A stretch of 64,000 nucleotides of DNA, taken from assembly GCF_036650535.1 (NCBI RefSeq), contig NZ_JAVVZM010000008.1:16334-80333 (forward strand). The letters are read 5' to 3'. How positions within the stretch are numbered: position 1 is the stretch's first letter; each line of letters starts with the position of its first letter. Under the pieces are notes generated by a model. That model made no database searches, was not told where the DNA came from, and was given only the letters and a program-made list of their open reading frames with translations. The translations under genes were made by a program, and so were the position numbers. Shown piece by piece: positions 1-64,000 of the stretch. The DNA is from Chryseobacterium sp. (lineage in GTDB: Bacteria > Bacteroidota > Bacteroidia > Flavobacteriales > Weeksellaceae).

Positions 1-654
1 TTTTTGAATTAATTTTAAAGTTTCTGCCAATTCTTTCTGCATCAGAATGTCGCCTGATTTCCAAACTTCATTTTTTACAAATGCATTGGAAGTTTTATTA
101 TATTTTTGAAAATATTCTTTATGGGAATTTAATAATCTGGCTTCCTGTTCAGTAATGGCAAAACCCTTTTCAGCCAAATCAATGGCAGGTTGAATCAGTT
201 TTTCCATCGGAAGATTGCAATGCTTTAAAGTTGCAAAAAATCCCGCCACACTTCCAGGAATTCCAACCGCTAATCTTCCGTTTTGAGACAAATCGGTATT
301 GGCTTTTCCATTTTTGCTGAGGTACATATTTTTGGAAGCGTTTTTAGGAGCTGTTTCACGATAATCGAGTGTGAATTTTTCCCCGCTATTTTTTACACCC
401 ACCAAAAAACCGCCGCCACCAATATTTCCGGCTTGAGGATAAACAACAGCTAAAGCGTATTGTGTAGCAACCACTGCATCATAAGCATTTCCACCCATTT
501 TTAGAATTTTTGCTCCGGCTTCACTTGCCAAAGGATGCGCAGAAACTACAACTCCTTTATTTTTCACTTTAACTTCTTTTACAATATTAATATCAGTGTA
601 CTGTGCTGAAAGCGAGCAAGAAAGCAGAATGAAGGAAATAATAATTTTTTTCAT
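1..654 (-). CDS. ggt: Gamma-glutamyltransferase, N-terminal part; runs off the left edge of the window
   Basis: Manual translation from ATG at 654: MKKIIISFILLSCSLSAQ...GVVVSAHPLASEAGAKILKMGGNAYDAVVATQYALAVVYPQAGNIGGGGF...DYRETAP. These are classic GGT N-terminal motifs. Absent from the ORF track because it is incomplete. Confidence 0.93.
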   Translation of the reverse strand, partial: MKKIIISFILLSCSLSAQYTDINIVKEVKVKNKGVVVSAHPLASEAGAKILKMGGNAYDAVVATQYALAVVYPQAGNIGGGGFLVGVKNSGEKFTLDYRETAPKNASKNMYLSKNGKANTDLSQNGRLAVGIPGSVAGFFATLKHCNLPMEKLIQPAIDLAEKGFAITEQEARLLNSHKEYFQKYNKTSNAFVKNEVWKSGDILMQKELAETLKLIQK

Positions 655-710
655 TTGTAAAAATTGTAATCGAATTTACAATTTTGTTTTAAAATAGGGT
701 CTAAAATTTC

Positions 711-718
711 TATTTTTG
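711..718 (+). promoter_or_regulatory. Bacteroidota sigma-A -7 element (TATTTTTG) for the epimerase gene
   Basis: Matches TAnnTTTG, 26 nt upstream of the ATG at 745. Confidence 0.6.
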
Positions 719-744
719 CTTTTATCATAATAATAAAAAGTAAA

Positions 745-1710
745 ATGGAGTCTTATACGGAAAAAATATTGATTACAGGGGCTTTAGGGCAAATCGGAAC
801 TGAGTTGACGAATAGATTGGTAGAGATACATGGAGCTGATAATGTAGTTGCTTCAGGTCTTGACAGATGGCAAAAGGGTCTAACTTCTGCCGGACATTAC
901 GAAAGAATGGATGTTACCAACACGCAATTGGTAAGACAGGTCATCAAAGATTACGAAATCACAACAGTGTATCATTTAGCTTCTCTTTTATCAGGAACAT
1001 CAGAAAAGCAGCCTATTTTCGCATGGAAATTAAATCTTGAGCCACTTCTTCAGTTTTGTGAACTGGCGAAAGAAGGTTTGCTTAAAAAGATTTTCTGGCC
1101 AAGTTCTATCGCTGTTTTCGGTAAAGGAATTCCAAAAGAAAATGTAGGTCAGGATGTCGTTTTAAACCCTACTACAGTTTACGGTATTTCTAAAATGGCG
1201 GGAGAAAAATGGTGTGAATATTATTTTGATAAATATGGAGTAGATGTAAGAAGTATCCGTTATCCTGGTTTGATTTCTTGGAAAACTCCTGCAGGTGGAG
1301 GAACTACTGATTATGCCGTTGAGATTTTCTATGAAGCAATTGAAGAAGGAAAATATACAAGTTTTATTTCTGAAAATACAGGAATGCCAATGTTGTATAT
1401 GGATGATGCCATCAATGCAACGTTACAGTTAATGGATGCTCCAAAAGAAAGTCTTACTGTTCGTTCTTCTTATAATTTAGGTGGAATGTCTTTTACTCCA
1501 GCAGAATTGGCAGCTGAAATTAAAAAAGAAATTCCTGAATTTGAAATTGATTACAAACCGGATTTCAGACAGGCAATTGCAGATTCTTGGCCAGCTTCAA
1601 TTGATGATTCTGTTGCTAAAAAAGATTGGGGATTATCTTATGATTTCGGAATTTCTGAGATGTCGAAAGATATGATCAAAAATTTAAAAGTAAAATTGAA
1701 TAAAAATTAA
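745..1710 (+). CDS. NAD-dependent epimerase/dehydratase (extended SDR, L-threonine 3-dehydrogenase-like)
   Basis: GALGQIG Rossmann motif, YGISK catalytic YxxxK, GGGTTDYAV segment typical of SDR-type threonine dehydrogenases. Confidence 0.85.
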   Translation: MESYTEKILITGALGQIGTELTNRLVEIHGADNVVASGLDRWQKGLTSAGHYERMDVTNTQLVRQVIKDYEITTVYHLASLLSGTSEKQPIFAWKLNLEPLLQFCELAKEGLLKKIFWPSSIAVFGKGIPKENVGQDVVLNPTTVYGISKMAGEKWCEYYFDKYGVDVRSIRYPGLISWKTPAGGGTTDYAVEIFYEAIEEGKYTSFISENTGMPMLYMDDAINATLQLMDAPKESLTVRSSYNLGGMSFTPAELAAEIKKEIPEFEIDYKPDFRQAIADSWPASIDDSVAKKDWGLSYDFGISEMSKDMIKNLKVKLNKN

Positions 1711-1734
1711 TTAAGATAATATAGAATATTTTTT

Positions 1735-1838
1735 AAACCGCAAAAGCAGCAAAAGATTTTATTACGGAGTAAGCTGTTCAAAAGCACACAAAATTAGTAA
1801 TAAATGAAAGTTTTACATTTCTTTTGACTCTTTGTGGA
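1735..1838. repeat. Imperfect palindromic intergenic element (AAACCGCAAAAGCAGCAAAAG ... CTTTTGACTCTTTGTGG)
   Basis: Terminal inverted arms built from ~9-bp units; same family as 45853-46026 and 50231-50358. Confidence 0.55.
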
Positions 1839-1886
1839 AAAAAATATCATGTTTATTAATTATAAATTTCATCTAAAATCTATTAA

Positions 1887-2639
1887 ATGATATTGCTCAC
1901 TTTTAACATCATAAATTTTGAGGCTGGAACTAAAAACAGCATTGTTATTTCTGATGATGAAAGATTGAAAATTACCGAAAGTAATACAAAAGCAATTCTC
2001 AGGATTTTAGATCTTCACGATATCAAAGCAAGTTTTTTTGTAGAGATTTCTATTGCAGAAAAACTTCAGAATTTACTAAAAGCAATTTCTGCTCAAGGGC
2101 ATGAAATTGCTTTTTATAATAAAGATTCGAGTCTTGAAAAGATCGATCAAGTAAAAAAAACGATTCAGGATTTTCTTGAAAAACAAATCAAAGGAATTCG
2201 GCAGAAAGACAACCAATTTTCTTTAGAAGAATTAAAATCAATCGGTTTTAATTATATCTCAAACATCGATCACGCAGATATTCTGTTTCCTTTTAAACGT
2301 TTAAAAAGAACCTCTGAAATCATTGAAGATAACGGATTGAGCATTGTTCCGGAAAGCATTTCTCCATACAGTCAGTTGCCTTATAATGATTTTATTTTTC
2401 AGATATTGCCGATGCAATATTATCAGAATATGGTTTTTGAAACCTTAAAAAATGATGATTTTGTATTGATTTACCTTGAATCCTGGCAGTTTACCGACCT
2501 CAATAAATATCAGTTTAAACTTCCGTTTTATCGAAGGTTTTATTTAGGAAAAAAAATGGAAGATAAACTGGAAGCTTTTCTTTCATGGATTAATGAAAAG
2601 GAATTGGCTACTTCAAGAATGAAGGATTATATATTTTAG
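1887..2639 (+). CDS. Polysaccharide deacetylase family protein
   Basis: ILLTFN...ASFFVE...GHEIA NodB-like motifs (partly degenerate); C-terminal FVLIYLESWQF segment. Confidence 0.7.
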   Translation: MILLTFNIINFEAGTKNSIVISDDERLKITESNTKAILRILDLHDIKASFFVEISIAEKLQNLLKAISAQGHEIAFYNKDSSLEKIDQVKKTIQDFLEKQIKGIRQKDNQFSLEELKSIGFNYISNIDHADILFPFKRLKRTSEIIEDNGLSIVPESISPYSQLPYNDFIFQILPMQYYQNMVFETLKNDDFVLIYLESWQFTDLNKYQFKLPFYRRFYLGKKMEDKLEAFLSWINEKELATSRMKDYIF

Positions 2640-2805
2640 TTTCGAGTTTCGAGTTTCGAGTTTCGAGTTTCGAGTTCCGAGATTCGAGTTTAAAGATTCG
2701 TGGATTGAAATTCGAGATTTAAACCTGAAACTAAAAAAACCTCGAAACTCAAATCCATGATTGCGAATCTCGGAACATGAAACTCGTATCGCGCAGCTCG
2801 CACCT
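2639..2805. repeat. Heptad-repeat hairpin: (GTTTCGA)x5 plus degenerate heptads, followed by reverse-complement heptads (CTCGAAA...)
   Basis: Five perfect GTTTCGA copies at 2639-2673, 7-bp phase continuing to ~2729, complementary arm ~2741-2805, between two convergent stop codons. Confidence 0.85.
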
Positions 2806-4011
2806 CTAACTCAATTCAAAAAGCGTAATTTCCGGTAAAACTCCAACTCTTCCTGGGTAGCCCAAAACTCCGAAACCTCTGTTTACATAGAGCATTTTTC
2901 CTTCACTTTCATATAAATCTGCCCATTTCGGATACTTGTACTGAACGGGAGACCATTTTATATTTTTTAAATCTAAACCAAACTGCATTCCGTGGGTATG
3001 TCCTGAAAGCGTTAAATGAATATCTTTAGGATGTTTTTTCACTACGTAATCAAAATGAGTAGGGTCGTGGCTCATTAATATTTTAGTGGCGTTTTGTGGA
3101 ACGTTTTCCAGAGCTTTATCAATATCTCCATATTGTGGAAATGGTTTTAATCCCCAATTTTCAACACCTAAAATATAGATATTCTCTCCGTTTTTTTCGA
3201 TAATTCTGTTTTCATTACGAAGCATGTCAAAACCAGCCTGTCTTTGATAATCAATTAAGGCTTCAAGATTTTTGTTTTGTTCATCCTTAGAATTCCATTT
3301 TACATAATCACCATAATCATGATTTCCTAAGACGGCAAATTTTCCATCTTTCGCTTTAATTTTAGAAAATAAAGGAATAAATGGTTTAAATTCATCTGCA
3401 ACATTGTTCACCATATCTCCTGTAAACAAAACTAAATCTGGATTTTGCTCATTAATTAATTCAATGGCATGCTGCAATTTATTTGGATCTGAAAAACTTC
3501 CGCTGTGAACATCAGAGATTTGAATGATTTTATATCCTTTAAAACTTTTTGGAAGATTAGCAAATTTTACTTTTACTCTTCTTACTGTGTGACGGTATTT
3601 TCCAAACGTAATCCCGTCAATAAACAAAGCCGAAAGTACACCGCCTAAACCTAATCCCATTAAGCTTAAAAATTTCCTTCTTTCCGGAAAAAAATTCTCC
3701 GTAGGCCTCATTAATCCTACCAAATAACCTCCTGTTCGAAAAATATCATCAATTAAAAGAAACAGTACAACGAATATTTTTGGAAGAATGAAAACTAAAA
3801 ATAAAATACTGATTAATTGCGGCGAATGCGAACCTTTATCACTTCTCTGAAAGTTCAGGACTTCATAGATAAGTAAACCGTAAACTCCTAAGTATAGAAT
3901 GATGTAGCCTAATTTAACCCAAAAATTATCTGTGAGTGTTCTTATTGCCTGATAAATATAGATTTCCATCACTAGAAAAATACCGGCAATAATTAAAAAA
4001 TTTCTTTGCAT
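2806..4011 (-). CDS. Membrane-anchored calcineurin-like metallophosphoesterase (YkuE-like)
   Basis: DVH, GD, GNHD, SH and GHTH motifs; N-terminal TM helices; RRKFL twin-Arg-like segment. Confidence 0.9.
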   Translation of the reverse strand: MQRNFLIIAGIFLVMEIYIYQAIRTLTDNFWVKLGYIILYLGVYGLLIYEVLNFQRSDKGSHSPQLISILFLVFILPKIFVVLFLLIDDIFRTGGYLVGLMRPTENFFPERRKFLSLMGLGLGGVLSALFIDGITFGKYRHTVRRVKVKFANLPKSFKGYKIIQISDVHSGSFSDPNKLQHAIELINEQNPDLVLFTGDMVNNVADEFKPFIPLFSKIKAKDGKFAVLGNHDYGDYVKWNSKDEQNKNLEALIDYQRQAGFDMLRNENRIIEKNGENIYILGVENWGLKPFPQYGDIDKALENVPQNATKILMSHDPTHFDYVVKKHPKDIHLTLSGHTHGMQFGLDLKNIKWSPVQYKYPKWADLYESEGKMLYVNRGFGVLGYPGRVGVLPEITLFELS

Positions 4012-4085
4012 AACTAAATTTTATAAAAAAGCACAAAAGAAAAATTTCCTTTTGTGCTTCAATATTTTATTAAATAACTTAAAAT

Positions 4086-5153
4086 TTAAGGAAATTTATA
4101 TACAATAGCATTAATGTTCATTCCGGCTCCAACCGAAGTCATCACAATGTTACCTTTATCTTTAAACGTATGACCCTCCATTTTTCCTTTAATTATTAAA
4201 TCAAACATGGTAGGAATTGTTGCTACAGAAGTATTTCCCAAATCCTGAACCGTCATAGGAGATACAGAATGATCGTAATCTTTTACATCATAAAGCTTGT
4301 GAAGTCTGTCTATCATTGCATAATCCATTTTAGCATTCGCTTGGTGGATCAATATTTTGTCGATATCTTCAATAGATAATTTTGCGTCTTCGATGGTTTC
4401 TTTAATAGCTCCAGGAACATTTTTAAGAGCATACTCATAAATTTTTCTTCCCTGCATTCTTACAAATAAACGAGTCTGATCTGATTCTTCATTAATTGAA
4501 GGTCCATTTGCAAGATAATTCAATTCAGGTCCGTTATCACAAATTGTATTGTGAGCGATAATCCCTACATTTTCTTCGTCAGTGGCTTGTACTACTACAG
4601 CTCCCGCTCCATCTGCAAAAATCATCCTGTTCCTATCATAAGGGTCGGTAACTCTGCTTAAAGTTTCAGCACCGATAACAAGAATTGTTTTGGCAACTTT
4701 AGCTTTAATTAAGTTATCTGCTAAAATCATGGCTTCAACCCATCCAGGGCAACCGAAAATCATATCGTAAGTAATACATTTTCTGTTTTTGATACCTAAT
4801 TTGTTTTTAACTCTTGCTGCCATGGTTGGCATAAAATCTACATAACCATTGGTGGTAACCTCACCAAAATTACTGGCGTAAATAATATAATCAAGCTCTT
4901 CCTGATCTACATTTGCATCAGCAATAGCAATTTTTGCAGCTTCAAAACCGATTTGTGAATTTGAAAGATTTTCATCAATAAATCTCCTGTTTTCTATCTC
5001 TGTAATTTCAACAAATTTTGCAATAGTTTCTTCAACAGGTTTGTCAATCTTTACTCCTTCGTCCGTATAAAACTCTGAATCTAAGAAAAAATCTCTTCCA
5101 ATTACTCTATTCGGAAGATAAGATCCGGAACCAATAATGATCGTATTTGGCAT
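4086..5153 (-). CDS. 3-oxoacyl-ACP synthase III family protein (FabH-like)
   Basis: Cys-His-Asn triad in FGCPGW, HQAN and GNTS; FADGAGA motif. Confidence 0.9.
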   Translation of the reverse strand: MPNTIIIGSGSYLPNRVIGRDFFLDSEFYTDEGVKIDKPVEETIAKFVEITEIENRRFIDENLSNSQIGFEAAKIAIADANVDQEELDYIIYASNFGEVTTNGYVDFMPTMAARVKNKLGIKNRKCITYDMIFGCPGWVEAMILADNLIKAKVAKTILVIGAETLSRVTDPYDRNRMIFADGAGAVVVQATDEENVGIIAHNTICDNGPELNYLANGPSINEESDQTRLFVRMQGRKIYEYALKNVPGAIKETIEDAKLSIEDIDKILIHQANAKMDYAMIDRLHKLYDVKDYDHSVSPMTVQDLGNTSVATIPTMFDLIIKGKMEGHTFKDKGNIVMTSVGAGMNINAIVYKFP

Positions 5154-5253
5154 TCGCGTATGTAATTTTTTAAAGATGCAAAGTTAATAATTAATATTAA
5201 TAAGAAAGAATTAAAAATATTATTAAATTTGCAAAAATTGTTTCAGCCAATCT

Positions 5254-5823
5254 ATGAAAAACAATCCATCTTTAAAAGGTTTAATTATTGCTGCTGTGGT
5301 ATTTATCGGTGCTTTTGCCGTATACAACTTCTTTTTGGCAAAGAAAAACTATTATCTTGTAGATAATCCTACTCCCAATACGTACTATTTTAAAATTAAT
5401 AATGGCTCTGAAGGGGTTATTTCGGCAGGTCAGTTTGTAAAGGTAGATTTACAAAAAGGAAAAAATTCTATTAAAGTTTTTGATCAAAATAAGAAGATGC
5501 TTTATGATTCTGCTTTTGAGGTCAATAAGGTTCGTGGTCTTTTAAATATCGCTCATAAAGATTATTATATCAATGAGCAATATTATGGGTACAATCTTAA
5601 AAAAGATTCATTACTTTTGGCGTTAGATAAAACCATCATTGATGGAAAACAATATTATGGAGGTGCTAAACGTTTTAATAAACTCTACACAGAAGATTTT
5701 TATTATAATGTAGATGAAGATTATGATCAGATGATCAAAAATATTCAGAAAGTAGAATCCCGTACAAAGATCTTCCGCAAGCAGGATTATCTTAATTATT
5801 ATAAAGAATACTATAAGTTTTAA
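5254..5823 (+). CDS. Hypothetical protein with N-terminal membrane anchor
   Basis: 189-aa ORF, one hydrophobic helix, TAAATTTG -7 box at 5224-5231, first gene of an apparent operon with ubiE and porT. Confidence 0.7.
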   Translation: MKNNPSLKGLIIAAVVFIGAFAVYNFFLAKKNYYLVDNPTPNTYYFKINNGSEGVISAGQFVKVDLQKGKNSIKVFDQNKKMLYDSAFEVNKVRGLLNIAHKDYYINEQYYGYNLKKDSLLLALDKTIIDGKQYYGGAKRFNKLYTEDFYYNVDEDYDQMIKNIQKVESRTKIFRKQDYLNYYKEYYKF

Positions 5824-5826
5824 GTT

Positions 5827-6558
5827 TTGACAAAAGATATCAACCAAGTAACGCCCTACAATTCTGAATCTAGTAAAAAGAGTCAGGTAGAGGACATGTT
5901 CGACAACATTGCGCCTAAATACGATTTACTAAACCATGTATTGTCTATGAAAATAGATGTGCTTTGGAGAAATAAATTAGTAAAATGGATGAATCATGAT
6001 GCTCCAAAAGAAACATTGGATGTCGCTACAGGAACCGGTGATTTAGCCATTGCCGTAGAAAAAGGAACCGGTGCAAAAGTAGTGGGATTAGATTTGTCGC
6101 AACAAATGTTAAATGTTGGCATTATTAAAATAAAAAAACTTAATTTAGACGGCAAAATTTCCATGCAAAAGGGCGATGCAGAAAATTTACCTTTCGAGGA
6201 TAATAGATTTGATGCTGTTTCTGTTGCTTTTGGAGTGAGAAATTTTGAGAACCTTACCAAAGGTTTGGCAGAGCTGAGAAGAGTGGTTAAAGAAAATAAA
6301 AGTGTTTATATTCTTGAGTTTTCTAAAGTAGAGGGGTTTTTAGGTCCATTTTATATGTTTTATTTCAAAAACATATTGCCGGCAATCGGTAGATTGATAT
6401 CTAAAGACAATAGAGCATACAGTTATCTTCCCGATTCTGTAAATGCATTTCCGTTTGGTGAAAAGATGAGACAAATTCTTTTAGATACAGGATTTAAAAA
6501 AGTAGAATACAAAAAATTAAGTTTAGGTATAGCCACAATTTATAAAGCAACAAAATAA
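5827..6558 (+). CDS. ubiE: Demethylmenaquinone methyltransferase UbiE/MenG
   Basis: MFDNIAPKYDLLNHVLS, LDVATGTGD, FGVRN and ILEFS motifs. Confidence 0.95.
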   Translation: MTKDINQVTPYNSESSKKSQVEDMFDNIAPKYDLLNHVLSMKIDVLWRNKLVKWMNHDAPKETLDVATGTGDLAIAVEKGTGAKVVGLDLSQQMLNVGIIKIKKLNLDGKISMQKGDAENLPFEDNRFDAVSVAFGVRNFENLTKGLAELRRVVKENKSVYILEFSKVEGFLGPFYMFYFKNILPAIGRLISKDNRAYSYLPDSVNAFPFGEKMRQILLDTGFKKVEYKKLSLGIATIYKATK

Positions 6559-6561
6559 CCT

Positions 6562-7344
6562 ATGAATAAATTTCTATTAAAAGCTCTGGTTTTAACCTCA
6601 GTTAATATTGCATTCTTTGCAGATGCTCAATTTAGAACCCGTAACAGGATGGACAAGTTGGAAGACTTTGACCAAAAAACAGTCAGCTGGGGTTTCTATT
6701 TGAATGCAAATATGATAGACTACAAAATTGTGTTTGACCCTCGATACGGGATGTTTGAAAATCATAATCTTGTATCTTCTAAAGAAAGCACTAGCTTCGG
6801 AGCAGGTCTTATTGCCAAGTTTAGATTGAATGATTATTTAGACGTAAGAGTAGAGCCGGGTTTGCAGTTTGCTCAAAGAGAATTAACTTTTAATACAGAT
6901 ACTAATTCAATGTATAAGGATGGAAGTTTGACTAACGCTCCATTTATTCCTATCGCTTTAACAGATAAAGACAGAATAAGAGAAATTAAATCTACTTTAA
7001 TTGATATTCCTGTGATGTTAGAATTACACGGGCAAAGATGGTACAACTCAAGACCATATGTTGCAGCAGGGGTAAACTACATTGTTAATCTACAATCCAA
7101 TTCAGACTCTCCAGATGACAATATGCAGCAGGTTTTCAGATCTACAACGCATAATTTTGCTTGGTCTGCAGAAATGGGAATTCAGTTCTATTTTAATAAA
7201 TTTAAATTAACTCCAGCAGTAAGAGGAACATTCTTTATGAATAACGAGATGGTTGCGGATAACGCTACTACGCCTCCTTATTGGTCTGCAGCAGTTTCCA
7301 CATTGCAAACAAGAGCAATTATGTTTGTTTTGAAGTTTGAATAA
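6562..7344 (+). CDS. porT: Type IX secretion/gliding outer-membrane beta-barrel protein PorT/SprT
   Basis: Signal peptide then Q; WGFYL, LRVEPG, IDIPV beta-strands; C-terminal LKFE; conserved position after ubiE in Bacteroidota. Confidence 0.8.
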   Translation: MNKFLLKALVLTSVNIAFFADAQFRTRNRMDKLEDFDQKTVSWGFYLNANMIDYKIVFDPRYGMFENHNLVSSKESTSFGAGLIAKFRLNDYLDVRVEPGLQFAQRELTFNTDTNSMYKDGSLTNAPFIPIALTDKDRIREIKSTLIDIPVMLELHGQRWYNSRPYVAAGVNYIVNLQSNSDSPDDNMQQVFRSTTHNFAWSAEMGIQFYFNKFKLTPAVRGTFFMNNEMVADNATTPPYWSAAVSTLQTRAIMFVLKFE

Positions 7345-7363
7345 TATAATGTAAAATTAATAT

Positions 7364-7393
7364 AAAAAGGAGGTGCTTGGCATCTCCTTTTTT
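7364..7393 (+). terminator. Intrinsic terminator after porT
   Basis: AAAAAGGAGGTGC-TTG-GCATCTCCTTTTTT stem-loop with U-tract. Confidence 0.8.
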
Positions 7394-7481
7394 ATTTTTG
7401 TCAAAATATAGAGATTATTATTTTCGTCGGTACTAATATTTTCCTATTTTTGCTAATAGTTAGAAAATTTATAAACCTGAA

Positions 7482-7784
7482 ATGCTTCAAGAATTAGAAA
7501 ATAATTTTTCAGAAATAGAAAAAAAAATTTTGGGACTTCAAAAAAGCCATCAAAATTTATCTGAAAAATATTTAGAATTAAGTAAAGAGCATACTGAGCT
7601 GAAGGCGAAATATGATGAGGAAAGAAAAAAAAATCAGGTACTGGCAGAAGAACAGAAAAATATAAAATTGTATTCAGCAATATCAGGAAATCCTGAACAC
7701 AATAGACTCATGAAAAACCACATCAACCGATTGGTGAAAGAAGTAGACTTTTGTATTGCACAGCTTCAAAATAGTGGATTATAA
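7482..7784 (+). CDS. Coiled-coil protein, ZapB-like, co-transcribed with zapA
   Basis: 100 aa with heptad coiled-coil pattern; stop overlaps the zapA start by one base; TATTTTTG -7 box at 7445-7452. Confidence 0.7.
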   Translation: MLQELENNFSEIEKKILGLQKSHQNLSEKYLELSKEHTELKAKYDEERKKNQVLAEEQKNIKLYSAISGNPEHNRLMKNHINRLVKEVDFCIAQLQNSGL

Positions 7785-8071
7785 TGGAGGTAAGGAGAAT
7801 AACCATCAACATTGCAGGAAGAGTGTATCCGCTAAATGTACCCGCAGCAGAAGAAGAAACACTGCGTAAAGTGGGGAAGCAAATTGAAAATATGATTAAA
7901 GATTTTGAACAAAATTTTGATGTAAGAGATAAACAAGATGCTTTGGCAATGTGTGCCCTAAAATTGGGAACGAATGCAGAAGTAGTAGCTCTAAATCATG
8001 ATAAAAATATACAATCTACCAACGAAAGATTAGTGAAAATCAATCAGTCGCTGGATGATATAGGAAAATAG
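7784..8071 (+). CDS. zapA: Cell division protein ZapA
   Basis: ITINIAGRVYPL...EEETLRKVGKQI...DKQDALAMCAL pattern. Confidence 0.9.
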   Translation: MEVRRITINIAGRVYPLNVPAAEEETLRKVGKQIENMIKDFEQNFDVRDKQDALAMCALKLGTNAEVVALNHDKNIQSTNERLVKINQSLDDIGK

Positions 8072-8087
8072 AATTTTTTTCCGGAAA

Positions 8088-8256
8088 AACTGCCTACAGT
8101 AATTCTAACACATTAAGGTAAACTCAACACTAAACAATTAATGTTCGAAAGTCTTTTCAATGGCGTGCTGCATTACGCAGATTACAGAGAGAAGGAATCA
8201 GATCAAATCGTGGAGATCAGGAGTTTACTCTAAATCTATGAATTGCTGTGGGTTTT
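8088..8256 (+). ncRNA. ssrS: 6S RNA (flavobacterial type)
   Basis: About 170 nt between zapA and rny. CCUACAGUAAUUC (8093-8105) pairs fully with GAAUUGCUGUGGG (8240-8252), and GUAAACUC pairs with GAGUUUAC, giving a long rod with a central bulge. The position downstream of zapA is the known 6S synteny. Confidence 0.8.
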
Positions 8257-8297
8257 TTATTTTAAATTAACAAGACAATTAAAAACTCAATATATAT

Positions 8298-9866
8298 ATG
8301 ACAACAGCCATAATAGTAGGCGTTATTTGCTTAGTAATCGGTGCGGTAGCAGGGATGTTTTTCTCTAAAAGTTCACTGAATACAAAAGCTAAATTCATTG
8401 TAGATGATGCAAAAAAGAACGCTGAAAACCTTATAGAAAAAGCTAATGTACAAGCTGAATCCATAAAAAAAGAAAAGAACCTTCAGGCTAAAGAAAAATT
8501 CTTAGAACTAAAGTCACAGCATGATTCAGATATTCAGTCTCGCGAAAAGAAAATGCAGGATGCTGAAAAAAGAACGAAAGACAAAGAAAATAAGCTGAAT
8601 GACGAACTTAGCAAAGCTGGAAAATTAGAAAAGGATTTAGACAGACAAATCGCTGATTATGCTAAGAAAAATGAAATTTTAGAGAAAAAGCAAAACGACT
8701 TGGAGCAGGCAACTGCTAAAAAAGTTGAAGTGCTGGAGAAAATTTCAAACTATACGGCAGAAGAAGCCAAAGCTGAATTGGTAGAAACCATGAGAGCAGA
8801 GGCTAAAACCAGAGCTCAGGCGCACGTTCAGAGCATTATGGAAGAAGCTCAATTGAATGCTAAAAGTGAGGCAAGAAAGATTGTTATTCAGACGATTCAG
8901 AGAATTGGTACCGAACAGGCAATTGAAAACTCAGTTTCGGTATTTAATATTGAATCTGATGAAGTAAAAGGTAGAATTATCGGTAGAGAAGGTAGAAACA
9001 TCCGTGCTTTAGAAGCAATGACTGGTGTAGAAATCATCGTTGATGATACTCCTGAAGCGATTCTTCTTTCATGTTTCGATCCGGTAAGAAGAGAGATTGC
9101 TAGACTATCACTTCACAGATTGGTTACAGACGGTAGAATTCACCCTGCAAGAATTGAAGAAGTTGTAGAAAAAACAAGAAAACAAATCGAAGAAGAAATT
9201 ATCGAAGTTGGTAAAAGAACCATTATCGATTTAGGAATTCACGGTTTGCATCCTGAATTGGTGAAGATCGTTGGTAGAATGAAATACCGTTCTTCTTACG
9301 GTCAAAACCTTTTACAGCACTCAAGAGAAGTTGCCAACATTGCTGCAACGATGGCTGCTGAATTAGGATTAAACGTAAAACTAGCGAAAAGAGCAGGTCT
9401 TTTACACGATATCGGTAAAGTTCCTGAGCAGGAATCTGAGCTTCCACACGCATTGTTAGGAATGCAGTGGGCTGAAAAATATGGTGAAAATGCAGAAGTT
9501 ATTAACGCTATCGGTGCTCACCACGACGAAGTAGAAATGACCTCTTTATTATCTCCAATCATTCAGGTTGCCGATGCAATTTCAGGAGCAAGACCTGGAG
9601 CAAGAAGACAGGTTTTAGAATCTTACATCCAAAGACTAAAAGATCTTGAAGCTGCAGCTTTAAGCTTTGAAGGAGTTTCTTCAGCGTATGCAATTCAGGC
9701 GGGTAGAGAATTAAGAGTAATGGTAGAAAGCAGTAGAATAAACGACGAAATGTCTTCTCAGCTTTCTTATGATATTTCTGAGAAAATTCAAAACGAATTA
9801 ACATACCCGGGACAAGTAAAAGTTACGGTAATCAGAGAAACCAGAACGGTAAATATCGCGAGATAA
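8298..9866 (+). CDS. rny: Ribonuclease Y
   Basis: N-terminal TM helix, coiled coil, KH domain ([13 protein letters not shown]), HD domain (LLHDIGK), C-terminal [10 protein letters not shown]. Confidence 0.98.
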
Positions 9867-9889
9867 TATAATTGTTCATCAATAATACG

Positions 9890-9923
9890 AAAGACCTTTC
9901 AAGAAATTGAAAGGTCTTTTTTT
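9890..9923 (+). terminator. Intrinsic terminator after rny
   Basis: AAAGACCTTTCAA-GAAA-TTGAAAGGTCTTTTTTT. Confidence 0.85.
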
Positions 9924-10035
9924 GAAGATTCATTAAGATTAAGTTGTTTTTATGAACTCTTTTGTTTAAATTAAAATTTATGTGAATATTTGATAATACT
10001 TATTATTTTATGGTGATTTATTTATAAATAATATT

Positions 10036-10043
10036 TAAATTTG
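10036..10043 (+). promoter_or_regulatory. -7 promoter element (TAAATTTG) of peptide gene 1
   Basis: Exact TAnnTTTG, 32 nt upstream of the ATG at 10076. Confidence 0.6.
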
Positions 10044-10075
10044 GTGACCAAACTATAATTTAAAAAACTAATCAC

Positions 10076-10264
10076 ATGACAAACATTTTGAAAAACGCGA
10101 AAAAATTAAAGCAAGCTGACCTTAAAAACATCGTAGGAGGAGTAAGTGGAAACCCTGATCTTTCTCTTTGTGGATGCGATTGCGCAGGAGCTGTTACAGG
10201 TCCTTTATACTGTGGAAATTATATCGGTTGTCTACAAGTGTATACTTGCAAAGACGTATATTAA
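10076..10264 (+). CDS. Bacteriocin-like/RiPP-like precursor 1: double-Gly leader plus 6-Cys core
   Basis: Leader MTNILKNAKKLKQADLKNIVGG; core C-x-C-x-C-x9-C-x5-C-x5-C; own promoter and terminator; paralog immediately downstream. Confidence 0.8.
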   Translation: MTNILKNAKKLKQADLKNIVGGVSGNPDLSLCGCDCAGAVTGPLYCGNYIGCLQVYTCKDVY

Positions 10265-10274
10265 TTTAGATATT

Positions 10275-10319
10275 AAAATAAAAAGTCTGCCTCAATTTTG
10301 AGGTAGACTCTTTATTTTT
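10275..10319 (+). terminator. Intrinsic terminator after peptide 1
   Basis: AGTCTGCCTCA-ATTT-TGAGGTAGACT stem with A-rich and U-rich flanks. Confidence 0.75.
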
Positions 10320-10406
10320 CAATGCTATATTTTATTGATATTCTAGTTATAAATACTATTTAAATTTAATCATCAAACTATATTTTTTAATTAAAAAACA
10401 AATCAC

Positions 10407-10598
10407 ATGACAAACATTTTGAAAAACGCGAAAAAATTAAAACAAGCTGATCTTAAAAACATCGTTGGAGGAATTAAAGGAGGAAAGCCTGATTTATCTC
10501 TTTGTGGATGCAGCTGCTCAGGATCTGTTACAGGCCCAGAATATTGCCCCCAATACATTGCTTGCCCACAAGTGTATACTTGCAACGAAGCATACTAG
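10407..10598 (+). CDS. Bacteriocin-like/RiPP-like precursor 2: double-Gly leader plus 6-Cys core
   Basis: Identical 22-aa leader (3 synonymous changes) and identical Cys spacing to peptide 1, with a diverged core. Confidence 0.8.
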   Translation: MTNILKNAKKLKQADLKNIVGGIKGGKPDLSLCGCSCSGSVTGPEYCPQYIACPQVYTCNEAY

Positions 10599-10607
10599 AA
10601 AGCTATT

Positions 10608-10651
10608 AAAATAAAAAAATCTGTCTCACAATTGAGGCGGATTTTTTATTT
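10608..10651. terminator. Terminator between peptide 2 and the convergent thioesterase
   Basis: AATCTGTCTCA-CAAT-TGAGGCGGATT stem, homologous to the peptide 1 terminator. Confidence 0.75.
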
Positions 10652-10687
10652 ACTTTCAAATTTATATTTGTAGTTATGTTTACTCAT

Positions 10688-11155
10688 CTACAAAAAGGGT
10701 TTCATTTCATCCTCAATCTGCGTTCTTAAATCCATTAATCGTTTAGCGTACTTTTCCTGTTGTTTTTCTTCTTCAGTTTCAGGAATCCATTTCGGAACGG
10801 GGAGTTTTTTACCATTTTCATCTACGGCTACAAATACAATAATGCAATGCGTTTTCTTATCGAAAGTAGGCTGTTTCAAATTTCTTGAGAAAACATTGAT
10901 TGAAATATGCATACTCGAAGAACCTGTATAGATTACCTGTGCTTCTACTTTTACAATTTCTCCGATTTTAATTGGTTCGTAGAAACGGATTCCACCCACA
11001 TAAACTGTCACAGAATAATTTCCACTCCATGTTGTTGCGCATGCGTATCCGGCTTGGTCAATCCACTTCATTACACTTCCGCCGTGTACATTTCCGCCGT
11101 AATTTACATCTGAAGGTTCTGAAATAAACTGAAAAGTAACAGGTTTGTTATCCAT
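10688..11155 (-). CDS. Acyl-CoA thioesterase (hot-dog fold, YciA-like)
   Basis: DVNYGGNVHGGSVMKWIDQAG motif. Confidence 0.92.
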   Translation of the reverse strand: MDNKPVTFQFISEPSDVNYGGNVHGGSVMKWIDQAGYACATTWSGNYSVTVYVGGIRFYEPIKIGEIVKVEAQVIYTGSSSMHISINVFSRNLKQPTFDKKTHCIIVFVAVDENGKKLPVPKWIPETEEEKQQEKYAKRLMDLRTQIEDEMKPFL

Positions 11156-11234
11156 TTTTTTAATTTTAATAAAGGTATTTAATAATTTTCAGAATTTTAT
11201 ATTTAGCCTTACTTTTGAAGATTAAATTTTAATT

Positions 11235-11588
11235 ATGAAAAAAGTTTTTCATCTTAATACCTGCGACACTTGCAGAAAGATTTTAGCACAGTTTGATTTG
11301 TCAGATTGGGAAAAAAGAGAAATAAGAAAAGAGCCGATTACCAAAGAAGAGCTGGAGGAAATGTATAAGCTTACAAAGTCTTATGAAGCATTATTTAGCA
11401 AGAAATCTACGCAGATAAAATTGAGAGAATTGGATGTAAAGTCTTTAACAGAAAATGATTTTAAAGATTTGATTTTAGACCATTATACTTTCTTAAAACG
11501 TCCGGTTTTTATTACAGATAAAGAAATTTTTGTAGGCAATGACAAGAAGAACGTAGAGGCTTTGAAGATATTTTTTGGAGTGGAATAA
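11235..11588 (+). CDS. ArsC/Spx-family (arsenate reductase-like) protein
   Basis: CDTCRK CxxC and LKRPV motifs; TACTTTTG -7 box at 11210-11217. Confidence 0.85.
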   Translation: MKKVFHLNTCDTCRKILAQFDLSDWEKREIRKEPITKEELEEMYKLTKSYEALFSKKSTQIKLRELDVKSLTENDFKDLILDHYTFLKRPVFITDKEIFVGNDKKNVEALKIFFGVE

Positions 11589-11686
11589 GTCTGCCACGAA
11601 ATTCACAAATTTCAAGATATTTGCATAATTATCCCACAGATTACGCAGATTTACACAGTTTTTTTCGCATGAAGAGTTATAAATCT

Positions 11687-11719
11687 AAACCTCACAGGTT
11701 TTTAAAACTTGTGAGGTTT
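11687..11719. repeat. Short palindrome AAACCTCACAGGTTTTTAAAACTTGTGAGGTTT (REP-like; may act as terminator)
   Basis: Near-perfect inverted repeat read directly from the sequence. Confidence 0.7.
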
Positions 11720-11796
11720 TTTTTGTGCGCTTCATCCAAAAAGAGTTTTAGAATTTTAACAGCTTATTCGGAATAAAAGTAAAAGTTGTTTGTTTC

Positions 11797-11960
11797 CAAA
11801 CAAACTGTGGGAAACAAAATACAATTGCAGGAAGTCTTAAACAGATTGTGGGAAACAAAATGAGATCGCAGGAAGTTTCAAATCAACTGTAGGAAACAAA
11901 ACACAGTTGACGGAAGTCACAAAACGAGTGTTTTGCAACCAAATAACTTTTACGGAAACT
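11797..11960. repeat. Degenerate 41-bp tandem repeat (20+21-bp subunits), about 3.5 copies
   Basis: TGT(G/A)GGAAACAAAA at 11806, 11847 and 11888; GGAA cores at 11810, 11830, 11851, 11871, 11892 and 11912. Confidence 0.75.
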
Positions 11961-12000
11961 ATGAATCGAGGAGAAGTAAAGTATAATTGACTGAGGTTTA

Positions 12001-12057
12001 GCCCCGATTGTAGTGGAAATCCTTTTTTGCAAAAAAAGATTGCAACGGAAAGCGGGA
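12001..12057. repeat. REP-like structured intergenic element GCCCCG...ATCCTTTTTTGCAAAAAAAGATT...GCGGGA
   Basis: Nested inverted repeats (CCCG/CGGG outer, T-tract/A-tract inner). Confidence 0.55.
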
Positions 12058-12127
12058 ATAGCTCCTAAAAAACAACCGCTTCATCAATAATGATAAAGCG
12101 GTTTTTCTATATTTAAAGAATATTCGA

Positions 12128-13204
12128 TTATACAAATGGTGTTTTCACCACTTTTGCAGGAATATTTTTGTTTCTTACCTGAATAAAGATTTCGGTACCT
12201 AATTTGAAGTGAGATTTATCAACATACGCTAATCCCAAACCGATTTTTTTCATCGGAGACTGCGTTCCTGATGTTACTTTCCCGATCACATTTCCTTCAG
12301 CATCTACCACAGGGTAATCGTGTCTTGGAACTCCTTTATCAGTCAATTCGAAACCAACTAATTTTCTGGTTATCCCTTCTTCTTTTTGTTTAGCGAAAAT
12401 TTCTTTAGAAACAAAGTCTTTGTCAAACTTTGTGATCCAGCCTAATCCAGCTTCAAGTGGAGAGGTTGTATCGTCGATATCCATTCCGTACAAACAGAAT
12501 CCTTTTTCTAGTCTTAAAGTGTCTCTAGCAGCCAATCCGCAAGGGATAATTCCTTCTTCAGCTCCCGCTTCAATAATAGCGTCCCACAATTTTTCTGCAG
12601 ATTCGTTGTTGAAATAAATTTCAAAACCACCGCTTCCTGTATACCCAGTGTTTGAAATAATCACATCACTAACGCCAGCAACGGTACCAACGGTAAAGTT
12701 GTAATAAGGAATTTCTGAAAGGTTAGTTTCTGTTAATTTCTGAAGAATTTCAGTTGCTTTTGGTCCTTGAATTGCCAATAAAGACATTTCGTCTGAAGCA
12801 TTGGTCATTTTTGCACCGAAGCTGTTGTATTTTGAAATATGATTCCAGTCTTTATCGATGTTTGAAGCATTTACCACTACAAAATATTTCTCATCTTCCA
12901 TTTTGTAAACGATAAGGTCGTCTACAATTCCTCCGTTTTCGTTTGGAAGGCAAGAGTACTGAGCTTTTCCATTTTCTAAAACATCCACATTGTTGGTTCC
13001 CACAAACTGCAAAAGGTCTTTTGCACCTGCACCTTCAATGAAAAACTGTCCCATGTGAGATACGTCAAACAATCCTGCTTTTTCTCTTACTGCAAAGTGT
13101 TCTTCCGTAACTCCGGAATATTGTACAGGCATTTCAAATCCTGCAAAAGGTACTATTTTCGCTCCTAAAGAAACGTGTTTGTCGTACAATGCTGTTTTTT
13201 TCAT
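12128..13204 (-). CDS. gcvT: Glycine cleavage system aminomethyltransferase T
   Basis: GLFDVSHMG, TGYTGSGGFEI, GLAARDTLRLEKG motifs. Confidence 0.98.
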   Translation of the reverse strand: MKKTALYDKHVSLGAKIVPFAGFEMPVQYSGVTEEHFAVREKAGLFDVSHMGQFFIEGAGAKDLLQFVGTNNVDVLENGKAQYSCLPNENGGIVDDLIVYKMEDEKYFVVVNASNIDKDWNHISKYNSFGAKMTNASDEMSLLAIQGPKATEILQKLTETNLSEIPYYNFTVGTVAGVSDVIISNTGYTGSGGFEIYFNNESAEKLWDAIIEAGAEEGIIPCGLAARDTLRLEKGFCLYGMDIDDTTSPLEAGLGWITKFDKDFVSKEIFAKQKEEGITRKLVGFELTDKGVPRHDYPVVDAEGNVIGKVTSGTQSPMKKIGLGLAYVDKSHFKLGTEIFIQVRNKNIPAKVVKTPFV

Positions 13205-13218
13205 AGGTAGATTTATTT

Positions 13219-13695
13219 CTATTTTTTTATTTTAAAACTTTCAAAAGTTTCGTTAAAAACTTTCATGTAGTTTCCGTTCCAGTGTTTTTGTTGGCAATTG
13301 ATGCTTACAAGAAAAAAGTTTTTATCTTTCTGATATAATTTTGTAAACCAGAAAAGTTTTTCTTTTTCATCAAAATATTCATACTGATATTCTGAGTATC
13401 CTTTTTTACTGCCTGTAATTTTTACTTTTTTCTCGTCATCCTGAGAGTTATACAACGCCAGAATAAATTTTTTCACTTCTGTTTTAGGTAGGTCCAAATC
13501 ATGATATTCTGAAATAGTAATTGCGCCAATTTCATTGGTGGGGAAGATGTTTACAATTCCATCGTCATTCGTTGCCTTCCAGGTATCGGGCATTGTGATT
13601 GAATAATTTTCGCTTTCATAAAGCTCAGTTCCCAATTTCTGAGCATGCGAATAAACGCTCAGTAAAAATGTGGTCATTAATACAATTTTTTTCAT
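13219..13695 (-). CDS. Hypothetical exported protein (possibly PsbP-like fold)
   Basis: Signal peptide ending SHA-Q; YSITMPDTW start and FESFKIK end resemble PsbP-like proteins. Confidence 0.65.
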   Translation of the reverse strand: MKKIVLMTTFLLSVYSHAQKLGTELYESENYSITMPDTWKATNDDGIVNIFPTNEIGAITISEYHDLDLPKTEVKKFILALYNSQDDEKKVKITGSKKGYSEYQYEYFDEKEKLFWFTKLYQKDKNFFLVSINCQQKHWNGNYMKVFNETFESFKIKK

Positions 13696-13705
13696 CGGTG
13701 TGTTT

Positions 13706-14215
13706 TTAAAAATGATGTTTATATTCTTCCAGAATAATTTTAAACCATTCTGTAAATTGTTCAGGATGTTCAGAAATTTCTTTATCTAAATTTTCAAGTG
13801 AAATATAGCGAACTTCTGCCACTTCATCTTTATTTAAATTAAATTCTGAATGATAAGTTCCGGTAAAAACATGGTCGAGTTCGTGCTCCCAAAGTCCACC
13901 TCCAACATCTGCTTTATAGATAAAATGAAATTTTTCTGAAAGTTCAGCATCAATTCCCAGTTCTTCATTCAATCTTCTTTTTGCTGCTTCAAGATAGGTT
14001 TCTTCAATTCTGGGGTGCGAGCAAACCGCATTGGTCCATTGATGAGGAGAATGGTATTTTTCTGCAGCTCTTTTCTGTAACAGCATTTCACCGTTTTGAT
14101 TAAATAAAAAAACTGAAAAAGCCCGATGAAGTAAGCCATTAATATGAGCCTGCTGTTTTTCCATCAAACCTAAAACTTCATCTTGAGGATTTACCAATAC
14201 TACGAATTCTTCCAT
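13706..14215 (-). CDS. idi: Isopentenyl-diphosphate delta-isomerase, type 1
   Basis: LHRAFSVF, WTNAVCSHP, RRLNEELG and EHELDHVF motifs. Confidence 0.96.
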   Translation of the reverse strand: MEEFVVLVNPQDEVLGLMEKQQAHINGLLHRAFSVFLFNQNGEMLLQKRAAEKYHSPHQWTNAVCSHPRIEETYLEAAKRRLNEELGIDAELSEKFHFIYKADVGGGLWEHELDHVFTGTYHSEFNLNKDEVAEVRYISLENLDKEISEHPEQFTEWFKIILEEYKHHF

Positions 14216-14456
14216 TCCTACAAATTTAAGTTTAAAACGTGATTTTGTAAAATAAATGTTTAGTTTTTTTAATTATTTATGAAATTTTAGCTTTTTTGAA
14301 TACATTAAATATCAATGATGTTTATGAAAAATGTAACGAAGTAATAGTTTTCGTTGATTTTAAATTTGATTTTGTGTTAAAATTTTAACATAAACTAAGA
14401 TTAATATGACTGTTTGGATGAGAAAGTGTAACTTTGCACTTTAAAATTTTGAAGCA

Positions 14457-14861
14457 ATGGAACTAGATTATATTGAGCATATCAGTCCGATTCTAAAAGA
14501 CGGAATTAAAAATTATCTTATCGATATCGATGGAACAATTACAGAAGATGTTCCCAACGAAGAGCCGGAAAGAATGGTGACTTGCGAGCCTTTTCCAGAT
14601 GCACTAGAAACCGTTAATAGATGGTATGACGAGGGTCATCAGATTTGTTTTTTTACTTCAAGAACTGAAAATTTAAAACAAATTACCATAGATTGGCTAG
14701 ATAAACACGGCTTCAAATATCACAGCGTTTTGTGCGGAAAACCAAGAGGCGGAAATTATCACTGGATTGATAATCACTTGGTAAGAGCTACAAGATATAA
14801 AGGCAAATTTACCGACTTGGTAGAGAAGCAGGTAACAATAGAAGTTTTTAAAGAAGATTAA
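14457..14861 (+). CDS. Small HAD-superfamily phosphatase (capless type)
   Basis: IDIDGT motif I, FFTSR motif II, GKPR...WIDN; TAACTTTG -7 box at 14429-14436. Confidence 0.8.
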   Translation: MELDYIEHISPILKDGIKNYLIDIDGTITEDVPNEEPERMVTCEPFPDALETVNRWYDEGHQICFFTSRTENLKQITIDWLDKHGFKYHSVLCGKPRGGNYHWIDNHLVRATRYKGKFTDLVEKQVTIEVFKED

Positions 14862-14958
14862 ATCATAGAGAAGATTTAAAGATTAAACGAAAGGTGAAAA
14901 CCAGAAATTCTTTTAATTTTTAAATCTTTTTACATTTTAAATAGATTATAAGTTAGTT

Positions 14959-15918
14959 ATGAAAGTTTTAGCAAACGACGGTTTAGATCAATCTGGGATT
15001 GATGCGTTAACTGAAAAAGGCTTTGAAGTAATTACTACAAAAGTTCCGCAGGAGCTTCTTTTAGATTACATCAACGAGCACAAGATTCGTACAGTTTTGG
15101 TAAGAAGTGCGACACAGGTAAGAAAAGATATTATTGATAATTGTCCGTCGTTGGAAATTATCGGTAGAGGTGGAGTAGGAATGGATAATATTGATGTAGA
15201 TTATGCAAGAGAAAAAGGAATTCATGTGATCAACACACCTTCTGCTTCTTCAGAATCGGTAGCTGAATTGGTATTTGCCCATTTGTTTTCTGGAGCTAGA
15301 TTTTTGCAGGATTCAAACAGAAAAATGCCTTTGGTAGGAGATACCGAATTTGCATCGCTTAAAAAAGCTTATGCTGCAGGTATTGAATTGAAAGGAAAAA
15401 CCATCGGGATTGTTGGGATGGGAAGAATCGGTCAGGAAGTTGCTAAAATCGCTTTAGGTTTGGGAATGAGAGTAATTGCTGCTGATAATATGGTTGGGAA
15501 AGCAAGTATTAAAGTAACTTTCTACAACAATCAATTCATCAATGTTGAGATCGAAACTGAACCTTTGGAACAAGTTTTAAGACATTCAGATTTTATTACG
15601 CTTCACGTTCCGGCTCAGAAAGAAGGTTATATGATCGGTGCATCTGAGTTTGAAATGATGAAAGATGGCGTTGCTATTGTTAATTGTTCAAGAGGTGGCG
15701 TAATCGATGAAGTAGCTTTAATTGAAGCTTTAGATTCAGGGAAAGTAAGATTTGCGGGACTTGATGTTTTCATTAATGAGCCGACTCCTTCAAAAGATAT
15801 TATTACACATTCTAAAATTTCGGTAACTCCACATACCGGTGCTTCAACTTTGGAAGCTCAGGATAGAATTGGGCTTTCTTTAGCAGAGCAGATCTCAAGT
15901 ATTTTTCAGATTCAGTAA
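14959..15918 (+). CDS. D-2-hydroxyacid dehydrogenase (SerA-like, no ACT domain)
   Basis: RGGVGMDNID, GMGRIG, NCSRGGVIDE, AGLDVF and TPHTGAST motifs. Confidence 0.9.
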   Translation: MKVLANDGLDQSGIDALTEKGFEVITTKVPQELLLDYINEHKIRTVLVRSATQVRKDIIDNCPSLEIIGRGGVGMDNIDVDYAREKGIHVINTPSASSESVAELVFAHLFSGARFLQDSNRKMPLVGDTEFASLKKAYAAGIELKGKTIGIVGMGRIGQEVAKIALGLGMRVIAADNMVGKASIKVTFYNNQFINVEIETEPLEQVLRHSDFITLHVPAQKEGYMIGASEFEMMKDGVAIVNCSRGGVIDEVALIEALDSGKVRFAGLDVFINEPTPSKDIITHSKISVTPHTGASTLEAQDRIGLSLAEQISSIFQIQ

Positions 15919-15936
15919 AAATATTTTTATCATTAT

Positions 15937-15978
15937 AAAAAATCCGCTGTAACTTTGAGTTGCAGCGGATTCGTTTTT
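15937..15978. terminator. Bidirectional terminator between serA-like gene and mscL
   Basis: AATCCGCTGTAAC-TTTGA-GTTGCAGCGGATT with A-rich and T-rich flanks. Confidence 0.8.
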
Positions 15979-15992
15979 ATATAAGATTTTTA

Positions 15993-16436
15993 TTATTTCT
16001 TTTTCAATTCATCACGAATTTCAGAAAGTAATTGTTCTGTAGTTGTTGGTGCAGCAGGCTCTGCCGGAGTTTCAGCTTCAGTTTTTCTCATTCTGTTGAT
16101 TGTTTTTACAAGCATGAAAACAACCAATGCAAGAAGTATAAAATTGATTGCTACCGTAATGAAATTTCCGTAAGCAAAAATTGCAGCGTCCGGAGCTAGT
16201 TCTTTAGCTTTTGCGAGTGTTGATCCAGCAGGAATATTTTCAGCACCTTTTCCTATTGCGAAATAAATACTGCTGAAATCTGGTTTTCCAACGATTGCCG
16301 CAACGATAGGCATAATCAAATCATCAATCATACTCGTTACAATTTTTCCGAAAGCACCACCGATAATTACACCGACTGCCAAGTCAAAAGCGTTCCCTTT
16401 AACGGCAAATTCTTTAAATTCTTTAATAAATCCCAT
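15993..16436 (-). CDS. mscL: Large-conductance mechanosensitive channel
   Basis: FKEFAVKGNAFDLAVGVIIGGAFGKIV and LLSEIRDELKK motifs. Confidence 0.98.
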   Translation of the reverse strand: MGFIKEFKEFAVKGNAFDLAVGVIIGGAFGKIVTSMIDDLIMPIVAAIVGKPDFSSIYFAIGKGAENIPAGSTLAKAKELAPDAAIFAYGNFITVAINFILLALVVFMLVKTINRMRKTEAETPAEPAAPTTTEQLLSEIRDELKKK

Positions 16437-16561
16437 AATTTATATTTTTAATTGTTTTAAACAAAAGTATCATTTAAAAATAATAAATCTTAAATGTTTT
16501 GGGTATTTTTTTTGCTTTAAATTATCAGAAATTATCATTAAATTGAAAAAAAACGATCAGA

Positions 16562-18079
16562 ATGAAAATTTTTACGGTAGAAAATATCAGATTGGCGGAT
16601 CGATATACGATTCAGAATGAGCCGATTTCGTCTGCTCAATTGATGGAAAGAGCTTCTTCGCTCTGTGCAGAATGGATTTTTTCGAATTGTAAACATCATA
16701 CAAAATTTGCAATATTTTGCGGAAACGGAAATAATGGTGGTGACGGTTTTGCCATTGCGAGAATGCTTTATTTGAAAGGCTTTGATATAGATGTTTTTAT
16801 CAATAAAGAGCAGTTGAAATTTTCTGATGAAGCTTTAATTAATTATAAAAGACTGAAAGATATTTCTGGAATTTCATTGAGAGACTTTAATGAAACTTCA
16901 ATATACAATTTTGATGAAAAAACAGTAATCATCGATGCACTTTTCGGAACCGGATTATCAAGAAATCCTGAAGGAATCTTTAAAGAGGTGATTGAAGTTT
17001 TAAACTCAAAAAACAATCCTAAAATTTCGATTGATATTCCGTCGGGACTATTTGCTGATCAGATGAATGATGAAAATTCAACCATATTTAAAGCTGATTA
17101 TACATTAACTTTTCAATTCTGGAAAAAAGCTTTTCTTCATCCTGAAACCGGTATTTTTACCGGAAAAGTTATTGTTTTAGATATCGATTTAGCTCAGGAA
17201 TTTATTGAAAATACTCCAACCAATGATTTTGTAATTGATGATGAAATCATTTTAAATATTTTTAAAATCAGACAAAATTTTGCGCATAAAGGAACTTATG
17301 GTAAATCAATTATTGTTGGTGGAAGTTATGGGAAAATAGGGGCTGTGGTTCTGGCGACTAAATCTGCTTTAAAAACGGGCTCAGGGCTAATGTTTGTTTT
17401 GGCACCAAATTGTGGTTATGGAATTATGCAGACAAGTGTTCCGGAAGCAATGTTTATGGATGGAGGTGAGAAATTTATCAATCAAATTGAAGAGGTAGAA
17501 AATGCTGTTTACGGAATTGGTCCTGGTTTAGCTACAGAAAAAGAAACGGAAAAAGCTTTGCTGGAGTTTCTTGAAAATCATCAATCTCCTTTAATGTTGG
17601 ATGCAGATGCTTTAAATATCATTTCTAAAGATAAGAGCTATTTAAAATTAATTTCAAAAAAATCAATTATTACACCCCATCCGAAAGAATTTGAAAGACT
17701 TTTCGGTAAAACGGAGAATTCATTTAAAAGGTTAGATTTAGCGAAAACAAAAGCAAAAGAATTAGGGCTTTATATTGTTTTGAAAGATCATCACACGCAA
17801 GTAGTAACTCCAGAAGGAAAAGTATTTTATAATATCACCGGAAATTCGGGATTGGCAAAAGGCGGAAGCGGAGATATTCTTACGGGAATTATTACTTCAC
17901 TTTTAGCTCAAAGATATTCTGAAGAAGAAGCTGCAATCTTTGGGGTTTGGCTTCACGGAAAAGCGGCTGATTTTGCCGCCGAAAAACATTCCAAAGAAGC
18001 AATGCAACCTACAGATGTTATTAATGAGCTTGGAAATGTGTTTCTGTATTTAAACAAAAAAGCCACAACTCAGTTGTGA
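16562..18079 (+). CDS. nnr: Bifunctional NAD(P)H-hydrate epimerase/dehydratase
   Basis: CGNGNNGGDG, DALFGTG, DIPSG, HKGTYG, DADAL, TPHPKEF and KGGSGD motifs. Confidence 0.95.
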   Translation: MKIFTVENIRLADRYTIQNEPISSAQLMERASSLCAEWIFSNCKHHTKFAIFCGNGNNGGDGFAIARMLYLKGFDIDVFINKEQLKFSDEALINYKRLKDISGISLRDFNETSIYNFDEKTVIIDALFGTGLSRNPEGIFKEVIEVLNSKNNPKISIDIPSGLFADQMNDENSTIFKADYTLTFQFWKKAFLHPETGIFTGKVIVLDIDLAQEFIENTPTNDFVIDDEIILNIFKIRQNFAHKGTYGKSIIVGGSYGKIGAVVLATKSALKTGSGLMFVLAPNCGYGIMQTSVPEAMFMDGGEKFINQIEEVENAVYGIGPGLATEKETEKALLEFLENHQSPLMLDADALNIISKDKSYLKLISKKSIITPHPKEFERLFGKTENSFKRLDLAKTKAKELGLYIVLKDHHTQVVTPEGKVFYNITGNSGLAKGGSGDILTGIITSLLAQRYSEEEAAIFGVWLHGKAADFAAEKHSKEAMQPTDVINELGNVFLYLNKKATTQL

Positions 18080-18106
18080 CTTTCAAATTTTTATGTGTTT
18101 TAAAAA

Positions 18107-19378
18107 TTATTCAGGTTTAGCATTTTCAGCTTCTGTAATTTTTAAATTTTTAGAATAAAGCATAATGATAAATCCTGCGATCATGAACGGAATCGATAAA
18201 ATCTGTCCGGTATTTAATCCTGCAAAAGAAATAAATTCGTCACCTTGAGGTTCTTTCAAAAATTCTACAAAGAATCTGATTGCCCATAGGATGATGAAGA
18301 ATAAACCAAATAACCAACCTTGCTGATATTTTTTGTCAGTCTTTCTGTATAAGGTCCAAAGTAAAATAAACAATAAAACGTAACCTACCGCTTCAAATAA
18401 CTGAGTAGGATAACGTGGAATGGTTACACCGTATTCACTGCTTTGTTGTGGGAAAAGAATCGCAAATGGTGAACTAGGATCAACTGGTTTACCAATGATC
18501 TCTGAGTTGAAAAAATTCCCCATTCTTACAAAAGCTCCACCTATCGCAACTACAATTCCTAATCTGTCATACACCCAAAACGGATTTTTCTTGATGATTT
18601 TAAATGAATAATAAAGCGTGGTTAGAATGACAGCAATTGTTGCTCCATGACTTGCCAATCCTGAAAAACCGGTAAATTTTAAGCCGTTTTTTGTACTGAT
18701 TGGTAAGAAAACACTCCAGAAATCTTCTTTAAATAATTCAGGTTGATAAAAAATAACGTGCCCCATTCTTGCTCCTAGAATCGTCCCGATTAATGTCCAG
18801 GTAAAAATAGGCTCTACATATTTCAGGTTTACATTATCAGTTTGATACATTTTTGTCATTAAAACATATCCTATCCCAAATGCGAAAATAAACATCAAGC
18901 TATAAAAATGCAGTGTAAATGGTCCTAATTTGATTCCGGGACTAATATCCCAAATTTTAAATGGAGTTTCTAATGAAACAGTGTCGCTTGGAGCTATCGG
19001 TTTTTTAGTTTTTACTGCATATTTCAGTGTTTCAATTTTATCTTCAGAGATGTTTGAATTTTCTACAAGCTTAAAATCTTTATCAAAAAACTGATAGTTT
19101 GCGTTCTTATAATTATTGATAAGAATTGCATTAGAATGATATGGGTCTGCTTCAACATTGGTTTTGGTGAAAATAACCAAGGTATTGTCATTGGTCACTA
19201 CATCAGCAAATTTATTAATGTTTCTAAATTCTGTACTGGCATAAATTTTTACAGGTAATTCTGCAGAATTGATTTTTAATGTTCCGTCAGATAAACTGTC
19301 TTGATGATTCTGTGCAAAAAAACATTGGGTAACCAATGCAAACAGCACAAGATAAATTCGGAAGAAAGTATTACTCAT
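18107..19378 (-). CDS. lgt: Prolipoprotein diacylglyceryl transferase with a ~150-aa N-terminal extension
   Basis: HFYSLM, ILGARMGHV, SHGA, RMGNFFNSE, RYPTQLFE and RFFVEFLKE signatures. Start reassigned to ATG 19378 because the longer ORF overlaps yidD. Confidence 0.9.
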   Translation of the reverse strand: MSNTFFRIYLVLFALVTQCFFAQNHQDSLSDGTLKINSAELPVKIYASTEFRNINKFADVVTNDNTLVIFTKTNVEADPYHSNAILINNYKNANYQFFDKDFKLVENSNISEDKIETLKYAVKTKKPIAPSDTVSLETPFKIWDISPGIKLGPFTLHFYSLMFIFAFGIGYVLMTKMYQTDNVNLKYVEPIFTWTLIGTILGARMGHVIFYQPELFKEDFWSVFLPISTKNGLKFTGFSGLASHGATIAVILTTLYYSFKIIKKNPFWVYDRLGIVVAIGGAFVRMGNFFNSEIIGKPVDPSSPFAILFPQQSSEYGVTIPRYPTQLFEAVGYVLLFILLWTLYRKTDKKYQQGWLFGLFFIILWAIRFFVEFLKEPQGDEFISFAGLNTGQILSIPFMIAGFIIMLYSKNLKITEAENAKPE

Positions 19379-19403
19379 TTTTATTTGTTTATTATTGAAT
19401 ATT

Positions 19404-19646
19404 TTATTTTTTTGGAGGAACAGGGTCATAACCGCTTCCACCCCAAGGATGACATTTTGAAATTCTTTTTACACCCAGCCAAAATCCTTTAAAAATACCG
19501 TGAACCTGCAGAGATTCTACCATATAATGTGAACAGGTAGGTTCGTATCGGCAATTCTTGGGAAGTAAGGGCGAAATAAACCATTGGTAAAATTTAATAA
19601 GAATTACCAAAGGTGAAGTGATGATTTTGTTAAATGAAAGTTTCAA
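19404..19646 (-). CDS. yidD: Membrane protein insertion efficiency factor
   Basis: [10 protein letters not shown]...[17 protein letters not shown]; TTG start. Confidence 0.97.
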
Positions 19647-19795
19647 AACATTGCAAAAGTAGGGTAAAAAATTGAAATTTAGTTTAAATTTGTTTGAAGT
19701 TTCAGACTGTAAACAGATGATTGGTCGGATAAATTAATCGCTTTATCAATTCTGTTTACTTTCATCAAATATTTAAAATTCAAATAGATAAAATC

Positions 19796-21073
19796 TTGAA
19801 TCACAACACTCCTTTAGCAGAAAGATTAAGACCAAAAACCTTAGATGAAGTTTTAGGGCAGGAGCATCTTACCGGTGAAAAAGGCACCATCCGGAAAATG
19901 CTGGAAAATGACGCCTTAAATTCTCTTATTCTTTGGGGACCTCCGGGAACAGGGAAAACAACTTTAGCTGAAATTATTTCGGAAAAATCAGGAAGGAAAT
20001 TTTTTAAACTTTCAGCAGTTTCCTCAGGCGTAAAAGATGTGCGCGATGTGATAGAAGATGCAAAAAAGCAGAACCTTTTTTCAGGAAAATCTCCGATTCT
20101 TTTTATTGATGAGATACATCGTTTTAATAAATCTCAACAAGATTCTCTTCTTCATGCTGTAGAAAAAGGGTGGGTGGTTCTCATTGGTGCAACTACCGAA
20201 AACCCAAGCTTTGAAGTGGTTTCGGCATTGCTTTCAAGAAGCCAGGTTTACATATTAAAAGCTTTGAGCCACGAAAAACTGGAAGAGCTTATTGATATTG
20301 CATCAGCAAGGTTTAATAAAGATGAAGGAACTGATTTTACGATTAAAGAAAAAGAAGCTTTCATACAATATTCCGGAGGCGATGGCAGAAAATTGATTAA
20401 TTCTGTGGAATTGGTACTGAATCAGTTTAAAAACTCTGATAATAAAGAAATTTCCAATGATGATGTAATGTCGGTTCTTCAGGAAACGATGGCGCTTTAT
20501 GATAAAAATGGCGAACAACATTATGATATTATTTCGGCTTTTATAAAATCAATGCGTGGAAGCGATCCGAACGGAGCAGTGTATTGGTTAGCGAGAATGA
20601 TTGCAGGCGGAGAAGATATTAAGTTTATTGCACGAAGAATGCTTATTCTTGCTTCTGAAGATATTGGTTTGGCAAACCCGAATGCTTTGGTTATTGCCAA
20701 CAGCTGTTTTCAGGCGATTAATGTTATTGGAAATCCTGAAGCAAGAATTTTACTGAGTGAAACGGCGATTTATCTTGCAGTGTCTCCAAAAAGTAATTCA
20801 GCTTATATGGCAATTAATGACGCGTTGGCTTTTGTGAAGAAAACCGGAAACCTTCCTGTTCCTTTACATTTGAGGAATGCTCCGACAAAGTTGATGAAAG
20901 ATTTAGATTATGGTAAAGAATATAAATACGCTCATTCTTTTGAAGGGAACTTTGTGAATCAGGATTTTTTGCCGGAAGAAATAAAAGATGCCAAATTCTA
21001 CGAGCCCGGAAATAACGCCACCGAAAAGAAAATCTACGACGAGCTTAAGAAAAAATGGAATAATAAATATTAG
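19796..21073 (+). CDS. rarA: Replication-associated recombination protein A
   Basis: PLAERLRP, GPPGTGKT, DEIHRF, SAFIKSMRGSD, SEDIGLA and HLRNAPT motifs. Confidence 0.97.
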   Translation: MNHNTPLAERLRPKTLDEVLGQEHLTGEKGTIRKMLENDALNSLILWGPPGTGKTTLAEIISEKSGRKFFKLSAVSSGVKDVRDVIEDAKKQNLFSGKSPILFIDEIHRFNKSQQDSLLHAVEKGWVVLIGATTENPSFEVVSALLSRSQVYILKALSHEKLEELIDIASARFNKDEGTDFTIKEKEAFIQYSGGDGRKLINSVELVLNQFKNSDNKEISNDDVMSVLQETMALYDKNGEQHYDIISAFIKSMRGSDPNGAVYWLARMIAGGEDIKFIARRMLILASEDIGLANPNALVIANSCFQAINVIGNPEARILLSETAIYLAVSPKSNSAYMAINDALAFVKKTGNLPVPLHLRNAPTKLMKDLDYGKEYKYAHSFEGNFVNQDFLPEEIKDAKFYEPGNNATEKKIYDELKKKWNNKY

Positions 21074-21127
21074 TCATAAAAAAAACGGATGTTCAAAAGA
21101 GCATCCGTTTTAAAAATATAATTTGAT

Positions 21128-21565
21128 TTATAATTTTGCTGTAGTCGTAATGAATACCGATTTTACACCATTGTAATCTTTAACTTCTACCTGCTGAGCA
21201 ATTTCAGCATATATTCTCATATTGGTGTCTTTAAATTCATAGCCTTCAATGATAACAGGAGTATCTTTAGGAATATTGTTCTGCTCATTGTATTGTGCTA
21301 AACTTACATTATCTAAAGGACCTACATTGTTTTTAAATTTAACCTCAGTCAGACCTTGGTCTGCAATAAAGCTGAATTTTTTAAGTTTTTGAGGTAAATT
21401 GGCAGCTTTGTACGCCTGCTTACTTTGTACGTATTCTTTTTGGCTTTCAAATAATGCTGTTGTACCCACCATATCTCCTAAAACAGCAAATTTTACTTTT
21501 GTGTTTTTCTGGGCAAATAGTGTTGCAGAAGCAAAGATAAATAGGGAATATAGGACTTTTTTCAT
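21128..21565 (-). CDS. Hypothetical exported protein
   Basis: Signal peptide LFA-Q; 145 aa. Confidence 0.7.
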   Translation of the reverse strand: MKKVLYSLFIFASATLFAQKNTKVKFAVLGDMVGTTALFESQKEYVQSKQAYKAANLPQKLKKFSFIADQGLTEVKFKNNVGPLDNVSLAQYNEQNNIPKDTPVIIEGYEFKDTNMRIYAEIAQQVEVKDYNGVKSVFITTTAKL

Positions 21566-21679
21566 AATTAATAATATAAACGTTAAAAACGTGATAAATA
21601 TACTTACTTTTTGTAAAATATCAAGAAGGATTTTGGATTAATTCTAAAATATTGATGAATAATAGTTTTTGAAAGGATT

Positions 21680-23881
21680 CTAAATATCTTCATCGATAGA
21701 TTTCTCATTCTTATCTACCAGATTTTTAAGCATATTTTTAAATTTCTGAAACATAAATGAACTCAGCAACAAAATAATCCCTAAGATAATAAACGCAATA
21801 ATTCTGGAAACATTATCCATCTGCCACACATCATAAAGATATAACTTGAGAATGGTAATGCCGAGTAAACCAAAACCTATTTTATTGAGTTCTGAAATAT
21901 TCTTTTTTAAGCCTGCGAAAATAAATCCGCAAGATAAAATTGCCCAAATAATAGGAAGATACAGAATACTGAAATGTTCCTGCAACTGAAAGATATTTTG
22001 ATAAGTTGTGTTATTTAAGAAAATATAAATTCGGTATAACTCAAAACTTATAGAAAGAATGCAGACCAATGAAATAATCCAATAGCTGATTTTCTCTTTT
22101 AAAAATTCAGATTGTGGAATCAGTTTTATAATTAAATAAAATAGCGGAACTAAATAAAGTAAATAAATCCCATACAACCCTAAACCAATTTCTCGGTTAA
22201 TTACTGCATAAACAATTTGTGAGCTTGAAATATGTACTATATATAAGAGGAGTAGGACATAAATCAATATGTTTTCTAAGGTTTTCGAAATGCCTACTAT
22301 TTTTTTTAAGATTAATAATAAACTTATAAAAACAATACTGTACAGAAAGCTATAGGTAATAATAATGACAAGACGCAATGACGAAAGCTGATAAATCAAT
22401 TCAAATAAAATAGAAAGGTAAATGACTCCAAAGCATAAAACTTTAAAAGCATTTTCAAAAAAATCAGTATCACTTTTTTCTTTAGTTTCTTTTTTTAATA
22501 AAATTAAATTGAAAAAACAACTTGCAATAACAACCAAGCTTGTCAGAAAAACAGGATTGAAAACGATAGTCAAATGTTTTGCATTATTTATATATTCAGT
22601 CCAGGTCATTATCTGAGATAAAATAACCAGAGGAAACAGTAGGTAAAAAAAGATTTTGAAAATACTGTGATTGGTTTTTTTCCATATATATAATAAAAGA
22701 GAAGCTTCAATTGCCCAAACACTTGTGATGAGGTGGGTTTTAAATTGTAAAGCAACAGCCAAAGTCAAAAGACTGATTCCGATTCCTGCAAAAACCGAAT
22801 AATTTCTTTCAAACTTTTTATTCTGATATTCTCTGAATGTAAAAAATGTATTCACCAACGCAAAAATAAGAGGGAAAATACTCAGCGGTTCATATCTTAA
22901 AGTACTAAATATATAGACCAATCCGATAATACTTGAAAAATTTATTAAAACCAACATTAAAATATCAAGCTTGGAAAGCTGAGTGGTTTTAAAATAATTC
23001 TGAAGTGCAAAAGCGTAAAAAATAATATAGGTAATGATATAAAACAGAATACTTATAAAATCAGTTTTTTCGACTGTCCAGAAATAAAGATAGATTGCTG
23101 TGAAAATAAAGGCAATCCAACCTACACTTTTCCAGTTTTTCAAATACACGGTAATCAGCATTCCGAAATTTAAAAGAGATAAATAAGTGAAAAGGAAAAT
23201 ATAATTGCTTTGTCCGGTGCTGATCATCAGTGGTGCTAGAAATCCTCCGAACAATGAAAAAATAATCAACGTCTCACTGTTATAGCGATAAGAAAGGAAA
23301 ATGGAGAGCAGAGTAATGGCGCAGGTAATTGCAAATGCCATGTTCTGTGTAAATAAATGATACTCTCTGAATGCAATGGTCGTCGTAAAATAGAACACTG
23401 CAATTCCGCCGCCCATAATGATAGACGAGAAAACGGTGTAGTTTTTTCTGATGAAATGAGCGGTCATGATAAGAAGAGATCCTGCCAAAAAACCAATTCC
23501 CATTCTTGCTCTTTCCCCAATCCAGTTTTTATCGATGGCGTATTTTACAAAATAGCCGATTCCCAAAACCAAAGTAAAGATTCCGATAATGGTAAGGACG
23601 TTCTGTTTTATAAAATCAAAAAGCGGAGTAAGCCAATCCTTTTCAGGTTCAGAACTATCTTCAATGGTTTCAGGAATTGGTTTTTGCTCAACTTCATTTC
23701 CATTATTGAGTAAAGTTTCAGACTTAATAGTTTCCGTGGAAGTCTGTTCTTGTTTTTCAATCTTGGCTTTGTCTTTTGATAAATCAGAAATTTTCTGTTC
23801 CAGAATTTGGATTTTTCTGTTCAGTTTTTGATAAACTAAGACAATCAATATAATGAGTATGGTGATGAGTGCGTAGATCAT
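21680..23881 (-). CDS. DUF2339-family polytopic membrane protein
   Basis: IGIFTLVLGIGYFVKYAI and FGGFLAP motifs; many TM helices; C-terminal KLYLYDVW...RIIAFIILG. Confidence 0.85.
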   Translation of the reverse strand: MIYALITILIILIVLVYQKLNRKIQILEQKISDLSKDKAKIEKQEQTSTETIKSETLLNNGNEVEQKPIPETIEDSSEPEKDWLTPLFDFIKQNVLTIIGIFTLVLGIGYFVKYAIDKNWIGERARMGIGFLAGSLLIMTAHFIRKNYTVFSSIIMGGGIAVFYFTTTIAFREYHLFTQNMAFAITCAITLLSIFLSYRYNSETLIIFSLFGGFLAPLMISTGQSNYIFLFTYLSLLNFGMLITVYLKNWKSVGWIAFIFTAIYLYFWTVEKTDFISILFYIITYIIFYAFALQNYFKTTQLSKLDILMLVLINFSSIIGLVYIFSTLRYEPLSIFPLIFALVNTFFTFREYQNKKFERNYSVFAGIGISLLTLAVALQFKTHLITSVWAIEASLLLYIWKKTNHSIFKIFFYLLFPLVILSQIMTWTEYINNAKHLTIVFNPVFLTSLVVIASCFFNLILLKKETKEKSDTDFFENAFKVLCFGVIYLSILFELIYQLSSLRLVIIITYSFLYSIVFISLLLILKKIVGISKTLENILIYVLLLLYIVHISSSQIVYAVINREIGLGLYGIYLLYLVPLFYLIIKLIPQSEFLKEKISYWIISLVCILSISFELYRIYIFLNNTTYQNIFQLQEHFSILYLPIIWAILSCGFIFAGLKKNISELNKIGFGLLGITILKLYLYDVWQMDNVSRIIAFIILGIILLLSSFMFQKFKNMLKNLVDKNEKSIDEDI

Positions 23882-23946
23882 TCATTTGATTTACTACCAA
23901 ATATAGTGATTTGAAAGTTTAACCTTTGAAAAACCTTAAGCAAGAT

Positions 23947-24366
23947 TTAATGCTCTTCTTCTTTCCAGTTTTCTTCTATTAATTTCATTAAAAAATCCGG
24001 ACATTTAATTACTTTTTGGGTTTCTGAATTTAAAAAAAATAGAGTAGTGGAAGCTTCGGTAATTTTAATTCCGTTTTCGTTGTAAATTTCATATTCAAAT
24101 TCAATTCTCACTCCCGGAATTTTTCTCATAAAAGTGTGAATTTCTAATTTTTGATCGTATAGTGCTGGTTTTAAATACTTAATTTTATAATCAGAAACCG
24201 GAAGCCAAATTCCTTGCTTCTCTATCTCGTCATAAGAGACTCCGATGCTGCGAAAAAGTTCAACGCGGCCCAGCTCAAAATACATTGCGTAATTACCGTA
24301 ATATACATATTTCATGGGGTCTGTTTCTGCGTAACGTACTCTTATTGAGTGTGTTGAGTGTATCAT
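23947..24366 (-). CDS. Acyl-CoA thioesterase (YbgC/FadM family)
   Basis: RVRYAETDPMKYVYYGNY motif. Confidence 0.92.
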   Translation of the reverse strand: MIHSTHSIRVRYAETDPMKYVYYGNYAMYFELGRVELFRSIGVSYDEIEKQGIWLPVSDYKIKYLKPALYDQKLEIHTFMRKIPGVRIEFEYEIYNENGIKITEASTTLFFLNSETQKVIKCPDFLMKLIEENWKEEEH

Positions 24367-24500
24367 TTTTAAGTCTTAATTATACATACAAATATATTTT
24401 TAAATAATCAATATGGGAATATTTTTTTATGAAAATAAAATATGAGACCTTTGTTGTCCTCCTAAAAAGACTCACTAATAGAATTAATCAGGGCATAAAA

Positions 24501-25955
24501 ATGAACGAAAATTTAATGATGATATGGCAGAAGTGCCTTCAGTTTATGCGTGACAATCTTAACGCAGCTGAAGATAATTCTGATCTTAAAAAACTTGAAA
24601 AATCTTTCGATTTACTATTCGACAAAATACAACCAATTTCATTGGTTGATAATAATCTTACGTTGATGGTACCGAGTGATTTTTACAAGGAATATATTGA
24701 AGATAATTATCTATCATTGCTTTCCGCTGCCCTAAAAAAAAATATTGGTAAAGGGGTAAAACTTTGGTATTCGGTAATGGAAAATAAACCAAGTGGTTTA
24801 GAAAAACCAGTTACCATGAATATGAAAGGGAAATCTGTTCCTACACCGAAAGTTCAAGAGACTATGCCTCAGGGATTTTCTGGGAATATTGTAAATCCTT
24901 TTGTTGTTCCGGGAATCAAAAAAGTAAATATTGATTCTAATCTTAAAGCAGATTTTTCTTTTGATAACTATGTAGAAGGGGAGAGCAATAAATTTGCTTC
25001 TACGGTTGCTAGATCAATCGCTAAAAGACCTGGAGCAACTGCTTTTAACCCTTTGTTCTTATACGGAGGTTATGGAGTTGGTAAAACACACTTAGGTCAA
25101 GCTGTAGGTCTGGAAGTAAAAAGTCAGTTTCCTGATAAAGTAGTTCTTTATTTATCTTCAGAAAAATTCATTCAACAGTTTATTTCTGCTGCAAAAGCTC
25201 ATAAACAAACCGAGTTTGCCAACTTTTATCAAATGGTAGACGTTCTGATTATTGATGATATTCAGTTCTTGTCTGGAAAATCAGCTACTCAGGATAGTTT
25301 TTTCCATATTTTTGATTATTTGCATCAAAATGGAAAGCAGATCATCCTTACTTCTGATAAGGCTCCGGTTGATATTATGGATATTCAGGACAGGATTGTT
25401 TCCCGTTTCAAATGGGGACTTTCTGCAGAAATTAAATCTCCAGATTTAAATACACGTAAACAGATTATTCAGGCTAAATTAAGCAGAGACGGTATCGTTC
25501 TTACTGATGATATGCTTGATTTCCTTGCTGCAGAAGCAAAAACCAATGTAAGAGAATTAATTGGTATCATTAATTCTGTTATCGCTTATTCTACGATTTA
25601 TAAATCAGATTTAAGTTTAGAATTATTAAAAGAAACCATCAGTAAAATTGCAGCTAACCAGAAAAAGGTCATCAATATTCCTTATATTCAGGATGTAGTT
25701 TGTGATTATTTCGGAATTAAAAAAGAGCAGCTTTTATCTAAAACAAGAAAAAGAGAAATTGCACTTCCAAGACAATTGGCAATGTATTTTTCAAAAGAAT
25801 ATACGAATGCTACTTTTAGCAAAATTGGTGAAGAAATGGGTGGTAAAGACCATTCAACGGTAATGTACGCTTGCGATACCATTAAAGATGTTTCTAAAAT
25901 CGATAAGGAAATAAAAAAATACGTAAAAGATTTAACGGAAAAAATCAAGAATTAA
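24501..25955 (+). CDS. dnaA: Chromosomal replication initiator DnaA
   Basis: NPLFLYGGYGVGKTHL, IDDIQF, RIVSRFKWGL, NVREL, PRQLAMY and GGKDHSTV motifs. Start placed at the ATG at 24501 (MNENLMMIW). Confidence 0.98.
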   Translation: MNENLMMIWQKCLQFMRDNLNAAEDNSDLKKLEKSFDLLFDKIQPISLVDNNLTLMVPSDFYKEYIEDNYLSLLSAALKKNIGKGVKLWYSVMENKPSGLEKPVTMNMKGKSVPTPKVQETMPQGFSGNIVNPFVVPGIKKVNIDSNLKADFSFDNYVEGESNKFASTVARSIAKRPGATAFNPLFLYGGYGVGKTHLGQAVGLEVKSQFPDKVVLYLSSEKFIQQFISAAKAHKQTEFANFYQMVDVLIIDDIQFLSGKSATQDSFFHIFDYLHQNGKQIILTSDKAPVDIMDIQDRIVSRFKWGLSAEIKSPDLNTRKQIIQAKLSRDGIVLTDDMLDFLAAEAKTNVRELIGIINSVIAYSTIYKSDLSLELLKETISKIAANQKKVINIPYIQDVVCDYFGIKKEQLLSKTRKREIALPRQLAMYFSKEYTNATFSKIGEEMGGKDHSTVMYACDTIKDVSKIDKEIKKYVKDLTEKIKN

Positions 25956-26058
25956 TTCTGTACAAAATATTTATAGAAAGGAGAATAGGCTTATTCTCCT
26001 TTTTTATTTAGCTTTGTTTGAAGAAAATTTTAGTTATTAAATTTTAAATGATATTGAG

Positions 26059-26529
26059 ATGAAAATTTTAATGGTCTGCCTCGGAAATATTTGCAGAAGT
26101 CCTTTAGCAGAAGGAATTATGAGATCAAAACTTCCCGAAGATTTTATAGTAGATTCAGCCGGAACAATTGATATGCATCAAGGAAGCAATCCTGATAAAA
26201 GATCAGTAAAAACTGCTGCCAAATACGGAATTGATATTTCAAAACAACTTTCAAGACCGATTACTACAGAAGACTTAAACTATTTCGATAAAATTTATTG
26301 TATGGATTTAAGCAACCTTAAAAATGTAATTTCTTTAGCTCAAAATGAAGAGCAACGAAACAAAATTTCTTTATTGATGGAAGCTGCAGATCTTGATCAC
26401 GCTTCAGGAGAAGTTCCTGATCCTTATTGGAGCGAGCTAGATGGTTTTGAACAAGTCTATCATCAGCTGGATGAAGCCTGCGAAAAAATCGCTAAAAAAC
26501 TTCTCATTTCGAAAACTCAAAACTCATAA
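26059..26529 (+). CDS. Low-molecular-weight protein-tyrosine phosphatase
   Basis: VCLGNICRSP P-loop and VPDPY motif. Confidence 0.96.
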   Translation: MKILMVCLGNICRSPLAEGIMRSKLPEDFIVDSAGTIDMHQGSNPDKRSVKTAAKYGIDISKQLSRPITTEDLNYFDKIYCMDLSNLKNVISLAQNEEQRNKISLLMEAADLDHASGEVPDPYWSELDGFEQVYHQLDEACEKIAKKLLISKTQNS

Positions 26530-26553
26530 TTTACAACTCATAACTTACCAAAA

Positions 26554-27252
26554 ATGCTTTTTCTACTTCCCGCTTATCTTTCAGAAAATACTTCAATCAG
26601 CCATTTTTCGCCTGTCATAAAAGATTACATTATGCAGACCGATTATTTTTTTGTTGAAAATGAAAAAACAGCAAGAAAAGTCGTTAAGTTTTTTGCACCG
26701 GAAAAAAAACAATCTGATCTGAAACTTTTTTTGTTGGATAAATATACCGAAAACGCTGATATCAAAGAAGCTCAGGATAGAATGCTTAATGGACAGGATT
26801 TTGGACTGCTTTCTGAAGCTGGACTTCCGTGTATTGCCGATCCAGGGAATTTAATTGTAAAATGGTGTCACGAAAAAAATATCAGAGTTATTCCTATTTC
26901 AGGACCTTCATCGATTATTTTGGCGTTAATTTCAAGTGGTTTTAATGGACAGGAATTTACTTTTAACGGATATTTACCGATTGACAAAAGCGAAAAGAAA
27001 AAGCAGATCATGCATCTGGAATCAATGGTTCAGAAAACTGGATATTCTCAGATTTTCATGGAAACACCTTATCGAAATAATGTACTTTTCGAAGATTTGA
27101 CCAAATTTTTATCTCCAAACACAAAGCTTTGTATCGCAGCAAACATCAATGACCCTGAACATGAATTGATCAAAACCAAAACAATAAAAGAGTGGCAAAA
27201 ACAAAAACCGGAACTGCATAAAATTCCAGCTGTTTTTGTCTTAGGAAAATAA
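26554..27252 (+). CDS. Tetrapyrrole-methylase-family SAM methyltransferase (RsmI-like)
   Basis: VENEKTAR, SEAGLPCIADPG, GPSSIILAL and ETPYRN motifs. Confidence 0.88.
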   Translation: MLFLLPAYLSENTSISHFSPVIKDYIMQTDYFFVENEKTARKVVKFFAPEKKQSDLKLFLLDKYTENADIKEAQDRMLNGQDFGLLSEAGLPCIADPGNLIVKWCHEKNIRVIPISGPSSIILALISSGFNGQEFTFNGYLPIDKSEKKKQIMHLESMVQKTGYSQIFMETPYRNNVLFEDLTKFLSPNTKLCIAANINDPEHELIKTKTIKEWQKQKPELHKIPAVFVLGK

Positions 27253-27391
27253 TGTTATTGCGAACCGAAGGTGAAGCAATCTTTTATAAATTAATGCCTG
27301 AAAAATATCTAAAATAATAATTTAACAGCCATTAACATCCTCTTTGCATCATTCTTGTCTACTTACAGATATAACTTTTAAAAATCAAATT

Positions 27392-27769
27392 ATGTCTGAA
27401 AAAAAATTAGCAGGACTTTGGATCGATTCCCAAAAAGCCATCGTCGTAAAAAATCATGATGCACAGAATGTCTTTAAGTTTTTTCTTTGCAGTCCGGTGA
27501 AGGCGGTGATTCAGCATGGTAACTCAAGTGAAAATGCAGGGAACAATGCAGAACAAACCAATAAAGTGAAATTCTTCAAAGAAGTAGAACACCTTCTGAC
27601 AAATTCCGAAGAGGTTTTAATTACTGGTCCCGGAACGATCCAGGAAGAACTGAAGCATTATCTTCATGATACGGCTCAGTTTAAAAATTTAAAAATTACT
27701 TTAGAATCATCTCAGCAAATGTCTGATGAACAGGTTTTAGAAACTATAAAATCGCATTTTAATGCTTAG
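27392..27769 (+). CDS. Hypothetical protein, eRF1-domain-2/host-attachment-like
   Basis: GLWIDSQKAIVV...FFKEV...VLITGPG pattern; start placed at ATG 27392. Confidence 0.6.
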   Translation: MSEKKLAGLWIDSQKAIVVKNHDAQNVFKFFLCSPVKAVIQHGNSSENAGNNAEQTNKVKFFKEVEHLLTNSEEVLITGPGTIQEELKHYLHDTAQFKNLKITLESSQQMSDEQVLETIKSHFNA

Positions 27770-27910
27770 TATAGTTTCATCTAAATAAAAAAATCCGAAT
27801 ATCATTTGATGTTCGGATTTTTTGTTTCCTTTATCTATATGAAAAATGTAATTGATATCAATTTTAAAAACTATGCTTAAAATCTAGAATTACTTTTATA
27901 TTTTTATTGA

Positions 27911-28978
27911 ATGAAAAAAAGTCTTTTAGCATTGGCATTTTTACCGTTATTCAATTTCGCTCAGGAAAACCCAAAACTGACGGATGAAATGGCGATAAAG
28001 TTATCCGAAAAACCGCTTCATTGTATCAATCAGGAATATCCGAATAAAACAGCACACATTATTAATAATGCGAATGAAGTAAGTTTGAGTCCGAAAGATC
28101 TTCATCCAAGTTTTTATGGATGTTTTGATTGGCACAGCTCAGTTCATGGTCATTGGATGTTGGTTCGATTGCTGAAAACAAAACCCAATTTATCAGTTGC
28201 TAAAGACATTGAAAAAATATTAGACAATTCATTTACAAAAGAAAATCTACAAACTGAAGCTGATTATTTTTCAAAATATCAATTGACGACAACTTTCGAA
28301 AGAACTTACGGTTGGGCTTGGTTATTAAAGTTAGATGAAGAATTAATGACCTGGAATCATCCGAAAGCTAAAATCTGGCATCAGAATCTAAAGCCTTTAA
28401 CAGATAAAATTCTAAGTTCTTGGAAAACTTATCTTCCAAAACAAACTTATCCCAATAGAACAGGAGTTCATCCAAATACAGCATTTGCAATGGTTTTTGC
28501 CTTAGATTGGGCAAAAGCAACAGGTGATAAAACTTTTGAAAACGAATTGATTGAAAAAGCAAAATATTTCTATTTAAATAATACTAAAACTCCGGCATAT
28601 CTTGAACCAGATGGTTCTGACTTTTTCTCGCCGAGTTTAGAAATCGCAGATTTAATGCGAAAAATTCTTCCTCAGAAAGAGTTTGTAAAATGGCTTGATC
28701 AATTTTATGAAAAGAGAAGTATCGAAAATATCGAGAAAATTCCTGTAGTAAGTGATTTGAGTGATTATCAAACTGTGCATTTAGTAGGTTTATCTTTTAC
28801 CAAAGCCTGGTGTATGAAAGGCATCGCAAAATCTCTTCCCGATAACCATCCGCTGAAAAAACAATTTCAAAAAACAGCTAATATCTTTTTAAACAATGGG
28901 CTTCCATTATTATTTCAAGGGAATTATGGTGGCGATCATTGGTTGGCAAGTTTTGCGGTGTATGCTTTGGAAGATTAA
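27911..28978 (+). CDS. DUF2891-family exported protein
   Basis: HPSFYGCFDWHSSVHGHW, FERTYGWAW and YGGDHWLASFA motifs. Confidence 0.9.
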   Translation: MKKSLLALAFLPLFNFAQENPKLTDEMAIKLSEKPLHCINQEYPNKTAHIINNANEVSLSPKDLHPSFYGCFDWHSSVHGHWMLVRLLKTKPNLSVAKDIEKILDNSFTKENLQTEADYFSKYQLTTTFERTYGWAWLLKLDEELMTWNHPKAKIWHQNLKPLTDKILSSWKTYLPKQTYPNRTGVHPNTAFAMVFALDWAKATGDKTFENELIEKAKYFYLNNTKTPAYLEPDGSDFFSPSLEIADLMRKILPQKEFVKWLDQFYEKRSIENIEKIPVVSDLSDYQTVHLVGLSFTKAWCMKGIAKSLPDNHPLKKQFQKTANIFLNNGLPLLFQGNYGGDHWLASFAVYALED

Positions 28979-28984
28979 ATTTTA

Positions 28985-29836
28985 ATGGATAAAATGAATG
29001 CTTTAGAAAAGTTCGGAGTTGATGTTTTTACGCAACACAATATTTTCGAAAGAATATCTGTGGATAAACCCTTCCGTCCGGATAATCCTGCTTTTATCTT
29101 TATTAAAAGCGGGTCTATAAAACTTCGTCAACATTTTAATGATCTTGAGCTTACGGCAAATACGTTCATGGTAACAGATCCGCAAACGGTTTATGAGATG
29201 ATCTCTGTGAGTGATGATTTCCAGTCGAGAATGGTTTCTTATAAGCGTGAATTTATTTCTGCTTTATCATTGAAATTCAATAGGTTAATTACTTATCGGT
29301 ATTTCCGTCAGCAAATGAATGTGGGGGTTCCTTTTTCTAAAGATGATTTAGATTTAATTTGGAAAAGCGTCAATTTTTTAAAATCTATCTTAGATTCTGA
29401 AACTGAAATGACTTACAAAAAAGAGATCGTAGAGCATCTTTTTTCAGTTTTTTGTTATCAGATTGCTGGAATTATTTCTAATGAAGACAACAGCGCAATG
29501 AATCAAATGTCGAGACAGGAAGAAATTGTTTTTGTTTTTCTAAATGATCTCTCGTCTCATCATTTGAATAACAGAACGGTGGAGTTTTATGCCGAGCGGC
29601 AGTCGATTACAACCAGACATCTTTCATCAGTAGTAAAATCGGTGACAGGAAGGTCAGCAAGCCAAATCATTGCTTCTATAGTTATCAATGAAGCAAAAGT
29701 GTATTTGAACTCTTCTAAAATGCCTGTTTCAGAGATTTCTACAATCCTTGGTTTTAGTGACCAATATTCATTTTCACACTTTTTTAAGAAACATTTAGAG
29801 CTGAGCCCGAGTCAGTACAGACAACAATATCAATAA
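28985..29836 (+). CDS. AraC-family transcriptional regulator
   Basis: C-terminal double HTH (VEFYAERQSITTRHLS...LGFSDQYSFSHFFKK). Confidence 0.93.
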   Translation: MDKMNALEKFGVDVFTQHNIFERISVDKPFRPDNPAFIFIKSGSIKLRQHFNDLELTANTFMVTDPQTVYEMISVSDDFQSRMVSYKREFISALSLKFNRLITYRYFRQQMNVGVPFSKDDLDLIWKSVNFLKSILDSETEMTYKKEIVEHLFSVFCYQIAGIISNEDNSAMNQMSRQEEIVFVFLNDLSSHHLNNRTVEFYAERQSITTRHLSSVVKSVTGRSASQIIASIVINEAKVYLNSSKMPVSEISTILGFSDQYSFSHFFKKHLELSPSQYRQQYQ

Positions 29837-29928
29837 CCAAATCCTACATTTGAACATCTTTTTCCAAAATTCAAACATTTGTTTGAACCTATGCTTCGCC
29901 TAACTTTGCATCTGTAAAGAAAGGTAAA

Positions 29929-31239
29929 ATGGTAAAAAACATAAAAACAGCTCTATCAGTTCTGATAGGTCTTTTTCCTGCGCTGTTTTTTTCACAAGAA
30001 ATAAAACAGATGACAGTGGATGAAGTTGCCCAATTGGCAATTCAAAATCATCAGCAACTTAAAGTTTCAGCTCAGAATATCGATATTGCAAAACAGCAGA
30101 AAGATATTACCAAGCTTCAGAAACTTCCTACAATTACAGCATCTACAAGCCAATTTTATTTGGGAAATGTAATTGCAATCGATAAAGATTTTTCCAATTC
30201 AACCACGATTCCGATGCCGCATTACGGAAGTTCGTATGGTGTTCAGGCGACTCAACTCATTTTCAAAGGAGGATTGGTGAATAAATCTATCGAGTTGGCA
30301 GGACTTCGTGAGCAGCTTTCAGAATTAGATTTTCAGAGTAGAAAACAGGATATCAAGTTTTTGGTGATTTCTAATTATTTAGATATTTATAAAATTTTAA
30401 ATCAGGAAGTTGTTATTCAAAACAATAAAAAGCTGGCTCAGGAAAGGCTGAAAAATATTCAGAAGTTTTATCAGCAAGGAATGGTCACCAGAAATGAAGT
30501 GATTCGTGGTGAATTGGCGATTAAAAATTTAGACCAAGGAATGTTAACCTTAGTCAATAACAGAAAGATCCTCAATTATAATTTGAATATCGCTTTAGGA
30601 TTAAATTCCGAAACTCAAATTATTCCCGTAGAAAATTTAGGCAATAAAGAAACCGGAATCGGCATGGATTATTATCTGAATTTAGCTCATGATAGCAATC
30701 CACAAATGAAATCTGCAAAAACAAATATTGCTGTTGCCGATAAAAATTTAGATGTTATTAAAACTGATAAAATGCCGACACTTTCAGGTTTTGGAGGATA
30801 TACTTTGCAAAGACCAATTACAACAAGAAACCCTGTTTTGGATATGTATTCGAGCGGTTGGCAAGGCGGTGTTTCTTTGAGTTATAATATTGATAATTTA
30901 TATAAAACCAAAGAAAAAGTGAAGCTTGGTGAACTGCAGAAAAACCAGGCAAATGATGCAATGACTTTGGTGCAACAGAATCTTGATATGACAGTGAATG
31001 CAGCGTACACAAAATATCAGGAAGCGATTCAGCAAACTGCAATTCTGAATGATGCTAAAAGTTTGGCAGAAGAAAACTACAAAATTACAGAAGCTAAATA
31101 TCTTAATCAACTGGCTGTACAAGCTGAGATGATTGATGCACAACTTCAAAAAATACAGTCGGAATTGGATTTGGCAAATGCAGAAATCAATATTCTATAT
31201 CAATATTATAATCTGTTGAAATCAACAGGAACGCTTTAG
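29929..31239 (+). CDS. TolC-family outer-membrane efflux protein
   Basis: Signal peptide, two OEP-like repeats; TAACTTTG -7 box at 29901-29908. Confidence 0.92.
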   Translation: MVKNIKTALSVLIGLFPALFFSQEIKQMTVDEVAQLAIQNHQQLKVSAQNIDIAKQQKDITKLQKLPTITASTSQFYLGNVIAIDKDFSNSTTIPMPHYGSSYGVQATQLIFKGGLVNKSIELAGLREQLSELDFQSRKQDIKFLVISNYLDIYKILNQEVVIQNNKKLAQERLKNIQKFYQQGMVTRNEVIRGELAIKNLDQGMLTLVNNRKILNYNLNIALGLNSETQIIPVENLGNKETGIGMDYYLNLAHDSNPQMKSAKTNIAVADKNLDVIKTDKMPTLSGFGGYTLQRPITTRNPVLDMYSSGWQGGVSLSYNIDNLYKTKEKVKLGELQKNQANDAMTLVQQNLDMTVNAAYTKYQEAIQQTAILNDAKSLAEENYKITEAKYLNQLAVQAEMIDAQLQKIQSELDLANAEINILYQYYNLLKSTGTL

Positions 31240-31260
31240 CAATTTTTAATTATAGAAAAA

Positions 31261-31421
31261 TTTAAACGCAAAGTTTTAAGATTCATGAAAATAAATAAAG
31301 TGGGCAAAGATGAATCAACAAGTTGATTTTATAAAGCTCCTGCATAAGCTTTGCGAAGCAAATTTATTTGCCTTTGCAGACTTAAAATCTCATGTCTTAG
31401 AATAAAATCTTTGCGTTTAAA
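31261..31421. repeat. ~160-bp palindromic dispersed element, copy 1
   Basis: TTTAAACGCAAAG ... CTTTGCGTTTAAA termini; internal core shared with 38553-38715. Confidence 0.75.
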
Positions 31422-31528
31422 AAATCAAAACAGAAATCTTTTTTAAGTGAAACGGCTTTGTGAAAATTAAAAAGCATTTAATAATAAAAACTCTGTGAAC
31501 TTCGTGTTCAAAAACATACATCAAAACA

Positions 31529-32635
31529 ATGGAAAACATGGAACAAAATACTCAAGATACACAACCTGCAGTTTCAAATGCAGAAGCTAAGAAAAAACAA
31601 AATAAAAAGAATAAAATAAGAGCCATCCTTTCAAATATCATCGTTTTTCTGGTGATTGGTTTGGGTTTATTCTGGCTAATTCGTGAATACTTTCATATTG
31701 GTGATAAAACGTATACCGAAGCTGCTCAAGTGGAGGAATTTATTAATCCAATCAACACAAGAGTTTCGGCTTATATCAAGGAAATTAGATTCATCGAACA
31801 TCAACAGGTAAAAAAAGGTGATACTTTGGTGATTTTAGATAAGAGAGAAATTCTTACTCAATTGGGTCAGGCTGAAGCGGCTTATCAAAATGCTTTAGCG
31901 CAAAAAACAGCAACAAGTTCATCGGTAAACACGGTTTCGAACAACGTAAGTGTTATGGAATCTAATATTGCCGGAGCAAAAGCCAGACTTTGGAATGCCG
32001 AACAGAATTTAAACCGATACAAAAATCTTTTAGCTTCAGAAGCAGTTACAAAACAACAATTTGACCAGGTGAAAACAGAATATGATGCTCAAAAAGCGGC
32101 GTATGAAACCTTGGTTAATCAGAAGCAGACGGCCAATCTTTCTACAACTGAAGTAAAAAGCAAATTAGGAATTAACGATGCGGAAATCAAAAGAACAAAA
32201 TCTGCATTGGAAATGGCTAAAATCAATCTTTCTTATACCGTAATTACTGCGCCTTACGACGGAGTAATGGGAAGAAGATTGATTGCTGAAGGACAACTGA
32301 TTCAACCAGGGCAACAAGTAGGAACAATCGTTTTGAATAATCAAAAATGGGTAACCGCAAACTTTTTAGAAAGTCAAATGCCCAATATTAAGATAGGACA
32401 AAAAATGAAAATGACAGCCGATGCTTTAGGTAAAAAAGAATTTGAAGGTACAGTAACGGCGGTCTCTGCAGCTACGGGTTCTAGATATTCAAGTGTTCCG
32501 ACAGATAACTCTACCGGTAACTTCATAAAAGTACAGCAGAGAATTCCGGTAAGAATTGAGTTTACAGCATCCAATAAAAAGGAAGATATCGCTAAGCTTA
32601 GTGCAGGGATGAATATGAATGTTTCAATTAATTAA
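31529..32635 (+). CDS. HlyD-family (EmrA-like) membrane fusion protein
   Basis: TM anchor, lipoyl-like halves, hairpin, and ATGSRYS...NSTGNFIKVQQRIPVRI. Confidence 0.94.
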   Translation: MENMEQNTQDTQPAVSNAEAKKKQNKKNKIRAILSNIIVFLVIGLGLFWLIREYFHIGDKTYTEAAQVEEFINPINTRVSAYIKEIRFIEHQQVKKGDTLVILDKREILTQLGQAEAAYQNALAQKTATSSSVNTVSNNVSVMESNIAGAKARLWNAEQNLNRYKNLLASEAVTKQQFDQVKTEYDAQKAAYETLVNQKQTANLSTTEVKSKLGINDAEIKRTKSALEMAKINLSYTVITAPYDGVMGRRLIAEGQLIQPGQQVGTIVLNNQKWVTANFLESQMPNIKIGQKMKMTADALGKKEFEGTVTAVSAATGSRYSSVPTDNSTGNFIKVQQRIPVRIEFTASNKKEDIAKLSAGMNMNVSIN

Positions 32636-32650
32636 AATTAACGACTAAAA

Positions 32651-32737
32651 GATTTCAGATATCAGATTCCAGACTTGGTGTATGAAAAAATGAAGAATGC
32701 TGGAAATCTGATGTCTAATATCTGAAATCTAATATCT
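32651..32737. repeat. Heptad-repeat hairpin (ATTTCAG/ATATCAG ... ATCTGAT/ATCTGAA)
   Basis: 7-bp periodic arms that are reverse complements of each other, between hlyD and the MFS gene. Confidence 0.65.
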
Positions 32738-32745
32738 ATAAAAAA

Positions 32746-34338
32746 ATGTATAACAAAGGTCTTTTCAGCGATTGGGTTCCAAAGCCTGTTCAGCTGTTAC
32801 TTATAGTTTTGATGCTTGTGGTCGTAATGCCTTTAGGAGGTGTTTATGCTGGGAATATCAGCTTTATGACGAGCGGAACCGGTCATCTTACTGAATATTT
32901 TATGTGGGCAAATTATGCCACAACTATTGGGATGGGAGCTTGTATGCCGGTTGTTCTCAGGTTCAAAATGAGATATAAAGTGCGTGATAAAGTGGTGCTT
33001 TTATTGGTGCTCTTAGGCTTGTTAAGTTACATCAATGGGACTACCATGGAACCTGCAATTATCATTGTAAGTGCTTTGGCTATTGGATTTTTAAAAATTA
33101 TGATCACCATCGAGCTTTTTCTTCCGTTGATGGTCATCATGGGTGGAAGAGGGGTTTTCTACGGTGTATTTTATACATTCGTTTTAACTTTGACGCAGAT
33201 CTCCGGTTACTATGCGGTAGAAATTTCGATGCTCTATAATTGGCAGCAGTTTTTCATCATTGCGTCACTACAGTGTTTTGCGATGGCTTTAATTTGCTGG
33301 ATTTTTATGCATAATAAATATTTTGCTTTAAAAGTTCCGTTGCATTATATCGATTGGCTGAGTATTCTTTTATTTGTTTCTACTTTCATGTTTTCGGCGT
33401 ATGTTTTTTCATTTGGAAAACAGCAGGATTGGTTGAATTCTACGAGAATTATCAATGCGAGTATTGCTGCGTTTGTTAGTTTTGCTTTGTTGGCAATTCG
33501 TCAAATGACCTTGAAAAGACCTTATTTGTCATTCAAAATTTTCAAGCGAAACAATGTTCAAAACGGATTGTTTTTACTGTTTTGTTTAGGAATGTTTTTA
33601 GGAACTGCTTCAATTCAGAATATTTTTTCAGTCGGAGTTTTAGGATATGACCAATTGACAAATGCTAAACTGAATTTAATGATGATTCCCGGATTAATTC
33701 TTGCCGGAATTGTCGCTGTTTATTGGTTTAAAAAAGAAAAGCCTCTCAAAATGTTCATCTTTTCAGGATTTTCTGCGATGATAGGGTATACCATTATTAT
33801 GTACTTTTCAATGGTGCTCGAATTCAATTATGAAAGTTGGTATTTGCCGATGTTTCTGAAAGGTTTTGGGATGGGATCGCTCTTTATTTCAGTGTGGTAT
33901 TATACTTTAGATAAGCTTGAACTCGATGATATGTTAGCTGCCATCGGATTGGTTTTGGTTTGGCGTACATTTCTTGCGGTAGGGTTTTTCTCAGCTTTAT
34001 TTTCGTGGTTTCAATATCAGTTTCAGATTGAAAGTTTAGGGAATTTAGCGGTTTATTTAGATGGAATGACGCTTACTTCACAAAATCTTTCAGCCAATTT
34101 AAAAAGTATTCAGCTTAATGCGATTCTTTCAGCCAACAAGAAAATTTCCGGTTACATCATTGTTGCAGGTTTTGGAATTTTACTGTTTGTTTTAACCCAT
34201 CATTTTGGGGAAGAAAAATTCAAATACCCAAGACTGATAAGACTCATCAGCGGAAAATCGGTCATTGCCAGAAGAAGATTACAAGAACGCAAAAGATTAT
34301 TAGAAGAAATAAAAGATGCGGCAGGACCTGTCATCTAA
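32746..34338 (+). CDS. MFS efflux transporter (EmrB-like, Bacteroidota type)
   Basis: About 14 hydrophobic segments; third gene of the tolC-hlyD-MFS cluster. Confidence 0.85.
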   Translation: MYNKGLFSDWVPKPVQLLLIVLMLVVVMPLGGVYAGNISFMTSGTGHLTEYFMWANYATTIGMGACMPVVLRFKMRYKVRDKVVLLLVLLGLLSYINGTTMEPAIIIVSALAIGFLKIMITIELFLPLMVIMGGRGVFYGVFYTFVLTLTQISGYYAVEISMLYNWQQFFIIASLQCFAMALICWIFMHNKYFALKVPLHYIDWLSILLFVSTFMFSAYVFSFGKQQDWLNSTRIINASIAAFVSFALLAIRQMTLKRPYLSFKIFKRNNVQNGLFLLFCLGMFLGTASIQNIFSVGVLGYDQLTNAKLNLMMIPGLILAGIVAVYWFKKEKPLKMFIFSGFSAMIGYTIIMYFSMVLEFNYESWYLPMFLKGFGMGSLFISVWYYTLDKLELDDMLAAIGLVLVWRTFLAVGFFSALFSWFQYQFQIESLGNLAVYLDGMTLTSQNLSANLKSIQLNAILSANKKISGYIIVAGFGILLFVLTHHFGEEKFKYPRLIRLISGKSVIARRRLQERKRLLEEIKDAAGPVI

Positions 34339-34496
34339 AAATACTTTGTTTTTACTTGTAAAGCCTCGTTTTATTAATGAAATTCATTAGATAAAGTTTC
34401 ACAACCAAAGGTAAAGTTGAAAAATCAAATTAATGATAAACAAAAATTGGTAGAGCTTTTGGTTTAACAAAGACTATATTGCTAAAATTATTTGAG

Positions 34497-34540
34497 AAAA
34501 AAGAAAAGGCATTAGTTTAAACTAATGCCTTTTCTTTTTT
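34497..34540. terminator. Perfect 44-bp palindrome overlapping the methyltransferase stop; probable bidirectional terminator
   Basis: AAAAAAGAAAAGGCATTAGTTT|AAACTAATGCCTTTTCTTTTTT, two 22-bp arms with no mismatch. Confidence 0.75.
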
Positions 34541-35809
34541 GGTGATTTTTTCACAAAGAGTTATTCCTATTTTTTCTATAACTCCTACAACAAGTGCATT
34601 ACCCATAAAAAAAGCTCTTTTTGTATCTGTAATTCCGTTAAGTTTGGTATGTTCATCGGGAAACATATTTAGTCTTTCCAATTCAACGGGCGAGAGTCTT
34701 CTTAATCCTTTTGGAGTTTGAATAACATGCTTAAATCTGGAAGCAGACTTTCCTCCTTCTCCGGTAATAATAGTTCTTGACGGTTTGTCTAAAGGGTCTG
34801 GAAAAATCATTCCGCCTTCACTATAATTATATTCGAAGCCTTCAGCATTTTTACGGATTTCTTTTTTAGAACCTTTAAGGTAATTCCATTTATCCAAATC
34901 TTCAGCGTTAATGTAAAAGTCTTCAGTAATTTCTCCGTTTTGTATGATATCTTTTAAAACAATAGATTTTCCTTCGTAGCTTGGTTTTGTTTTGATGGTT
35001 GTGATTTTTCCATTAATCATCAATCCAGAATTTTCAAACAGACCTATCTTACCATTTTTATTAAAATTCTCTGATATTGAAACGATGTCTCCTACCAAGT
35101 CAAACTCTTTTGGAGATAAAGAGTTCTCTACAGTTACCGGAAAAGATGAAGCTAGAGTTCCATCTTCTAAAATCCATTCAATAGCCTTTGTTTTATTTAA
35201 ACTTTTATAAATATCAGTTCCTTTAAGATAAGCTAAAATGAAAATTCTTCTTCTTCTCTGAGGCATCCCAAAATCTGCAGCATTAATTACTCGCCATTCT
35301 ACAGCATATCCCAATTGGTCTAAGCTTTTTAAGATAATAGCAAAGTCTCTACCTCTTTGTGCTGATGGAGAAATTAAAAGTCGATCAACGTTTTCAAGAA
35401 ATAAATATTTGGGTTTGTTTTCTTTTTCTGAAAGTATTTTATGAATAGACCACCATAAGACACCTTTTTTTCCAATTAATCCTTTAGAGTTTTTCAAAGT
35501 TGTTGCAACTGAGTAATCTTGACAGGGGAAACCTCCAACCAATAAATCGTGGTCAGGAATATCTGAAATATCTACGGTTGCTATGTCTTGATTTGAATGA
35601 TGGCCTATACCAAAACGATTTTCGTAAACCGCAGATGCGTGTTGTACTTTTGTAGATGGTTCCCATTGATTACTCCAAACTACCTCATAATTTTTTTCTA
35701 GAGGATTTTTATAATTGGTAGATGAAGATTTTCCTTCCCAACCTTCTAGTCCCAGTCTGAAACCTCCAACGCCTGCAAAAAGCTCTACTACTTTTATCTT
35801 ATTTTTCAT
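34517..35809 (-). CDS. DNA (cytosine-5) methyltransferase, M.Sau3AI-like
   Basis: Motif I ELFAGVGGF, IV GGFPCQDYS, VI ENV, VIII QRRRR, X MGNALVV. NQWEP, ENVDRLL and QRGRDF segments recall M.Sau3AI (GATC). Confidence 0.93.
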   Translation of the reverse strand: MKNKIKVVELFAGVGGFRLGLEGWEGKSSSTNYKNPLEKNYEVVWSNQWEPSTKVQHASAVYENRFGIGHHSNQDIATVDISDIPDHDLLVGGFPCQDYSVATTLKNSKGLIGKKGVLWWSIHKILSEKENKPKYLFLENVDRLLISPSAQRGRDFAIILKSLDQLGYAVEWRVINAADFGMPQRRRRIFILAYLKGTDIYKSLNKTKAIEWILEDGTLASSFPVTVENSLSPKEFDLVGDIVSISENFNKNGKIGLFENSGLMINGKITTIKTKPSYEGKSIVLKDIIQNGEITEDFYINAEDLDKWNYLKGSKKEIRKNAEGFEYNYSEGGMIFPDPLDKPSRTIITGEGGKSASRFKHVIQTPKGLRRLSPVELERLNMFPDEHTKLNGITDTKRAFFMGNALVVGVIEKIGITLCEKITKKEKALV

Positions 35810-36125
35810 TGTTTACATTTTTTAAGTACTTAATTTTTTCTTCTGCAACTTTCAAAATACTTAAGTCTGCTTTTTCGTCCAAAATTTTATAAGCGATTTG
35901 GTCACTCAAAAAACTATTCAGTAAGTCTTGTTCATTACACTCAAAAAATACACCTAGTTGTTTTATAATTTGCTTTGTAGGAGGTCTTTCGTTACGCTCA
36001 ATTTTTGCAAGTAATGAAGTATCAATACAAATTTTTTCGGCCACACTTTTAAGTGTCATGCCTTTTTTTTCGCGTAAATTTCTAAGGTGTTCTCCAAAAG
36101 AAATTGTACTTTCAACCCTTTTCAT
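35799..36125 (-). CDS. XRE-family HTH regulator (controller-protein-like), stop overlapping the methyltransferase start
   Basis: FGEHLRNLREKKGMTLKSVAEKICIDTSLLAKIERNER HTH; 11-bp overlap with the MTase. Confidence 0.9.
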   Translation of the reverse strand: MKRVESTISFGEHLRNLREKKGMTLKSVAEKICIDTSLLAKIERNERPPTKQIIKQLGVFFECNEQDLLNSFLSDQIAYKILDEKADLSILKVAEEKIKYLKNVNNEK

Positions 36126-36128
36126 TTG

Positions 36129-36179
36129 GTCAATATTTGTCCAAATATACTGCTAATTTTTCAACGAACAAATATTGAC
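36129..36179 (-). promoter_or_regulatory. Promoter of the XRE-MTase operon flanked by a 12-bp inverted repeat (candidate operator)
   Basis: Minus strand TTTG (36172-36169), 19-nt spacer, TATATTTG (36149-36142). GTCAATATTTGT (36129-36140) and ACAAATATTGAC (36168-36179) are exact inverted repeats. Confidence 0.7.
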
Positions 36180-36647
36180 AAAACGTTTTTAATGTAAGAA
36201 AAAACTGTTTTTTTATAACTGTTTGGTGGGCTGTATGATAAGATAAAGTCAAATGTTTTTCCAATTCGTTTTTCTATTCTCTTTACAAATTTCTCGCCAC
36301 AAGACAATCCTGAATTGAGTATATATTCATGTAGTAATTGACGATTGCTCCATAGAATCTCCAAAAGCGTGTCTTAATCTTCGGTATTGACGTTTAGAAT
36401 AATCCCATTTATCGTTTTGCATCTTTATAATAAAAAGAGTAGGAATATTTCAGAAATACGCGTATGGCTTTTGTAAATTTTTGTTTATTAGTGGTTTGTA
36501 GCATTTTTTCGAAAGTGGCTTTTATTTATATATTTAATGAAACTCAAACATACACAATGAAGATGGTATATAACTTTTACAATCCCAATCTTTACTATTT
36601 CCTACAATCAGGATATTCTCTACATTTGTTTTTGTAATCCACACAAT

Positions 36648-38531
36648 ATGAAAAATATTTTAGCATTCTTATTTCTCACTTTTTCACTTTTATCTTATTC
36701 GCAGGACAATTATGTTCATTTTATTACCAAGAAGCAACAGTTTCTGAATCTTTCCGGAAAACCGTTGACTGATAAATTTACCAATATGAAATCTGTAAAA
36801 GTGGTTTATGATTATGGTGCGAAAAAATTATACTTCTTTAACAGTACGAGATATACCTATCATTATGATTTTTGCTCACAGGTTTTAGGCTATGGTCAGG
36901 AAATAGGAGAATTTAATAAAGAATGTTATAATCCAACCAGTAAACGGACATATCTTCTTGCTAATATCAATTACCTCGCAGATTCTGACGATTGGGTGAT
37001 GGAGTTGGCTGCTTCAGACGAAATGAATGCAGGTTTGATCAATTTCTTCTTTAATGAAGTTAATAAAAATGTGTTTTTCAAAGATAAACTTAAGTTTTAT
37101 CTGAATTCTCCGCATGTAATCGGCTTAAACTCAAAAAAAGCATTAAAAATTCCAACCGTTTTCTCTGATTTTATTTTTAAAAGAATTACAGAACAGTCGA
37201 TTGAGAATGCTTCTAATGTAGGAATTTTGAAAAAGTATGATTTGCAGAAAAAAGAAGATTTTAATCCATCATCAGATGAAATTATCATCATTAATACAAC
37301 TCCCGAGTTTATTCCTACTGTAAAAGGAATTATCATAACAGAACTTCAAACACCTTTAAGTCATTTGGTTTTGCTGGCTAAAAACAGAAATATTCCGGTT
37401 TATGTAGATACAAAAATTTGGGAAAAGGAATCTGTAAATAATCTTTTGGGCAAAAAAGTAGAATTAATTACCAAAGAAAATTCTTATTCATTAAAAGCTT
37501 CACAAAAACCAATTCCCGCTAAAAAAGTGGTGAAAAAGATCATATTGAAAAGAGATCTTTCGGTTACAAACTTGGTTGATTTAGAAACAGCAACCCCTTT
37601 AAATATTGTTAATGCTATCGGTTCAAAAGCGACTAATCTTGGACTTTTAAAACAGATTCAGAAAGAATTAAAGTCCTATAAAACTCCGGAATATGCTTTT
37701 GCCATTCCGTTTTATTATTTTGATCAGCATCTTAAGGATAATCATTTTCAGGACAAGATTAATGCACTGTACACAATACCCAAAGATTCTGTAAAACTTT
37801 TGGAAAAGGAATTAAAAGCATTCAGAAAAACGGTGAAAAACTCAAAAGTAAATCCTGAGCTTTTGAAGAAAATAGAAGAAAAGCTCAATGCTCAAACTGA
37901 TTTTAAAAACTTCAGATTCCGTTCTTCAACCAATGCCGAAGATATGGAAGGATTCAACGGAGCCGGATTATATGATTCCAAAACCGCAATAATCGGAGAT
38001 GCAGACAAAACTATTGAAAAAGCTATTCTGGATGTATGGTCAAGCTTCTGGAATTTCCGTGCGTTTCAGGAACGTGATTTGTTTGGAATCGATCATGAAA
38101 GTTGCGCAATGGGAGTTTTAGTGCACCGTTCTTTCCCAGACGAAAAAGCCAACGGAGTTTTGGTCACCAGAAATTTATACCGTGATCAATATGCAGGAAT
38201 TACTGTGAATGTTCAATTAGGAGAAGAGTCTGTAGTGAAACCAGAACCGAGCGTAACCTGTGACGAATTTTATTGTCATAATTTCAACGGATTCGGTTCG
38301 TTTGTGGTCGATTACCGCTCTACATCTAGCTTAAACAGTGGAAAACCAATTCTTACAGAAACTGAAATTAAAAAGCTGTTTGATATTTCTCCTGTGTTAG
38401 AACGAAAACTATATCTTCTTTGGCAGAAACGAAAAATGGCAAAAAGAAGCTATCCTTTAGATATTGAATTCAAATATTTGGGTGATGAAAAGCAATTGTA
38501 CATTAAGCAGGCAAGAGCTTATATGGATTAA
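36648..38531 (+). CDS. Exported PEP-utiliser/dikinase-like protein (signal peptide, N-domain, phospho-His domain, ATP-grasp PPDK_N domain)
   Basis: Signal peptide MKNILAFLFLTFSLLSYS-Q; GIIITELQTPLSHLVLLAKNRNIP (His239); GSKATNL, RSSTNAEDMEGFNGAGLYDS and DIEF...YIKQAR motifs. Confidence 0.85.
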   Translation: MKNILAFLFLTFSLLSYSQDNYVHFITKKQQFLNLSGKPLTDKFTNMKSVKVVYDYGAKKLYFFNSTRYTYHYDFCSQVLGYGQEIGEFNKECYNPTSKRTYLLANINYLADSDDWVMELAASDEMNAGLINFFFNEVNKNVFFKDKLKFYLNSPHVIGLNSKKALKIPTVFSDFIFKRITEQSIENASNVGILKKYDLQKKEDFNPSSDEIIIINTTPEFIPTVKGIIITELQTPLSHLVLLAKNRNIPVYVDTKIWEKESVNNLLGKKVELITKENSYSLKASQKPIPAKKVVKKIILKRDLSVTNLVDLETATPLNIVNAIGSKATNLGLLKQIQKELKSYKTPEYAFAIPFYYFDQHLKDNHFQDKINALYTIPKDSVKLLEKELKAFRKTVKNSKVNPELLKKIEEKLNAQTDFKNFRFRSSTNAEDMEGFNGAGLYDSKTAIIGDADKTIEKAILDVWSSFWNFRAFQERDLFGIDHESCAMGVLVHRSFPDEKANGVLVTRNLYRDQYAGITVNVQLGEESVVKPEPSVTCDEFYCHNFNGFGSFVVDYRSTSSLNSGKPILTETEIKKLFDISPVLERKLYLLWQKRKMAKRSYPLDIEFKYLGDEKQLYIKQARAYMD

Positions 38532-38552
38532 GTTTTTAATTATCAAAGTTTA

Positions 38553-38715
38553 TAATAAACGCAAAGATGATGTTTCTTTATGATAATTTAAGGAGCAAAG
38601 ATGAATCAATAAATTGATTTATAAAGCTTATGCATATTTCTTACGCTTAAGCGACTTGTTCGCTATTCTTTGCTCCTTAAATGTGATGCAATTTTATTAA
38701 AACTTTGCGTTATTA
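38553..38715. repeat. ~160-bp palindromic dispersed element, copy 2
   Basis: TAATAAACGCAAAG ... CTTTGCGTTATTA; inner arms TTTAAGGAGCAAAGA/TCTTTGCTCCTTAAA; core shared with 31261-31421. Confidence 0.75.
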
Positions 38716-38720
38716 AATCA

Positions 38721-39278
38721 TTAATGTGAAACTTTTAAAATCACAATATTATCATTAAGGTTAATGGTTTTAATATTGTAGCTAAAATTTTTCAGTTTGG
38801 TTTTTTCGGTTAAAACTCTTTTGCGTTCTGCTTCTTCCAATTGAAGAAAGTCTAAAGAAGAAATAACTTCAATTGAATTTTTTTCGGAAACAATTGGCGA
38901 CTTTTTTTCGAGATAATTTAAAACTAAATAAATCGCTACGATTGAAATGTTGATTCCTAAAAGAATTTCTAAATTTTTAATGGGTAAAAGTCCGTCTAAT
39001 AATGAAAGTGTGATGGAAACAAATAGGAAAACAATGGTTTGAATGGTAAAAGTCTCCGTTCTGAAACGCAGGATTGAAAAAATAGCAAAAAGACCAAAAC
39101 CTACTCCGAGACTATATTCCGCTTTGGTAAAAACTAGGCACATAAAAAATGTACAGACACTGATCAATCCCAAAAGAGGATGTAATCTGATGTTACGGTT
39201 TCTGTTTGAAAAATAATAAAGAGTAAAGATCGATATACAAAGTATCGCTAAACGTTCAAAAAGTTCCTGTAGTTCCAA
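38721..39278 (-). CDS. DUF4956-family membrane protein
   Basis: LGVGFGLFAIFSILRFRTE signature, four TM helices, TTG start, own TATATTTG -7 box at 39306-39299 on the minus strand. Confidence 0.85.
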   Translation of the reverse strand: MELQELFERLAILCISIFTLYYFSNRNRNIRLHPLLGLISVCTFFMCLVFTKAEYSLGVGFGLFAIFSILRFRTETFTIQTIVFLFVSITLSLLDGLLPIKNLEILLGINISIVAIYLVLNYLEKKSPIVSEKNSIEVISSLDFLQLEEAERKRVLTEKTKLKNFSYNIKTINLNDNIVILKVSH

Positions 39279-39343
39279 AATTGTGCTTTTAGTTTTGACA
39301 AATATACAATTTAGAATGAATGATTTTCAGAAAAAGTGTAATT

Positions 39344-39428
39344 CGTCATTTCGAGTAGGTTTTTGAAGAAAACCGTATCGAGAAATTTTTGTAAGAGTTC
39401 TCGATACGCTTCGCTACTCGAACTGACG
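39344..39428. repeat. REP-like nested palindrome
   Basis: CGTCA-TT-TCGAGTAG...CTACTCGA-AC-TGACG enclosing CGTATCGAGAA/TTCTCGATACG. Confidence 0.75.
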
Positions 39429-39505
39429 AGAAGCAGCTATAGTAAATAAAAAAAGGAAACACAATGTTTTAATTATGCTTCCTCAATATTATTATTTACA
39501 CGAAT

Positions 39506-40960
39506 TTAATTCCTAAACAGCTGTCTTACATCTGCAGAATCAAAAGTATAAGTTGCACTGTTTTCAGACTTATCTAGCTTTTTACTAATCGTCAAAGCCC
39601 ATAAAACCAATTCTTTGCAGAAGTTTTTGTCTTCTTGGCTCAATTCTGATGCATTTTCTTCAATAACGGTTGTCAATGGTGCAATGCTGTTGAGTTTATT
39701 ATAAAATTCTTCGTCGGTATCGGTATAATTGAGCTCCAAATGATTTTTGTTGAACCATTTGATCAAGTCGGTGTAGGGAGTTTTGATGCCTTCTTTTTCT
39801 AATTTTGAAATGCGCGGGAAAATACTCTCAAATTCCACCATAACGGCTTTGTCAATTAATATTTTGGCAACATAATCTGCACCTTCCTGTTCACCTTCGT
39901 AAACTAATTCAATCTTCCCGGTAATTGATGGAATAATCGACATGAAATCAAGCAGACGAATAGTAGTTTTATCGGCTTCGGTTTCTATTAATCGTAATTT
40001 TGCTGCAGCGACTAAGTTTTCCATTGCACTGATTGTTAAACGGGCACTTACGCCACTTTTTGCATCTACATATTCGCTGTCACGGGCTGCAAAAGCAACT
40101 TCTTCCAAAAGGTTTTTCGCTAAATCTGGAATTTGAATCTGTGCTTTATCTTCTGCAGAAATCTGAGCTTCTTGTTCGGTAATCTGTTTTGCTAAAGCAA
40201 TGGTTTTTGGATAATGCGTAAAAATCTGCGATCCAATCCTGTCTTTTAAAGGTGTTACGATGCTTCCTCGATTGGTGTAGTCTTCAGGATTTGCCGTAAA
40301 TACAAACTGAATATCCAAAGGCATTCTCAACTGAAATCCACGAATCTGAATGTCGCCTTCCTGCAAAATATTAAATAGAGAAACCTGAATTCTAGCCTGT
40401 AGATCGGGCAATTCATTCAATACAAAAATAGAACGATTCGCTCTTGGAATCATTCCGTAATGCAGAACACGCTCATCAGAATAGGGTAGCTTTAAAGTTG
40501 CGGCTTTAATAGGGTCGATATCGCCAATTAAATCGGCAACATTTACATCCGGAGTTGCCAATTTTTCAAAGAAACGATTCGAACGGTGAACCCACGAAAT
40601 TGGAGTTTCATCACCCAATTCAGCGATCATATCTCTCGCAAATTTTGAAATCGGTTGAAACGGACTATCATTGATTTCAGAACCTTTTACAATCGGCATA
40701 TATTCATCTAAAAGATTCACCATGCTTCTTGCGATTCTGGTTTTTGCTTGTCCGCGTAATCCCAAAAGATTAATATGATGTCCGGCTAAAATTGCTTTTT
40801 TCAATTGTGGAACTACAGAATCTTCATACCCCCAAAGTCCTTCAAAAACGGGTTCTTTTGCTTTGATTTTTGAAATCAAATTCGCCTGAATTTCCTGACT
40901 GATGGTTTTATCTGTATATCCTGATTTTTTTAATTCTTTGAATGTTGTATCGTTTTTCAT
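39506..40960 (-). CDS. AAA+ ATPase, magnesium-chelatase/MoxR-like
   Basis: GLRGQAKT Walker A, FVLNELPDL Walker B, FTANPEDYTNRG and PLKDR motifs. Confidence 0.88.
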   Translation of the reverse strand: MKNDTTFKELKKSGYTDKTISQEIQANLISKIKAKEPVFEGLWGYEDSVVPQLKKAILAGHHINLLGLRGQAKTRIARSMVNLLDEYMPIVKGSEINDSPFQPISKFARDMIAELGDETPISWVHRSNRFFEKLATPDVNVADLIGDIDPIKAATLKLPYSDERVLHYGMIPRANRSIFVLNELPDLQARIQVSLFNILQEGDIQIRGFQLRMPLDIQFVFTANPEDYTNRGSIVTPLKDRIGSQIFTHYPKTIALAKQITEQEAQISAEDKAQIQIPDLAKNLLEEVAFAARDSEYVDAKSGVSARLTISAMENLVAAAKLRLIETEADKTTIRLLDFMSIIPSITGKIELVYEGEQEGADYVAKILIDKAVMVEFESIFPRISKLEKEGIKTPYTDLIKWFNKNHLELNYTDTDEEFYNKLNSIAPLTTVIEENASELSQEDKNFCKELVLWALTISKKLDKSENSATYTFDSADVRQLFRN

Positions 40961-40983
40961 TTTTTGTAATGATGTTGTTATTA

Positions 40984-41117
40984 ATGGTTGGGTGTTGGAA
41001 GATTGAAGCTGGAAGTTAAACTAATTAAGAAATCAATTGATGACTTTATTGAAATTTTGCCAAATATTGAACTGCAAACTTTACAAACACCCAACATCCA
41101 GCTTCCCACATCCAACT
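40984..41117. repeat. Heptad-repeat hairpin between the VWA and ATPase genes
   Basis: GGTTGGGTGTTGGAAGATTGAAGCTGGAAGTT versus CACCCAACATCCAGCTTCCCACATCCAACTT. Confidence 0.6.
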
Positions 41118-42260
41118 TTATATTCTCTTAATCCTATTTTTCTCGTAATCTTCAAAAATCATTTGCCCCAAACCTGAAAGTCCTGTGAGGAAAGCTTTTC
41201 CTTTATTCTGAGCGGTAAAAGCATTTACAAACTGACGCAGATAAGGATCTTGGGCAATCATAAAAGTGGTAATTGGAATCTTCAATTTTCTGGCTTGTGC
41301 AGCTTTATTGAGGCATTCGGTTACAATTTTTTGGTCTAAACCTACACTGTTCATGTAATATTCACCGGTTGGAAGTTTCAGGCAACTCGGTTTTCCGTCG
41401 GTAATCATGAAAATCTGCTTGTTGGTATTTCTTTTTCTACGAAGAATATCCATTGCCAATTCCAATCCTGCAACGGTGTTGGTGTGATAAGGACCAACTT
41501 GCAAATAGGGAAGGTCTTTGATTTTTATTGGCCACGCTTCGTTTCCAAAAACGATAATATCGATGGAATCTTTTGGGTATTTTCTTTTAATTAATTCTAC
41601 TAAAGCCATCGCAACTTTTTTTGCAGGTGTGATGCGGTCTTCGCCATACAAAATCATCGAATGACTGATGTCAATCATCAAAACCGTACTCATTTGAGCT
41701 TTATGTTTGGTTTCTTCTACGATGAGGTCATCTTCGGTCATTCGCAAATCTGAAATTCCGTTGTTGATTTGTGCGTTTTTCAAGCTTTCGGTCATATTGA
41801 CGGTAGAAAGATCGTCGCCGTATTGGAAGTTTCTGTTTTCGCCATCACGCTCATCACCAACTCCAGATTTGTTGGTTCTGTGATTTCCAATCCCACTTTT
41901 TTTAAGCTTTCCGAAAATCTGATCTAAGGCATATTCTCGTAAAGCGGCTTCCAGTTTGGCGGTAAGAATGTTTTTACCTTTTCCTTTTCCTGAATTTCCA
42001 TCTTCAGAATCGTCTTCTTTTTTGATGTAACCTCTTTTTCTGAGGTCTTCTTCAAAATCCTCAAGCGTATATTCGTCGGTGAAAATATCGTATTCTTTAT
42101 CGAGCATATCGAGCCACTCAAAAGCTTCCTCAATATCTCCGGATGTGTGGGTCAACAAATCTTTGAACACATCAAAAACCCGGTCAAAATGCGATATATC
42201 TTCCGGTAAATGTTTGCTGAAGGTAAATCCCTGTTGAAAATTAAATTGTTTATCTGTCAT
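41118..42260 (-). CDS. VWA-domain protein, partner of the AAA+ ATPase
   Basis: MIDAS motif DISHSM, TNTVAGL and MITDGKP. Confidence 0.9.
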   Translation of the reverse strand: MTDKQFNFQQGFTFSKHLPEDISHFDRVFDVFKDLLTHTSGDIEEAFEWLDMLDKEYDIFTDEYTLEDFEEDLRKRGYIKKEDDSEDGNSGKGKGKNILTAKLEAALREYALDQIFGKLKKSGIGNHRTNKSGVGDERDGENRNFQYGDDLSTVNMTESLKNAQINNGISDLRMTEDDLIVEETKHKAQMSTVLMIDISHSMILYGEDRITPAKKVAMALVELIKRKYPKDSIDIIVFGNEAWPIKIKDLPYLQVGPYHTNTVAGLELAMDILRRKRNTNKQIFMITDGKPSCLKLPTGEYYMNSVGLDQKIVTECLNKAAQARKLKIPITTFMIAQDPYLRQFVNAFTAQNKGKAFLTGLSGLGQMIFEDYEKNRIKRI

Positions 42261-42387
42261 GAGATGAATCTCGTTTTTAGAAAAGACAAGTTAGGGAAAT
42301 ATTGTAAGAAGAAATGCAGTTGGAAAATAGAAAATGTGGATGATGGCGATAGTTGATAAAAATTTGAAGTACTAAAATTCTGTAACA

Positions 42388-42939
42388 TTATCGAGGCTTT
42401 AAATTTTGAAACCCTTTTTCTAATGCTTTAAATTGTTGTGTTTGATTATCTAATTGGTATTTTTTTGTAATCTGATAATCTGTTTTTTCTTCAATATTTT
42501 CATCTATGAATGACAATTGATCACCTTCTAGAATATATTCTCCAAAGTAATGTCTGCTTTCTCCATGCCAATATTCATTTATTTCAAAAGTTTTATCTCG
42601 ATAGAGTTTTACTTCATATCCAATCTGTTTGAGTAAAAAATTATTTGAAACATAAAACTTTAAATGTACTTCCTTTTTTGATTGCCTGTAATTAAGTAAC
42701 AGGTTTATTCCGAATAAAATAATTAGGAAAGAAAGGATAAGGTTTGTTCTTAGGGTTCTTATTTTATTTTCGAGATCATAAAAATAGATTGCAATGACAT
42801 TTAAAATAATTAGAATCGTTAAAACAGGGAAGATAATAATATTTGATCTTGAAGCTGTAAAGTCGACATATAATTGTGTTTGAGATATTAAAATCAAAAA
42901 AAGAGTAATTAGGCTTAAATATTTAATTAAAAATTTCAT
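42388..42939 (-). CDS. Hypothetical membrane protein
   Basis: Three N-terminal TM helices and a soluble beta-rich tail; start placed at ATG 42939. Confidence 0.65.
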   Translation of the reverse strand: MKFLIKYLSLITLFLILISQTQLYVDFTASRSNIIIFPVLTILIILNVIAIYFYDLENKIRTLRTNLILSFLIILFGINLLLNYRQSKKEVHLKFYVSNNFLLKQIGYEVKLYRDKTFEINEYWHGESRHYFGEYILEGDQLSFIDENIEEKTDYQITKKYQLDNQTQQFKALEKGFQNLKPR

Positions 42940-43062
42940 TTCGATTAATTTTCTAACCAAGAAAATCAAATATACCAAACATTTTATAAGAAATTTTTGA
43001 TAAATCTAGTTAAGATTGATTTTTAAGTTGTAAACCTTATCTTTGCACGATTAAAATTCAGC

Positions 43063-43767
43063 ATGAAAGACTTAATGGGACGCGCAATCTGGGATTATTT
43101 TCATAATGAAAATCCTGAAGATTTGCAGACTGAAACTTCAATTTCCGAACTCGATGAGCTTCCGGTAGAATATCTTTTCAGAGATTTGGAAGGAATGAAT
43201 AAAATCGAAAAGAAAGCTCTAAAACTAGCTGACGGAAAAGTTCTGGATATTGGAGCAGGGGCGGGTTCACATTCGTTGTATCTTCAAAATGAAAGAAATT
43301 TAGAGGTTACTGCTTTAGATATTTCCCCAAAATCAATTGAGGTTTGTCAATCAAGGGGAATTCAAAAGGCAGTTGCTCAGAATATGCTTGAGTTTTCTGG
43401 TGAAACTTTTGATACAATTCTTTTGTTAATGAACGGAACCGGAATTTTTCAAAGTCTGAAAGTCATTGATATTTATCTTAAAAAACTTCATTCTTTATTA
43501 AATAAAAACGGACAGATTCTTATTGATAGCACCGATATTCTGTATATGTTCGATGCCGATGAAGACGGCGGAGTTTACATTCCTGCAGAAGGATATTATG
43601 GTGAATTGGATTATATCGTTCATTACAAAGGAGAGTCTGAAGATCCTATCAAATGGCTGTATCTTGATTTTAATACCTTAAAAAATGCTGCGGAAAATAA
43701 CGGTTTTAAAATAGAAAAACTTATTCAGGATGAAGATTCTTATCTAGCAAAACTGACGAAGAAATAA
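43063..43767 (+). CDS. Class I SAM-dependent methyltransferase
   Basis: VLDIGAGAG and FDTILLLMNG motifs; TATCTTTG -7 box at 43038-43045. Confidence 0.9.
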   Translation: MKDLMGRAIWDYFHNENPEDLQTETSISELDELPVEYLFRDLEGMNKIEKKALKLADGKVLDIGAGAGSHSLYLQNERNLEVTALDISPKSIEVCQSRGIQKAVAQNMLEFSGETFDTILLLMNGTGIFQSLKVIDIYLKKLHSLLNKNGQILIDSTDILYMFDADEDGGVYIPAEGYYGELDYIVHYKGESEDPIKWLYLDFNTLKNAAENNGFKIEKLIQDEDSYLAKLTKK

Positions 43768-43984
43768 TTTGATTTTTTTAAATTATAAGTCTTTATCTTT
43801 ACAATAAATTGAAAGCCAATTCCGATGAGGTTTTGACTTTTTATTTTAGATTAAATCCAAATTGTATTTTTAATTAATTGATTTGTAGTTGATTGTATTG
43901 TTGTTTTTGTCAAGAGTAAAGAACTGAACTTTTCACGGAATCATTTTTGTATTTATAACTATAATCACACTTAAATATACAATT

Positions 43985-44536
43985 ATGAATACCAACAGAC
44001 TTTCACCTGCGCTGGAAAAAGCTTTAAGCGACCAGATGAATAAAGAAATTCACGCTTCACACACATTTTTATCGTACGGAATTTGGGCAGATGATAAAGG
44101 TTATCAGGGAATTGCCAATTTTTTATACCGTCATTCGCAGGAAGAGAGAAATCATTCCATAAAATTTATGGAGTACGTTTTAAACAGAGGCGGAAAACCA
44201 AAAGTAGATGCCATTCCGGCTCCACCTGCAGATCCAGAAACTTTATCGGCTTGTTTCGATGGTGTTTTTCAACATGAAGTAGACAATACAACCTCTATTT
44301 ACAGGCTTGTAGATTTGGCTTTGGAAGAAAAAGACTGGGCAACATGGAATTTTATGCAGTGGTTTGTTCAGGAACAAATCGAGGAAGAAACTTTAGCTTC
44401 CAATTTAATAGATAAATTAAAAATTGCTGGAGGTGATAGAGCTACAGACGAATCATTATTTAACTTAGATAGTGCAATGGCTTCAGCTCCAAACGATGTT
44501 CCGTTGGCTCAGGAAGCTACAGGGAATAATCCATAA
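43985..44536 (+). CDS. ftn: Non-heme ferritin
   Basis: QMNKE, EERNHSIKF, HEVDNT and WFVQEQIEEE ferroxidase residues. Confidence 0.93.
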   Translation: MNTNRLSPALEKALSDQMNKEIHASHTFLSYGIWADDKGYQGIANFLYRHSQEERNHSIKFMEYVLNRGGKPKVDAIPAPPADPETLSACFDGVFQHEVDNTTSIYRLVDLALEEKDWATWNFMQWFVQEQIEEETLASNLIDKLKIAGGDRATDESLFNLDSAMASAPNDVPLAQEATGNNP

Positions 44537-44692
44537 ACGTAAATAGGCAAAAAAAAATATTTTAGAAAATCCGTCAAATTATTGGCGGATTTTTTTATTA
44601 TGAATTCCACCGTAAAATCACTATATTTGCAGGCTGAAAGTGAAAGGTAATATCACCTTACACTTTAAACCTTAAACTTTGAATCTAACGTT

Positions 44693-45784
44693 ATGAAATG
44701 TGGAATCGTAGGCTTACCGAATGTAGGTAAATCAACTCTTTTTAACTGCTTAAGCAATGCTAAAGCGCAGTCAGCTAATTATCCTTTCTGTACTATCGAG
44801 CCTAACTTGGGAACGGTTTCTGTACCGGATCAGAGATTATTTGAGCTTGAAAAATTGGTAAATCCTGAAAGAGTTTTGCCAGCTGTTGTAGAGATCGTAG
44901 ATATTGCAGGTCTTGTAAAAGGAGCGAGTAAAGGAGAAGGTTTAGGAAACCAATTCTTGGCAAACATTCGTGAGTGTGAAGCCATTATTCATGTTTTAAG
45001 ATGTTTTGAAAACGGAAATATTATCCACGTTGAAGGTTCAGTAGATCCTTTGAGAGATAAAGATATTATCGATATCGAGCTTCAGTTAAAAGATTTGGAA
45101 ACAGTGGGTAAAGCTGTTGAAAAAGCGAAAAAATTCATCAAATCTGGTAAGAAAGAAGATTTATTAACCTACGAAACACTTCAAAATCTTCAGAAACATC
45201 TTGAAGACGGTAGAAATGCAAGAGAATTTGCAATGGATGATTTTGCAAAGTCGGTAATTGGTGAAGTTCAACTTTTAACTAATAAACCAGTTCTTTACGT
45301 TTGTAATGTGGATGAAAATTCTATTAAAAACGGAAACGAATGGATTGCAAAGATTGAAGAAATGGCTAAAGGTGAAGGTGCTGAAACAGTAGTTTTGGCA
45401 GCTCAAATCGAAGCTGATATCAATGAATTGGAAACTTTCGAAGAAAGAGAAATTTTTTTGGAAGAATTAGGTCTTACAGAGCCTGGAGTAAACCGTTTGA
45501 TCAGAAAAGCTTACGATTTATTAAAGCTTCAGACATATTTTACAGCAGGTGTAAAAGAAGTAAGAGCTTGGACAATCGGACAAGGTTGGACGGCTCCTCA
45601 AGCTGCTGGAGTAATTCACACAGATTTCGAAAAAGGTTTCATCCGTGCAGAAGTAATCAGATACAATGATTATGTAACGTATGGTTCTGAAGCAAAAGTA
45701 AAAGAAGCTGGAAAGCTTTCTGTAGAAGGTAAAGAATACATCGTTCAGGACGGTGATATCATGCACTTCAGATTTAATGTTTAA
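44693..45784 (+). CDS. ychF: Redox-regulated ATPase YchF
   Basis: GIVGLPNVGKSTLFN, ANYPFCTIEPN, DIAGLV and IHTDFEKGFIRAE; TATATTTG -7 box at 44622-44629. Confidence 0.99.
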   Translation: MKCGIVGLPNVGKSTLFNCLSNAKAQSANYPFCTIEPNLGTVSVPDQRLFELEKLVNPERVLPAVVEIVDIAGLVKGASKGEGLGNQFLANIRECEAIIHVLRCFENGNIIHVEGSVDPLRDKDIIDIELQLKDLETVGKAVEKAKKFIKSGKKEDLLTYETLQNLQKHLEDGRNAREFAMDDFAKSVIGEVQLLTNKPVLYVCNVDENSIKNGNEWIAKIEEMAKGEGAETVVLAAQIEADINELETFEEREIFLEELGLTEPGVNRLIRKAYDLLKLQTYFTAGVKEVRAWTIGQGWTAPQAAGVIHTDFEKGFIRAEVIRYNDYVTYGSEAKVKEAGKLSVEGKEYIVQDGDIMHFRFNV

Positions 45785-45852
45785 AAATATTAAAAGTTAG
45801 TTATATAGTATTTTAAAATACGCTTCCATGAATTTGGGAGCGTTTTTTTTTG

Positions 45853-46026
45853 TTAAACCACAAAAGCCACAAAAGTTGATGGATGTTTGATTTAAACGTT
45901 TGAAAACAGAAAGTTCACAAAATGAAATTAAAGATTATCAACAGTTTTTTTGTTCTTAAATGAGTTTTTTAGTAACCTTAAATTATTCTTATATTTTTAA
46001 AAGCTTTTGTGACTTTTGTGGTTAAA
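45853..46026. repeat. Palindromic dispersed element with 9-bp unit arms
   Basis: TTAAACCACAAAAGCCACAAAAG ... CTTTTGTGACTTTTGTGGTTAAA. Confidence 0.75.
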
Positions 46027-46084
46027 ATTATTTCAATCAATTTTTATATTTCTTCCTATATTTGAATTATACAAATTCCGCATC

Positions 46085-46526
46085 ATGGAAAAATTAGCTC
46101 ATGCTTCTTTGGAAGATTTTTATCTTGAAATGACTAAAGGACTGGGAAAAGATATGGAAAGTATCTTCCCGAAAGGTCTTCACAAAGATATTGGCCATTT
46201 TAATGTATTTGATATTGCACAGACTATTGCCAATATCAAGTATAGAATCTTCGAGCCAACGGATTCAGCTGAAAGTAGCCAATGATTTTGCAGAAAGATT
46301 ATCCATTCATGTCAATTATTTAAATAAGAATTTAAAAGAAAATACAGGAAAAACGACCACCGAATTTATTGCAGACCGATTGGTTCAGGAGGCTAAGATT
46401 CTTTTAAAGCAAACCAACTGGAATATTTCTGAGATTTCCTATGCTTTAGGTTTTGAAGAGATTGCTCATTTTTCTAATTTCTTTAAACGGAAAACTGCAT
46501 TTACACCCATGGAATTTAGGGCCTGA
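46085..46526 (+). pseudogene. AraC-family regulator with internal deletion and frameshift
   Basis: N-terminus MEKLAHASLEDFY...HFNVFDIAQTIA (frame of ORF 46016-46285) switches near 46230-46240 to a different frame encoding the C-terminal HTH (FAERLSIHVNYLN...LGFEEIAHFSNFFK). The total of 442 bp is about half a normal AraC. Confidence 0.85.
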
Positions 46527-46612
46527 TTTGAATTTTGCAAATTTTAGATTGATTGGAGTAAATAAATAAATCTGAAATTGACTCAACTTTGTACCATCAA
46601 AAAAAATCAATT

Positions 46613-47377
46613 ATGGAAAACAAAACAAAAATTGCCCTTGTTACAGGAGCAAGTCGTGGATTAGGAAAAAATTCAGCGTTAAAAATTGCACAAAAAGGTC
46701 TTGATGTAATCATTACTTACAACAGTAATAAGGAAGAAGCTGAAAAAGTGGTGGCAGAAATTGAAGCTTTAGGTCAAAAAGCAATCGCATACCAATTGGA
46801 TACAAGAAATACAAAAAGTTTTGAAGAATTTGTAAAGAATATAGGTGATTATTTGGAGAAAAATACAGGAAACCGAAATATAGATTTTCTAATTAATAAT
46901 GCCGGAACCGCTTTATATGCTCCCATCACAGATACTACGGAAGAACAACTGGACGAAATGGTGGATATTCACTTCAAAGGAGTTTTCTTTTTAACTCAGA
47001 AATTTTTGCCTTTCATTAATGATGGTGGTGGAATTGTAAATATCTCTTCAGGCTTGGCGAGATTTGTCTTGCCAGGTTCATCTGTTTATGGTTCGTTAAA
47101 AGCTGGAGTCGAAATGATGACTAAATATCTGGCAAAAGAATTGGGAGCAAGAAAAATTAAAGCAAACGTGGTCGCTCCGGGCGCTATTGAAACTGATTTT
47201 GGAGGCGGAAGAACCCGTGACGATAAAAATATGAATGCATTGGTGGCAAACAATACAGCTTTAGGTAGAGCCGGTCTTCCCGATGATATTGGCGGAGTGG
47301 TTGCATTTTTATGCACCGAAGATGCACGTTGGATCACGGCTCAAAGAATTGAAGTTTCCGGCGGAATGTTTTTTTAA
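46613..47377 (+). CDS. Classical SDR oxidoreductase
   Basis: TGASRGLG, NNAG, YGSLK and PGAIETDFG motifs; start placed at ATG 46613. Confidence 0.93.
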   Translation: MENKTKIALVTGASRGLGKNSALKIAQKGLDVIITYNSNKEEAEKVVAEIEALGQKAIAYQLDTRNTKSFEEFVKNIGDYLEKNTGNRNIDFLINNAGTALYAPITDTTEEQLDEMVDIHFKGVFFLTQKFLPFINDGGGIVNISSGLARFVLPGSSVYGSLKAGVEMMTKYLAKELGARKIKANVVAPGAIETDFGGGRTRDDKNMNALVANNTALGRAGLPDDIGGVVAFLCTEDARWITAQRIEVSGGMFF

Positions 47378-47458
47378 AATAATATAAGGAGTCGAAAATA
47401 TTGGCTCCTTTTTGTTATCTTTAATAGATGAAATGACATTAGATTCAGCGATAATTTT

Positions 47459-48928
47459 ATGATGATTAAAGAGTTTTTAGATCAGTTTCCTTATATTTTG
47501 GTTGGGATTGAAATTTTATACTTTGCAGGTGTTTTTTTTCTTGCAGCTAAAATTATTATAGATACAAAGACCACGAGTAAGACGCTGGCTTATCTTATGC
47601 TGATTGTTTTCCTTCCTTTTGTAGGGATTATCATCTACTTTGTATTTGGCGTCAATTATCGAAAGAATAAATTTTACACTTTTAAAATTGAAGGGAATGA
47701 TGAAGTTTTCAGACGAGGTTTACAATATGTTAAAGAAACTCATTACGCAACGCTTAATAGCAGGAAAGAAGAATTGGATAAGTTCATAACCACGATTAAT
47801 TTTCTTTATCATTCGGGGTTTTCACCTTTAACGCAGGAAAACGAAGTAGAAGTATTGGTGAATGGAGAAGAAAAGTTTGCTAAAGTGTTTGAGGTCATCA
47901 AAAAGGCAAAACATCACATCCATTTAGAATATTACATCTACGAAAATGATGATATTGGAAATAAACTGGCTGATCTACTTGTGCTAAAAGCAAAGAATGG
48001 AGTAGTCGTTCGTTTTCTTTATGATGATATGGGTAGTGGGAAAATAGGGAAAAAGCTATTAAACAGATTAAAAGAAGCGGGTGTAGAAACTTCTCCCGTT
48101 AATAAAATTACTTTTCGAGTTTTTGCCAACAGAGTAAATTATCGAGATCACAGAAAAATTATTATTGTAGACGGAAAAGAAGTTTTCACGGGTGGTATCA
48201 ATGTTTCGGATAAATACATTAATCCTAATTCCAAACAATATTGGCGCGATATTCATTTGTATATTAAGGGAAATGGTGCTTTTTATTTTCAGTATTTATT
48301 CTTAAGCAACTGGACTTTTGCTACTGAAAAAATCCCCAAATTATCGCAGGAATATTTTAAATATGAAAATTTAGGTTCGGAAAATAAAATCGTACAGGTC
48401 GCAGCCAGCGGACCCGATACAAAACCTTCTATCATGCTGAGTACAACTTCGGCTATTCTTTCGGCCAAAGAAAAAGTATATATCGTGACGCCTTATTTTA
48501 TTCCGGTGGAAACTGTTTTGAATGCGATAAAGCAAGTGGCACTTTCAGGTCTGGATGTGAGATTAATGGTTCCAAAATCTGGAGATTCTGTGATTGTAAA
48601 CGCAGCTGCTTACTCTTATTATGAAGAATTACTAGAGAATAATGTTCGTATTTTCTTTTACAAAAAAGGGTTTATTCATGCTAAAACAATGGTAATAGAT
48701 GATGATTTTTCTTGTGTGGGAACTGCCAATATGGATGTTCGCAGTCAGGAACTTAATTTTGAAGTAAATACACTTATTTTTGATAAAGAAGTTAATCAGA
48801 AACTACAAAGTGTATTTCTCGGAGATATTGATGATTGTGACGAAATTATATTGAATGAATGGAAAAAACGGTCAAAATATAAAGTTTTCTTCGAACATTT
48901 GGCGAGACTGCTTTCTCCACTCATCTGA
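47459..48928 (+). CDS. cls: Cardiolipin synthase
   Basis: Two HKD motifs (HRKIIIVD, HAKTMVID) and two N-terminal TM helices. Confidence 0.96.
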   Translation: MMIKEFLDQFPYILVGIEILYFAGVFFLAAKIIIDTKTTSKTLAYLMLIVFLPFVGIIIYFVFGVNYRKNKFYTFKIEGNDEVFRRGLQYVKETHYATLNSRKEELDKFITTINFLYHSGFSPLTQENEVEVLVNGEEKFAKVFEVIKKAKHHIHLEYYIYENDDIGNKLADLLVLKAKNGVVVRFLYDDMGSGKIGKKLLNRLKEAGVETSPVNKITFRVFANRVNYRDHRKIIIVDGKEVFTGGINVSDKYINPNSKQYWRDIHLYIKGNGAFYFQYLFLSNWTFATEKIPKLSQEYFKYENLGSENKIVQVAASGPDTKPSIMLSTTSAILSAKEKVYIVTPYFIPVETVLNAIKQVALSGLDVRLMVPKSGDSVIVNAAAYSYYEELLENNVRIFFYKKGFIHAKTMVIDDDFSCVGTANMDVRSQELNFEVNTLIFDKEVNQKLQSVFLGDIDDCDEIILNEWKKRSKYKVFFEHLARLLSPLI

Positions 48929-48946
48929 TTTAAATAGAATTTGAAA

Positions 48947-50095
48947 TTAAATTTTAGCTAAATTTTCAATCGCCTTTTCTAAAGTTTCATTCTTTTTTGC
49001 AAAACATAGTCTGATTACATTTTCATTGAGTTTATCTTTATAAAAAGCAGAAAACGGAATACTTGCCACTTTATGGTTAATTGTTAATTCTGTAGCGAAA
49101 TCAAAATCATTTTTATCTGAAATTTTATCGTATTTCAAAGCCTGAAAATACGTTCCTTCACAATCAAGAAGTTCGAATGAAGTTTGGGTTAAACCTTGTC
49201 TCAGAAAATCTCTTTTTTCTTGAAAAAACTGATTCAGTTGATTGTAGTGTTCGTTATTTTTCATGTATTCTCCTAAAGCCATCTGAAGAGGAGTGTTCAC
49301 GCAAAAAATATTGTATTGATGTACTTTTCTGAATTCATCGGTCAAAGCTTTTGGTGCGGCACAATATCCTATTTTCCAACCTGTGATGTGGAATAATTTC
49401 CCGAAAGAGGCAACTAATAGACTTCTTTCTTTGAGTTCAGGATATTTACAAATGCTTAAATGCTGATTTCCATCAAAAACAATATTTTCATAGACTTCGT
49501 CACTCAAAATTAAGATATCAGTGTCTTTTACGATTTTTATTAATTCCTTAATATCATTTTCTTTTAAAATCTTTCCTGAAGGATTATTAGGATTGTTCAG
49601 GATAATCATTTTTGTTTTTTCTGAAACCAAATTTTTTACAATATTCCAATCAATTTCATAATCAGGTGCTTTCATTTGAAAACGTTTTACCACTCCTCCA
49701 AAAAGTTCTACTGTTGGTTCGTAGCAATCATAAGCAGGTTCAAAAATAATTACTTCATCATCTTTTTGCACGAAAGTGGCAATGGCTGTGAAGATTGCCT
49801 GAGTTCCGCCCGCGGTAATTGTAATCTCAGATTCGGGGTGGTAAATTGCACTGTGGCTGTTCTCTATTTTCCTAGCGATTTCTTCTTTTAAACCTATAAT
49901 TCCTCCCAAAGGTGAGTATTGATTAAACCCTTTTTTGATGAAATCATTTGCTAAATTCAGTAATTCAGAATCTGTGTCAAAATCAGGAAAACCTTGTGAA
50001 AGGTTAATTGCCTGATGTTGATTGGCGAGTTGAGACATTTGGGTAAATATGGTGGTTCCTACATTGGGAAGTTTCGAAGAAGGAAGTTGTATCAT
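48947..50095 (-). CDS. PLP-dependent aminotransferase class I (methionine aminotransferase YbdL-like)
   Basis: AINLSQGFPDF, NNPNNPSG, SDEVY and SFGKLFHITGWKIGY motifs. Confidence 0.9.
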   Translation of the reverse strand: MIQLPSSKLPNVGTTIFTQMSQLANQHQAINLSQGFPDFDTDSELLNLANDFIKKGFNQYSPLGGIIGLKEEIARKIENSHSAIYHPESEITITAGGTQAIFTAIATFVQKDDEVIIFEPAYDCYEPTVELFGGVVKRFQMKAPDYEIDWNIVKNLVSEKTKMIILNNPNNPSGKILKENDIKELIKIVKDTDILILSDEVYENIVFDGNQHLSICKYPELKERSLLVASFGKLFHITGWKIGYCAAPKALTDEFRKVHQYNIFCVNTPLQMALGEYMKNNEHYNQLNQFFQEKRDFLRQGLTQTSFELLDCEGTYFQALKYDKISDKNDFDFATELTINHKVASIPFSAFYKDKLNENVIRLCFAKKNETLEKAIENLAKI

Positions 50096-50230
50096 TTAAA
50101 ATTCTTTATGAATCTAAATTAAAGCAAATTTTCAAATATTACGGTGTAAATTTCTAAAAAGAATGGTGGGTATTATTAAGATTTAGAATAAAATGTTTTT
50201 GTTTCATAATACAACAACTAAATGTTTTTT

Positions 50231-50358
50231 ACCGCAAAAGAATCAAAAGAATCAAAAGAAATATAGAAACTCAAAAGCTGACAAAATATATTACAATCTG
50301 TTTTGTTAGCTTTTGGAAGGCTTATAAGATTTCTACAATGTTTTGATTCTTTTGCGGT
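50231..50358. repeat. Palindromic dispersed element with 9-bp unit arms
   Basis: ACCGCAAAAGAATCAAAAGAATCAAAAG ... TTTTGATTCTTTTGCGGT. Confidence 0.75.
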
Positions 50359-50460
50359 TTAAAAAAATGGCATGAGCCAAAAAATATTAGTAAATTGAAA
50401 CTGAAAAATTCGGATATTTTTCGGCGTTTTTGTACTTTTGTATGTTTGCTGAAATAATAT

Positions 50461-52344
50461 ATGTCACAAGAAATACAACCTATCTATTCTGAAGATAATA
50501 TCAGAACCCTCGATTGGCAGGAACATATCCGTTTGCGTCCCGGTATGTATATCGGAAAGCTTGGCGATGGCTCGTCTGCTGATGATGGTATTTATATTTT
50601 ACTGAAAGAAATTCTGGATAATTCGATTGATGAATTTAGAATGAAATCGGGTAAAAGAATTGAAATAAAAGTCGATGACGGAAAAGTAATGATTCGAGAT
50701 TTTGGTCGTGGAATTCCTCTAGGGAAAGTGGTCGATGCTGTTTCAAAAATGAATACCGGAGGTAAATATGACAGCAAGGCGTTTAAAAAATCTGTTGGTT
50801 TAAATGGTGTCGGCACAAAAGCAGTGAATGCACTTTCAGATTATTTCCGTGTGCGTTCTTTCCGTGACGGTAAAATGAAAATTGCAGAATTTTCGAGAGG
50901 TTTAATAACCGAAGAACACGAAGAAAAAGAAACTTCAGACAGAAACGGGACTGAAATTTTATTTACTCCTGATTCTGAAATTTTTCTTCACTATAAATAT
51001 CGAAAAGAGTATATCGAAAGAATGCTCCGCAATTATGCGTACCTGAATCCGGGATTGAAAATTATTTTTAATGGCGAAACTTTCTATTCCGAAAACGGTT
51101 TGAAAGATTTGTTGGATGAAGAGCTTGAAAACGAAACACTTTACCCAATTATTCACCTGAAAGATAATGATATTGAAGTAGCGATTACCCATACCGATAA
51201 ATCGCAGACAGAAACGTATTTTTCATTCGTTAACGGACAAAATACAACGCAGGGTGGAACGCATTTGAATGCTTTCCGTGAAGCATATGTAAAAACCATC
51301 AGAGAATTTTTTAATAAAAATTTTGATGCTTCTGATATAAGAAAATCAATTGTTGCAGCCATTTCAATTAATGTTGAAGAACCGGTTTTTGAATCTCAGA
51401 CGAAAACAAAATTAGGTTCGAATGATATGGGGCCAAACGGGCCAACAGTTCGTACGTTTATCATTGATTTCTTAAAAAATAAATTAGATAATTTCTTACA
51501 TAAAAATCCTGAAATTGCAGAAGCGATTCAGAGAAAAATTTTAATTTCAGAAAGAGAAAGAAAAGAACTTTCGGGAATTCAAAAACTGGCAAGAGAAAGA
51601 GCAAAAAAAGTATCGCTTCACAATAAAAAGCTTCGTGACTGCAGACAGCATTACAATGACCAAAAAGCAGAAAGAAAAGCAGAAACCCAAATCTTTATAA
51701 CCGAGGGAGATTCTGCATCTGGATCAATTACAAAATCAAGAGATGTCGATACGCAAGCTGTGTTTTCATTAAAAGGTAAACCATTAAACTGTTATGGTTT
51801 AACGAAGAAAGTAGTGTACGAAAATGAAGAATTTAACTTGCTGCAAGCTGCTTTAAATATTGAAGAAAGTCTTGAAGATTTACGTTACAATCAGGTGATT
51901 ATCGCAACTGATGCCGATGTCGACGGTATGCACATCAGGCTTTTGATGATTACATTTTTCCTTCAGTTTTTTCCGGATGTAATTAAAAACGGACATTTAT
52001 TTATTCTTCAGACTCCATTATTTAGAGTTAGAAATAAAAAAGAAACGAGATATTGCTATTCTGAGCTTGAAAGAGTGAAAGCTTTAAATGAGTTGGGCAA
52101 AAACCCTGAAATTACCAGATTTAAAGGGCTAGGAGAAATCTCACCAGATGAGTTCAAACATTTTATTGGAAAAGATATCCGTTTAGAACCAGTAGTTTTA
52201 GGAAAAGATCAGACGATTGAGCAGCTTTTAGAATTTTATATGGGTAAAAATACACCTGATCGACAAGTATTCATTCTTGAAAATTTAGTAGTTGAAGATC
52301 AAGACATTAACAAAAAAGAGATTTTGGATGAAGCAGGGGTTTAA
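50461..52344 (+). CDS. parE: DNA topoisomerase IV subunit B
   Basis: [37 protein letters not shown] and RFKGLGE motifs; TACTTTTG -7 box at 50433-50440. Confidence 0.93.
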
Positions 52345-52383
52345 TAAATATAAAAATTAATCCTGTACAAAACTAAAATAAAT

Positions 52384-52869
52384 ATGATAAGGCTAAGTAA
52401 TAAGAAAAAAACGCCTTTGTATCGTTTTTTTAATATCATATTATTGATGATACTATTGGGCGGATGCATCGGTTTTATTGTAGATAAGATAAGGTTTAAT
52501 ATTTTAGATGAAAAAAGTTGTTTTTTAATCATTGTTCCTATTATATTATTGATTGTTATTCATTTACATGGGAGACAGATTTTTGAATATGACAGTGAAG
52601 GGGAAGCGATTCATTTTAGAAATAGAAATATTATTCCTTTTTTAAATAAACCTCAAAGTGATGAATTTCCAAAATATAAACTGGTAAAATTTGATGTGTT
52701 TTCTGTTTTGTTTTTCAAAAGACTTTACATAACCATTTCAAGCAAAAATTCTGGTACAACAACCTTAAAATATGAAATTTCATATTTAACGAGAAAAGAA
52801 GTCAACGACTTAAAGACATCTCTCAACAAAATAATTATAGCTAATAAAGAGAAAAGACATCAAGAATAA
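52384..52869 (+). CDS. Hypothetical membrane protein between parE and parC
   Basis: 161 aa, two TM helices followed by a soluble domain; 3 nt before the parC start. Confidence 0.65.
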   Translation: MIRLSNKKKTPLYRFFNIILLMILLGGCIGFIVDKIRFNILDEKSCFLIIVPIILLIVIHLHGRQIFEYDSEGEAIHFRNRNIIPFLNKPQSDEFPKYKLVKFDVFSVLFFKRLYITISSKNSGTTTLKYEISYLTRKEVNDLKTSLNKIIIANKEKRHQE

Positions 52870-52872
52870 GTA

Positions 52873-55458
52873 ATGATAGAAGACAACTCTCACGAAGGCG
52901 AAAGCTTAAAAAAAGTTTCAGGACTGTACAAAGACTGGTTTCTGGATTATGCATCTTATGTAATTTTAGATAGAGCCATTCCATCTGTTTATGATGGTTT
53001 AAAGCCTGTGCAGCGTAGAATCATGCATTCTATGCGAGAATTAGAAGATGGGCGCTACAATAAAGTAGCTAATATCGTAGGAAACACGATGAAATATCAC
53101 CCTCATGGTGATGCATCAATCACCGATGCAATGGTGGGAATTGGGCAGAGAGAATTGCTGATTGATACTCAGGGAAACTGGGGAAACATTTATACAGGAG
53201 ATTCTGCAGCAGCAGCAAGATATATTGAGGCAAGATTAACACCCTTTGCTTTGGAAGTAGTTTTTAATCCTAAAACTACAGAGTGGTCTAAATCCTATGA
53301 CGGGAGAAATAACGAACCTGTAGATTTACCGGTAAAATTTCCGTTGCTTTTGGCACAAGGGGTTGAAGGAATCGGAGTGGGGCTTTCGACTAAAATTCTT
53401 CCGCATAATTTTAACGAATTGATTTCGGCTTCTGTTGCTTATTTAAAAGGAAAGAGCTTTCAGGTTTTTCCTGATTTTCTTACAGCAGGATTTCTTGATG
53501 TTTCAGAATATAATGATGGCCACAGAGGAGGAAAAGTAAGAGCGAGAGCCAAAATTTCTCAGGTTGATAAACATACGTTGATGATTTCTGAGCTTCCTTT
53601 TTCTAAAACGACAACAGACTTAATTGACTCTGTTTTAAAAGCGAATGAAAAAGGGAAGATTAAAATCAAAAAAATTGAAGACAATACTTCAGATAAAGTA
53701 GAGATTCTAATCTATCTTCACAACGAAGTTTCGCCAGATAAAACAATCGATGCTTTGTATGCATTTACCGACTGTCAGGTTACCATTTCGCCAAATGCCT
53801 GTGTAATTGTTGGTGACAAACCAATGTTCCTGGATGTTTCTACCATTCTTAAAATGAATACCGACCATACAGTTTCTTTGTTGAAGAAAGAACTGGAAAT
53901 CGAACTTCATGAATTGCAGGAAAACTGGCATTTTTCATCATTGGAAAGAATTTTTATTGAAAACAGGATTTACCACGACATTGAAGAGGTAAAAAGCTGG
54001 GAAGAAGTTCTGAAAACAATTGATGCAGGTTTAAAACCTCACACTGCCCATCTTTTAAGAGCGGTTACCGAAGAAGATATTTTAAGACTTACTGAAATTA
54101 GAATTAAAAGAATTTCAAGATTCGATTTAGATAAATTTAAAGAAAATATAGCTTCATTAGAAGGGAAAATAGAGCAGGTAAGATTCCATTTGGCCAACCT
54201 TATTGCCTATGCGATTGATTATTATCTGAATATTCAGAAAAAATACGGAAAAGACAGAGAAAGAAAAACGGAATTAAGAATTTTTGATACTATTGATGCA
54301 TCAAAAGTAGCCGTTGCCAACGAAAAATTCTATGCTAATTTTGAAGAAGGTTTCATTGGAACTTCTTTGAAAAAAGACCAATATTTATTTGACTGTTCGG
54401 ATATTGATGATATTATTACATTCAGAAAAGACGGAAGCATGAAAGTCGTAAAAGTGGAAGCTAAAACTTTTATCGGAAAAGATATTCAACACGTTGCAAT
54501 CTGGAAAAAGAATGATAAACGCACCGTCTACAACATGATTTACCGTGAAGGAAGAGACGGCCCCTATTATATGAAACGTTTTTCGGTAACTGCGGTTACC
54601 AGAAATACAGATTATGCTTTAGGTTCTGATAAAAGAGGTTCTGATATGCTTTATTTTTCGGCAAACCCGAATGGTGAAGCTGAAGTGGTAACTGTTTTAT
54701 TGAAGCCCAATCCTAGAATCAGAAAAAATAAAATGGAAATCGATTTCTCTGAATTAGCCATTAAAGGAAGGGATTCAAGAGGAAATTTGGTAACCAAATA
54801 TTCCGTAAAGAAAGTTGATCTGAAAGAAGAAGGGGTTTCTACTTTAGCTCCGAGAAAAATATGGTTTGATGAGACGGTAAGAAGACTCAACGCAGATGCA
54901 AGAGGAACTTTACTGGGAAATTTTAAAGGTGACGATAAAATCTTAATCATTAATGCTCAGGGTGAAGCAAAACTGATAAGCTTTGATTTAGGAAATCGTT
55001 TTGATGACGAATATATTATTCTTGAAAAATGGCGTCCTCATCAGCCGGTAACTTGTATTTATTACGACGGGGAAAAGGATATGTATTTCATCAAAAGATT
55101 TTTGCTTGAAAACAATACCAATCCCCAAACCTTTATGCCATCGGAGCATCCTAAATCATTTATTGAAAGAATTATTGTCGCTAATAATACGACAGCCGAA
55201 ATTATTTTTGCAAAAGATAAAGGAAAAGACCGAGAATCTGAAACGGTAAACATCGACGAATTTATTGCTGTAAAAGGAATTAAAGCAATCGGAAATCAAT
55301 TTACAAAATTTAAGGTTAAAAACATTAACATCACCATTCCTGAACCTGAAGAAGAAGAGCCGGAAGTATACGAAGAACCAGATTTTACTCCTTCAGCAGA
55401 TGATGGAACAATCGGAAATTTGTTTGGAAGTGATGATAACGAAAATACTACAGAATGA
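52873..55458 (+). CDS. parC: DNA topoisomerase IV subunit A
   Basis: DGLKPVQRR, KYHPHGD and AAARYIEARL (catalytic Tyr) motifs; acidic tail. Confidence 0.93.
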   Translation: MIEDNSHEGESLKKVSGLYKDWFLDYASYVILDRAIPSVYDGLKPVQRRIMHSMRELEDGRYNKVANIVGNTMKYHPHGDASITDAMVGIGQRELLIDTQGNWGNIYTGDSAAAARYIEARLTPFALEVVFNPKTTEWSKSYDGRNNEPVDLPVKFPLLLAQGVEGIGVGLSTKILPHNFNELISASVAYLKGKSFQVFPDFLTAGFLDVSEYNDGHRGGKVRARAKISQVDKHTLMISELPFSKTTTDLIDSVLKANEKGKIKIKKIEDNTSDKVEILIYLHNEVSPDKTIDALYAFTDCQVTISPNACVIVGDKPMFLDVSTILKMNTDHTVSLLKKELEIELHELQENWHFSSLERIFIENRIYHDIEEVKSWEEVLKTIDAGLKPHTAHLLRAVTEEDILRLTEIRIKRISRFDLDKFKENIASLEGKIEQVRFHLANLIAYAIDYYLNIQKKYGKDRERKTELRIFDTIDASKVAVANEKFYANFEEGFIGTSLKKDQYLFDCSDIDDIITFRKDGSMKVVKVEAKTFIGKDIQHVAIWKKNDKRTVYNMIYREGRDGPYYMKRFSVTAVTRNTDYALGSDKRGSDMLYFSANPNGEAEVVTVLLKPNPRIRKNKMEIDFSELAIKGRDSRGNLVTKYSVKKVDLKEEGVSTLAPRKIWFDETVRRLNADARGTLLGNFKGDDKILIINAQGEAKLISFDLGNRFDDEYIILEKWRPHQPVTCIYYDGEKDMYFIKRFLLENNTNPQTFMPSEHPKSFIERIIVANNTTAEIIFAKDKGKDRESETVNIDEFIAVKGIKAIGNQFTKFKVKNINITIPEPEEEEPEVYEEPDFTPSADDGTIGNLFGSDDNENTTE

Positions 55459-56108
55459 ATATCATAATATTAGTTATTGCTATTACTGCAATTATCAGCT
55501 TTATCGCGTTTAATAATAAAGAAATATTTGAAAAATACAAATTCAATGTAGGTGCAATTACGCACAGAAAAGAATATGTCAGAATACTTTCTGCAGGATT
55601 TCTGCATGCAGATATCATGCATTTATTATTTAATATGATGACCTTATATTTCTTCGGTCCTGTAATTTTAGAAGGATTTGGGAATATAGGATTTCTTATT
55701 ATTTATTTTGGGTCTATTCTTTTAGGAAATATTTTTTCATTATTTATTTATCAAAAGCAGCCGTGGTATTCAGCAATTGGAGCGAGTGGCGGCGTTTCAG
55801 GGGTTTTATTTGCAGCGATTGCAATGATGCCCAATATCGGAATTTACTTCTTTTTCATACCTATTCCCATTCCAGGTTTTATATTTGGGTTATTATATTT
55901 CAGTTATTCTGTTTATATGATGCTTAATCCTAAACAATGGGATAATTTGGGACATGCTGCACATTTAGGAGGCGCATTTTTCGGTCTTGTTTATGCTGTG
56001 ATTGTTCAGCCTCAAAGTGCAATTGAAAATTCTTTATTTATAGGAATCATGTCACTTCCGTTGATTTATTTGGCGTACGAAATATTTATAAGAAAAAGAA
56101 TTGGCTAG
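55455..56108 (+). CDS. Rhomboid intramembrane serine protease
   Basis: HLLFNM, GASGG and HAAHLGGA motifs. Confidence 0.95.
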   Translation: MNIIILVIAITAIISFIAFNNKEIFEKYKFNVGAITHRKEYVRILSAGFLHADIMHLLFNMMTLYFFGPVILEGFGNIGFLIIYFGSILLGNIFSLFIYQKQPWYSAIGASGGVSGVLFAAIAMMPNIGIYFFFIPIPIPGFIFGLLYFSYSVYMMLNPKQWDNLGHAAHLGGAFFGLVYAVIVQPQSAIENSLFIGIMSLPLIYLAYEIFIRKRIG

Positions 56109-56293
56109 AAATTTCTAAATTCTTAAATACTAAAAACCAATGGATCTTTTCATTGGTTTTGTTTTTTTCTGTCAAAATGACGTCTCAAAATACATTATAA
56201 TCATTCGAACATCTCTTGGGATTTTATGATTAAATAAAAAATCCGCCTTCACAACTGTGAGACGGATTTCAAATAAATTTTAAAAACTAGTTA

Positions 56294-58792
56294 TTATTTT
56301 TTCATGATTTTTTGATTGAATATTCCTTCTTTAGTTTTGATTTGTAAGAAATAAACACCACTTTTTAAACTTGTCATATCAATTTTTGAAATGTTTCCAT
56401 TTATTGTGTTAACAACTTGTCCGACTGAGTTTGATATAATTACCTGCTCAACTGAACTGTTTTTTGGTGTAGAAATAGTAAGTATAGAATTGACAGGATT
56501 TGGATAAACATTTAATGTTTCTAATCTGTTTTCCTGGGTGGATAAAACTCCTGCAGTATTAAATACTGTTTTAAAATAAAATAGATTGGCAACACTTCCT
56601 TTTGTTATAGTATGTGCTCCGGGAGCAATATTCGGAATTGTTATAATACCTGCTGTAGCAGTATAATTTACATTGTCAAACTTTACAGTGCCGTTAAAAG
56701 TGGGATCAAGAACTAACGTTAAAGTAGAAGTTTGCAAAGTGCTGTACGTTATGGATGTTGCTGATTCTAATTTTAAACGTTTTGTTAGAGTAGCTCCATC
56801 ATAGGTTGCAGCTCCGTCGGTAGAGTTCATGTTTGCTGATGTGAATGTATAAAACGTACTGTTTAAAGCAGATGTAGTAAAATTATGGATTTCGTTACCT
56901 TGAGGGGTTCCCGGCGCAATCACACTAATACTGCCAGTTCCTGAAACTGAGGTCCCGGCTGATCCGACAGTATTTACAGTGAAACTCACATCGTCAGTAG
57001 GATTTCCAGATATCGTCACTGTTTTATTGGTTGTGTTTTTTACGAAACTTACTCCTGAGGCAGGTAATCCAGATACTGTTACATCAGTGGCTGTTCCGCC
57101 CCATGTAAATATCATCGGCGCCATTGCTGTGGCAGTAATCACTGTTTGATCATTATTAGAAGGTATGCTTAATGTCTGTGAACTTACTGTAGGTGAAGCG
57201 ATTCCCTGAACTGAAATAAGAGATGATGTATAATTCTGTAATAATGCCATTAATCCTAAATTGACTGCAGAACTTGTATCATCTCCTGCATTGTTGAATG
57301 TCCAGCTAATATCACCACCAGAAACTCTTCCTGAATATTGCATCGTTTTATCTCTTGCTACAACAGGGCTGTCTACAACCAAAGAATTAATATATAATGA
57401 AGGATTGGTGTCGAAATTGTTATAAGCGGCACTACCTTGTACAGCAGTGATACTACTTCCCAAAACTTCGTTCCTGCTTGTTGCAACATAAGCGTCAAAC
57501 TGAGTAAGTGCCGTTGAACTGTATGGAATAAAAGCGGTCTGGCCGGTCATATAGTTGTTGTGAGCTTTGATCATACCTCCGTTCTCATTAGAAAAAGTTC
57601 CGGGTGCTCCTCCTGCAATGTCTGTACCTTGCTTAGAGATCAACATAGGATATTTACAGTTTCTGAAATAATTACCCTCTACAAATACCGACGAACCTAA
57701 TGTAGATCCTACACCATATTTTGAGTTTCCATCATAATAATTGTTGTAAACATGGGCTGAAAAGAAACGTACACGAGGATGTCTGGAGTCTGAATGGTCA
57801 AACCAATTGTGATGGTAAGTAATGTAAAGATCTGCAGTGGTACCCTCACTTAAACCTAAAAGACAACTCTTCCCATTATCCCAAAAGTGATTATATGAAA
57901 ATGTTACATACGTAGATTTTTTTGCATCAAGGGCGCCATCACCTTTTGCCTGATCGGCATCTGATCCTGGTGCACCGTAAAAGAGATCATTATTGTGAGC
58001 CCATATATAAGTATTGTCTTGCTGCAAACTAAGATTATCTCCCTCAGAAGCATCAGTAAGCATAAACCCTAAGTTACGAACTTCAATATTCGTTGCTGTT
58101 TTTATTCTGATCCCCCAGCCGTTTACCAGCGCATCAGAACCAACCCCTTCAAAAGTGATAGAGCTTGCTGCAATTTTTTTGTTTTCAATCACAATATCTC
58201 CGTTGAGCATATAGTTGGAATCTGTCACATTCCCAATTAATCTGATAACGAGTGGTCGGAAATCTAAACCTTTCTTGAATCCATCTAAAATAGACTGTAA
58301 ACCAACACAGGGATTAGAATTAGCTCCGGTAACATTCATCGAAACAGTGTTTTTGGTATCTTGAGTAATGTATAAAACGACAGCATTTGCTTTTAATGTT
58401 CCATCAAGATTGTATGCTCCGGGTACTCTTCCGTTATGGTGTGCAAATCCGGTTCTGTCGTGTGCTGTTACAGTTATCGGTGCCGATACAGTCGCTGTTC
58501 CGTCTACGTTTCCTATCACAGGAACTACCTTCATGGTATAAACTCCTGGACTTAATCCTAATGCATCTGCTCTATAGTACGAGCCATAATTACGAATCAG
58601 TTGGGTATCGATGATTTGATCAGTAAAATTTCCACCGGTATAATAGACTTTATAGCTATCGGCCCCAATTACGGGTGTCCATTTAATATAGGCGGTCTCC
58701 ATCCAGCCTGTTGCTTGTGTAATAGTTGTGTTTTGTGCTGCTATTTTCAGAAAACTGAAAAAGCATAGTAAATAAGTTAAAAAGTTTTTCAT
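56294..58792 (-). CDS. Pectate lyase (PL1-like) with T9SS C-terminal sorting domain
   Basis: Signal peptide IAA-Q; WAHNN, DGALD and RHPRVRF PL1 motifs; C-terminal VYPNP...GVYFLQI...KIMKK T9SS tail. Confidence 0.9.
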   Translation of the reverse strand: MKNFLTYLLCFFSFLKIAAQNTTITQATGWMETAYIKWTPVIGADSYKVYYTGGNFTDQIIDTQLIRNYGSYYRADALGLSPGVYTMKVVPVIGNVDGTATVSAPITVTAHDRTGFAHHNGRVPGAYNLDGTLKANAVVLYITQDTKNTVSMNVTGANSNPCVGLQSILDGFKKGLDFRPLVIRLIGNVTDSNYMLNGDIVIENKKIAASSITFEGVGSDALVNGWGIRIKTATNIEVRNLGFMLTDASEGDNLSLQQDNTYIWAHNNDLFYGAPGSDADQAKGDGALDAKKSTYVTFSYNHFWDNGKSCLLGLSEGTTADLYITYHHNWFDHSDSRHPRVRFFSAHVYNNYYDGNSKYGVGSTLGSSVFVEGNYFRNCKYPMLISKQGTDIAGGAPGTFSNENGGMIKAHNNYMTGQTAFIPYSSTALTQFDAYVATSRNEVLGSSITAVQGSAAYNNFDTNPSLYINSLVVDSPVVARDKTMQYSGRVSGGDISWTFNNAGDDTSSAVNLGLMALLQNYTSSLISVQGIASPTVSSQTLSIPSNNDQTVITATAMAPMIFTWGGTATDVTVSGLPASGVSFVKNTTNKTVTISGNPTDDVSFTVNTVGSAGTSVSGTGSISVIAPGTPQGNEIHNFTTSALNSTFYTFTSANMNSTDGAATYDGATLTKRLKLESATSITYSTLQTSTLTLVLDPTFNGTVKFDNVNYTATAGIITIPNIAPGAHTITKGSVANLFYFKTVFNTAGVLSTQENRLETLNVYPNPVNSILTISTPKNSSVEQVIISNSVGQVVNTINGNISKIDMTSLKSGVYFLQIKTKEGIFNQKIMKK

Positions 58793-58832
58793 GACGTTAA
58801 TAGTTTAAGTTAATAGCATATTAATATGGCAA

Positions 58833-58850
58833 AATGTAATCGATTGCACT
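58833..58850. promoter_or_regulatory. Candidate LacI-type operator upstream of the pectate lyase
   Basis: AATGTAATCGATTGCACT, a near-perfect palindrome centred on ATCGAT, about 40 nt upstream of the ATG. Confidence 0.5.
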
Positions 58851-59230
58851 AAATATATATAAATAATTAATACAATTAATTGAATTATTAATAACTTAAA
58901 AAATACTTGTTATAATGAATTTTTAATAACCTTTGTTTTGAGTCGGTTTTTCTGTTTTTGAAATGATTTAATTGATAAATAGTTTTTATCTGTATTGAAT
59001 GTTTTGTATTACAACGAAAATTGATTATTTATAGCTTTATTAAAAATTTTTCTTTTTATCTATTTATGAATAGATTTGTTTGAAAATAATAAATAATGTA
59101 ATTGATTTTTCTAAAGAATATTAATTTAATGTTACGGATTTAGACAGATAATCATGAAAATTAGAAATTTTTCTTTTTACTATGATTATCTGCAATGCTT
59201 TTTAACCAATACTTAAAATTTGTCGAGATA

Positions 59231-60172
59231 TTATTTTATACCAAAAATAAATCGGTCATTTCCGCTGAGATCTTTAATAAGCTCACTGTGAGAAAAGTCT
59301 TTGTATAATGCTAAAGTTTCTTGTCCTAACTTCTGATTGATCTCTAAAAATAATAATCCATTTTTATTCAAATGTTTTTTAGAATCTTCAGCAATTTTTC
59401 GGTAGAAAATCAAAGCATCAGAAGTAGGAGAGAATAATGCCATTTTAGGCTCAAATCCCTTTACCGAATCAGCAATCTCGTTATCTTCATCAATCCCGAT
59501 ATAGGGCGGATTTGAAATAATAACATCAAAGTTTTGGTTTAGATCTAAATTCAAATAATCAGCATGAATAAAATTAATTTCAAGTTGATGAAAATCTGCA
59601 TTTTTTTTAGCAACCTCTAAAGCTTTTTCAGAAAAATCGACCGATGTAACTTCTGCTGTAGGGAAATGTTTTTTTAAAACCAAAGGAATAATTCCGCTTC
59701 CGGTTCCGATGTCTAGAATTTTGATGGGAGAGTTGGAGAGTTGGAGCGTTTTAGTGTCTTTTTCTTCCGAAAAATCACGGTTATTGACGAATCCTTCATT
59801 TCGAATCCCGCATCCCGAATCTCGCATCCCGAAAGCCGCATCTCGAATCTTTTTAATCGCAAACTCAAGGAGCTCTTCTGTTTCCGGACGTGGAATCAAA
59901 ACATTTTCATCAACAAAAATCTTCATTCCATAAAATTCGGTTTCACCTAAGATCTGTAAATAAGGTTTTCCGGTTTTTAATTCTGAAATGATTTGCTGGA
60001 ATCTGTTTGCATTTTCATCAGACAATTCTAAATCTGCAGATTGTCTTTGCTGAAAATTATTTAAGCCTAAAATATCTTCGGCAAAGATCTGAAATATAAA
60101 TGCACTTTCAGAATCTATATAAACTTCCGAAAGTGAATCTGAAAAATGCTTTTTAAGTTGTGATAGCGTCAT
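59231..60172 (-). CDS. prmC: Release factor glutamine methyltransferase with a repeat-derived in-frame insertion
   Basis: VLIPRPETEEL, LDIGTGSG, SNPPY and FEPKMALF motifs. Confidence 0.95.
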   Translation of the reverse strand: MTLSQLKKHFSDSLSEVYIDSESAFIFQIFAEDILGLNNFQQRQSADLELSDENANRFQQIISELKTGKPYLQILGETEFYGMKIFVDENVLIPRPETEELLEFAIKKIRDAAFGMRDSGCGIRNEGFVNNRDFSEEKDTKTLQLSNSPIKILDIGTGSGIIPLVLKKHFPTAEVTSVDFSEKALEVAKKNADFHQLEINFIHADYLNLDLNQNFDVIISNPPYIGIDEDNEIADSVKGFEPKMALFSPTSDALIFYRKIAEDSKKHLNKNGLLFLEINQKLGQETLALYKDFSHSELIKDLSGNDRFIFGIK

Positions 60173-60930
60173 TATCTTGTGAAAACGAGTTTAGTACCTG
60201 TCGATTTTTCCTCATCAATTCTGTAGCCTTCATAGTTGAAAGCTTTCACATCATTCAAAGTTTTTGCATTGGTTTCTGCGCAAAATCTTACGACCAAGCC
60301 TCTTGCATGTTTTGTGTAGACAACGATTGTTTTCAGTTTTCCGTCTTTTATTTCATAAAAATCAAAATCGATAACCTGATGATTGAGTTTTTTCCGGTCA
60401 ACCACTTTTATATACTCGTTACTTGCCAAATTCAGAAGAATTTCGTTCTTTTTCATTTCAGAATTAAGTAATTCGGTCACTTTTTCTGTCCAGAATCCGT
60501 AAAGGTTTTTGTAATTGTCAAATTCAAATGGTCTTCCCATTTCAAGACGGTACAACATTACTTTGTCTGAAGGTTTCAACAAACCATACAGACCGGAAAG
60601 TATTCTATAGTTTTTCTGAAGATAATCAACCGCATTTTTGTCTAATGTTTTCGCATCCAAACCACGATATACTTCGCCTGTAAAAGCAAACATGGCGGGA
60701 GCAGATTCTTTTGCGGTAGGCTTAGATTTCCATTTTTGGTTTCTTTCCCAATTTTCGTCTGCTAATTTTGCCGAAATTTCCATTAATTCGGAAAGATATT
60801 TTGGCGATTTATGTTTTAAATGAGATTGAATGAATGCTGCTTCTTCAATGAATTTCGGGGTAGAAGTTCTCAATAGATCTGTTGAGTTTTCTATGTTCAT
60901 TAATTTTGCAGGAGAAGTTATGATTTTCAT
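60172..60930 (-). CDS. yaaA: Peroxide stress protein YaaA
   Basis: SPAK, FTGEVYRGL, LSGLYGLLKP, YRLEMG, NLASNEY and KHARG motifs. Confidence 0.96.
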   Translation of the reverse strand: MKIITSPAKLMNIENSTDLLRTSTPKFIEEAAFIQSHLKHKSPKYLSELMEISAKLADENWERNQKWKSKPTAKESAPAMFAFTGEVYRGLDAKTLDKNAVDYLQKNYRILSGLYGLLKPSDKVMLYRLEMGRPFEFDNYKNLYGFWTEKVTELLNSEMKKNEILLNLASNEYIKVVDRKKLNHQVIDFDFYEIKDGKLKTIVVYTKHARGLVVRFCAETNAKTLNDVKAFNYEGYRIDEEKSTGTKLVFTR

Positions 60931-61634
60931 AAGGTAAGTAAAGATAAATGTTTAGAATCAATAAAATTCATGACCATCATCGAGATAAAATCTATCATGA
61001 AATGGCAGATAATTAGAATTTTAATGTTTGAATATTTTTTATAAAATAAAGCAAATACAATCCCAATAAAAAAAGGAATTACAACCTGACCGATTGTTCC
61101 GTAAGTGCTGTGTAAAATGCCAAATAAAAGTGCTGAAACAACCACACCCAACATCGGACTGTTGTATATTTTTTCAATTCTTGGCTGAATATAAGCCCGC
61201 ATCAATAATTCTTCGATAACTCCATCGGTAAGACAAGTGAAAATGATGAGGAGATAATTATTGTTAAATAAAATTTTGAACTCTAGAAGTCTTTTGCTTG
61301 CTTTTTCTTCGGTTAAGAAAATAATAATTGCATTGAGAAAAGCTCCACCAAATACACAAATAAAGTATAAAGCGATTACAGCACCCAAATAAAATAAAGG
61401 GGGATACTTCTTTTCTTCCCAAATAAAGAATGACCTGTTTTCAATAAAAAAATTATAGACTACAACCAAAATTAAAATCAACCACAGAGAAAGTCTGTCG
61501 TAAAAAAAAAGATCAGCCGTTAAGGTTTTATAATTCAAAAATGAATTAATTGTCGGGATTGAAAATAGCATTGAAGCGGCAAGCAATACGAAAGTAAGGA
61601 TTATGCCTAAAGAATATCTTCCGTTAAGACTCAT
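60927..61634 (-). CDS. CPBP/Abi-family intramembrane glutamic endopeptidase
   Basis: EELLMR, FGILH and ICHF motifs. Confidence 0.9.
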   Translation of the reverse strand: MSLNGRYSLGIILTFVLLAASMLFSIPTINSFLNYKTLTADLFFYDRLSLWLILILVVVYNFFIENRSFFIWEEKKYPPLFYLGAVIALYFICVFGGAFLNAIIIFLTEEKASKRLLEFKILFNNNYLLIIFTCLTDGVIEELLMRAYIQPRIEKIYNSPMLGVVVSALLFGILHSTYGTIGQVVIPFFIGIVFALFYKKYSNIKILIICHFMIDFISMMVMNFIDSKHLSLLTL

Positions 61635-61647
61635 TTTACCAATCGTT

Positions 61648-62259
61648 CTAAATTTCTCCTTTTCCCTGACGAATTATTTCCGGCTCGCCCGATGTAAGGT
61701 CTACAATGGTTGAGGCAATATTGTCTCCATAACCTGAATCTATTACAATATCAACCAAGTGGTCATATTTTTCAGCGATTAGTTCTGGATCTGTAGAGTA
61801 TTCAAGGATTTCGTCATCATCTCTAATGGAAGTTGATGCAATAGGATGTCCTAGTTTTTCAACGATTAATTGTGGAATTGAATGATCAGGTACACGAATA
61901 CCAATCGTTTTATGACCCTTATATGCTAAAGGTAAACTTTTATTTGCCTCCAGAATAAATGTGAATGGGCCAGGAAGATGGCTTTTCAAAAATCTGAAAA
62001 CAGAGGTATCAATAGGCCTGGTAAAGTCTGATAAATGGCTTAAATCATTACAGATAATCGAGAATTTTGATTTCTCCAGTTTCTGTTTTTTTATTTGTGC
62101 CAGTTTTTCCATGGCTTTAATATCAAAAATATTACAGCCTAAAGCATAAATCGTGTCAGACGGATAAATAATCAGTCCACCATTATTCAGGGTTTTAATA
62201 ACCTCATTGATAAGGTTTTCCTGAGGATTGTCGGGATAAATTTTCAAAATTTTTGCCAT
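61648..62259 (-). CDS. Sua5/YciO/YrdC-family protein (L-threonylcarbamoyladenylate synthase-like)
   Basis: YPSDTIYALGC, LPGPFT, IGIRVP, ASTS and STIVDL motifs. Confidence 0.92.
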   Translation of the reverse strand: MAKILKIYPDNPQENLINEVIKTLNNGGLIIYPSDTIYALGCNIFDIKAMEKLAQIKKQKLEKSKFSIICNDLSHLSDFTRPIDTSVFRFLKSHLPGPFTFILEANKSLPLAYKGHKTIGIRVPDHSIPQLIVEKLGHPIASTSIRDDDEILEYSTDPELIAEKYDHLVDIVIDSGYGDNIASTIVDLTSGEPEIIRQGKGEI

Positions 62260-62340
62260 AAACAAATGTACGAATATTTAAATAAATTTCATAAAAGTGC
62301 TTTATTTAAAAGGATTACTTGTGGTTTTGAAATATATTCG

Positions 62341-62348
62341 TATATTTG
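62341..62348 (+). promoter_or_regulatory. -7 element (TATATTTG) of the tRNA operon
   Basis: TAnnTTTG 11 nt before the first tRNA; TTG at 62319-62321 with a 19-nt spacer. Confidence 0.7.
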
Positions 62349-62359
62349 CAATCCAATAT

Positions 62360-62432
<73 letters not shown>

Positions 62433-62471
62433 CTAAGCAAAGTGTTTTCGGTAAACACTATAAAGAAATAT

Positions 62472-62544
<73 letters not shown>

Positions 62545-62583
62545 CTAAGTATAACGTTTTCGGTAAGCGTTTTAAAAATATAC

Positions 62584-62656
<73 letters not shown>

Positions 62657-62695
62657 CTAAGCAAAGTGTTTTCGGTAAACACTATAAAGAAATAT

Positions 62696-62768
<73 letters not shown>

Positions 62769-62807
62769 CTAAGTATAACGTTTTCGGTAAGCGTTTTAAA
62801 AATATAC

Positions 62808-62883
<76 letters not shown>

Positions 62884-62885
62884 AC

Positions 62886-62914
62886 AGGAGAATCAGAAAT
62901 GGTTCTCCTTTTTT
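62886..62914 (+). terminator. Terminator of the tRNA operon
   Basis: AGGAGAATCA-GAAA-TGGTTCTCCTTTTTT. Confidence 0.8.
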
Positions 62915-62992
62915 TGTTATTATGCGAAAGTTTACGGTAAAAAAAATCCCACTTCGAAAAGAAATGGGATTTTTTTATTTTGTTTTAATGGG

Positions 62993-63562
62993 CTAGTTTA
63001 CCAAAGTATCAAATGGAGCCAATTTAAAATCCTCAGATTTTACTTGCTCAAAGTAAGATGCTTTTGCAGTACCTCTTAATTTACCTGCTGCTTTTGAAGC
63101 TGCTGTGAAATCGGTATCGATTTTAGTAGCAATTTCTGTAGGTTTGAAATCTTTTTTTACTGAATCATCCTCTACTCCTAAATATCCATTTTTCTTTGTT
63201 AAATAATTGATGAAGTTATCGTAATTTCCTAAAGTATTTCTGAAATACAACGTGTGATAGTTCATACATTTTGATGCCTTCTTTGATTTGTTGACAATAC
63301 AGCTTGCCATATTTCCTCTGTAAAGGTCAAATTCTAATGCAACGGCATCATATTCTTTTTTAAGAGCAGTTGTACCATTAGTAAGAATGGAATTATCATT
63401 TTGCGATTCGCTTATCTTTTTCAAATGCTCCAAAACTAAAGGAACGGTTCTTTCAATTTTTGATTTTGCTTCTGCAACCGATCCGAAAACTGAAGATGTT
63501 TGTGCTGATGTTACATTAAATATCAACAACATTAAGACAGAAAATAGAGTATATCTTTTCAT
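62993..63562 (-). CDS. Hypothetical exported alpha-helical protein
   Basis: Signal peptide TSA-Q; 189 aa; one Cys pair; no recognised family. Confidence 0.7.
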   Translation of the reverse strand: MKRYTLFSVLMLLIFNVTSAQTSSVFGSVAEAKSKIERTVPLVLEHLKKISESQNDNSILTNGTTALKKEYDAVALEFDLYRGNMASCIVNKSKKASKCMNYHTLYFRNTLGNYDNFINYLTKKNGYLGVEDDSVKKDFKPTEIATKIDTDFTAASKAAGKLRGTAKASYFEQVKSEDFKLAPFDTLVN

Positions 63563-63780
63563 TAGAAATTTTTAAAGCACTAAAATAAATATATTTTCTC
63601 ATTCTGTGCCTATTCATTTTAATTTTATTTAATAAAAATTAACAAGTTTTAAGAATTTACACCCATATTTAGCTTTTCTCTGTTGATTAATAATTGCCTA
63701 TTTTCTATTAATTAAAAATTTAACATATTTTAATATTTCTTATATTGTTGATATTCAGGTAGTTATTTGGTTTTATTTTT

Positions 63781-63848
63781 TATAACTAAAAAAATAGTTG
63801 TTCGAGTTAAAAATATTTCTACATTTGTATAACTAATTTATTAGTGAT
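63781..63848 (+). promoter_or_regulatory. Promoter of the BlaI-like gene with two ACTA-N6-TAGT sites
   Basis: TTG at 63798-63800, 19-nt spacer, TACATTTG at 63820-63827; sites at 63781-63801 and 63828-63848. Confidence 0.55.
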
Positions 63849-63892
63849 ACGATTTTTTTAGTAATTTTATCACAACAATTAAAATTCAGTTT

Positions 63893-64000
63893 ATGATCAT
63901 TCAGACTTTAACAAAAGCAGAAGAACAGGTAATGCAGTTTTTATGGAAACTTGAAAAAGGTTTTCTAAAAGATGTTTTGGATCTTTATCCCGAACCCAAA
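63893..64000 (+). CDS. BlaI/MecI/CopY-family repressor, N-terminus only; runs off the right edge
   Basis: MIIQTLTKAEEQVMQFLWKLEKGFLKDVLDLYPEPK matches the LTxAEExVMxxLW family start. Confidence 0.88.
   Translation, partial: MIIQTLTKAEEQVMQFLWKLEKGFLKDVLDLYPEPK

Follow-up and report, generated by a model that had tools for sequence, protein, structure and literature searches.

Two short tandem genes, here named pepA and pepB, lie among housekeeping genes of Chryseobacterium sp. and each encode a peptide with a leader ending in Gly-Gly and a core with six cysteines. What kind of peptide is made at this locus, and for which purpose? A preliminary description of the 64,000-nucleotide stretch of DNA analysed here (hereafter, the window) compared the pair with exported bacteriocins and RiPPs on the basis of a conserved leader joined to a variable core. 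We examined this comparison through the organization of the two genes, the distribution and selection of their homologues, the predicted structure of the core and the gene content of the surrounding loci.

Organization and transcription of the tandem genes

A direct duplication of about 330 nt contains the two genes; its copies cover 10001-10263 and 10326-10597 and are spaced 325-334 nt apart (Table 1). The region had been read as two duplicated cassettes of promoter, gene and terminator, and a -7 box, an ORF and an intrinsic terminator were indeed found for each copy. Both precursors begin with the same 22-aa leader, MTNILKNAKKLKQADLKNIVGG, and a comparison of codons agrees with the earlier statement that the leaders end in IVGG and that the three differences between their DNA sequences (AAG/AAA, GAC/GAT, and GTA/GTT) are all synonymous. 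Between the cores, 12 differences are synonymous and 20 are not. The cores are 40 and 41 aa long, and the scaffold attributed to them is present in both, namely C-x-C-x-C-x9-C-x5-C-x5-C together with PDLSL, VTGP, and QVYTC. The pI is 4.0 for the pepA core and 4.7 for the pepB core. Predicted monoisotopic masses are 4127.75 Da (pepA) and 4297.82 Da (pepB) with three disulfides, and 4133.80 and 4303.87 Da, respectively, in the reduced form.

Table 1. Features of the pepA/pepB locus, with positions given in the window
Feature	Position	Strand	Remarks
rny (RNase Y)	8298..9866	+	Conserved upstream neighbour marking the syntenic site; terminator hairpin at 9890-9919
pepA -7 promoter box	10036..10043	+	Bacteroidetes sigma-A type, TAAATTTG; TAnnTTTG read from sequence, putative function
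pepA, 62-aa precursor	10076..10264	+	Leader 10076-10141 (22 aa, IVGG end), core 10142-10261 (40 aa, six Cys), stop 10262-10264
pepA intrinsic terminator	10284..10319	+	11-bp stem, followed by a T-run
pepB -7 promoter box	10361..10368	+	TAAATTTA; 7/8 match to TAnnTTTG; 325 nt from the pepA box, equal to the repeat spacing
pepB, 63-aa precursor	10407..10598	+	Leader 10407-10472, core 10473-10595 (41 aa, six Cys), stop 10596-10598
pepB intrinsic terminator	10614..10657	+	Terminator scan
4HBT-family thioesterase	10688..11155	-	Conserved downstream boundary of the syntenic site

Synonymous divergence between pepA and pepB is lower in the leader (dS 0.28) than in the core (dS 0.67). Gene conversion of the leader between the paralogues was considered on this ground and set aside, as the sites are too few for such a claim. 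A similar pattern is seen among paralogues within single genomes, where leader and 5' UTR DNA is 91-95% identical and the cores are about 76% identical (10060-10150 against 10391-10481 in the window; loci L008-L013). Judging from these few sites, the near-identity may reflect either gene conversion or selection on the 5' region of the mRNA.

A TAnnTTTG box is kept at the same distance upstream of most orthologues. The terminator scan returned four terminator-like sites in the region, against 0.3 expected from shuffles, and placed those of pepA and pepB at 10284-10309 and 10614-10647. As read from the sequence, pepA and pepB would each be transcribed from their own promoter and stopped at their own terminator, and metatranscriptome contigs support this organization. 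Near-identical contigs cover 10081-10253 (pepA) as well as 10167-10338 and 10334-10602 (pepA/pepB). In a fish-associated metatranscriptome run, the pepA contig was the sole contig with at least 97% identity in 20 kb, and in a freshwater run the peptide region was the deepest among contigs longer than about 150 nt. Such contigs support transcription of pepA and pepB weakly, since assembled contigs could include DNA. No isolate RNA-seq was found, and runs labelled with the host organism gave flat, DNA-like coverage or zero reads.

Family extent and genomic context

A search of 5.8 billion proteins recovered 110 homologous clusters with lengths of 56-84 aa, and in species-representative genomes 245 stretches were confirmed. 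Together with the strong purifying selection described below, these counts place pepA and pepB beyond chance. The clusters belong nearly all to Chryseobacterium, with some in Flavobacterium and Aquimarina, and carry the source labels 'hypothetical', 'Bacteriocin', or 'Natural product'; about 130 homologues from these three genera were compared. The family is narrow, as 1.84 billion representative proteins, searched exhaustively with a profile, yielded no more than 19 clusters at E<=1e-3. Two long profile matches, P0126 and P0127, were discarded as low-complexity noise. Pfam, PADLOC, and Rfam gave zero matches for the peptides or their region; the NCBIfam scan at E<=10 returned TIGR04149 as its sole match, with TIGR03973 absent. 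In the literature searched, for the core motif and for Chryseobacterium double-glycine peptides, no paper gives this motif or describes the family. The conserved six-Cys peptides form a family previously undescribed in Pfam, NCBIfam, the PDB, and the literature.

The genes flanking pepA and pepB are housekeeping genes, with zapA and rny upstream and a 4HBT thioesterase, an ArsC-family protein, gcvT, and a NUDIX hydrolase downstream. The presence of dnaA (24429-25955, + strand), 14 kb from the peptide genes, places the window in the replication-origin region of the chromosome. Peptides and flanks recur at 99-100% identity in Chryseobacterium sp. BGARF1 and GCA_036656035.1. Across the genus, rny lies upstream of the peptide gene(s) in all 80 Chryseobacterium loci that reach that far, the 4HBT thioesterase and the ArsC gene follow further downstream, and each locus carries one to three tandem copies. 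In most species, the interval between rny and the 4HBT gene additionally encodes an MFS transporter (65 loci), a ClC channel (54), a PF03601 membrane protein (50), LysR (47), and GLPGLI/Porph_ging (36); zero peptide-processing enzymes occur among the interval genes of other Chryseobacterium species. The clade of the window (L006-L013) is without this block of about 6 kb, and the peptide genes alone occupy the interval (9867-10687, compared with L016-L085). The MFS transporter was considered as a partner, given its upstream position in 65 of the 80 Chryseobacterium loci, but the window clade does not carry it. Nor is it homologous to the MFS protein beside a divergent family member, and the adjacency was judged coincidental.

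Other genera use different sites. The conserved site in Flavobacterium comprises a PLP Cys/Met enzyme, AsnC, one to four peptide genes, and a Pyr_redox dehydrogenase, and that in Aquimarina comprises 4HBT_2, the peptide, and MgtE. Divergent metagenomic members adjoin grpE/dnaJ, or gcvP and an MFS gene, or a membrane TPR-AraC regulator with a MATE pump and a Met-zincin. In the last of these contexts (L091, Ga0586931_0001163, 6044-9049), three tandem divergent members stand beside the membrane-anchored regulator, the pump, and the secreted Met-zincin. A sensor or regulator partner is hinted at in this context alone. Close to the copies in Flavobacterium and Aquimarina, the TPR proteins are of the plain type and lack an HTH domain, in contrast to the TPR-AraC protein of L091; a link through them was rejected as inconsistent.

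The lack of a nearby transporter, radical SAM enzyme, or lanthipeptide enzyme had already been noted, and Pfam annotation of nearly all window ORFs of at least 100 aa agrees: C39-peptidase ABC transporters, ABC ATPases, radical SAM enzymes, lanthipeptide enzymes, and YcaO are all absent from the 64 kb. Within about 10 kb, no ORF with ABC ATPase motifs was found in 95 loci (1.7 Mb) and a further 54 metagenome loci. Genes for rSAM/SPASM, LanB/C/M, YcaO, or MNIO proteins stand beside members in none of seven genomic contexts, and no immunity-like gene adjoins the peptide genes. The six-Cys family is an orphan at every locus examined (about 149), not just in the window. Some CPBP/Rce1-like proteins serve as bacteriocin immunity proteins; an intramembrane protease of this family (PF02517) is encoded at 60927-61634 on the - strand, 50 kb from the peptide genes, and a link with them was not seen.

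A leader of the double-glycine type

The leader residues of the window peptides (I-4, L-7, D-8, L-12, G-2, and G-1) correspond to the double-glycine consensus. The leaders show the properties by which this type is recognized, that is, a length of 15-30 aa, a GG, GA, or GS end, a hydrophobic side chain at -4, -7, and -12, and an acidic one at -8. The N-terminus of both precursors is hydrophilic and without a Sec-type hydrophobic region. TIGR04149, a model of Bacteroidota leaders, aligns mainly with the leader and scores 18.1 and 18.8 bits against the two precursors (E ~1e-3), below its curated cutoff of 25 bits.

Across the family, the leader is less uniform than in the window. Invariant positions are limited to L11 and G21, with I19 nearly invariant. 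Gly occupies position -2 in 127 of 127 members and position -1 in 92; the remaining members have Q (20), S (7), E (4), K (3), or A (1) there. The non-Gly residues at -1 are found mostly in Flavobacterium and Aquimarina. To our knowledge, S and A are the only ones among these substitutes that C39 peptidases tolerate. The consensus fit, the invariant Gly at -2, and the sub-threshold TIGR04149 match argue for the double-glycine type; the replacement of the second Gly in 35 of the 127 members argues against it.

The motif KNAKK[LF]x4[LF]KxIxGG, searched as a degenerate DNA pattern, had 71 matches in the JGI metagenome collection. Seventy of them precede this six-Cys core, and the remaining one is a chance match inside an esterase. 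The leader is specific to this six-Cys family, and not common to different cores. In the 64-kb window, no other ORF carries a leader of the double-glycine type.

Constraint on the core and predicted structure

Selection was assessed from pairwise differences among 107 distinct homologous coding sequences, with residues 28-59 taken as the core. Synonymous sites are saturated, with pS of about 0.65 in every segment. By comparison, pN amounts to 0.126 in the core, 0.204 in the leader, 0.29 in the linker after Gly-Gly, and 0.51 in the C-terminal tail. At the six Cys codons pN is 0, and TGT and TGC swap freely. Synonymous saturation, low pN, and unchanging Cys indicate a translated protein under purifying selection. 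The contrast of conserved leader and variable core holds for the two paralogues of the window only; family-wide it is reversed, the core having the lower pN. A core more constrained than its leader, a second Gly that is often replaced, an anionic product, a syntenic locus, and the lack of an immunity gene argue against a diversifying bacteriocin or RiPP, which that contrast had suggested.

Within the core, C33, G34, C35, C37, G39, V41, G43, P44, Y46, C47, C53, and C59 are invariant, and D29, L30, S31, L32, S36, T42, Y50, Q55, and V56 are nearly so. The Ser residues between the first three Cys can be replaced by D, A, or T, and substitution by these residues is seen at S36, S38, and S40. Variable hot-spots in tandem diverging paralogues are located at core positions 45, 48-49, 52, and 54. 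The predicted mature peptides are anionic or neutral, with a median net charge of -1 across the family.

That homologues should keep the Cys pattern was borne out, with all six Cys present in 118 of 127 sequences and most exceptions truncated or frameshifted. Two intact-looking variants retain four Cys: P0119 is without C37 and C59 (C3 and C6), and P0125 is without C35 and C53 (C2 and C5). This even, pairwise loss in two divergent sequences is a hint that fits disulfides I-IV, II-V, and III-VI. AlphaFold2 modelled the full precursor, from a 103-sequence alignment, with a mean pLDDT of 76 and about 89-91 over residues 31-50. For the core alone, the mean pLDDT was 82, with about 91-92 over core residues 11-30, and the predicted model is compact, with a small beta-hairpin and short helical turns. 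Foldseek returned zero matches in the PDB with either the full-length or the core-only model. Against PDB sequences, the family profile gave chance matches only (influenza haemagglutinin, E>=0.4).

Comparison with known peptide systems

Peptides exported by PCATs through a double-glycine leader share several properties with the present family, including a hydrophilic leader with I-4, L-7, D-8, L-12, G-2, and G-1, a core of about 40 aa, tandem paralogues, and no Sec signal. The family differs from them in that transporter, accessory, and immunity genes are absent from about 149 loci, conservation is higher in the core than in the leader, the peptides are anionic, the site is syntenic and core-genome-like, and the second Gly is not conserved. 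The pepA/pepB family is best placed among these putatively exported peptides with double-glycine leaders, with atypical evolutionary behaviour.

Bacteroidetocins, the class IIf peptides of Bacteroidales, come from the same phylum and likewise have a double-glycine leader and a Cys-containing, probably disulfide-bonded core. Their leaders measure 15-16 aa, and their cores of 42-48 aa carry 2-4 Cys and a charge of +2 to +6 (PMC6671954, PMC8546649). They target BamA (PMC6671954, PMC8546649), and at their loci a PCAT and a TM protein are always adjacent, usually with a thiol oxidoreductase as well (PMC6671954). In contrast, the peptides described here have a 22-aa leader, six Cys, a net charge of about -1 to -2, and no ancillary genes. 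Membership in class IIf was rejected, as leader length, Cys count, charge, and locus all disagree.

The rSAM-modified RiPPs of TIGR04149 (GG_sam_targ_CFB) have a similar leader and supply the sole HMM match. Nevertheless, the score remains below 25 bits, a neighbouring rSAM/SPASM maturase is absent, and the core is unrelated. SCIFF peptides of Clostridia, the 'six cysteines in forty-five residues' ranthipeptide precursors with an unknown or signalling function, resemble the family in six invariant Cys, a core of about 40 aa, and high conservation across genera. They are set apart by the absence here of a TIGR03973 match and of an adjacent radical SAM gene, and by differences in phylum, Cys spacing, and leader type. 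Knottins, in which the inhibitor cystine-knot pairing is I-IV, II-V, and III-VI, also have six Cys in about 30 residues, and the two 4-Cys variants hint at the same connectivity. However, the CxCxC spacing is atypical for them, a Foldseek match in the PDB is absent, and the connectivity is a hint from sequence.

Other classes were considered and rejected. Lanthipeptides and azole-containing peptides do not agree with the loci, where LanB/C/M/KC or YcaO was not found, nor with the variation of S36, S38, and S40 to D, A, and T. Metallothioneins have a very high Cys content, few aromatics, and CxC/CxxC clusters, whereas Cys makes up just six of about 40 core residues here, Tyr46 is invariant, Tyr50 is nearly invariant, Tyr57 belongs to the consensus, and a leader is present. 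The ChrA/ChrH MNIO RiPPs of Chryseobacterium, which end in a CPACGMG motif and have their enzymes encoded in a cluster, are unrelated.

Proposed role and alternative explanations

The explanation we lean towards, with confidence slightly above even, is that pepA and pepB encode leader-dependent, exported mini-proteins with three disulfides, which are processed in trans by a C39-peptidase ABC transporter and have a conserved genus-wide role other than that of a classical bacteriocin. In this mechanism, the 22-aa hydrophilic N-terminus would act as an export leader of the double-glycine type and not as a Sec signal. A C39 ABC transporter presumably encoded elsewhere in the genome would cut after Gly-Gly and export the core of about 40 aa. 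The core would then fold into a compact mini-protein with three putative disulfides, for which C1-C4, C2-C5, and C3-C6 would be the likeliest pairing. The product may work outside the cell throughout the genus, for example as a signal, an inhibitor, or a mini-protein that protects or handles metals, and not as a killing bacteriocin that varies between strains. The duplication of pepA and pepB would represent ordinary birth and death of tandem copies, of which other species carry one to three.

We infer cleavage, export, and disulfide bonding of the cores. Stronger constraint on the core than on the leader, a locus fixed in the genus, and the lack of an immunity gene make a conserved role likelier than strain-level antagonism. 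Together with the anionic core, the single syntenic housekeeping site, and the lack of transporter and modification genes, this purifying selection suggests a conserved molecular partner. Processing in trans by C39 transporters has been described as common for Bacteroidota peptides with double-glycine leaders (PMC8939145). Two observations count against the preferred explanation, namely that a C39 ABC transporter is absent from the window and from about 149 loci, and that Q, S, E, K, or A occupies position -1 in 35 of 127 members.

Alternatively, the genes could encode RiPP precursors whose Cys residues are modified by an enzyme located elsewhere, for example a thioether maturase of the TIGR04148/TIGR04149-type rSAM/SPASM kind, before the modified core is exported. 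The weak match to an 'rSAM-modified RiPP' model is the sole database signal and points in this direction, although the score lies under the cutoff and covers chiefly the leader. A conserved, Cys-rich core behind a less conserved leader also resembles ranthipeptide precursors of the SCIFF type. Bacteroidota precursors can sit apart from shared processing genes (PMC8939145), but rSAM, LanB/C/M, YcaO, or MNIO genes stand beside no member in the seven contexts. Moreover, lanthionine or azoline chemistry between the Cys residues is improbable given that the Ser residues there are replaceable by D, A, and T, and pairwise Cys loss suits disulfides better than links from Cys to acceptor residues. We regard RiPP precursors as unlikely. 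A comparably low probability is given to unmodified class II bacteriocins or microcin-like toxins of the bacteroidetocin kind, which would kill competitors and rely on an exporter and immunity encoded elsewhere. Against such toxins count a locus that is a fixed syntenic feature of the genus and not an accessory island, a core more conserved than the leader, and the lack of an adjacent immunity-like gene. The cores are anionic (median net charge -1, pI 4.0-4.7), whereas bacteroidetocins are cationic (+2 to +6), have leaders of 15-16 aa, and lie beside a PCAT, a TM protein, and a thiol oxidoreductase (PMC6671954). In favour of toxins are the double-glycine-type leader, the length of 40-41 aa, the Cys residues, the tandem paralogues diverging at core positions 45, 48-49, 52, and 54, and the label 'Bacteriocin' that some sources give to homologues.

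A further explanation dispenses with export and treats the products as small, uncleaved, Cys-rich intracellular proteins, for instance in metal or redox handling, with an N-terminal region that is not an export leader. It would accommodate the CxCxC motif with three more invariant Cys, the loci in which an exporter was not found, the replacement of the second Gly in 35 of 127 members, and the position of the Flavobacterium copies beside a pyridine-nucleotide disulfide oxidoreductase. Nonetheless, the N-terminus has the hydrophobic periodicity of a double-glycine leader, matches a leader model, and keeps an invariant Gly at -2. The core, with conserved aromatic and hydrophobic residues and just 15% Cys, is unlike metallothioneins, and the loss of Cys in pairs points to disulfides, bonds that would not be expected in the cytoplasm. 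An intracellular protein seems very improbable.

To return to the exported three-disulfide mini-protein, it is conceivable, though rather doubtful, that the family is a cystine-knot-like mini-protein of Flavobacteriales that is genus-wide, constitutively expressed, and exported, with a double-glycine leader, a shared transporter acting in trans, a new fold without a solved relative, and a physiological role. Candidate roles in that case include a conserved extracellular signal, an inhibitor of secreted proteases (its own or those of competitors), or a thiol- or metal-handling factor. Bacteroidota encode very many peptides with double-glycine leaders, of which few have a known role. The present family is unusual among them: its genes stay at a single chromosomal position throughout a genus, its six-Cys core hardly varies, and dedicated machinery is absent, a combination that suggests a conserved physiological function and not warfare. 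It is also a tractable target, as the cores can be synthesized, their predicted masses are known, and both Chryseobacterium and Flavobacterium are genetically accessible. The compact three-disulfide fold, if true, would be without a solved relative and could provide a new stable peptide scaffold.

Other features of the window

Several features at a distance from the peptide genes were recorded. A Flavo-1 RNA motif (Rfam RF01705), an orphan structured RNA of Flavobacteria, lies at 11996-12063 (+) in the intergenic region between the ArsC gene and gcvT, with 72 bits against a gathering threshold of 42. Three 41-nt tandem repeats (11794-11931) are placed immediately upstream of it, and a terminator-like palindrome (11687-11719) is located nearby. 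Further along, 28985-34338 (+) encodes in a row an AraC regulator, a TolC-like OEP, an HlyD-family adaptor, and a 530-aa protein without a Pfam match, which probably form a tripartite efflux operon with an unrecognised inner-membrane component. At 34517-36125 (-), a C-5 cytosine DNA methyltransferase of 430 aa overlaps a 108-aa ORF, and the two may constitute a restriction-modification or very-short-patch-repair pair. At 62360-62880 (+), five tRNA genes form an array with a spacing of about 112 nt from start to start.
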